24,000 nt of DNA from Desulfobulbaceae bacterium (GTDB lineage: Bacteria > Desulfobacterota > Desulfobulbia > Desulfobulbales > Desulfocapsaceae). The stretch's first letter is position 1. The number at the start of each line of letters is the position of its first letter. The notes beneath the pieces were generated by a model. It was not told where the DNA came from. It saw nothing but the letters and a program-made list of their open reading frames with translations, and searched no databases. A program made the position numbers and the translations under genes. Shown one piece after another: positions 1 to 24,000 of the stretch. Where the stretch lies: NCBI GenBank assembly GCA_024640625.1, contig JAHEER010000030.1, forward strand, positions 13,373 through 37,372. Reading direction: 5' to 3'.

Positions 1-272
1 TTCAGACAGAGTGAGCAGCGCTCGTCGTCCCGACTGATGGCGGTGCCGTCCCAGCTCAGTGCCTGTTCGGGGCAGCCGTGTACACATTCCTGGCAGCCGA
101 TACAGCGCTCCTGCACGATTACCACCTCGAGCCCGCAGCCTATCCCCTCCGGGTTGTGACACCAGAAGCAGCGTAATGGACAGCCCTTGAAAAAGACCGT
201 GGTCCTTATCTGGGGGCCGTCATGCAGCGCATAGCGCTTGATGTCGAAAAAAGTTGGCAGTTCATTCAGCAT
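1..272 (-). CDS. Glycyl-radical enzyme activating protein (radical SAM, PflA/PflC-like); N-terminal ~90 codons only, 3' end runs off the window
   Basis: Hand translation of the minus strand from ATG (272-270): MLNELPTFFDIKRYALHDGPQIRTTVFFKGCPLRCFWCHNPEGIGCGLEVVIVQERCIGCQECVHGCPEQALSWDG... The CxxxCxxC radical-SAM motif sits in the GCPLRCFWCHNPE context typical of GRE activases and is followed by a Cys-rich ferredoxin-like insert. It is absent from the ORF track because it is open at the window edge. No Shine-Dalgarno is visible upstream. Confidence 0.8.
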   Translation of the reverse strand, partial: MLNELPTFFDIKRYALHDGPQIRTTVFFKGCPLRCFWCHNPEGIGCGLEVVIVQERCIGCQECVHGCPEQALSWDGTAISRDDERCSLCL

Positions 273-279
273 AAAAGGA

Positions 280-300
280 GATAACAATAATTATTATCAT
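280..300. promoter_or_regulatory. Fur-family (Fur/PerR-like) operator candidate, copy 1
   Basis: GATAACAATAATTATTATCAT. By my count, 16 of 19 positions match the classical Fur box GATAATGATAATCATTATC. The 13-mer AATAATTATTATC (286-298) is identical to 6934-6946 upstream of rubrerythrin. It lies 14 nt from the activase ATG and 161 nt upstream of the sodN ATG. Confidence 0.5.
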
Positions 301-337
301 TTTGCAAGCAGAGGGAAAGGCGGCGGGCGAGTCACTA

Positions 338-365
338 TTGACAAACATGGGCCTTGTCCTATGGT
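338..365 (+). promoter_or_regulatory. Candidate sigma70-type promoter for sodN
   Basis: TTGACA (338-343), 16-nt spacer, TATGGT (360-365). This would give a leader of roughly 90 nt before the ATG at 459. Pattern match only. Confidence 0.35.
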
Positions 366-458
366 TGATTTAGCCTTTCCAGAGCTTGTTTGAGAGGTTG
401 GGCGTTGCCTTGTCGCAAGACTTTCCGACCATATTACTTATACCTGAAGGAGCATACC

Positions 459-896
459 ATGATCAATCGACTCTCCGTCTCATTAGTCCTTTTCTCAGCT
501 TTAGTGCTGGCCGCCGGCAACGTGTTCGCCCATTGTGAAATACCCTGCGGCATCTACGATGATGAATTGCGCATGAGCCTGATCAGTGAACATGCCGGTA
601 CCATCGAAAAATCGATGAACCAGATCATTGAACTGGAGAAGGGCGGCAATGCCAACCAACTGGTGCGCTGGGTAACCAATAAAGAGGTCCATGCCAATGA
701 GGTGCAGCACATCGTCACCCAGTATTTCATGACCCAGCGGATCCAGTTCGATACGCCCGACTATGACAAGAAGCTGGCGGCCCTGCATGAGATCCTGGTC
801 TATGCCATGAAATGCAAGCAGACCACCGACGTGACCAACGTTGAGATGCTGCGCCAGGCGGCCGACAGGTTCCACAAACTATATTTTCACGACTAG
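459..896 (+). CDS. sodN: Nickel-containing superoxide dismutase (NiSOD) precursor with a signal-peptide-like pre-sequence
   Basis: The Ni-hook motif HCEIPCGIYDD (compare Streptomyces HCDLPCGVYDP) directly follows a 24-aa pre-sequence, MINRLSVSLVLFSALVLAAGNVFA. The GAAGGAG Shine-Dalgarno at 446-452 supports the ATG at 459 rather than the track start at 390. The predicted mature length of 121 aa is close to known NiSODs. Confidence 0.9.
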   Translation: MINRLSVSLVLFSALVLAAGNVFAHCEIPCGIYDDELRMSLISEHAGTIEKSMNQIIELEKGGNANQLVRWVTNKEVHANEVQHIVTQYFMTQRIQFDTPDYDKKLAALHEILVYAMKCKQTTDVTNVEMLRQAADRFHKLYFHD

Positions 897-907
897 ACTG
901 ATGGCTA

Positions 908-935
908 CCGCCCTCAGGGTGGAAATTTTGTTTTT
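908..935 (+). terminator. Intrinsic terminator after sodN
   Basis: CCGCCC-tca-GGGTGG hairpin (one G-U pair) at 908-922, followed by AAATTTTGTTTTT. Confidence 0.6.
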
Positions 936-949
936 CCATGCTTGCCAGA

Positions 950-2206
950 CTAGCGTATCGACTGGCCGTGGGGGTCGCGGACCGGTTTGCCGAGCTTTTC
1001 ATCGAGGTAGTCCACCGTGGAACTGTCGCTGATATGCTCGAGATGGTGGGCCGTGGGATGCAGTTCTTCCTGGGGAGTGCCGATTGATTCGAGGTAGGCT
1101 TCCCATAATCTGTGCGCCTTCAACACTTTCCCCGCCTCCTTGGTGCCGTCCTCGGTCAGCGAAAAACCTTCCGGGGCTTCAACCAGAAGCCCGTCCCCGA
1201 TCATCGACAGCACTGCTTTTTTAAGCCCCTTGTCCTGTTCGACGTACTGATAGAGTATGTTCATAGGGGTGGGCTTTTCATAGCGCAGGATGGTGGTCAG
1301 GATGTCCTCCACCTGCTGCTGGGGGATAAGGTTGCGCATCCTCAGCCAGCGGGCCAGCAGACCATATTTCGGGGCCACTACCAGGACGACCAGAAACTGC
1401 AGGGTGCAGAACAGCATAATGGCGCCGCCGCCGGCGGAATCGAGCCAGACACAGAGGTAAAGCCCGCCGACTACGCTGGTGACGCCGAACAGCGCGGCCA
1501 GCCACATCATCCTGTCGAGCCGGTCGCTGAGCAGGTAAGCGGTGGCCGCCGGAGTGATCAGCAGACCGACCACCAGGATGACGCCGACCATGCTCACCGC
1601 GCTGACCACCACCAGCGATACGCAGATGGTCAGGACATAGTCGAGCAGCAGCACCGGCAGGCCGATCGAGGCGGCCATGATGGGGTCGAAGGTGGCGATC
1701 TGGAAATGTCTGAAAAACAGAATAAGTACTGTCAGCACCAGCGCCGCCACGAAAGCGCTGACCCAGAGGTCGGTGTCCGCCACTCCGAGGATGTCGCCCA
1801 TGATGAAGTGCATCAGATCTATATGGATGTAGTGCCTGAAAATGGAGACGACCACTACTCCGAGGGCAAAGATGCCGGTGTACATGATGCCGATGGCGGT
1901 GTCTTCCTTGACCCGTGAAATCCGGGCAACGAAGCTTATCAGGGCGACGGTGGTCACCGCGGCGATAAGCGAGCCGAGCAGCATGCCGGGCGCGTGGGCC
2001 TCGAGGCTGAAGAGCAGCTTCATGACCAGGTAGCCGCCGGCCACCCCGGCGATCATCGCGTGACTCAGGGCATCACCCAGGAAGGCCATTCTCCTCAGCA
2101 CAACGAGACAGCCGACCACGCCGGCGACCATGGCGACGATGGAGCCGCCGATCAGCGCTTTCTGAAAATAGGTTTCGGTGAGCGGGGCAATAAACAGCTC
2201 GTACAT
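950..2206 (-). CDS. Metal ABC transporter permease (ABC-3; ZnuB/MntB/TroC/YtgC family) fused to a C-terminal DtxR-family metalloregulator domain
   Basis: The N-terminal ~285 aa are polytopic, with VLRRMAFLGDALSHA... typical of ABC-3 permeases. The C-terminal ~125 aa (roughly nt 953-1321) align by eye to DtxR/MntR/TroR: a winged-helix region followed by KAHRLWEAYLESIGTPQEELHPTAHHLEHISD...VRDPHGQSI. His/Glu residues occupy the DtxR metal-ligand positions (H79, E83, H98, C102->H, E105, H106 equivalents). The start overlaps the ATPase stop (TGATG). Confidence 0.85.
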   Translation of the reverse strand: MYELFIAPLTETYFQKALIGGSIVAMVAGVVGCLVVLRRMAFLGDALSHAMIAGVAGGYLVMKLLFSLEAHAPGMLLGSLIAAVTTVALISFVARISRVKEDTAIGIMYTGIFALGVVVVSIFRHYIHIDLMHFIMGDILGVADTDLWVSAFVAALVLTVLILFFRHFQIATFDPIMAASIGLPVLLLDYVLTICVSLVVVSAVSMVGVILVVGLLITPAATAYLLSDRLDRMMWLAALFGVTSVVGGLYLCVWLDSAGGGAIMLFCTLQFLVVLVVAPKYGLLARWLRMRNLIPQQQVEDILTTILRYEKPTPMNILYQYVEQDKGLKKAVLSMIGDGLLVEAPEGFSLTEDGTKEAGKVLKAHRLWEAYLESIGTPQEELHPTAHHLEHISDSSTVDYLDEKLGKPVRDPHGQSIR

Positions 2207-2967
2207 CAGGACTCCTCCTTGGCGAGGACATCGCTGAAAATCCTCAATCTTCCTTCGTACACTTTGCTGAGCAGATCCTCCCTGAGGACCAGGCGCGGCG
2301 GGCCGTAGGCGTAAAGCCGCTGCTTGATCAGGATGAGCCTGTCGAAATATTCCGCGGCGGTGGACAGATCGTGGTGCACAACCACCAGGGTTTTTCCGGC
2401 CTGCTTGGCGCGTTCGAGCACATCCAGGATGGCCCGCTCGGTGGCTGCGTCGACGCCGGCAAAAGGTTCGTCGAGCAGCAGGATGTCGCTGCCCTGGGCC
2501 AGGGCCCGGGCCAGGAAGACGCGCTGCTGTTGACCGCCCGAGAGCTCCCCGATCTGGCGTTCGGCAAAATCCTGCATCCGCACCATCTCGAGGGCCTCGA
2601 GGGCGGCCTGCCGGTCCTGGCCGGACGGCGATGTATACCAGGGAATTCGCTGGTAGCGGCCCATCAGCGCCACTTCCTCAACCGTGATTGGGAAATCCCA
2701 ATCCACCGCCCCGCGCTGGGGAACATAGGCAACCTCTCCCTTGGCTTTCTGAGCGCTCTGGCCGTTGATCTTGACAATCCCCACATCCGGCTTGATGAAC
2801 CCCAAAATGGCCTTGATGAAGGTCGACTTGCCGGCCCCGTTGGGCCCGATCACTCCGACCAGCTGATCCCGCTCGATACTGATGGTGACGTCGAGCAGGG
2901 CGGGCTTGGCCTGGTAGCTCACCGTCAGGTGATCGACTTCGATCACAAACTTATTGTCAGTGGTCAT
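2206..2967 (-). CDS. Metal ABC transporter ATP-binding protein (ZnuC/MntA/TroB family)
   Basis: Walker A GPNGAGKST, signature LSGGQQQRV, Walker B LLLDEP. The size (253 aa) and operon context fit. Confidence 0.9.
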   Translation of the reverse strand: MTTDNKFVIEVDHLTVSYQAKPALLDVTISIERDQLVGVIGPNGAGKSTFIKAILGFIKPDVGIVKINGQSAQKAKGEVAYVPQRGAVDWDFPITVEEVALMGRYQRIPWYTSPSGQDRQAALEALEMVRMQDFAERQIGELSGGQQQRVFLARALAQGSDILLLDEPFAGVDAATERAILDVLERAKQAGKTLVVVHHDLSTAAEYFDRLILIKQRLYAYGPPRLVLREDLLSKVYEGRLRIFSDVLAKEES

Positions 2968-3457
2968 GGTCGGTCTCCGTGCTGGTGAGACTGAAGGGAA
3001 CGGTGCCCGAAACCAGGCCCCCGCCGCTGCTCCAGATGGTCTGCTCGGCCAGGACCCTGTCCTGGTTCAGCAGGCGAACTCTGATACCGTGGGTCAGGTG
3101 GTTCTCCGCCACCGGAGGACTTGCCTTGATGAAGACCTCGTTATGATCGGAGAGGGCGAACTCGAGATCACGGATGAACAGCGTCTGTCCCCGGCTGATC
3201 GACAGATCGGCGATGTCCACCGCCATACCGTTGAGACGGAGGTCGAAGGGGCCTGTCTGCTCCGCTGTGTGCAGGGCGAAAGGGTCTTCTTCCACCGAAA
3301 AGGTCGGGGTCAATTCGATCGAAAGACGCTCTTTGGTCTTCTCGGCAACCGGGGCGGCCGCACTTTCAGTGACCGCACCGCTGTGGCGTTTTTGGGTGTA
3401 GGCATAGAGACCGCCGACAATGACGACCCAGATGGCCAGGCAGAGTAGAAATCTCAT
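2957..3457 (-). CDS. Hypothetical membrane-anchored protein embedded in the metal ABC operon
   Basis: 166 aa with one N-terminal TM helix (FLLCLAIWVVIVGGLYAY), a soluble domain I do not recognise, and a C-terminus ...TETDHDH. It starts 8 nt after the SBP stop and overlaps the ATPase start by 11 nt, so it is very likely co-translated with the operon. Confidence 0.6.
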   Translation of the reverse strand: MRFLLCLAIWVVIVGGLYAYTQKRHSGAVTESAAAPVAEKTKERLSIELTPTFSVEEDPFALHTAEQTGPFDLRLNGMAVDIADLSISRGQTLFIRDLEFALSDHNEVFIKASPPVAENHLTHGIRVRLLNQDRVLAEQTIWSSGGGLVSGTVPFSLTSTETDHDH

Positions 3458-3465
3458 AATGAATC

Positions 3466-4386
3466 TTATTTCAAGGCGTTGACGATGAGAATGACATTTT
3501 CGCGCATCATGCCGATATATGTCTCTCCGGCGCTGTTCTCGGGGCCCATGGAATCGGAATAGAGTTCACCGCCGATCTCAACCCCGGTCTCCTTGGCGAT
3601 TTCTCTGATCTGCTTGGGATTGATGGTGGTCTCGACGAAAATGGCAGGAGCTCCCGACTCTTTTATCGACTGGACAACCTTGCGTCTGCGCTCGGGGGTG
3701 ATGCCGGCGCCGACTTCGGCACCGGTGGACCAGCCGACCGGGGCAATGGAGAGATAATCATTGTTGGGGTTGAGCTTGAATTCCCGGCAGAAATAGTTGA
3801 AGGCGTCGTGGGTGGTGACCAATATCCGCCGATCGGCGGGGATACGGTTGATCTGTTCGCGAATCCAGGAGTCCAGAACCCTGAGCTGCTGCAGAAAGAG
3901 CGTTGCTCGGGCCTCATATTCCTCTTTGTTGGCCGGATCGATCTGGCTGATGCCCCTGACGATGTTGTTTACATAAACGGCGGCGTTCCTCGGTGAAAAC
4001 CAGGCATGGGGATCGGCAATCTGCTCCCCGCCCTCGTTGACGGTCAGCAACTCGATGCCGTCGGTGACGGTGACAAGCGGTTTGTTGGCATCCTTGGCCA
4101 GGGTGGCCATCCAGCTCTTGCCCTCCAGATGCAGCCCGTTTTCCAGGCAGAGATCGGCGCCGAGCACGATCTGCACGTCATTGGGGGTCGGCTGGTAGGT
4201 GTGCGGGTCCGCCCCGGGCGCCAGGATCGAGTTAACCACGGCTCTTTCTCCGGCGACCTGGCGGGCAAAATCAGCGATCTGGGTCGTCGAGGCGACGATT
4301 ACCGGTTTGTCCTCCGCAGCAGCGGGATACTGCGCAAATATGAGTGCTATCGAGAACACCGCGATGGTGCTCAGCCAGTATTTCAT
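3466..4386 (-). CDS. Metal ABC transporter substrate-binding protein (cluster A-I; TroA/ZnuA/MntC/PsaA family)
   Basis: Signal peptide MKYWLSTIAVFSIALIFAQYPAAA. Motifs GADPHTYQPTP, DPHAWFSP and LVTTHDAFNYF place His at the third ligand position, as in TroA/ZnuA. There is no long His-rich loop. GGGAGATAGGAG Shine-Dalgarno sits before the ATG. Confidence 0.9.
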   Translation of the reverse strand: MKYWLSTIAVFSIALIFAQYPAAAEDKPVIVASTTQIADFARQVAGERAVVNSILAPGADPHTYQPTPNDVQIVLGADLCLENGLHLEGKSWMATLAKDANKPLVTVTDGIELLTVNEGGEQIADPHAWFSPRNAAVYVNNIVRGISQIDPANKEEYEARATLFLQQLRVLDSWIREQINRIPADRRILVTTHDAFNYFCREFKLNPNNDYLSIAPVGWSTGAEVGAGITPERRRKVVQSIKESGAPAIFVETTINPKQIREIAKETGVEIGGELYSDSMGPENSAGETYIGMMRENVILIVNALK

Positions 4387-4451
4387 CTCCTATCTCCCAA
4401 CAGACTAAAACTGTAAATGAGGGCCCTGAAATGATCTTAAAATCAGTTCAA

Positions 4452-4479
4452 AGGATAAACACTTGTGCTTAGATTTCAA
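4452..4479 (-). promoter_or_regulatory. Candidate promoter and operator for the metal ABC operon
   Basis: On the minus strand: TTGAAA (4479-4474), 16-nt spacer, TATCCT (4457-4452). The spacer holds an imperfect 16-bp palindrome TAAGCACAAGTGTTTA (4471-4456, 6 of 8 pairs), a position typical for a repressor site. Weak, pattern-only call. Confidence 0.25.
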
Positions 4480-4710
4480 CAAAATATCGGTGTCTGCCAC
4501 AATGTCGAACAGGCTGCGGCGGCGGGGAGGGGCAGGCAGGTTGTCTCCCATCGAGCCCTTGTAACTGGGATAGACAATTGGTAGGCTTAAAGGAGAAGGA
4601 AGCTGCCGAATCAGGACAGGGGCAGCCGAGTTCTTTTTCGTGACGGGATCAACGGCCGGGTACGTTGCTACTGGCCCGGACTACGAGAGGCATTTACAGG
4701 GAGGTCGGTC

Positions 4711-5127
4711 ATGAAAAGTACGCGTAAGATCAAAGAGGCGATCATCCGCAATTATCCCGAAATCGGCCTTGACGATTCTCTGGGAGATGCGATCAACGCC
4801 ATGGCCAAAAACAACGCCTCGGCGCTGGTGGTCAGGGAGGGCGGTATCCTGATCGGTCTGGTGACTATCACCGATGTGATGCACAGCCTCGTCCACCACC
4901 ATGATCTGCAGGACACCAAAATCAGCTCGTTCATGACCAAATGCGAACTGATTTCCGCCGAGGCCACCAAGAACGCCTGTGCCCAGCTCGATGAGGATCA
5001 GGATGTACTGTCGGCGCTGAAGGTGATGCATCAGGCCGGCGTCAATCACCTGGTAGTCTCCAGAGCCGAAGGGGATCCGGTCGGGGTGGTATCGAGCCTG
5101 GAGATCATCAGATTGCTGGGCAGGTAA
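4711..5127 (+). CDS. CBS-pair domain protein
   Basis: 138 aa with two CBS-like repeats (...ALVVREGGILIGLVTITDVM... and ...VNHLVVSRAEGDPVGVVSSLEIIRLL). AGGGAGG Shine-Dalgarno before the ATG. Confidence 0.8.
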   Translation: MKSTRKIKEAIIRNYPEIGLDDSLGDAINAMAKNNASALVVREGGILIGLVTITDVMHSLVHHHDLQDTKISSFMTKCELISAEATKNACAQLDEDQDVLSALKVMHQAGVNHLVVSRAEGDPVGVVSSLEIIRLLGR

Positions 5128-5144
5128 TCCCTGCCGATCAGGCC

Positions 5145-5525
5145 TCAGCAGGTCGAGTGGAAGAGTCCGCCGACGGCGACGTCTTGGTCAATGCAGTCGT
5201 GGTACATCTGGACCGCACGCTTGGTGTCGGTGGCGATGGTCTCGATGCCGTGGCTGTCCAGATAGGCCAGTGCCTCGTCGGTCACTTTAAGGCGCGAAAA
5301 GACGCCGCGGGCCAATATCACCGTCTGACAGCCGCGGTCCACCAGTTCTTCGACATCTCTCACCTGAATGCCCGGGGAGTGTGCGGTTCCCGTTTCCTTC
5401 CAGTCCCAGGACCGGCCGCCTCCGGGCCACAGTTTGAAATCCTTGCCGCTGCCCAATGACTCTATCTTCATTTTGCCCCAGCCGATGGACTCTATTCTCG
5501 GTGATTTGAGCTTTGCCTTAGTCAT
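5145..5525 (-). CDS. Mth938-like (DUF498/NDUFAF3-like) domain protein
   Basis: 126 aa. The pattern IESIGWGKMKI...DFKLWPGG...VILARG...ALAYLDSHGIETIATDTKRAVQMYHDC...GGLFHSTC resembles the Mth938 family, including the C-terminal LH.TC. It starts 4 nt after the upstream gene's stop. Confidence 0.65.
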   Translation of the reverse strand: MTKAKLKSPRIESIGWGKMKIESLGSGKDFKLWPGGGRSWDWKETGTAHSPGIQVRDVEELVDRGCQTVILARGVFSRLKVTDEALAYLDSHGIETIATDTKRAVQMYHDCIDQDVAVGGLFHSTC

Positions 5526-5529
5526 CTTG

Positions 5530-6309
5530 TCAGTAGTTGTCAGCAGTCAGGATCGGTTTGAGGAGTTGGAGCATACGTTCATGGTGCGAGCCCCGCCAGT
5601 AGATCGATGAGCAGGATCCGCACTGCCTGAAACTATGATAATACCTTTTGGTCAATGGTTCGAGTCGGTGCACCACGGTTTCTTTGGAAACCGGGGCGAG
5701 CAGGCCGTTGCACTTGAGACAGCGGCTGAACGGTGCCAGGCGAGAGCGCAAATCGTAAAAATCAACTATTTCAATTAATTGCGCGGCCGGGTCTTGGGTA
5801 CGGACGAGTCTGCCAAAGGCCACTTCCCGGTGTTTCAGCAGCTCCCTGTCGCGGCTTAAAAGAATGCGGCCTGAAGTGCTGCTCTCTCGAACGATATCCC
5901 GTTTGGAATACGATTTGGGCAGGTCTTGCACCGAGACGGTGTCGAAGCCTGCCATCCGCAGCAGACCAGCCAGCCGGGCGATGTTGATATCGACCAGGAA
6001 GCGGAAATCGGTGGGCGCCCGGGGGCGCAGCGCACTGGGTTCGGCAGCCGCCGGACCCGCGGTGACGCCGTAAATTTGAAGCCGGTCACCGGGGAGCGGT
6101 AAATAATTGAAAGCAAGCTGCAGCGCTCCCTTATAAATGGAACCTATTTCAGTATGAGGGATGCCCACGGCCTCGAGGATGTCCTTGATCGAGGCGCTGC
6201 GTGACAGCCGGTAATGAAGTACCGCATCCTGCCGATATCGTCTATGGAGCAGGTCTTTCAAGTCCCCGTGGAAAGAAAGATGGAGATGATCATCTTCCCT
6301 GATAGACAC
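5530..6309 (-). CDS. Mut7-C RNase-domain protein (PIN-like plus zinc ribbon) with an N-terminal ubiquitin-like domain
   Basis: N-terminus LSFHGDLKDLL...SIKDILEAVGIPHTEI (Mut7-C ubiquitin-like). Middle FLVDINIARLAGLLRMAGFD (PIN-like). C-terminus CLKCNG...CGSC zinc ribbon. GTG start at 6309 with no clear Shine-Dalgarno, so the start is uncertain. Confidence 0.7.
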   Translation of the reverse strand: MSIREDDHLHLSFHGDLKDLLHRRYRQDAVLHYRLSRSASIKDILEAVGIPHTEIGSIYKGALQLAFNYLPLPGDRLQIYGVTAGPAAAEPSALRPRAPTDFRFLVDINIARLAGLLRMAGFDTVSVQDLPKSYSKRDIVRESSTSGRILLSRDRELLKHREVAFGRLVRTQDPAAQLIEIVDFYDLRSRLAPFSRCLKCNGLLAPVSKETVVHRLEPLTKRYYHSFRQCGSCSSIYWRGSHHERMLQLLKPILTADNY

Positions 6310-6339
6310 GATATCGACCCAAAGAAAAATGAGGTCCGG

Positions 6340-6373
6340 TCGATGTATCGGGGAGTACTCCCCGATACATCGA
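6340..6373 (-). terminator. 34-nt perfect palindrome downstream of rubrerythrin (probable terminator hairpin)
   Basis: TCGATGTATCGGGGA-GTAC-TCCCCGATACATCGA, a 15-bp stem with a 4-nt loop, 11 nt after the rbr stop. On the minus strand the T-rich run (TTTTTCTTT) comes about 10 nt after the stem, which is not a canonical spacing. Confidence 0.45.
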
Positions 6374-6384
6374 GATGAAGCTGA

Positions 6385-6885
6385 TCAGGCGACCATGGTG
6401 AATACTTTCGGCAGGGCCGAGCACACCGGACAGTTCTCGGTGGGCTTGCCCAGCTCGATATAGCCGCAGATGGGGCAGAGATAGAACTCGCTCTCATCCA
6501 GGTCGACACCCTTCTGGACTGCTTCAAGCGCCTTCTTGTAGATTTCGGCATGTACCTTTTCGGCGTCCAGGGCGAAACGGAACATGGTCTTGGCCTTGTG
6601 CCCTTCCTCTGAGGCCAAATCTGCCATGGGCGGATACATCTCGGTGTACTCGTAAGTTTCACCGTTAATCGCAGCCTGCAGGTTCTCGGCGGTGGAAGCG
6701 ATGGCGTCGAGCGCCCGCAGATGTCCCTCGGCGTGGATTTTCTCGGCCTGGGCAGTGGTGGCGAAGAGTTTGGCGATATTGGCAAAGCCATCTTTCTCGG
6801 CCTTTTTGGCAAAGGCGCTGTATTTCTGGAAGGCCTGACTTTCGCCGGCAAATGCTTCGCTTAGATTTTCTGTTGTTGTGGCCAT
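6385..6885 (-). CDS. rbr: Rubrerythrin
   Basis: N-terminal four-helix diiron domain (NLSEAFAGESQAFQKYSAFAKKAEKDGF...AEKIHAEGH...) plus a C-terminal rubredoxin-like CPICG...CPVC. Perfect AAAGGAGG Shine-Dalgarno. Confidence 0.9.
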   Translation of the reverse strand: MATTTENLSEAFAGESQAFQKYSAFAKKAEKDGFANIAKLFATTAQAEKIHAEGHLRALDAIASTAENLQAAINGETYEYTEMYPPMADLASEEGHKAKTMFRFALDAEKVHAEIYKKALEAVQKGVDLDESEFYLCPICGYIELGKPTENCPVCSALPKVFTMVA

Positions 6886-6931
6886 AATAAACCTCCTTTG
6901 TTGTGGTTAATTGTGTGATGCGTTGATCACG

Positions 6932-6949
6932 GTAATAATTATTATCGAT
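6932..6949. promoter_or_regulatory. Fur-family (Fur/PerR-like) operator candidate, copy 2
   Basis: GTAATAATTATTATCGAT. The 13-mer 6934-6946 is identical to 286-298, and TAATAATTATTA is a perfect 12-bp palindrome. It lies 48 nt upstream of the rbr ATG, immediately downstream of a candidate -10. Confidence 0.5.
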
Positions 6950-6951
6950 CC

Positions 6952-6980
6952 ACTATACCCGAACCGAAACAGCTTTTCAT
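6952..6980 (-). promoter_or_regulatory. Candidate rubrerythrin promoter
   Basis: Minus strand: ATGAAA (6980-6975), 17-nt spacer, TATAGT (6957-6952). The predicted start site falls inside the palindromic box. Pattern match only. Confidence 0.35.
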
Positions 6981-7076
6981 GTGGAGAAAACGGTTGTGTT
7001 AAATTCAGGCAGCCGCCAGGCTCCGGCAGAAAAGAAAACCCAGGTATACGGCCTTTGTTTGACCTGACACCGACCG

Positions 7077-7114
7077 GCGTGATATGTGTGAAGCGTGGTA
7101 CACGCCATTTTTTT
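7077..7114 (+). terminator. Terminator-like hairpin plus T7 run in the selU leader (possible attenuator)
   Basis: CACGCC (7101-7106) can pair with either GGCGTG (7077-7082) or GCGTG (7093-7097), and is followed by ATTTTTTT (7107-7114). It sits about 40 nt upstream of the selU ATG, and there is no upstream plus-strand gene to terminate. Confidence 0.35.
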
Positions 7115-7155
7115 GCACCCATAGCGAGAGCGAACATCACGGAGCAGAGGTACAG

Positions 7156-8268
7156 ATGTATTCAGATCGACCCACCGCAGCCTTTGAAGAGATCATTGCC
7201 GGCCAGATTCCGCTGCTCGACGTGCGCTCTCCGGTGGAGTTCAAGGCCGGCGCCATCCCCTCTGCGGTGAACATTCCTCTGCTCGACGACGAGGAGCGTC
7301 ACCAGGTCGGTCTCACTTATCGTACACAGGGCAAGGAAGAGGCTTTCAGGGTGGCCCACAACCTGGTGGACGAAGCCAAGCAGCACATGCTCAGCGAGAT
7401 CTGGTGCGCCTACCTGCAGCGCTATCCGGACACCATAGTCTACTGCGCCCGGGGCGGGATGCGATCGGCAACAGCCGCCCGCTGGATATACCAGAGCAGC
7501 AGCACCCAGGTGAGCCGGATAGAGGGCGGTTACAAGGCCATGCGCACCTTTTTGCTGAATCGTCTCGACCCCGCCACCATTACAAGCAGACCGGTGGTTC
7601 TGGGCGGCCGGACGGGGTCGGGAAAAACCCGGCTGCTCAACACCCTGGCCAACTCCATCGATCTTGAAGCCCTGGCCAATCACCGGGGGTCGACCTTCGG
7701 CCGCTTCACCACCCCCCAGCCCGGTCAGGCCGATTTTGAGAACCGGCTCGCGGCAGCCCTGATCAGACACCGCAGTGCCGGCCATTCCCACCTGCTGCTC
7801 GAGGACGAGGGACGGCATGTGGGCAAGCGATTTCTGCCCAAGGAGCTTGCGGAGTTCTTCAATTCCGGCGACCTGGTGGTGGTGGAAATCGATTTCGAAG
7901 AACGGGTTGAAAATATCTTCCAGGAGTATGTGATCGAGGCCCAGAAGCGGAGCGGGGACCTCGCCGGCCAGTCCGATGCGGTCCAGCGGATGTGGCACTG
8001 GTTCCGGGAGATGAGCCGCAACCTGGGGCGCATTGCCAAGCGTCTCGGCACTGACAGGTTCGAAGAAGTGCAGGCGCTGCTCGAATCGGGCTGCTATCAC
8101 CAGGAAAAGAACGGCGATCCACGGGCCCACAAACACTGGATCAGGCTGCTGCTGCGCCACTATTACGATCCGATGTACGACTACCAGCTGCAGAAACGGG
8201 GCAAGGCCCCGGTACTGGCCGGCAGAGAAAGCGTCATCCGCCAATACCTCAGGTCCCTGGGCAACTGA
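7156..8268 (+). CDS. selU: tRNA 2-selenouridine synthase (SelU/MnmH/YbbB)
   Basis: N-terminal rhodanese domain with the active-site context VYCARGGMRS, and P-loop GGRTGSGKT. The GGAGCAGAGG Shine-Dalgarno at 7141-7150 supports the ATG at 7156 (370 aa) rather than the track start at 7084. Confidence 0.85.
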   Translation: MYSDRPTAAFEEIIAGQIPLLDVRSPVEFKAGAIPSAVNIPLLDDEERHQVGLTYRTQGKEEAFRVAHNLVDEAKQHMLSEIWCAYLQRYPDTIVYCARGGMRSATAARWIYQSSSTQVSRIEGGYKAMRTFLLNRLDPATITSRPVVLGGRTGSGKTRLLNTLANSIDLEALANHRGSTFGRFTTPQPGQADFENRLAAALIRHRSAGHSHLLLEDEGRHVGKRFLPKELAEFFNSGDLVVVEIDFEERVENIFQEYVIEAQKRSGDLAGQSDAVQRMWHWFREMSRNLGRIAKRLGTDRFEEVQALLESGCYHQEKNGDPRAHKHWIRLLLRHYYDPMYDYQLQKRGKAPVLAGRESVIRQYLRSLGN

Positions 8269-8291
8269 GCACCCCCGCCGCTTACAGAAAA

Positions 8292-9125
8292 CTACTTGAT
8301 AAAATTCCCTGCCTTATATTCGCGAAAGGCGGTCTCCAGCTCTTCCTCGGTGTTCATGACTATGGGGCCGCGCCAGGCGATCGGTTCGCCCAGCGGAGTG
8401 CCGGACAGCAACAGGAAGCGCATTCCCGCCGGACCCGCGCTCACCGAAATTTCGTTGCCCGGCCCGTAAAGCACCAGCTGCCGGTTGTGAACAGCAGCCG
8501 AGGCCGTTGCGCCAGTGCCGTCGATGGTATAAAGCAGCACGGTGTGGCGGTCCGGAATCCGGCGCTGGAATCGGCCGTTGCCCGGCAGGGTCACATCGAG
8601 GTATTCGGGATCGGTGAAAATGTCGCTCACCGGCCCCCGGGTGCCATCACACTGGCCGGCGATGACTTTGATACGGGCCCCGTCGACGTTGATCTCGGGA
8701 ATCTGGGCGGCGCTGATCTCCTGGTAGCGCGGCGCCGTCATCTTGTCTGCGGCTGGCAGATTGGCCCAGAGCTGAAAGCCGTGCATGACGCCTTTCTCGT
8801 CCCCTTTGGGCATTTCCTGATGGACGATGCCGCTGCCGGCGGTCATCCACTGCACATCGCCCGAGGAGATGGTGCCGCTGTTGCCCAGACTGTCGCCGTG
8901 CTCGACATCGCCTTGGAGCATGTAGGTGATGGTCTCGATGCCCCGATGCGGGTGCCAGGGAAATCCCTTGAGATAGTGGGCGGGGGTTTCAGAGCGAAAA
9001 TCGTCGAGCAGCAGAAAGGGATCAAAGAGCTCGACCTCGGAAAATCCGAAGACCCGGTTCAGGTGCACGCCGGCCCCTTCAAGCACCGGGCTGGCCGATA
9101 TGATCCTGGCGGCGTTTCGTTCCAT
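8292..9125 (-). CDS. Pirin-family protein (bicupin)
   Basis: FPWHPHRGIETITYMLQGDVEHGDSLGNSGTISSGDVQWMTAGSGIVHQE is the pirin N-terminal cupin signature. 277 aa, with a GAGGAG Shine-Dalgarno. Confidence 0.9.
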   Translation of the reverse strand: MERNAARIISASPVLEGAGVHLNRVFGFSEVELFDPFLLLDDFRSETPAHYLKGFPWHPHRGIETITYMLQGDVEHGDSLGNSGTISSGDVQWMTAGSGIVHQEMPKGDEKGVMHGFQLWANLPAADKMTAPRYQEISAAQIPEINVDGARIKVIAGQCDGTRGPVSDIFTDPEYLDVTLPGNGRFQRRIPDRHTVLLYTIDGTGATASAAVHNRQLVLYGPGNEISVSAGPAGMRFLLLSGTPLGEPIAWRGPIVMNTEEELETAFREYKAGNFIK

Positions 9126-9379
9126 GACTGCTCCTCTGGCTGGGGGTGAGTAACGAGGTCTATGGCACCCTATTGTACCATGGGGGCGGCGTGCCTGCCA
9201 GGTCCACTATAGGGGTGCGGTATCGGTGCCGACCAACCCATAGGAAAACGGTATTTGACGCGACATTGCGCGAGGCGACACAATACTTATTATATCCCCG
9301 CACCCCCACGAGAAATGGAGGCCCACTGCTTAATATGCACTTGCAATAATTATGCGCCGGGTCACCTAAACAGGCAGCC

Positions 9380-10441
9380 ATGTCCATACTCAAATATTTC
9401 AGAAAACCGACCCTGCAGAACCTGTCGAAGACCTGCGGCTGAGCGGCCAAAGTCGACCCGGTCGGGCTCGGAGCGCTTCTCAACAGTCTTCCCCAGTCGC
9501 AGGATGAAAACCTGCTGGTGGGCTACAACACCAGTGATGACGCGGGGATTTACCGGATCAGCGATGACCTGGCCCTGGTGGCCACGGCCGATTTCATCAC
9601 ACCGCCGGTAAACGATCCTTATGTCTTCGGCCAGATCGCCGCCGCCAACGCCATCAGCGATGTCTATGCCATGGGCGGGGAGCCCAAAGTCTGCCTCAAT
9701 CTGCTCTGCTTCCCCTCGAAAATTTTACCGCACGAGGATCTCGAGCAGATCATTGCCGGCGCCCTGAACAAGATCACCGAAGCCGGCGCGGTGCTGGCCG
9801 GCGGTCACTCGGTGGAGGATGACGAACCAAAGTTCGGCCTGTCGGTGCTCGGCCTGGTCCATCCCGAAAAATTCTGGACCAACACCGGCGCCCGCCAGGG
9901 CGACGCCCTGGTACTGACTAAGCCGCTGGGCAGCGGGGTGCTGTTCAACGCCAACCTGAAGCGTTGGGTGAGCGACTCGGCGATGCAGCGCTGCGTCGAG
10001 GCCCTGATCCACCTGAACAGGGAAGCGGCGGATATCATGAAAAAATATGAGATCCATGCGGTAACCGACGTGACCGGTTTCGGTCTTGGCGGCCACGCTC
10101 TGGAAATGGCCAAGGGTTCCGGGGTGAGGCTGCGGATAAAGATGGACGAGCTGCCCTTGTTCGATGAAGCGCTCGCCATGTATGAAAAGGGCATGAGCAC
10201 CGGGGTCAACCGCCATAATGAAAAATTGATTGGCGCCTACCTGGAGTATGAAAACGAGTTTTCCGCCTCACAGAAAGAAATGATTCTCGATCCACAAACC
10301 AGCGGCGGCCTGCTGGCGGCGCTGCCTGCCGAGCAGGCTGCGGAGCTGGTCAGCGAGCTGCAGCAGGTACCGACCCCGGCGGCGGCAATCATCGGCGAGG
10401 TACTGAGCCGGGACGACAAACCCGGACTCATAATTTCCTGA
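9380..10441 (+). CDS. selD: Selenophosphate synthetase (selenide, water dikinase), selenocysteine-containing form; TGA at 9440-9442 read as Sec
   Basis: The track ORF 9518-10441 has the SelD/PurM-like body but lacks the catalytic N-terminus. Hand translation from the ATG at 9380, in the same frame, gives MSILKYFRKPTLQNLSKTCG-TGA-AAKVDPVGLGALLNSLPQSQDENLLVGYNTSDDAGIY... This places TGA exactly where SelD carries its catalytic Cys/Sec (GxG[C/U]xxK). The total of 353 aa is normal for SelD. Confidence 0.9.
9453..9471 (+). other. SECIS-like hairpin for Sec insertion in selD
   Basis: UCGACCC-GGUC-GGGCUCGG: about 7 bp with one bulged C and a GGUC apical loop, the same loop sequence as I recall for the E. 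coli fdhF SECIS. It begins 10 nt after the UGA, close to the ~11-nt spacing of bacterial SECIS elements. Confidence 0.6.
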
Positions 10442-10475
10442 CTGACGGCATTGAGATAAGAGTGAAAACCACTTC

Positions 10476-11411
10476 TCACTGCAGTGAACTCTGCCCCCCC
10501 GTCTCTTCACACTCCTCTTCTACAGTGCAGGCATTCTCTTCGCTGGTCAGCGGCAGCGGGTAGTTGCTTGACAGCTGTTCGGAACTCTGCACGCCAACCT
10601 GCGGCAGTGAGGGCCGGCATTGCTGGTCGATATAGGTTTGAATGGCCTTTTCCCCTCGGATCAGCGTCATCGACGCCCCCTCTTGATCGAGCAGCACCGG
10701 CACTTCCAAGATTCCCAGCCTTTTCAGAAACCTCAGGTTGACCTTGGGGCGGTAGCTGGCGACCATCTCGGCGCCGGGATAGGAAAATCCGTCATAGCGG
10801 TCGACCGGATTGAAATCAACGGCACAGGCCGTGCTCTGTTCCAGGCTGGTGAGTACCGCTTGGCAGTGGGGACAGCTCGAAGAGACGAACAGGGTGAAGC
10901 GTTTATTGAAATTATCCGGCTGATAGCGGGCCATGGTCCCCAGTTCCAGCGGCTGCAGCTGCACCGCGCCGCCATGGTAGTCGAGGCTGAAGCTGGCGAT
11001 CATCACCGCCGAGAAAATGAAAATGCCCTTGAACATCTGCTTGAGGCCCAGGCACAGGTTGGCCAGGACGATGAGGGCCAGAATGATCAGGCAATAGGAG
11101 CAAAGCGCCTGGCTGATGATGATCTGAAAGGCCAACAGCACCGCCTCGGCGGCCAGACCTGACAACAGCCACAAACTGGTGAAACGCTCCCAGATGCTGG
11201 AGCCTTTCCGGGCCCGGCTGAGCCCGAGTGCGGCGATCAGGAAATAGAAAAAGCCGGCCAGGTTGAAGTAGAGCGGGTCGACCAGGGTCAACGAATCAAC
11301 GATCTTACAGCCCTCGTTGAAACAGACGCCCTCGCCCTGCAGATAGATGAGCAGACTTTGGGCTCCGGTGATTAGACATCCGATAAGGGCAATGAAAAAA
11401 CCGACAAGCAT
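10476..11411 (-). CDS. VKOR (vitamin K epoxide reductase) family membrane protein fused to a thioredoxin-like domain
   Basis: Loop cysteine pair CFNEGC after TM1. CSYC (CxxC) lies inside a later TM helix. After a fifth TM comes a soluble domain with SSSCPHCQ (thioredoxin-type CxxC). The architecture matches bacterial VKOR-Trx fusions that replace DsbB/DsbA. Confidence 0.75.
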   Translation of the reverse strand: MLVGFFIALIGCLITGAQSLLIYLQGEGVCFNEGCKIVDSLTLVDPLYFNLAGFFYFLIAALGLSRARKGSSIWERFTSLWLLSGLAAEAVLLAFQIIISQALCSYCLIILALIVLANLCLGLKQMFKGIFIFSAVMIASFSLDYHGGAVQLQPLELGTMARYQPDNFNKRFTLFVSSSCPHCQAVLTSLEQSTACAVDFNPVDRYDGFSYPGAEMVASYRPKVNLRFLKRLGILEVPVLLDQEGASMTLIRGEKAIQTYIDQQCRPSLPQVGVQSSEQLSSNYPLPLTSEENACTVEEECEETGGQSSLQ

Positions 11412-11627
11412 GGGGATTATTAAGGGGTTATATTATTGTAATTATTTTTGTCTTTGATGTTTTTTGCTGGTAAAATCAGCGCCGTGTTCCTGTCCGGAGA
11501 TGAAACAGCGGCATAGTGCGGCCACATTGGCTCGTCTAATCTAACTCACCGAAATTAAATTGCCCACTGTTTTGGCACAATTTGTCTGTCTAACCAGGCT
11601 GGAAAGAAGTTTTAAATCCCGGGGATT

Positions 11628-11876
11628 TCAAAGAATCAGTTTCTTGAACACAAAACAGCTGAACAGGTAGGCCACGAGCACTGCCAGGTAGCCGAAATTG
11701 AAGATCAACGGGTTGTCTCTGATCGAGATGCCGCGCAGCCTGGTCGCATAAGATATGAAGGCGCCATACTGAAGGACCAGGGCGAGGAGGAAGAGCGCGG
11801 TATTGCCCCTGACGAATACGAGGACGCCTGCAAACGAGGAAACCACCAGGAAGAGGGTGTCGAAAAATTTTCTCAT
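11628..11876 (-). CDS. Hypothetical small membrane protein (82 aa, about 3 TM)
   Basis: MRKFFDTLFLVVSSFAGVLVFV...LFLLALVLQYGAFISYA...LIFNFGYLAVLVAYLFSCFVF. I prefer the internal ATG at 11876 to the track start at 11960 because the N-terminal 28 codons look non-coding. No family recognised. Confidence 0.45.
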   Translation of the reverse strand: MRKFFDTLFLVVSSFAGVLVFVRGNTALFLLALVLQYGAFISYATRLRGISIRDNPLIFNFGYLAVLVAYLFSCFVFKKLIL

Positions 11877-12016
11877 GTTCGATTCCGGGCGATGGCAGGG
11901 CCAGCGCAGCCAAAATGAATGATACCTGCAATTTTCATCTGCCGGATGATTATAATGCAATTAAATAGTATTGGTTACTGAAAATATTGGTGATAATCTC
12001 TTATTCGTCATTTCCC

Positions 12017-13222
12017 ATGCAGGATCTCTATTATTCGAAAAAATTAGACCAGTATTTTCCCACTCGAGTCGACTACCTGCTCTATGCCCATGACGGCAGA
12101 GGGCTGGGGCATGTGAGCCGGACCACGGCGGTGGGACTGGCTCTGAAGCGGCTTTACCCCGAAGCCCGGATACTGCTCATCACCGGCAGCGCCAAAACCC
12201 ATGTTATGGTTGGCCGCGGCGCGCTCGACTGGATCAAGCTGCCGTCCTATCAGACCGTACTGGCCGCGGGTGCCTCGGAAGGCAGGGACGGCGAGTCGGG
12301 ATTCTACAAATCGGTGCTCGGCAACCTGCGGGCGGAGATGATTGTCAAGATGGTCGAGGTGCTCCGTCCCCGCTGCCTGCTGGTCGACCACAATCCCGTG
12401 GGCAAACGGCAGGAGCTCCTTCCGGCGCTGGAGCAGGGGCTGGTCGCTGACTGTCACTGGGTGCTGGGCCTGCGGGCCATTGTCGGGGAAGACAAGGCAG
12501 TGTGGACCGATGCAACCGCCCGGGTGGTTGAGGATTACTACGGCGAGATTCTCTGGTACGGGGACCGCAGCGTCCTGGGGCCGGCCGCGATGGAGAGGAT
12601 CGGCTCCCATTTCGCCCGATCCCCCGCCGAAATGGGCTATGTCTCACGGGTACGTGAACTGGCCCGGTTTTACGAAGACCAGGCGGAAAATGGGGAACAA
12701 CTCGCCTGCACGGTTTCTCTTCCCTGGTTTGGCCCGCACACCAGGAGCCTTGTCCACAATCTGTATGAAGTTCTCGACCGCCTGGGGGAGCGGCACGGCC
12801 GCAGCCATATTTACGTGGAGCGCAGCCGGGCCCAGGAAGTGGCGGAATTGTTCGACCCGCTGCCCCACTGCCTGGTGGAACCCGTAGGTGACCGTTATAT
12901 CGGTTCGCTGCTCAATTCCAGGGTTGCACTGATCTACGGAGGGTACAACAGTATCCTCGATGTGCTGGCCCTGGCCACACCGGCCCTGGTCGTGCTTCGG
13001 GCAACCCGCGACCGTGAGCAGCAGGTTCATCTCGATCTGCTGCAGCGCTCTGTGGGTGGGGCTCTGCAGGTGGTAGAAGAGGTTGAGGCCACCAGCCGGG
13101 CCCTCGAGGAAGCGCTTCGGCAGCTGTTGGCGGCCGAGCCCGGCAGTTCGCCGCCAATCAACTGCAATGGTGCCGGTAACACCGCCAGACACCTGCATCG
13201 GCTCGTCCAGGAGCAGGGCTGA
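12017..13222 (+). CDS. Glycosyltransferase, GT-B fold (MurG/GT28-C-like, COG4671-like)
   Basis: N-terminal LLYAHDGRGLGHVSRTTAVGLAL...ILLITGS and C-terminal ...LIYGGYNSILDVLALATPALVV are characteristic of MurG-like GT-B enzymes. The start is uncertain (TTG at 11987 or ATG at 12017, neither with a clear Shine-Dalgarno). Confidence 0.65.
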   Translation: MQDLYYSKKLDQYFPTRVDYLLYAHDGRGLGHVSRTTAVGLALKRLYPEARILLITGSAKTHVMVGRGALDWIKLPSYQTVLAAGASEGRDGESGFYKSVLGNLRAEMIVKMVEVLRPRCLLVDHNPVGKRQELLPALEQGLVADCHWVLGLRAIVGEDKAVWTDATARVVEDYYGEILWYGDRSVLGPAAMERIGSHFARSPAEMGYVSRVRELARFYEDQAENGEQLACTVSLPWFGPHTRSLVHNLYEVLDRLGERHGRSHIYVERSRAQEVAELFDPLPHCLVEPVGDRYIGSLLNSRVALIYGGYNSILDVLALATPALVVLRATRDREQQVHLDLLQRSVGGALQVVEEVEATSRALEEALRQLLAAEPGSSPPINCNGAGNTARHLHRLVQEQG

Positions 13223-13267
13223 GCCTGGGCTGCGGAGCGGGGCACAAAAAAATAAATAGGGGAACAG

Positions 13268-13990
13268 ATGGTAGTCAGAATCGTCATTGCATTGTTCATC
13301 TCGCTGGTCTCAGGGGTTGGCTACCTGGCCGGGCTCAGCCGACTGATGAGCGGACTGCTGATCGGCTTTGGGGTAATCTGCGGACTCTTTTTCGGGCTCA
13401 TCTTTCTGCTGCCGCCGGGATCCGAAAAAATCACTTTTGCCGTCAGCGCCCAGGGGGTGTCCTGGCCCTTTTTCCTGGTGGCGCTGATTCTGATCCTGCT
13501 GATCGCTTATCTTTACCTCTATAAACCAAAAAACGGCCACAGACCTGGATTTGAAGCGCTCGGCAACTCTCACCTGCGCCGGCTGGGCTTCGGTCTGGTG
13601 CTCTACCTGGCCAGCCTGTTTCTGCCGGTGCTGCTCTGGTTTCCGTCCGCAAGCACTTTGCAGGCCGGCAAACAGTCGGAACTGGAAATAATGGCCCTGG
13701 TGGGAGTGCTGATCTTCATCGTCGGTATTTCGGCAGCGCTTTATCTGATCTACGGGTCGACCACGGGGGGCACCGAAGATAACCCGGCCCTGATGAGCCG
13801 CATTGTTCCGGCGCTGTTTTCGGTGTTTCACCTCGACAAGCTGCCGGCCCTGGTGGCCTATCTTTTGGTCTACTCGTCGGTACCCGAACTCGTCTTTCCC
13901 AAGATCGCGGCTCTCGCCCTGGCAGGCTATATACCGGTTGCCGTCTTTCTGATCAAACTCGCTTTTGCCGCTGACCAACGCCGAACATGA
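13268..13990 (+). CDS. Hypothetical polytopic membrane protein (about 6-7 TM)
   Basis: 240 aa and strongly hydrophobic throughout, with a GGGGAA Shine-Dalgarno-like sequence before the ATG. No family recognised. The antisense ORF 13310-14131 is low-complexity and was rejected. Confidence 0.6.
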   Translation: MVVRIVIALFISLVSGVGYLAGLSRLMSGLLIGFGVICGLFFGLIFLLPPGSEKITFAVSAQGVSWPFFLVALILILLIAYLYLYKPKNGHRPGFEALGNSHLRRLGFGLVLYLASLFLPVLLWFPSASTLQAGKQSELEIMALVGVLIFIVGISAALYLIYGSTTGGTEDNPALMSRIVPALFSVFHLDKLPALVAYLLVYSSVPELVFPKIAALALAGYIPVAVFLIKLAFAADQRRT

Positions 13991-14078
13991 TCGAGGAGCA
14001 GACCATGCCCCAGATACCTGTGATTGTGCGCGACAACATCGACTGCCCTGGCTCACCGGAACTAGATTTCCGCCTGCT

Positions 14079-14801
14079 ATGTGTACCCTGAGCTGGTGGC
14101 GCACCGAGGAATCCTGGGGTGTCTTTTTCAACCGCGATGAATCGCTCAGAAGAAGCGTGGCCCAGCCGCCCGCGCCCCGCGAGGAGGACGGTGTCGCCTA
14201 CCTCGCACCGCTCGACCCGGACGGCGGCGGCACCTGGATTTTTGTCAACCGGGCGGGCCTTATTGGCTGCCTGCTGAACAACTACCAGGCGCCGTTCAAG
14301 GCGGAGCATCCCATCAGCAGGGGCCTGCTGCTCAGATCGCTGGCCGGCCAGGCAAGCACCGTCGCTGCCGCAGAAGCGGTCGAGGAAGCGGAGCATGCCC
14401 GCTACTCAGGGTTTCATCTCTTCTTTTTCAACGGCGAGACGACTTTGCTCTATAACTGGGACGGCAAGAGGTTGACCCGCCAGAGCGGCAGCGAGCTCTC
14501 CCGGCCGCTCACTAGTTCAGGATTCCGGCCCGAAGAGGTCGCCGCCTACCGGAAAAACAGGTTTTCCCAGCGGGTGCTGCCCGAAGATGCAGCCTTCATT
14601 GACAGGCTCAAAGAATTTCACAGTTTTCACGACGAGCGTTTACCCGCCCATTCGCCCCTGATGGTCAGATCCGAAGCCCGTACCGTGAGCCAGAGCAGGG
14701 TCGCCGTGGATCGCCAACGGGTCAGTTTTGACTACCGGGCGGTGGAGCCACACCGACGAATCCAGCCCGCCATCCTCACCACCCTTGACCGTGACTCCTA
14801 G
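14079..14801 (+). CDS. NRDE-family protein (TANGO2/DUF833-like, Ntn-hydrolase-like N-terminal Cys)
   Basis: Begins MCTLSWW...GVFFNRDE, the Met-Cys N-terminus and NRDE motif that name the family. 240 aa. The ATG at 14079 is preferred over the track start at 13965. Confidence 0.75.
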   Translation: MCTLSWWRTEESWGVFFNRDESLRRSVAQPPAPREEDGVAYLAPLDPDGGGTWIFVNRAGLIGCLLNNYQAPFKAEHPISRGLLLRSLAGQASTVAAAEAVEEAEHARYSGFHLFFFNGETTLLYNWDGKRLTRQSGSELSRPLTSSGFRPEEVAAYRKNRFSQRVLPEDAAFIDRLKEFHSFHDERLPAHSPLMVRSEARTVSQSRVAVDRQRVSFDYRAVEPHRRIQPAILTTLDRDS

Positions 14802-16506
14802 AACATTCTATATCCTCGCCATCCTGCTGATTGTCCTGCCCGCTTCGGGCTGGTGCTCCAGCCAGGGAACGGTAGCGGAGCTGCTCACCGGCTTCGAGCA
14901 GTATGCGGCCCAATCGTCGAGCCGCCTCACCCTGCTCTTCATCATCGCCGCCGCGACCCTGATCAGCGAAGATCTGGCCTGCATTGCCGCCGGGCTGCTG
15001 GCCGCCCGGGCGATCATCAGTCCGCTCGAAGCGGTGGTTGCCAGCGGGCTGGGCATCTACATCGGCGACATCCTGCTCTACTTAACCGGTTATCTGATTG
15101 GTCTCAAGGCCCTGCACCACCCGCCCCTGAAGTGGCTGGTCAGCGAACAGCGGGTCCGCCAGTGCCGGACCTTGTTTGAGAAGCGGGGGCTGGGGCTGAT
15201 CTTCATGAGCCGCTTTCTGCCCGGCACCAGGACGGCCACCTTCCTGGCTGCCGGACTGGTGCGGGTCAATATGGTCAAGCTGCTCGTCGTTTTCGGTCTG
15301 GCCGTACTGATCTGGACGCCTATCCTGGTGCTCTCCGCGGTGTTCATCGGCAAACAGGTGGTGACTTACATAGATGTCTACAGCGGCTGGGCCTTGTGGG
15401 TTTTCCTGGGGCTCATGGCCTTGATTTTCGGGATCACCAGGCTCATCGTACCGCTCTTCACCTGGCGGGGCCGAAGGCTGCTGCTGAGCCGCTGGCGCCG
15501 CCTCTCGAACTGGGAATTCTGGCCCTTTTACGTCACCAACGTGGTCACCTTTTGCTATGTCATCTACGCGGGCATAATAAAGTTTCGCAAGCCCACCCTG
15601 TTCACCGTCACCAACCCGGCCATCAGGCCGGACAGCGGTTTTATCGGGGAATCCAAGTCGGATATCCTCCAAGGGCTCGACCAGGACTATGTGGGCCGCT
15701 GGCGGCTGGTGGCCGGGGAAACCGGGCGTGAGGAAAAAATGGCGCTGCTCACCACCTTCATGGCCGAGGAACATCTCGATTTTCCGATCGTGCTCAAACC
15801 CGACGTCGGGCAGCGCGGCCAGGGCGTCAAGATCTGCGCTGATCTTGACGAGGCCCGCGCATGGCTGGAAGAAATACAGTGGGATTACCTGATGATGGAA
15901 TACCTGCCGGGCGAGGAGTTCGGGGTGTTCTACTATCGTCTCCCGGATCAGCCGCGGGGCCGTATTTTCTCCATCAACCGCAAGAAGCTCCTACAGGTCG
16001 AGGGCGATGACCACTCCACTCTGGAGGAGCTGATCCTCAAGGATGACCGGGCGCTTTGCCTGGCCCCGATGTTTTTCAAGAACCTTGAGCCCCAACTGCT
16101 GGACATCATACCAGCCGGGGAGTCCAGGCAGCTCAGCCAGGTCGGCACCCACAGCCTGGGGGCGCTGTTTCTTAACGGCGCCGATTTGATCAGCCCCGAA
16201 CTGCTCGACGGGCTCGAACCCATTATTAAAGAGTACCGGGGCTTTTATTTCGGCCGCTTCGACCTCAAGGTCCCCTCCGAAGAAGACCTCAAGGCCGGAC
16301 GCAACCTGAAGGTGATCGAACTCAACGGCCTGACTTCCGAGGCCACCCATATATACGACCCGCAGAACTCCATCTTGTACGCCTGGAAGACGCTGATCAC
16401 TCAGTGGTCGATCGCTTTTGAGATTGCTCAGGCCAACCTGAAAAAAGGCGCGCAGCCCATGGCCCTGGGTGACTTCATCCGTCACTGGCGACGGGGCGGA
16501 AATTGA
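14791..16506 (+). CDS. Fusion protein: DedA/VTT (SNARE-associated) membrane domain plus C-terminal ATP-grasp ligase domain
   Basis: N-terminal half: ...LISEDLACIAAGLLAA...GIYIGDILLYLTGYLIG...FMSRFLPGTRTATFLAAGL... (VTT/DedA motifs), then two more TM helices. C-terminal ~270 aa: ...FPIVLKPDVGQRGQGV...MMEYLPGEEFGVFYYR...VEGDDHSTLEELI...GRFDLKV...VIELNGLTSEATHIYDP (ATP-grasp pattern). There is no ATG near the 5' end. Candidate starts are GTG 14791, TTG 14785 or TTG 14728, and all overlap the NRDE gene's 3' end. Confidence 0.7.
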   Translation: MTPRTFYILAILLIVLPASGWCSSQGTVAELLTGFEQYAAQSSSRLTLLFIIAAATLISEDLACIAAGLLAARAIISPLEAVVASGLGIYIGDILLYLTGYLIGLKALHHPPLKWLVSEQRVRQCRTLFEKRGLGLIFMSRFLPGTRTATFLAAGLVRVNMVKLLVVFGLAVLIWTPILVLSAVFIGKQVVTYIDVYSGWALWVFLGLMALIFGITRLIVPLFTWRGRRLLLSRWRRLSNWEFWPFYVTNVVTFCYVIYAGIIKFRKPTLFTVTNPAIRPDSGFIGESKSDILQGLDQDYVGRWRLVAGETGREEKMALLTTFMAEEHLDFPIVLKPDVGQRGQGVKICADLDEARAWLEEIQWDYLMMEYLPGEEFGVFYYRLPDQPRGRIFSINRKKLLQVEGDDHSTLEELILKDDRALCLAPMFFKNLEPQLLDIIPAGESRQLSQVGTHSLGALFLNGADLISPELLDGLEPIIKEYRGFYFGRFDLKVPSEEDLKAGRNLKVIELNGLTSEATHIYDPQNSILYAWKTLITQWSIAFEIAQANLKKGAQPMALGDFIRHWRRGGN

Positions 16507-16514
16507 GAAATAAT

Positions 16515-16573
16515 GGGGACACAATACCCAAGGTGTCCCCAAACCCAAGGGACACCTTGGGTATTGTGTCCCC
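16515..16573. terminator. 25-bp perfect inverted repeat between convergent genes (bidirectional terminator candidate with nested palindromes)
   Basis: GGGGACACAATACCCAAGGTGTCCC (16515-16539), 9-nt loop, GGGACACCTTGGGTATTGTGTCCCC (16549-16573). Each arm is itself a hairpin (GGGACAC...GTGTCCC). T-rich sequence follows only in the minus-strand direction (ATTATTTCT). Confidence 0.65.
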
Positions 16574-16574
16574 C

Positions 16575-17837
16575 CTACTCATCTCTGACCCGGGTAAGCA
16601 ACCAGGCGCCGATTACGAACAGAAAGAGAATGGAGAGCACGCCCCACCTGGTGTCGCCGGTCATCCTGCCGACGATGCCCAGCAGCGCCGGACCGGCGAT
16701 GGCGGCGAATTTTCCCGAGACATTGTAGAAGCCGAAAAACTCGGCGCTGTTTTCGGGCGGGATCAGTTTTGAGAAATAACTCCTGCTCAGGGCCTGGATG
16801 CCGCCCATGGAGGAGGCGACCAGCAGGGCGATGGCCCAGAACAGCGTGTGTCGAACCAGGTGGCCCTCGAGAAAGGGCAGCAGAAAGGCCAGGAACGTGA
16901 TCAGGCAGTAGACGGCGATGCCGGCAAACAGCAGCGTCCTGGTCTCGAACCGGGCGGCAAGCCGCCCATAGAGCAATGTGCAGGGGAAGGCGACGATCTG
17001 GATGACCAGCAGCACGGTGATCAGCATGGTGATGCCGAAGCCCAGGTCGCGGCCGTAGGCGGTGGACATGGTAATGATGGTGCCGACCCCGTCGATGTAG
17101 AAAAAGTAGGCGGCTAGAAAGAGAAAGACGGAGCGGTGGCGCCTGATATTCTTGAAGGTCGTCCAGAGCCGCACGAAGCCGTCGGCAAAAGGGCTGGGTG
17201 ACGGCGGTACGAAGTGGTGTTGTTTTAGATTCTTAATGGCCGGCAGGGAAAGGCAGAACCACCACAGGACGACGACCACAAAGCCCATCCTGGTCCGGCC
17301 TGCAGGCAGGCCGTCGCCGAGGCCGCCGCTGACGATCAGGGCAATGACCGCCAGGAAGGGGATGATGCTGCCGATATAGCCGATGCCGAACCCCTTGGCC
17401 GAGACGCTGTCCATGCGTTCGGGGGCGGCGACGTCGACCAGGAAGGCGTCATAGAAAAGATTGGCCCCGGCCCAGCCAACCCGGGCGCCGATGAACAGCA
17501 GCAGGCAGAGCAGCCACTGACCCTCGAGGGGGATGGTCAGCGCCACGGTGAAAACCAGGCCGGTGATCAAAAAGAAGAGAAAATAGGGCTTCTTGCGGTC
17601 CTTGTAGTCGGCCATGGTACCCAGCACCGGGGCCAGCAGGGCGAGGATCAGCGAGGCGGTGGAATTGGCGAAGGCCCAGTTCGAGGTGGCCACCGCATCG
17701 GCGAGGCCGCTGGCGGCTACGTCCTTGAAATAAATGGGCATGATGGCGGTGATCATGACCAGCACGAAGGCCGAATTGGCCGCGTCGTAAAGGACCCAGC
17801 TCTTTTCTTCCCTGGACAGGGGGGCGCGCTCAGTCAT
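16575..17837 (-). CDS. MFS transporter, UMF1/Atg22-like family
   Basis: 420 aa, about 12 TM. The N-terminus EEKSWVLYDAANSAFVLVMITAIMPIYFKDV resembles the UMF1 (Atg22-like) family. Confidence 0.8.
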   Translation of the reverse strand: MTERAPLSREEKSWVLYDAANSAFVLVMITAIMPIYFKDVAASGLADAVATSNWAFANSTASLILALLAPVLGTMADYKDRKKPYFLFFLITGLVFTVALTIPLEGQWLLCLLLFIGARVGWAGANLFYDAFLVDVAAPERMDSVSAKGFGIGYIGSIIPFLAVIALIVSGGLGDGLPAGRTRMGFVVVVLWWFCLSLPAIKNLKQHHFVPPSPSPFADGFVRLWTTFKNIRRHRSVFLFLAAYFFYIDGVGTIITMSTAYGRDLGFGITMLITVLLVIQIVAFPCTLLYGRLAARFETRTLLFAGIAVYCLITFLAFLLPFLEGHLVRHTLFWAIALLVASSMGGIQALSRSYFSKLIPPENSAEFFGFYNVSGKFAAIAGPALLGIVGRMTGDTRWGVLSILFLFVIGAWLLTRVRDE

Positions 17838-18066
17838 CTCGGGAGAAAAGCTTTACCAGGACGACTGCGCAGATGAAGAAAAACAGCGCGTAAAGGGCGT
17901 AGCCCGACAGCCTGACGGCGGCGGCCGAAAAACCCAGTGACAGGGCAAAGTTGTTGACAATGTCGAAGCCGCTCCGGCCAACGATGTAGAGCAGTAAAAG
18001 AAAGCCCACGTAGAACGGGGCTTTAAGCAGCGAGACCAGCGATGAATATCGTTTTTGTGCGCTCAT
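17830..18066 (-). CDS. Hypothetical small membrane protein (78 aa, 2 TM), overlaps the MFS start by 8 nt
   Basis: Two hydrophobic helices, and the stop overlaps the MFS ATG region, which suggests translational coupling. No family recognised. Confidence 0.45.
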   Translation of the reverse strand: MSAQKRYSSLVSLLKAPFYVGFLLLLYIVGRSGFDIVNNFALSLGFSAAAVRLSGYALYALFFFICAVVLVKLFSRDD

Positions 18067-18219
18067 CTGGTAGCCATCTGGGCAGAGGTGAGGGCGAGGG
18101 CACTCCCTGAGTGGTTACTTAGCAGTTTTACCCCGATGTTTCAATTCTTGCACAAAAAAACCAGTGTGGTAAAGGCAACTATGTAACTCCGCTAATTTAC
18201 GACCCTTGAGGCGAAAACA

Positions 18220-19314
18220 ATGGGATTTGTTCCGGTTATCGGCAGATCGATAAAAAAACAGCTCGAGGAGCGCGAGGCGCAGATTCTTTCGCCATTCGCC
18301 GCCCGCAGCGCCACCTCCAAGGGGCGCCGGGTCGAGGAGCCTGAGGATATGTGCGACATCCGGCTGCCCTACCAGCGGGACCGCGACCGCATCATCCACT
18401 CCAAGACCTTTCGAAGGCTCAAGCACAAGACCCAGGTATTTTTGGCCCCGGCCGGCGATCACTACCGGACCAGGCTCACCCACGTGCTCGAGGTGTCGCA
18501 GATCGCCCGCACCATCTCGGCTGCGCTCTGCCTCAACGAACCGCTCACCGAGGCCATCGCCCTGGGTCACGACCTGGGCCACACCCCGTTCGGCCACGCC
18601 GGCGAAGCGACCCTGAACGAGCTCCACCCGAGCGGCTTCAAGCACTACCTGCACAGCCTGCGGGTCGTCGATCACCTGGAGAAGAAGGGACGCGGTCTGA
18701 ATCTGAGCTGGGAGGTCAGGAATGGCATCGCCTGCCACTCCAAGGGCCGCGACGAGATCCTGCCGAGCTCCGGCCAGGGGCTGGCCGAGACCCTGGAGGG
18801 CCAGGTGGTGCGGCTGGCCGATATCGTCGCCTATGTGAACCATGACCTGGATGATGCCATGCGCGCCGGTTTACTTGAGGATGGCGACATCCCTCACTCC
18901 ATCGTCGCGGTGGTGGGCAGCGGCCATTCCCTGCGCATCGGCAGCATGGTGCGTGACATTATCGTCGAGACCCTGACCGCCAGCGACGGCAACCTGCACA
19001 TCAGCGAGCCGATGCTGGTGGCGATCACCGAGCTGCGCAGCTTCCTCTATGACAACGTCTACCGCAACCTGCTGGTGCACCGGGAATTCGAGAAGGCACA
19101 GCGCATCATTACCGAGCTCTACGCCTATTTCCTGGAGCACGGACTGGTGAGACGGATGGGAGACGACTGGGCGATCGCCGCCGGTGACTGTGACTGGCCC
19201 GATGAAAAAAGTGGTCACCGGCGGGTCTGTGATTACATTGCCGGAATGACCGACAATTACGCCATCGGCGTCTATGAGCACCTGTTCATGCCGAGTCCCT
19301 GGAGCGTGAGGTAA
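18220..19314 (+). CDS. dgt: dGTP triphosphohydrolase-like HD-domain protein
   Basis: YQRDRDRIIHSKTFRRLKHKTQVF, HYRTRLTHVLEVSQIART and LGHDLGHTPFGHAGE are the HD motif and dGTPase-family signatures. The 242-aa antisense ORF was rejected. Confidence 0.9.
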   Translation: MGFVPVIGRSIKKQLEEREAQILSPFAARSATSKGRRVEEPEDMCDIRLPYQRDRDRIIHSKTFRRLKHKTQVFLAPAGDHYRTRLTHVLEVSQIARTISAALCLNEPLTEAIALGHDLGHTPFGHAGEATLNELHPSGFKHYLHSLRVVDHLEKKGRGLNLSWEVRNGIACHSKGRDEILPSSGQGLAETLEGQVVRLADIVAYVNHDLDDAMRAGLLEDGDIPHSIVAVVGSGHSLRIGSMVRDIIVETLTASDGNLHISEPMLVAITELRSFLYDNVYRNLLVHREFEKAQRIITELYAYFLEHGLVRRMGDDWAIAAGDCDWPDEKSGHRRVCDYIAGMTDNYAIGVYEHLFMPSPWSVR

Positions 19315-19455
19315 GGGGGAGGGCGAACCAGGCCCAGGCGGCCGATAAAAACGGTTGCTTTTCACCGGGGCGACAGGTAATTTGCCCTTTCGCCCGCGGC
19401 CCAGGGCAGCAACAAACCCAAATAAAGCACACAACAATAACTATATAGCAAGCCA

Positions 19456-22122
19456 ATGAGCGACCATAAAGAACTGAGCAAGAGCTACGACTTCAGCGAC
19501 GTCGAGGAGAAGTGGCTGCAAACCTGGGAGGAGCAGCACTGTTTCGAAGCCGAGATGCGCGACGGCACGCCTTCGTTTTCCATCGTCATCCCGCCGCCCA
19601 ACGTCACCGGCGTGCTGCATGTAGGTCATGCGCTGAACAACACCCTGCAGGACATCCTGACCCGCTATCACCGCATGTGCGGCGCCAACACCCTGTGGCT
19701 GCCCGGCACCGACCATGCCGGCATTGCCACCCAGAACGTGGTTGAGCGCCAGCTCTCCGAGGAGGGCATGAGTCGCCACGACCTGGGCCGGGAGAAATTC
19801 GTCGAACGGGTCTGGGAGTGGCGCACCGACAAGGGCGGCACCATCATCAACCAGCTCAAGAAACTGGGGTGCTCGTGCGACTGGAGCCGGGAGCGGTTCA
19901 CCATGGACGAGGGGCTCTCCAGGGCAGTTCGCGAAGTCTTCGTGCGGCTCTACAAGGAAGGGTTGATCTACAAGGGCGACTACATCGTCAACTGGTGTCC
20001 GCGCTGCCTCACCGCCCTGGCCGACGACGAGGTGGATCACGAGGAAACGAGGGGCAAGCTCTATCACCTGCGCTACCCTTTCGCCGACGGCTCGGGGCAT
20101 GTGGTGGTGGCCACCACCCGTCCGGAGACCATGCTGGGCGACACCGGCGTGGCCGTGCATCCCGACGACGAGCGCTACGCCCACCTGAAAGGGGTGGGCA
20201 TCGATCTGCCGCTCACCGGCAGGACCATCCCGGTGGTCTTCGACCCCCATGTACAAAAGGATTTCGGTACCGGCGCCCTGAAGGTGACCCCGTCGCACGA
20301 CCGGGACGACTACGAAATCGGCCGGCGCCACAACCTCGAGCTGTGCAAGGTCATGGACGATCATGGGGTGATGAACGAGAAGGCCGGCATTTACCAGGGG
20401 CTCGATCGATACGAATGCCGCACAAAGATAGTCGAAGACCTCGACGCCCAGGGTTTTCTCGAGAGGATCGAGGACTACGACCATGCCCTGGGCCAATGCT
20501 ATCGCTGCAGGACGGTGGTTGAGCCGACCACCTCGCTGCAGTGGTTCGTCAAGGTCAAGCCGCTGGCCGACGCCTCGGTAGAGGCGGTGCGCAGCGAGCG
20601 CATCAAGATCTACCCCAAGACATGGTACAACACCTTCTACAGCTGGATGGACAATATCCGCGACTGGTGCATCTCGCGGCAGATCTGGTGGGGCCACCGA
20701 ATCCCGGCCTGGACCTGCATCACCTGCGGTGAGCTCATCGTCGAGAACACCGACCCCGAATTCTGTCCGGCCTGCACCTCTACCGAGCTGGTCCAGGAGA
20801 CCGACGTGCTCGACACCTGGTTCTCCTCGGCCCTGTGGCCCTTTTCGACCATGGGCTGGCCCGAGAACACCAAAGAGCTGCAAACCTTCTACCCGACCTC
20901 GATCCTGGTCACCAGCTTCGACATCCTCTTTTTCTGGGTGGCCCGCATGATGATGATGGGCATCCACTTCATGGACGAGGTGCCCTTTCACGACGTCTAC
21001 CTGCACGCCCTGGTGCGCGATAAGCACGGCAAGAAAATGTCCAAGTCGACCGGCAACGTCATCGACCCGCTCGAGGTCATGGGCAGCTACGGCACCGACG
21101 CGGTGCGCTTCACCCTCACCGCCTTTGCCGCCCAGGGCAGGGAAATAAAGCTCGACGAGGACCGTATCGAGGGCTACCGCTTCTTCATCAACAAGATCTG
21201 GAACGCGGCCCGCTTCGCCCTGATGCACCTGGGCGACTGCGGCGACGAGGTAAGAAAGGCGGTGGACAAGCCGGCGGAGTTGCCGCTGGTCCACCAGTGG
21301 ATCCTGAGCCGCACGGCAAAAACCGTCGACGAGGTGCGCACCGGGCTGGACGAGTATCACTTCAATGTGGTCGCCTCGGCCAACTACCAGTTCATCTGGC
21401 ACGAGTTCTGCGACTGGTACCTGGAGTGGATCAAGGCCGATCTCTACAGCGACGACGAAACGGTCAAGGAGCAGGCCCGGGGCGTGCTGCTGGTGGTCCT
21501 GGAAACGATACTGAAGCTCATTCACCCGGTGATCCCCTTCGTCACCGAGGAGATCTGGAGCGTGCTGCCCGGCGAGCGCCGTGTGCTGATGCGCGAGCCC
21601 TATCCGGAACGGCAGGAAGAGTGGCTTGATGACACCGCCGAACAGCAGATGGAGCTACTCATGGGCGTCATCACCGGCATCAGAAACATCAGGGCCGAGG
21701 CCGATGTCCATCCATCGCACAAGATCGACGCTTACCTGGCCAATGTCGACGGGGACACCGCCGCTCTCATCGGCTCGTTCTCGCCGGCGATCAGCGACTT
21801 GACCAGGCTCAACGGCCTGACCATCACCGACAGCAGCGACACGCCGGACGACGCGGCCACCTATATCTTCAACGATATCGAGATTTTCGTGCCTCTCAAG
21901 GGGCTGGTCGACGTGGACAGCGAACTTGCCAAGCTGGGCAAAGACCGGTCCAAGGTCGAGGCCAGCCTCAAGCAGGTAGACACCAAGCTTGGCAACGATA
22001 AATTCCTGGCCAACGCCCCCGAAGCGGTGGTCGCCAAGGAAAAGGGCAAGAAGGAAGAGCTCGAGGCGCGGCTCACCCGGATCGAGGAAGCGGAGCAGCG
22101 CCTGCACAAGATCCGCGCCTGA
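19456..22122 (+). CDS. valS: Valine--tRNA ligase
   Basis: 888 aa. HIGH-type motif PPPNVTGVLHVGHALN, KMSKS motif, and a C-terminal coiled-coil (...ELAKLGKDRSKVEASLKQVDTKLGNDKFLANAPEAVV...), all typical of ValRS. Confidence 0.95.
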   Translation: MSDHKELSKSYDFSDVEEKWLQTWEEQHCFEAEMRDGTPSFSIVIPPPNVTGVLHVGHALNNTLQDILTRYHRMCGANTLWLPGTDHAGIATQNVVERQLSEEGMSRHDLGREKFVERVWEWRTDKGGTIINQLKKLGCSCDWSRERFTMDEGLSRAVREVFVRLYKEGLIYKGDYIVNWCPRCLTALADDEVDHEETRGKLYHLRYPFADGSGHVVVATTRPETMLGDTGVAVHPDDERYAHLKGVGIDLPLTGRTIPVVFDPHVQKDFGTGALKVTPSHDRDDYEIGRRHNLELCKVMDDHGVMNEKAGIYQGLDRYECRTKIVEDLDAQGFLERIEDYDHALGQCYRCRTVVEPTTSLQWFVKVKPLADASVEAVRSERIKIYPKTWYNTFYSWMDNIRDWCISRQIWWGHRIPAWTCITCGELIVENTDPEFCPACTSTELVQETDVLDTWFSSALWPFSTMGWPENTKELQTFYPTSILVTSFDILFFWVARMMMMGIHFMDEVPFHDVYLHALVRDKHGKKMSKSTGNVIDPLEVMGSYGTDAVRFTLTAFAAQGREIKLDEDRIEGYRFFINKIWNAARFALMHLGDCGDEVRKAVDKPAELPLVHQWILSRTAKTVDEVRTGLDEYHFNVVASANYQFIWHEFCDWYLEWIKADLYSDDETVKEQARGVLLVVLETILKLIHPVIPFVTEEIWSVLPGERRVLMREPYPERQEEWLDDTAEQQMELLMGVITGIRNIRAEADVHPSHKIDAYLANVDGDTAALIGSFSPAISDLTRLNGLTITDSSDTPDDAATYIFNDIEIFVPLKGLVDVDSELAKLGKDRSKVEASLKQVDTKLGNDKFLANAPEAVVAKEKGKKEELEARLTRIEEAEQRLHKIRA

Positions 22123-22148
22123 GAACACGACATCGGGAGATGGCCGCC

Positions 22149-22982
22149 ATGGACAAGAACCTGCTCGACAAGCTCTACCGCTCCTTTCTCAGGGAAGATA
22201 TCGGCCGGGGCGACCTGACCAGCGAGGCTATCTTCCCCGCGGCGCAAACGGGCCGGGCCGATATCGTCGCCCGGGAGCCCCTTATCGTGGCCGGTGCCAG
22301 AATCATCGGCGGCCGGGTTTTTCGGGTGCAGAATCCTGCTATCGAGATTATCGATCCGCTGGAAGACGGCACTGCCGTCACAGCGGGCGACGTGCTCTTC
22401 TCGGTGCAGGGGCCGGTGGTCGATCTGCTCAAAGCGGAACGCACCGCGCTGAACCTGCTGCAGCGCATCTCGGGCATCGCCACCTTCACCGCCCGCTTCG
22501 TTGCCAGGGTCAAGGACTACCCGGTGCGCATCTGTGATACCCGCAAGACCACGCCAGGGCTGAGAGTGCTGGAAAAATACGGGGTCGTGGTCGGCGGCGG
22601 GGCCAATCACCGTTTCAACCTCACCGACGGCATCCTGATCAAGGACAACCATATCGCCGCCTGCGGTTCGATCACGGCGGCGGTAGAGCGGGTTCGTGAC
22701 CGGGTGCCGCACACCATCCGCATCGAAGTCGAAACCGACACACTGGAACAGGTGCGCGAGTGTCTGGCCTGCAGGGTCGACATCATCATGCTCGACAATA
22801 TGGACCCGGCCATGCTGCGCGAGGCGGTGCGGGTCATCGACGGCAAGGCCCTGGTCGAGGCCTCGGGTGGCATCGTGCTGGACGACCTTGAGGCCGTTGC
22901 CCAAACCGGGGTGGACATCATTTCCATCGGCGCCCTGACACATTCAGCCCCTGCCTGCGATATCGGCATGGACTGGGCCTGA
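22149..22982 (+). CDS. nadC: Nicotinate-nucleotide diphosphorylase (quinolinate phosphoribosyltransferase)
   Basis: EDIGRGDLTSE, AERTALNLLQRISGIAT and DTRKTTPGLRVLEKYGVVVGGGANHRFNLTDGILIKDNHI. The ATG at 22149 sits 9 nt after GGGAG. The track start at 22140 abuts the Shine-Dalgarno, so 22149 is preferred, though either is possible. Confidence 0.9.
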   Translation: MDKNLLDKLYRSFLREDIGRGDLTSEAIFPAAQTGRADIVAREPLIVAGARIIGGRVFRVQNPAIEIIDPLEDGTAVTAGDVLFSVQGPVVDLLKAERTALNLLQRISGIATFTARFVARVKDYPVRICDTRKTTPGLRVLEKYGVVVGGGANHRFNLTDGILIKDNHIAACGSITAAVERVRDRVPHTIRIEVETDTLEQVRECLACRVDIIMLDNMDPAMLREAVRVIDGKALVEASGGIVLDDLEAVAQTGVDIISIGALTHSAPACDIGMDWA

Positions 22983-23153
22983 TTGCATGGAAAAACCGTG
23001 AAAACAAGTTGTTCCACCCTCCGGGCAAGTCGAGCCGGACCTTTATCCAGACTCGCTTTTGCGGGGGACACATTATACCCAACGTCTGCCGTCTCGTCGG
23101 CCGTCTCGACGTGTGAATAATCATGTTTTAACCCGCGAAATGTTGATTATTGC

Positions 23154-23183
23154 TTGATTTTTTGTAAAAAAATGTGGGATACT
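23154..23183 (+). promoter_or_regulatory. Candidate promoter for the zinc-ribbon acidic protein gene
   Basis: TTGATT (23154-23159), 18-nt A/T-rich spacer, GATACT (23178-23183). Pattern match only. Confidence 0.3.
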
Positions 23184-23259
23184 GGGCACAACAACGGTTG
23201 GGGGGTATGTCCGTTCGCGACCATATCCGATCTTTATCATCAGAGCAGAGGGTTAATCG

Positions 23260-24000
23260 ATGCGTTGTCCTAAATGTGGTTACATCTCATTTGATAATGT
23301 TGAAAAGTGTTTGAAATGCCGAAAGAATATCGCTGATGCATCAAAACTTTTCCAAGGCAGTGTCCTTAATGTGACCACACCGGTGTTTCTGAAACTCGTC
23401 CCCGATGAAGAAGACGCCGGAGACGTGGAGATCCCTCAGGACGATCTCGAAGTCGCCGAAGAGGATTTCGAGATCAGCGATCCGGACCTGGACATCCTGC
23501 TTGAAGAGGAAGAGGGCGGCACGGCAGAAGTGCAGCTTGAGATGGATGAGGATTTCGATCCTTCGGCCCTGGACCAGCTCAACGACGATCTCAGCGAAAT
23601 AGAGGCCTTTACCGATGAAGACGCCGGGGAGGAGACGGTTTCGGAACTAGGTGGGCTCGACGAGATCGAGATGGAGCAGGCCTTCGGCGAAGAACAACCG
23701 GATGAAGAACTGAGCCTCGATGTGCCCGACGAGCTGGCCGATCTTTCCGATCTGTCGCCGCCTGAGAAGGCCCCTGAAACTGTGGAGGCCCCGGTTGAAA
23801 GCGAGGTCGATCTTGACTTTGGCGATCTGGTCGAAGAGTTTGACGAGAAAGCGCCGGCCGCTGCCGCTGGCGCCGCAGCTGGAGCTGCAGCCTCGGAACC
23901 GAAGAAGGAAAAAAAGAAGACGCTCAGCCTCGACCTGGACGAAGACCTCGATTTCGATCTCGACCTTGGCGGCCTGTCGATCCATGATGATGACAAGTAG
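23260..24000 (+). CDS. Zinc-ribbon protein with a long polyacidic, low-complexity tail
   Basis: N-terminus MRCPKCGYISFDNVEKCLKCRKNI (CxxC-x12-CxxC). The remaining ~210 aa are dominated by D/E/L, with an Ala-rich patch (APAAAAGAAAGAAA), a KKEKKK patch and a terminal LDLDEDLDFDLDLGGLSIHDDDK. GAGGG Shine-Dalgarno 7 nt upstream. The stop is the last codon of the window. Confidence 0.7.
   Translation: MRCPKCGYISFDNVEKCLKCRKNIADASKLFQGSVLNVTTPVFLKLVPDEEDAGDVEIPQDDLEVAEEDFEISDPDLDILLEEEEGGTAEVQLEMDEDFDPSALDQLNDDLSEIEAFTDEDAGEETVSELGGLDEIEMEQAFGEEQPDEELSLDVPDELADLSDLSPPEKAPETVEAPVESEVDLDFGDLVEEFDEKAPAAAAGAAAGAAASEPKKEKKKTLSLDLDEDLDFDLDLGGLSIHDDDK

Follow-up and report, generated by a model that had tools for sequence, protein, structure and literature searches.

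How a transcription-factor fold that has been welded to a transporter subunit might signal, whether by proteolytic release, by action at the membrane or by direct gating of transport, is the question raised by a metal-importer operon in the 24,000-nucleotide stretch of DNA from a Desulfobulbaceae bacterium, a marine sulfate-reducer relative, analyzed here (the window). One gene of this operon is a single open reading frame (ORF) of 418 aa on the minus strand, found exactly where a preliminary description of the window had placed it, and encodes a 45.5-kDa protein with an ATG start and a stop codon at 950-952. The product comprises a permease domain (aa 1 to ~282), a join of ~14 residues, and a complete two-domain DtxR/MntR-type module (aa ~297-418; 15.5 kDa), hereafter the tail. 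The features of the gene are as follows:

950..2206, minus strand: fused gene, ABC-3 metal permease with a C-terminal two-domain DtxR/MntR-type module, in a single ORF
1361..2206, minus strand: permease domain, aa 1-282, a PsaC-like type II ABC importer transmembrane domain (PF00950, Foldseek)
1319..1360, minus strand: juxtamembrane basic amphipathic helix and very short linker (AF2, orthologue conservation)
1157..1318, minus strand: winged helix-turn-helix (wHTH) domain, aa 297-350, helices a1-a2-a3 and a beta-hairpin wing (AF2, Foldseek)
953..1156, minus strand: metal-binding/dimerization domain, aa 351-418, ending in a DPHG motif (PF02742, ligand alignment)

Two of the three Pfam models proposed in the preliminary description matched the protein, namely ABC-3 (PF00950; aa 13-277, E=1.6e-61) and Fe_dep_repr_C (PF02742; aa 351-417, E=2.6e-19). 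The third, PF01325 (the DtxR N-terminal HTH), gave no match to the tail alone even at E<=10. The tail nonetheless matches the DtxR family significantly by both sequence and fold. A phmmer search of the PDB aligned residues ~311-417 to IdeR 22-132 (E=1e-6) and returned 30 DtxR-family chains, with DtxR, IdeR, MntR, ScaR and DR2539 among the matches. Foldseek superposed the tail on whole two-domain repressors over 125-132 columns (rmsd 1.9-2.3 A, TM ~0.8), including the IdeR-DNA structure 2it0 (rmsd 1.9 A) and DR2539 (8pw0; TM 0.82). In the AF2 model, a1 (296-309), a2 (315-321), a3 (328-337) and the wing (341-350) are followed by a4 (352-375), a5 (379-389) and a6 (395-404). We do not count the PF01325 miss against the HTH, because the fold-level evidence is strong and the Chlamydiales members of the fusion family, which match ABC-3 and PF02742, miss PF01325 as well. 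According to the modeled structure, a DtxR-like wHTH is thus present in the tail at the level of the fold, not at that of the Pfam HMM, and the claim of a permease joined to a complete DtxR-type module is borne out.

The closest known parallel, as had been suggested, is YtgC-YtgR of Chlamydia trachomatis (CT069, ytgABCD), in which one ORF likewise joins an ABC-3 permease to a wHTH of DtxR type and a metal/dimerization domain, and a ZnuA-family substrate-binding protein (SBP) and an ATPase are encoded alongside. By BLASTP, residues 4-417 of the window's protein align end to end and colinearly with residues 2-415 of the fused permease of Chlamydiales bacterium P0455 (27% identity, E=4e-42), and the Pfam signature of the Chlamydiales members, ABC-3 and PF02742 in the absence of PF01325, is the same. 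The gene at 950-2206 encodes one bona fide fusion protein of the YtgC-YtgR kind. In C. trachomatis, YtgR is a metal-dependent repressor that binds the ytg promoter, and it is cleaved from YtgC, in E. coli too (PMC5599777, PMC7755916); the DtxR ligand positions are conserved in YtgR as they are in the window's tail (PMC5599777). The 28-30 kDa cleavage product, the dependence on Fe and the binding of an operator have been demonstrated in Chlamydia alone. The two operons also differ in content: a second permease, YtgD, accompanies the fusion in Chlamydia, and an additional conserved gene of 166 aa is found here with a single fused permease. The second permease probably characterizes the operon of Chlamydia and not the fusion family as a whole. 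In Treponema, again in agreement with the preliminary description, TroR is a separate gene, the last of the tro operons, and the separate genes thus stand in a Rosetta-stone relation to the fused one (PMC2628430). As in troABCDR, the regulator-like module is encoded by the 3'-terminal part of a metal ABC operon of cluster A-I; unlike TroR, DtxR and MntR, it is covalently joined to the permease instead of forming a soluble protein of its own, and its HTH has diverged so far that PF01325 does not recognize it.

The fused gene is the last of a conserved four-gene operon that encodes, in order, the SBP, a 166-aa membrane-anchored protein, the ATPase and the fused permease. Its upstream partners are:

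2206..2967, minus strand: ABC ATPase, 253 aa (PF00005; NCBIfam MntA/AztA-like, below cut-off)
2957..3457, minus strand: conserved uncharacterized accessory gene, 166 aa (homologous clusters, synteny, AF2)
3466..4386, minus strand: cluster A-I substrate-binding protein, 306 aa, ZnuA family (PF01297, E=4e-80)

The genes are tightly packed, with the ATPase stop overlapping the fused-permease start at 2206 and the 166-aa gene and the ATPase gene overlapping at 2957-2967. The permease had been described as the only one of the operon, and indeed a second ABC-3 gene is missing from the window and from 79 of 80 related genome loci. With one permease gene, a homodimer is implied (compare PsaC2 and ZnuB2), such that each transporter carries two tails. 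The permease half, whose last transmembrane helix spans aa 259-277, resembles that of the PsaBC, MntBC, ZnuBC and TroCD importers (Foldseek against PsaC 7KYP: E=1e-14, 36% identity). Unlike in those systems, it bears a C-terminal regulator domain, and the ATPase, which contains no cysteine, lacks a ZnuC-type Zn-sensing domain (CxxxHxCC). The 166-aa protein has an N-terminal transmembrane helix, a 7-stranded beta domain and a C-terminal DHDH tail (AF2), and matched nothing in Pfam, NCBIfam or the PDB; it belongs with 107 homologous clusters, every one of them annotated as hypothetical, and its gene always lies between those for the SBP and the ATPase.

With respect to the transported metal, the closest structures to the SBP are 8svc, YfeA, MntC, PsaA and TroA. 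In PDB alignments to the last four, a His replaces YfeA Glu207, and the metal site read from the YfeA alignment is predicted to be His62-His127-His193-Asp278. This His3Asp set is TroA/AztC-like, as opposed to the His2GluAsp of PsaA and YfeA. No specific metal could be assigned, because every NCBIfam equivalog score fell below its cut-off. Judging from the His3Asp site and from sensor ligands that are N/O only, the imported metal is probably Zn or Mn. Import of Ni, hinted at by an adjacent Ni-SOD gene, was not adopted, as the SBP is of the cluster A-I Mn/Zn/Fe type.

Alignment of the tail to IdeR and DR2539 equates H365, E369 and H383 with DtxR H79, E83 and H98, and H387, E390 and H391 with DtxR C102, E105 and H106. 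The position of DtxR Met10 or MntR Asp8 is taken by D301 of the wHTH domain, preceded by E300, and that of MntR Glu11 by Thr304. As in TroR, DtxR, MntR and IdeR, which share the architecture of a wHTH with a helical metal domain, every position of the two sets (H79/E83/H98 and M10 or D8, C102 or E99, E105, H106) is thus occupied. The claim that all are filled by His or Glu holds for six of them and fails at the Met10 position, where the residue is Asp. The resulting Asp/His/Glu/His set, lacking Cys and Met, is neither that of DtxR (Met/Cys, Fe) nor that of MntR (Asp/Glu/Glu/His with Glu11, binuclear Mn); at the C102/E99 position, moreover, the Chlamydiales members have Glu where the window's tail has His (alignment A1). 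Across 73 orthologues all ligand positions are invariant apart from H387, which is conserved at 96%, and they are also kept in 22 fusions of only 25-66% identity. The fused protein ends 4 residues after the DPHG motif, without an SH3/FeoA-like third domain, as do T. pallidum TroR and B. subtilis MntR (PMC2628430); relatives at 50-72% identity have ~85-100 extra residues. That third domain is not defining for the DtxR/MntR family, being absent in MntR and in the TroR of T. pallidum (TroR-Tp) and present in DtxR, IdeR and TroR-Td.

The wHTH has evolved quite differently from the ligands. It is the least conserved and fastest-evolving region of the protein, with a mean identity of 47% vs. 88% for the permease among the 73 orthologues, and its rate of evolution is about fourfold that of the remainder. 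The ratio dN/dS rises from 0.10 in the permease and 0.16 in the metal domain to 0.41 in the HTH and 0.48 in the recognition helix and wing, all below 1. In the window's protein, the recognition helix LKKAVLSMIGDGL lacks the clade-consensus residues R/K333, Q334 and Q337.

Between the two halves, the juxtamembrane helix (aa 283-291, LLARWLRMR; AF2 secondary structure) is followed by a linker of ~5 residues (aa 292-296, NLIPQ) in which P295 and Q296 are invariant; A278, P279, Y281, G282 and W287 are the other conserved residues of the junction. From its sequence, the C-terminus is assigned to the cytoplasm, because the RxxRxR motif after the last transmembrane helix fits the positive-inside rule and because PsaC accepts GFP at its own C-terminus. 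An internal translation start that would yield a free regulator was considered and rejected, as neither M290 nor V299 at the junction is preceded by a suitably spaced SD-like motif, and most orthologues have Leu in place of M290.

[quoted passage not shown] Two features lie upstream of the SBP gene:

4448..4488, minus strand: conserved non-coding island with a sigma70-like promoter (promoter scan, 6 close relatives)
4427..4450, no strand assigned: 24-nt AT-rich imperfect dyad TGAACTGATTTTAAGATCATTTCA, with 10 of 12 arm pairs (pattern match)

The promoter consists of a -35 element TTGAAA (4479-4474), a 16-nt spacer and a -10 element TATCCT (4457-4452). The island of ~40 nt that contains it is near-invariant in the 6 close relatives and its flanks diverge, making 4448..4488 the best candidate for the promoter/operator region. 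The weak palindrome noted earlier at 4456-4471 does sit in the promoter spacer; as an operator it fared poorly, being indistinguishable from chance and having lost its symmetry in 3 of the 6 relatives. The dyad just downstream of the -10 element (best-dyad p~0.06 against shuffles) is retained only in a 97%-identical relative and, not being conserved, is a weak operator candidate only; the operon of Desulfogranum marinum lacks it in its upstream region. No further copy of the palindrome or of the dyad occurs elsewhere in the window, an inverted-repeat search found none, and comparison with close relatives and shuffles revealed no conserved or statistically supported dyad operator upstream of the operon.

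From these observations, we favor metal-dependent autorepression of the operon by the tail, either released or still tethered, in the manner of YtgC-YtgR, and give this reading a probability of roughly 0.55. In this scheme, for which we infer DNA binding, an operator, cleavage and the metal, two copies of the permease would make up the membrane channel of a metal importer of cluster A-I. Cytoplasmic build-up of the imported metal would fill the sites D301/H387/E390/H391 and H365/E369/H383, upon which the metal-filled tails would dimerize, bind the operon's own promoter region (~4427-4488) and turn transcription off. Such negative autoregulation would hard-wire the dosage of the sensor to that of the transporter. 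By analogy with Chlamydia, the tail would probably be freed by a housekeeping protease; neither such an enzyme nor its cleavage site was predictable. For a dimer that stayed tethered, reaching the DNA looks sterically difficult, given the ~5-residue linker and an ATPase dimer on the cytoplasmic face. Autorepression is favored by the colinear homology to a Chlamydiales fusion and the repressor activity of C. trachomatis YtgR, by the conserved ligands, by dN/dS below 1 everywhere, by the conserved 40-nt promoter island and by the window itself, which, as the preliminary description had stated, contains no separate regulator gene. Against it stand the lack of a supported operator, the fast-evolving HTH, a recognition helix that departs from consensus and the PF01325 miss.

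In a different reading, the tail stays attached as a built-in gating sensor: as cytoplasmic metal rises, its binding would alter the conformation or dimerization of the two tails and lock the transporter shut (trans-inhibition), with or without DNA binding, and the wHTH would serve as a protein-protein or structural module. We regard this as rather unlikely, though as a serious rival. The ligands do not vary, whereas the HTH evolves fastest, the linker is very short with an invariant Pro-Gln, one permease gene per locus provides two tails per transporter, and the operator searches gave nothing supported. Moreover, a free-standing DtxR-family gene adjoins the fused operon in 8 of 80 genome loci, one of which (L115) has a 220-aa classical regulator directly upstream of the SBP gene, and some Ignavibacteria keep a free DtxR regulator within the fused operon; control of the operon's transcription thus need not fall to the tail. 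There is also a precedent in E. coli ZnuC, of the same transporter family, whose C-terminal Zn-sensing domain senses the transported metal and locks ZnuBC closed (preprint PMC12236471), a domain that the window's ATPase lacks. Like it, the tail is a cytoplasmic ligand-binding domain, a covalent part of the transporter and able to dimerize; it could work in the same way, though it belongs outside that family. The C-terminal domains of ModC and MetN are likewise built-in cytoplasmic regulatory domains on the ATPases of ABC importers. The known trans-inhibition domains, however, lie on the ATPase and not on the permease, and carry no DNA-binding fold, whereas the tail sits on the permease and has a complete transcription-factor fold. 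Fusions from at least 6 phyla, sharing 25-66% identity, keep the complete wHTH with its wing, dN/dS is still below 1, and the chlamydial homologue binds DNA and represses. The broader proposition that, outside Chlamydia, the tail is primarily a transporter-integral metal sensor, its DNA binding secondary or lost, we consider unlikely. If it were such a sensor, the 166-aa beta-domain protein may be a further component of the system, and the fusions would do on the permease what the Zn-sensing domain of ZnuC does on the ATPase, with a transcription-factor fold put to new use; gating by the tail would extend a recently proposed principle of built-in sensors in metal ABC importers.

Repression need not entail release, and in a further reading the uncleaved tail binds the operon promoter, with membrane insertion coupled to transcription and translation (transertion) holding the DNA at the membrane, as for the membrane-bound ToxR/CadC-type regulators. 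The fused gene belongs to the very operon that it would control, with 2.2 kb between it and the promoter, and the homodimeric permease supplies two tails; in addition, full-length YtgC repressed in E. coli, for which membrane-anchored LacI was cited as precedent (PMC5599777). Such permanent tethering is nevertheless distinctly improbable, in view of the short linker and of the ATPase dimer that, inferred from PsaBC-type architecture, lies between the permease C-termini. The domain is, moreover, liberated endogenously in Chlamydia, and in the Saprospiraceae there are "orphan" fusions with no transporter operon adjacent.

Release, action at the membrane and gating could be told apart in free-living, partly cultured bacteria, including Desulfogranum marinum, Desulfosediminicola flagellatus, Lewinella cohaerens and Flavilitoribacter nigricans. 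These offer handles that Chlamydia, with its difficult genetics and its two permeases, does not: a single permease with two tails, invariant ligands set against a fast HTH, and the free DtxR regulator in some Ignavibacteria operons.

That the tail might instead be a decaying, non-functional relic of an ancient fusion would accord with its poorly conserved HTH and the PF01325 miss, but is very hard to reconcile with invariant ligand positions, with the dN/dS of 0.16 in its metal domain and 0.41 in its HTH, with a full fold kept across phyla and with the absence of any truncation among the 73 orthologues. The integrity of the gene itself is documented more broadly still. Over 100 protein clusters at 84-100% identity (NCBI, JGI, ENA, Logan) carry an uninterrupted ORF of 418-420 aa, on contigs that include lengths of 1.4-5.1 Mb, and the ORF is intact in 80 of 80 metagenome loci (67-93% identity) and in 80 of 80 genome loci spanning several phyla, with identical synteny in near relatives. 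In total, more than 200 independent sequences run uninterrupted across the junction, and none of these assemblies has a stop or frameshift that splits the ORF. Although the permease and TroR genes are separate in Treponema (PMC2628430), a frameshift, sequencing error or assembly merge of troD-troR-like neighbors is thus rejected for practical purposes, the conserved residues of the junction pointing the same way.

The occurrence of the fusion outside Chlamydia is accordingly real, and the novelty implied for it in the preliminary description is not. Our own scans found it in Thermodesulfobacteriota, Planctomycetota, Bacteroidota, Hydrogenedentota, Bipolaricaulota, Bacillota and Chlamydiota, and permease-DtxR fusions in 11 phyla were reported in 2012 (Thompson et al., 2012, as cited in PMC5599777). 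Our literature searches found no characterized non-chlamydial fusion, and the window's protein is an uncharacterized example of an architecture that is published, widespread and already annotated: JGI names its relatives [quoted passage not shown]

The fused gene closes a tightly packed minus-strand operon for a metal importer, which begins with the gene of a substrate-binding protein (SBP):

3466-4386, minus strand: ZnuA-family SBP gene, first in the operon
2957-3457, minus strand: 166-aa ORF, unannotatable, between the SBP and ATPase genes
2206-2967, minus strand: ABC ATPase gene, its stop overlapping the start of the fusion
950-2206, minus strand: fused permease-DtxR gene, one ATG-initiated ORF of 418 aa, final gene

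This gene order is kept in all related loci with sufficient upstream sequence and reaches Hydrogenedentota and part of the Planctomycetota; the 166-aa gene is missing from Bacteroidota and Ignavibacteria loci. As the preliminary description had held, the fusion is the operon's sole permease and the window has no separate regulator: no second ABC-3 permease and no further DtxR homologue was found there, nor any Fur, DtxR or other metalloregulator among 20 further candidate genes. Indeed, the related genome loci that we compared hold one permease gene each, whereas chlamydial YtgC(R) has a companion permease, YtgD. Given this single gene, and by analogy to PsaC2 and ZnuB2, the channel should be a homodimer with two tails.

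The 418-420-aa ORF recurs in more than 100 clusters at 90% identity (NCBI, JGI, ENA, Logan), mostly named Desulfofustis, Desulfocapsaceae or Desulfogranum marinum, on contigs of up to 5.1 Mb. The junction is intact in all 80 metagenome loci retrieved (67-93% identity), as it is in 80 genome loci of other lineages and in near relatives with identical synteny. A frameshift or assembly merge is practically ruled out by this recurrence. With independent assemblies free of a split ORF, a DtxR-family match in the tail and both halves identified, the fusion originally noticed is confirmed, and its interpretation is supported in its structural core of permease plus DtxR module.

Pfam places ABC-3 (PF00950) on aa 13-277 (E=1.6e-61) and Fe_dep_repr_C (PF02742) on aa 351-417 (E=2.6e-19), while the third expected domain, the DtxR N-terminal HTH (PF01325), gave no match on the isolated tail even at E<=10. 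Because Chlamydiales members of the family show the identical pattern of ABC-3 and PF02742 without PF01325, we regard this miss as a family trait and not as decay of the window protein. NCBIfam adds AztB/SloB/ZnuB-type permease matches and, on aa 330-417, MntR/DtxR matches, every one under its equivalog cut-off. Moreover, the proposal that the tail is a complete DtxR-type module is borne out by PDB sequence matches and a predicted structure. A phmmer search of the PDB retrieved 30 DtxR-family chains, with IdeR aligned from residue 22 to 132, and an AlphaFold2 model (34-sequence MSA; mean pLDDT 76, tail blocks 72-86) reproduces the DtxR/MntR topology exactly:

aa 296-309: helix a1
aa 315-321: helix a2
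aa 328-337: helix a3
aa 341-350: two-stranded wing
aa 352-375: helix a4 (long)
aa 379-389: helix a5
aa 395-404: helix a6

Foldseek divides this model cleanly. Residues ~1-290 resemble PsaC of the S. pneumoniae Mn importer PsaBC (7KYP; E=1e-14, 36% identity), and the tail superposes over 125-132 columns on entire two-domain repressors, with an rmsd of 1.9 A to DNA-bound IdeR (2it0) and a TM of 0.82 to DR2539 (8pw0). The tail has a mass of 15.5 kDa and a tiny linker: the last TM helix runs to 277, a basic amphipathic helix spans 283-291 and a1 starts at 296, P295 and Q296 being invariant.

By the IdeR alignment, H365, E369 and H383 correspond to DtxR H79, E83 and H98, and H387, E390 and H391 to C102, E105 and H106. 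Cys and Met ligands are absent from the tail, and Thr304 stands at the MntR Glu11 position. In our reading of the helix 1 heptad register (ED-IL in the window, EM-YL in DtxR, ED-YI in MntR), D301 would occupy the Met10/Asp8 position, so the earlier statement that every ligand is His or Glu was nearly right, one position being Asp. Residue 387 (nt 1046-1048), the selectivity-linked DtxR Cys102/MntR Glu99 position, is His in the window clade and some Planctomycetota members and Glu in most other fusions, Chlamydiales included, which suggests that metal preferences differ within the family. The SBP has 8svc, YfeA, MntC, PsaA and TroA as closest matches and carries His at the YfeA Glu207 position ('TTHDAF' vs 'TSEGAF'); its predicted His62-His127-His193-Asp278 site, of TroA/AztC type, would suggest Zn or Mn/Zn, and not the classical His2GluAsp Mn/Fe site.

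The tail alone, searched against 1.84 billion 50%-identity representatives, gave 2075 matches at E<=1e-3; in 50 of the best 150, an ABC-3 segment immediately precedes the DtxR module. Chlamydiota members are found among the representatives. A genome scan listed more than 600 stretches, and the best 80, which we inspected, are contiguous full-length fusions from Thermodesulfobacteriota, Hydrogenedentota, Planctomycetota (Pirellulales, Phycisphaerae), Bacteroidota (Saprospiraceae and Ignavibacteria), Bipolaricaulota and Bacillota (Symbiobacterium). Cultured Saprospiraceae with the fusion include Lewinella cohaerens and Flavilitoribacter nigricans. The architecture of a YtgCR-like fusion outside Chlamydia is thus confirmed, but it is not new: JGI names relatives 'ABC-type Mn2+/Zn2+ transport system permease subunit/Mn-dependent DtxR family transcriptional regulator', and a 2017 review (PMC5599777) credits Thompson et al. 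(2012) with identifying orthologous permease-repressor fusions in 11 bacterial phyla. Architecture, spread and even annotation are therefore already known, and our literature search found no characterised non-chlamydial fusion.

Two sub-architectures exist: a short form, as in the window, stops just past DPHG-x-IP, and a long form continues for 85-100 residues, paralleling the TroR pair of T. pallidum and T. denticola (PMC2628430). Long-form orthologues (P0300, P0307, P0123, P0126 and others) measure 500-560 aa and are only 50-72% identical to the window protein. Their extra domain, not recognised by Pfam, is presumably the SH3/FeoA-like third DtxR domain; the window clade lacks it, which makes it evolutionarily labile in the family. 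Some fusions are orphans, namely L143 3992-5497 (Lewinella cohaerens DSM 23179), flanked by class-V aminotransferase and GT4 glycosyltransferase genes, and about 26 other Saprospiraceae/Bacteroidota loci; they have neither SBP nor ATPase genes within 4 kb on either side, and masked sequence is not the cause.

Chlamydial YtgR is a metal-dependent repressor that binds the ytg promoter; it is cut from YtgC, both in Chlamydia and in E. coli, to yield a 28-30-kDa fragment (PMC5599777, PMC7755916). Read conservatively after this homologue, the tail would be a metal-dependent repressor of its own operon, to which we give a probability of about 0.55. Within autorepression we lean towards release of the tail, since the linker has ~5 residues and an ATPase dimer occupies the cytoplasmic face; a free regulator made by internal initiation is unlikely.

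Alternatively, the tail may be a transporter-integral sensor gating import. In 73 orthologues the permease keeps a mean identity of 0.88 with the window protein, against 0.66 in the metal domain and just 0.47 in the HTH, while Nei-Gojobori dN/dS, approximate with dS near 1, rises from 0.10 and 0.16 to 0.41, reaching 0.48 in recognition helix and wing. Three consensus residues of the clade, all polar or basic, are missing from the recognition helix of the window protein, and a free-standing DtxR-family gene adjoins the fused operon in 8 of 80 genome loci, where two DtxR modules hence coexist. All of this weakens the case for a pure repressor and makes gating worth considering, for which a precedent is at hand: E. 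coli ZnuBC, of the same transporter family, is locked by a cytoplasmic Zn-sensing domain that forms part of ZnuC (2025 preprint, PMC12236471). The window ATPase, with zero cysteines, is without such a CxxxHxCC domain. However, the complete wHTH fold is kept across phyla at 25-66% identity, dN/dS remains below 1, and operator co-evolution would equally yield fast HTH evolution; we consider gating unlikely. Strictly tethered repression, set against the same linker and ATPase dimer, is more doubtful still, and an artefact or relic takes only the small remainder. The value that remains is that release, tether or gate could be addressed in tractable free-living bacteria with comparative handles.

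The loci with a free DtxR gene belong to Ignavibacteria and a few Saprospiraceae, Planctomycetales and Phycisphaeraceae (L116, L117, L121, L123, L125, L141, L151); in L115 (Ignavibacteriaceae) a classical 220-aa regulator with a C-terminal extension (1625-2287, plus strand) directly precedes the SBP gene.

The operon on which autorepression would act has a sigma70-like promoter (-35 TTGAAA 4479-4474, -10 TATCCT 4457-4452) within ~40 nt (4448-4488) that hardly vary among six relatives of 90-97% protein identity while the flanks diverge; this island is a plausible promoter/operator. The palindrome noted earlier, CACAAGTG, is present in the promoter spacer but changes to CATAAGTG in three of the six; a stronger 24-nt dyad at 4427-4450 is retained in the 97% relative only, and the best dyads score no higher than those of shuffled sequence (p~0.06 for the window, not significant elsewhere). 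Conservation in the six relatives and this shuffle test of upstream dyads established no operator. A second conserved non-coding element, CAATTGT-N-CAGTTACAAGG (4557-4580, minus strand), lies between the divergent CBS and SBP genes, ~190 nt ahead of the SBP start, and may belong to the CBS-domain gene (4711-5127, plus strand); it is imperfect in the window and a perfect 7+5+7 dyad, TTGTAAC-TCTCA-GTTACAA, in the related locus L002 (best-dyad p=0.01).

The 166-aa protein belongs to a family of ~107 clusters, each of them named 'hypothetical', and neither Pfam and NCBIfam nor a PDB fold search gave a match. It has an N-terminal TM helix and a 7-stranded beta domain that should be periplasmic by the positive-inside rule, conserved DPF, NE, SPP, H123 and W142 motifs, and a C-terminal DHDH-type tail whose HDH-type part is invariant. 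It evolves fast (29-75% identity vs 62-91% for neighbouring genes), and Thermodesulfobacteriota, Hydrogenedentota and part of the Planctomycetota have it together with the fusion; that it assists in handling metal is no more than a guess.

The neighbourhood has an oxidative-stress flavour:

390-896, plus strand: Ni-SOD gene (PF09055), convergent with the fusion, 53 nt from its stop
908-922: terminator-like hairpin between these two genes
6385-6885, minus strand: rubrerythrin
8292-9125, minus strand: pirin

The true Ni-SOD start is likely ATG 459; relatives that are 90-97% identical keep Ni-SOD and operon adjacent, and there gene callers predict a 145-aa Ni-SOD product.

Follow-up and report, generated by a model that had tools for sequence, protein, structure and literature searches.

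The locus examined here, positions 11,628 to 16,506 of a 24,000-nucleotide window from a Desulfobulbaceae bacterium, raises the question of whether five adjacent genes act as one system, and on what. A first-pass annotation had proposed a single block that makes or remodels an envelope glycolipid or glycoconjugate. We found instead that the conserved unit is a pair, a TANGO2 homologue and a DedA–ATP-grasp fusion with overlapping stop and start codons. In many phyla both share operons with genes for amino-acid lipids, so that the pair looks like an undescribed module for lipid head-group modification.

Gene content of the locus

ORF calling reproduced the annotated gene positions and strands, the gaps of 45 and 88 nt and the overlap that follows them, and all five ORFs have conserved homologues, so we regard them as real genes. 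An 82-aa predicted membrane protein is encoded on the minus strand (11628..11876), divergent from a plus-strand series that starts with a predicted GT-B glycosyltransferase (GT; GT28/GT1-like, 'COG4671-type') of 401 aa (12017..13222) and mem240, a polytopic membrane protein of ~7 helices and 240 aa (13268..13990). The two membrane proteins had been described as belonging to no recognisable family, and neither matches a Pfam or NCBIfam model; the curated-family search with mem240 gave just a sub-threshold match to FixQ, and its AF2 model (pLDDT 83.6) found no fold match in the PDB (best E 0.19). The glycosyltransferase call is plausible at best: no Pfam or NCBIfam model matched the window protein, but 12 of 19 homologues match PF04101 (best 1e-8), several homologues are named 'predicted glycosyltransferase' by JGI, and the GT profile has a weak match (E 0.07) to the GT1 enzyme YjiC.

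Downstream on the plus strand, the 240-aa TANGO2/NRDE-family protein (14079..14801) deserves its name, scoring 48.3 bits against PF05742 (cut-off 22.6), with an M-C-T N-terminus that supplies Cys2 and an FFNRDE motif. The MC start and NRDE are kept in 32 of 32 operon-linked homologues, and a profile built from them recovers the structures 8sv7 and 9bwa of human TANGO2 (E 6.5e-8), with confident alignment restricted to about the first 125 residues. We predict from these features a Cys-N-terminal-nucleophile enzyme that is a core part of the conserved module.

The last gene, also on the plus strand, encodes the fusion (14785..16506, in an ORF open from 14728), and both of its domain calls were borne out. 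Its VTT domain (~14989-15333) scores 50.1 bits against PF09335 (cut-off 33.9) and keeps the family-invariant acidic pair (E81, D82) and the R162-F-x-P-G-x-R168 motif. Sequence matches of the ATP-grasp domain (~15595-16503) to RimK, cyanophycin synthetase and Ddl are weak, but the fold was confirmed by an AF2 model (mean pLDDT 82 for the fusion, and at least 90 in most 10-residue blocks of the ATP-grasp part) and by Foldseek, with probability 1.0 to GshF (3ln6), CphA2 (7ta5), CphA1 (7wae/7lgj) and Ddl at identities of just 11–20%. In profile searches of the PDB the fusion reached 7ta5 at 7.8e-7; its V-x-GDG-x-STL-x-ELI stretch aligns with cyanophycin synthetases, and the invariant K, D, R, E, R-x-D and E-x-N positions are retained. 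Homologues begin ~21 residues downstream of the window ORF start, so that translation of the fusion probably starts at TTG 14785 or GTG 14791; the overlap with the TANGO2 stop (14799-14801) thus exists as annotated but likely spans 11–17 nt, not 74.

The 88-nt gap has the annotated length but is not a plain spacer. Direct comparison with the related loci L003 and L005 revealed the deletion scar of a DinB_2 gene (13987..14066, plus strand), placed exactly where dinB lies in relatives. What is left of dinB is its first 20 codons (MIEEQTMPQIPVIVRDNIDC), the ATG of which shares the sequence ATGA with the mem240 stop, and its final codons (..ALAHRN*), which lie in a different frame. DinB is intact in L003 (183 aa) and partial in L005, a sister MAG (94–96% nucleotide identity) in which the TANGO2 body is missing and the fusion carries a frameshifting 236-nt deletion inside ATP-grasp.

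Conservation and neighbours of the core pair

Gene-neighbourhood analysis separated the five genes, with only TANGO2 and the fusion co-travelling across many phyla. Relatives of the fusion occur in at least 588 species of many phyla, with representatives in Desulfobacterota, Verrucomicrobiota, Balneolaceae/Rhodothermales, Acidobacteriota, Gemmatimonadota, Planctomycetota, Calditrichota, KSB1 and Latescibacterota; most carry an extra α/β-hydrolase domain, which the window fusion lacks. The ATP-grasp domain alone, used as a query, retrieved 950 clusters (50% identity) at E ≤ 1e-30, and in the best 150 of these it is mostly the C-terminal domain of proteins of ~510–620 or 800–900 aa. Across phyla, 35 of 82 loci have a TANGO2 homologue upstream of the fusion and in the same orientation.

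The other three genes accompany the cluster only in close Desulfocapsaceae relatives. GT is co-located with the fusion and/or TANGO2 in only six closely related loci (the window, L001, L003, L004, L005 and L083), and was found neither in the Desulfocapsaceae fusion loci L002, L006–L010 and L088 nor at any of 72 distant fusion loci; homologues at ~45% identity sit in unrelated neighbourhoods (L084, L085). Only 106 homologues of mem240 were recovered, with named sources all in Desulfobulbales; those at 43–45% identity are unlinked to other cluster genes, and in one genome the GT and mem240 homologues lie ~600 kb apart. The gene for the 82-aa protein is present in four loci only and was not found at the others; in L003, L005 and L083 the protein has 70–100% amino acid identity, its gene always adjoining GT. 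Within Desulfocapsaceae the cluster genes come and go semi-independently: GT, mem240 and TANGO2 occur without the fusion in L083, and only mem240 and the fusion are present in L002, L010 and L088. For GT, mem240 and the 82-aa protein we see lineage-specific proximity to the module rather than demonstrated membership, and mem240 is operonic in the window yet outside the widely conserved unit. Scattered orthologues, the outcome that the first-pass annotation had named as evidence against its five-gene system, were thus found for these three genes and not for TANGO2 or the fusion, and the system as proposed falls.

Unbiased clustering of gene neighbours gave four leading families, each located upstream of the fusion and in its orientation: DinB_2, TANGO2, a PF01553 acyltransferase and a PF13444 GNAT. 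The best NCBIfam matches of the latter two are OlsA (6e-38) and OlsB (1.5e-37), at scores (~130 bits) well under the equivalog cut-offs (300–350 bits). In HMM counts at 52 fusion loci outside Desulfocapsaceae with at least 4.5 kb of upstream sequence, DinB_2 was the most frequent neighbour (40 of 52), aminolipid synthase genes (olsB/olsA-like or olsF-like) were present in 37, leaving ~29% of loci with no adjacent synthase, and TANGO2 was present in 24; 50 of the 52 had at least one of the three. OlsF-like bifunctional synthases (E 1e-112 to 1e-126) adjoin the fusion in L011, L013, L017, L036 and L047, so the association holds for both synthase architectures. The typical operon runs olsB-olsA-dinB-tango2-fusion with 4-nt overlaps, which in L031 join the genes from olsA through to the fusion.

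The reciprocal analysis had the same outcome, with 35 TANGO2-anchored metagenome loci with adequate flanks containing the fusion in 26, DinB in 28 and a synthase in 27; some read dinB-tango2-olsB-olsA without the fusion. About half of the fusion loci, in turn, have no TANGO2, and the partnership is thus not obligate. Neither ccm or haem genes nor peptidoglycan or phospholipid genes recur among the fusion neighbours. No aminolipid synthase gene was found in the 24-kb window or in any of 10 Desulfocapsaceae loci, and none was called in L083 or L088; the aminolipid link of the window pair therefore rests on homology (43–47% identity) to relatives embedded in such operons.

A candidate role in aminolipid modification

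Since so many of the well-flanked distant loci have olsB/olsA or olsF homologues beside the fusion, acyloxyacyl aminolipid (ornithine-lipid-type) metabolism is a strong candidate pathway. On balance we think it probable, if far from certain, that the window pair is a reduced copy of a widespread operon, olsB-olsA-dinB-tango2-(α/β-hydrolase)-dedA-ATP-grasp, acting in aminolipid head-group modification, with dinB deleted, no hydrolase domain in the fusion and no adjacent synthase gene. The general idea suggested earlier, an uncharacterised membrane-lipid remodelling in which a DedA domain that handles lipids is combined with ATP-grasp ligation and an enzyme with an N-terminal Cys, is supported, and TANGO2 and the fusion do co-travel; nothing points to a glycolipid or glycoconjugate as the product.

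With domains, motifs, gene overlap and cross-phylum co-localisation with synthases observed, we infer substrate and chemistry as follows. OlsBA or OlsF, encoded elsewhere in the genome, would make an ornithine-lipid-type acyloxyacyl amino-acid lipid, which the DedA/VTT domain would bind or flip so that the lipid head group is presented to the ATP-grasp domain on the cytoplasmic side. The latter would use ATP to generate an acyl-phosphate and so form a head-group amide bond, most likely between the free α-carboxylate of the lipid and an amine or amino acid, or alternatively between a soluble carboxylate and the lipid amine. TANGO2, with its predicted Cys nucleophile, may then cleave or transfer a fatty-amide or head-group amide of the same lipid, and would thus remove or remodel the modification.

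Other readings of the locus must be weighed against this one. That all five genes build or remodel an envelope glycolipid or glycoconjugate, with GT making, for example, a glycosyl or glycuronosyl lipid, ATP-grasp amidating or peptide-decorating it, and mem240 and the 82-aa protein as membrane partners, appears improbable. GT through to the fusion are on one strand with short gaps, the ATGA overlap implies that in this clade mem240 shared a transcript with the module, and Campylobacter Cj1438 is an example of ATP-grasp amidoligases whose targets are uronic-acid carboxylates. However, the six loci that place GT and mem240 side by side with TANGO2 or the fusion are close relatives, so that shared ancestry explains the adjacency; GT is absent from the remaining fusion loci, its homologues and those of mem240 at 43–45% identity occur in unrelated contexts, and no sugar-nucleotide or uronate genes lie near the window cluster. 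Somewhat less improbable, though still unlikely, is that the fusion handles another lipid (phosphatidylethanolamine, phosphatidylserine, phosphatidylglycerol or a polyprenyl-phosphate-linked intermediate) and that proximity to olsBA reflects a shared membrane-remodelling regulon, not a shared substrate. The best NCBIfam match of the DedA domain is the undecaprenyl-phosphate transporter UptA (2e-11; 5e-16 for P0116), the ATP-grasp domain has Ddl and an archaeal pseudomurein ligase among its relatives, and synthases are missing from part of the distant loci and all Desulfocapsaceae loci. Yet the UptA scores (44 and 59 bits) fall far under the cut-off of 250 bits, phospholipid and peptidoglycan genes do not recur as neighbours, and the tight coupling by 4-nt overlaps in olsB-olsA-dinB-tango2-fusion operons of many phyla, with both OlsBA and OlsF types represented, exceeds regulon-level linkage.

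The dinB scar and the L005 deletions could mean that the module is decaying in this lineage, and the patchy presence of genes across Desulfocapsaceae fits a remnant with little or no present function. We give this little credence for the window, where TANGO2 and the fusion are full-length ORFs with every family-invariant residue kept; the deletions in L005 may stem from faulty MAG assembly, and adjacent DinB is also absent at the intact loci L004 and L006–L009 and in 12 of the 52 distant loci. Least credible by far is that TANGO2 is a haem-trafficking protein for cytochrome c maturation, like Shewanella HtpA, and unrelated to the fusion, although Desulfobulbales are rich in multihaem cytochromes. 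Bacterial TANGO2 homologues have been reported as haem-trafficking proteins (PMC10470608), but the haem role is disputed (eLife 2026, PMC12782551) and haem binding in the crystal-structure study was non-specific only (PMC13044924). This TANGO2 subfamily, moreover, belongs to aminolipid operons, its gene overlapping that of the fusion, with no recurrent ccm or haem genes nearby.

Comparison with known systems

Ornithine-lipid pathways (OlsB-OlsA, OlsF) are tied to the module by operons shared with relatives of the window core genes in many phyla; they differ in that the module's synthase-like neighbours score under equivalog cut-offs and the window has no synthase gene. Known aminolipid modifiers include the OlsC/D/E hydroxylases and the OlsG methyltransferase, and none described is an ATP-grasp enzyme, a DedA fusion, DinB or TANGO2. 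ATP-dependent amide formation at the ornithine-lipid carboxyl is known biochemically, from the cerilipin taurine transferase, whose gene is not known, and OlsF homologues are frequent in Desulfobulbales (PMC12971839). We found no published description of a TANGO2 and DedA–ATP-grasp module.

In design the module resembles MprF, the aminoacyl-phosphatidylglycerol synthase, in which a lipid-translocating polytopic domain is fused to a cytoplasmic head-group-modifying domain. MprF often has a partner hydrolase that undoes the modification (aminoacyl-PG hydrolases), a counterpart that the fused α/β-hydrolase and/or TANGO2 would provide here. Unlike the fusion, to which it has no sequence relationship, MprF uses aminoacyl-tRNA and not ATP-grasp chemistry, its membrane domain is not DedA/VTT, and its substrate is a phospholipid. 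GshF, CphA1/CphA2 and Ddl ligate the amine of an amino acid to the carboxylate of an amino acid or peptide; with RimK, they share the fold of the fusion, are its best structural and sequence matches and have its conserved K, E, R-x-D and E-x-N positions. The fusion, however, scores far under every family cut-off, and in its clade the domain is usually the C-terminal part of a DedA-containing membrane protein, an arrangement that none of the known families has. As in the DedA transporters (UptA, PetA; VMP1/TMEM41B), its VTT domain passes the Pfam cut-off with invariant motifs kept, but it misses the UptA and DedA equivalog cut-offs (the latter at 20 vs 236 bits), and known DedA proteins stand alone at ~200 aa with no fused enzyme.

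The window TANGO2 shares Pfam membership, Cys2 and NRDE with human TANGO2 and Shewanella HtpA. The crystal structure of human TANGO2 points to a Cys-Ntn hydrolase that has fatty-acid derivatives as suggested substrates and an active site resembling those of the amidases acid ceramidase, NAAA and bile-salt hydrolase (PMC13044924). In the TANGO2 papers that we retrieved, an aminolipid-operon context goes unmentioned, and the module offers a testable lead on the substrates of TANGO2 enzymes.

Gene block and its conserved pair

Five ORFs lie between positions 11628 and 16506 of the window: one for a divergent 82-aa membrane protein (11628–11876, − strand) and, on the + strand, those for a 401-aa predicted glycosyltransferase (GT; 12017–13222), a 240-aa polytopic membrane protein (mem240; 13268–13990), a 240-aa TANGO2 homologue (14079–14801; PF05742) and a protein joining a DedA (VTT) domain to an ATP-grasp domain, hereafter the fusion (14728–16506; PF09335, with weak ATP-grasp matches and a structural model). 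All five were seen where the first-pass annotation had placed them, with its 45-nt and 88-nt gaps and the overlap that comes after these, and its domain calls were borne out for the TANGO2/NRDE product (PF05742, 48.3 bits against a gathering threshold of 22.6, E 2e-12) and for the fusion (PF09335, 50.1 versus 33.9 bits; ATP-grasp fold by Foldseek). In family searches, the 82-aa protein, GT and mem240 of the window matched no family. Homologues of the fusion begin ~21 residues after the ORF start, so that translation probably starts at 14785 or 14791, which would make the overlap with the TANGO2 stop 11–17 nt. A promoter and terminator scan of 11300–16800 gave counts that did not exceed those of shuffled sequence and are thus uninformative on operon structure, and no Rfam family reached its gathering threshold anywhere in the window.

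The window proteins were compared by tblastn with 80 retained fusion loci and two more from metagenomes. TANGO2 was found in 35 loci across phyla, always on the same strand and upstream of the fusion, whereas GT occurred in only four of these loci and the 82-aa protein in two (each also in L083, a locus found later), and mem240, together with the window's VKOR-like and MFS neighbours, was confined to 9–10 Desulfocapsaceae loci. Within that family the block is a mosaic. L003 carries the 82-aa gene, GT, mem240, a DinB_2 gene, TANGO2 and the fusion; L001 lacks the 82-aa gene, and L004 both this and DinB; L006–L009 are without the 82-aa gene, GT and DinB, keeping mem240, TANGO2 and the fusion; L002, L010 and L088 keep mem240 and the fusion alone; and L083 has the 82-aa gene, GT, mem240 and TANGO2 but neither DinB nor the fusion. 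Further afield, homologues of GT at ~45% identity (L084, L085) and of mem240 at 43–45% (L086, L087) sit in unrelated neighbourhoods, and ~600 kb separates the two in one 5.56-Mb genome. The mosaic and these unrelated contexts leave unsupported the earlier proposal that all five genes form one envelope glycolipid- or glycoconjugate-type system, since co-localisation of GT, mem240 and the 82-aa gene fails beyond close relatives; what stands of that proposal is the TANGO2–fusion pair, which does co-travel across phyla.

PF04101, the GT28 C-terminal domain of GT-B glycosyltransferases, was matched by 12 of 19 GT homologues (best 1e-8), several of which carry the JGI label 'predicted glycosyltransferase'; the window GT itself matches no model, and the GT profile reached the GT1 enzyme YjiC in the PDB at E 0.07 only. 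Two GT homologues of ~665 aa (P0165, P0179) carry an additional class I SAM methyltransferase domain (PF13847, PF08241) in the same polypeptide. The AlphaFold2 model of mem240 (pLDDT 83.6) had no PDB fold match, and a sub-threshold Pfam match to FixQ (22.7 versus 29 bits) was rejected as spurious.

The 88-nt gap between mem240 and TANGO2 had its size right in the first-pass annotation; comparison with L003 identifies it as the scar left by deletion of a DinB_2 gene and not as plain intergenic sequence. An ATG at 13987 overlaps the mem240 stop as ATGA, and the stretch that follows encodes MIEEQTMPQIPVIVRDNIDC, matching the N-terminus of the intact L003 DinB, before a jump to ..ALAHRN* in another frame, matching the DinB C-terminus. 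Positions 13987–14066 thus retain the first 20 and last 6 dinB codons, with ~465 nt missing relative to L003, and the window is therefore a reduced form of the ancestral clade order mem240–dinB–tango2–fusion. The closest relative of the window is L005, from a Desulfofustis sp. MAG at 94–96% nucleotide identity, which makes the window organism a Desulfofustis-like member of the Desulfocapsaceae. L005 keeps a larger dinB remnant and lacks the TANGO2 body (window 14016–14750; L005:9857–10023), and its ATP-grasp domain is interrupted by a frameshifting deletion of 236 nt (window 16037–16272; L005:~11308). These deletions may reflect either real co-decay of the TANGO2–fusion pair or an artefact of MAG assembly.

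Aminolipid synthase genes beside the pair

When the ORFs near the 80 fusion anchors were clustered de novo, four neighbour families dominated, all upstream of the fusion and on its strand: DinB_2 (~180 aa, PF12867), TANGO2, a PF01553 acyltransferase matching the lyso-ornithine-lipid O-acyltransferase OlsA best in NCBIfam (6e-38), and a PF13444 GNAT protein matching the ornithine N-acyltransferase OlsB best (1.5e-37), the last two scoring below the equivalog cut-offs. Desulfobacterales and Verrucomicrobiota contribute five loci in which the neighbour is instead a bifunctional synthase resembling OlsF (E 1e-112 to 1e-126). By HMM counts in the 52 loci outside Desulfocapsaceae with at least 4.5 kb upstream of the fusion, a synthase was present in 37, DinB in 40, TANGO2 in 24 and at least one of the three in 50; in L031 the genes from olsA through the fusion overlap by 4 nt throughout. 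A reciprocal scan of metagenome contigs with a multi-phylum alignment of five TANGO2 sequences gave 35 loci with adequate flanks. The fusion was present in 26 of these, DinB in 28 and a synthase in 27, counts that describe the operon-linked subfamily from which the search patterns were built and not all bacterial TANGO2. Five metagenome loci (L096, L097, L138, L140, L145) join dinB–tango2 directly to olsB or olsA with no fusion nearby, so TANGO2 is tied to aminolipid genes independently of the fusion.

An alignment-based search of one genome per species found relatives of the fusion in at least 588 species, spread over many phyla, and 50 of the 80 anchors are ~800–900 aa long with an N-terminal α/β-hydrolase domain. 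The ATP-grasp domain alone recovered 950 clusters at 50% identity (E ≤ 1e-30); in most of the best 150 of these it is C-terminal in proteins of ~510–620 or 800–900 aa, the lengths expected for DedA and α/β-hydrolase–DedA architectures, and about a fifth of the best 150 are shorter, possibly fragments or stand-alone forms. The AlphaFold2 model of the fusion has a mean pLDDT of 82, with the C-terminal domain mostly at or above 90 per 10-residue block, and aligns with the ATP-grasp modules of GshF, CphA1/2 and Ddl at Foldseek probability 1.0 over ~280 columns. The family profile matched CphA2 (7ta5) in the PDB at 7.8e-7, and some homologues match PF08443 (RimK); the window fusion matched no Pfam ATP-grasp family at E ≤ 0.01 and missed the cut-offs of the cyanophycin synthetase, RimK, Ddl and glutathione synthetase families (15–22 versus 143–877 bits). 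Its DedA part resembles the undecaprenyl-phosphate transporter UptA weakly, missing that cut-off (NF052604, 44.2 versus 250 bits). E81, D82, R162 and R168 of the DedA part are invariant across 13 diverse homologues, as are K357, D359, R363, E397, R510, D512, E531 and N533 of the ATP-grasp part among homologues, and the window keeps them all.

The TANGO2 product begins MCTLSWW and contains the FFNRDE motif; C2, N18, R19, D20 and E21, invariant in the homologue alignment A3, are all kept, Cys2 and the NRDE motif being the proposed Cys-Ntn catalytic set of the TANGO2/NRDE family. PF05742 was also matched by 14 of 14 aligned operon-linked homologues, and a profile of these 14 sequences aligned human TANGO2 structures to the NRDE region (E 6.5e-8), a match that required the profile, as phmmer with the single window sequence found none in the PDB. 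The human gene causes TANGO2 deficiency disorder and the biochemistry of its product is disputed, with haem trafficking, acyl-CoA binding and Cys-Ntn hydrolysis as contending functions. The human structure points to a Cys-Ntn hydrolase of fatty-acid derivatives whose site is like that of ceramidase, NAAA and bile-salt hydrolase, and no member of the family has an established substrate (PMC13044924).

In Acidobacteriota-type loci, a lipoprotein-like protein of ~230–250 aa showing a weak peptidase motif of the M48 type (HELxH) is often encoded downstream of the fusion (L025, L031, L033, L037, L050, L066, L071, L079), and a DoxX-family membrane protein often lies beside the operon; L022, L049, L057, L072, L080 and L082 also belong to the loci with these neighbours. 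Both proteins are possible accessory members of an aminolipid module.

Candidate function and alternatives

Ornithine lipids and other aminolipids are membrane lipids of wide occurrence that contain no phosphorus, and acyloxyacyl aminolipids carry a free carboxylate of the kind that ATP-grasp ligases use. GshF, CphA1/2 and Ddl all join an amino-acid amine to the carboxylate of an amino acid or peptide. DedA proteins are lipid transporters and scramblases, although the transport role of the family is itself only recently being defined. Drawing on these ATP-grasp relatives, the free carboxylate, DedA lipid handling and the Cys-Ntn-like structure of TANGO2, we envisage that the ATP-grasp domain would ligate the head group of an aminolipid presented by the DedA domain, with TANGO2, and likewise the α/β-hydrolase in other phyla, as its putative amidase or transferase partner; the N-acyl amide of the aminolipid, or the new head-group amide, would offer a natural substrate class for a TANGO2-type enzyme. 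ATP-dependent amidation of the aminolipid head-group carboxyl, seen in the ATP-dependent transfer of taurine onto this carboxylate in cerilipin, is a long-known modification still without an assigned gene (PMC12971839). We offer, tentatively, the DedA–ATP-grasp proteins as the class of ATP-dependent ligases for aminolipid head groups that has so far been missing, and their genes as the kind responsible for cerilipin-like carboxyl amidation of ornithine lipids, with the co-operonic TANGO2 as an amidase or transacylase on N-acyl amino-acid lipids. With a DedA domain ahead of a cytoplasmic ligase, the fusion recalls MprF in its design and would be a flippase-coupled modifying enzyme.

The fusion might instead act on a different lipid, which we consider unlikely. 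In its favour, no OlsBA/OlsF N-acyl- or O-acyltransferase was found in the 24-kb window, nor a synthase in the 10 Desulfocapsaceae loci counted; against it stand the synthase genes at most of the distant loci. OlsF homologues are reportedly frequent in Desulfobulbales (PMC12971839), so the aminolipid substrate could be made by genes elsewhere in this genome. A glycolipid system of all five genes is improbable given the scattering of GT and mem240 homologues. Little probability likewise attaches to the block being a decaying remnant in this genome: the dinB scar and, if real, the deletions in L005 point that way, and both core genes, TANGO2 and the fusion, are intact in the window with every family-invariant residue kept. 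HtpA-type haem trafficking, drawn from the contested functions of TANGO2, was weighed for the operon-linked subfamily and judged very improbable beside its aminolipid neighbourhood.

A large membrane-tethered ATP-grasp family in olsBA/olsF operons is a concrete candidate for aminolipid carboxyl amidation, giving a decades-old orphan activity its gene candidate. If the aminolipid reading is true, genomic context would for the first time indicate which class of substrates is native to the TANGO2 family. The conserved operon that sets a TANGO2 subfamily between aminolipid acyltransferases and a putative head-group ligase makes it possible to test in bacteria whether N-acyl amino-acid or fatty-amide lipids are substrates of TANGO2, a bacterial handle on a disputed function. 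With an enzyme fused to it, the DedA domain would have an architecture new to its family, and the whole would be an aminolipid modification module with new enzymology. Our literature search (DedA with ATP-grasp, ornithine lipid with ATP-grasp, TANGO2 with OlsB/aminolipid) found no paper on the fusion or on a TANGO2–aminolipid link.

Flanking genes

Convergent to the fusion lies a gene for an ATG22-like MFS transporter (16575–17837, − strand), overlapping that for a 78-aa membrane protein (17830–18066, − strand). Synteny of the MFS gene extends to every Desulfocapsaceae locus examined, L083 without the fusion among them, and the 78-aa gene turned up in only a subset of these, so the association of MFS with the fusion is probably synteny only. 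On the other side, a 311-aa membrane protein (10476–11411, − strand) has a weak VKOR match (NF011478, E 6e-4) and, by eye, a CPHC motif in its C-terminal part that suggests a thioredoxin-like domain; its gene accompanies the cluster in every Desulfocapsaceae locus and not elsewhere. Further upstream, a gene with rhodanese and AAA parts, of the tRNA 2-selenouridine synthase (SelU) type (7084–8268), lies near selD, for selenophosphate synthetase (~9380–10441, + strand), whose ORF as listed from 9518 is too short. The upstream sequence continues in frame as MSILKYF...SKTCG*AAKVDP, with an in-frame TGA at ~9440–9442, and because this codon sits at the expected active-site Cys/Sec of G-[C/U]-x-x-K, SelD is probably itself a selenoprotein.
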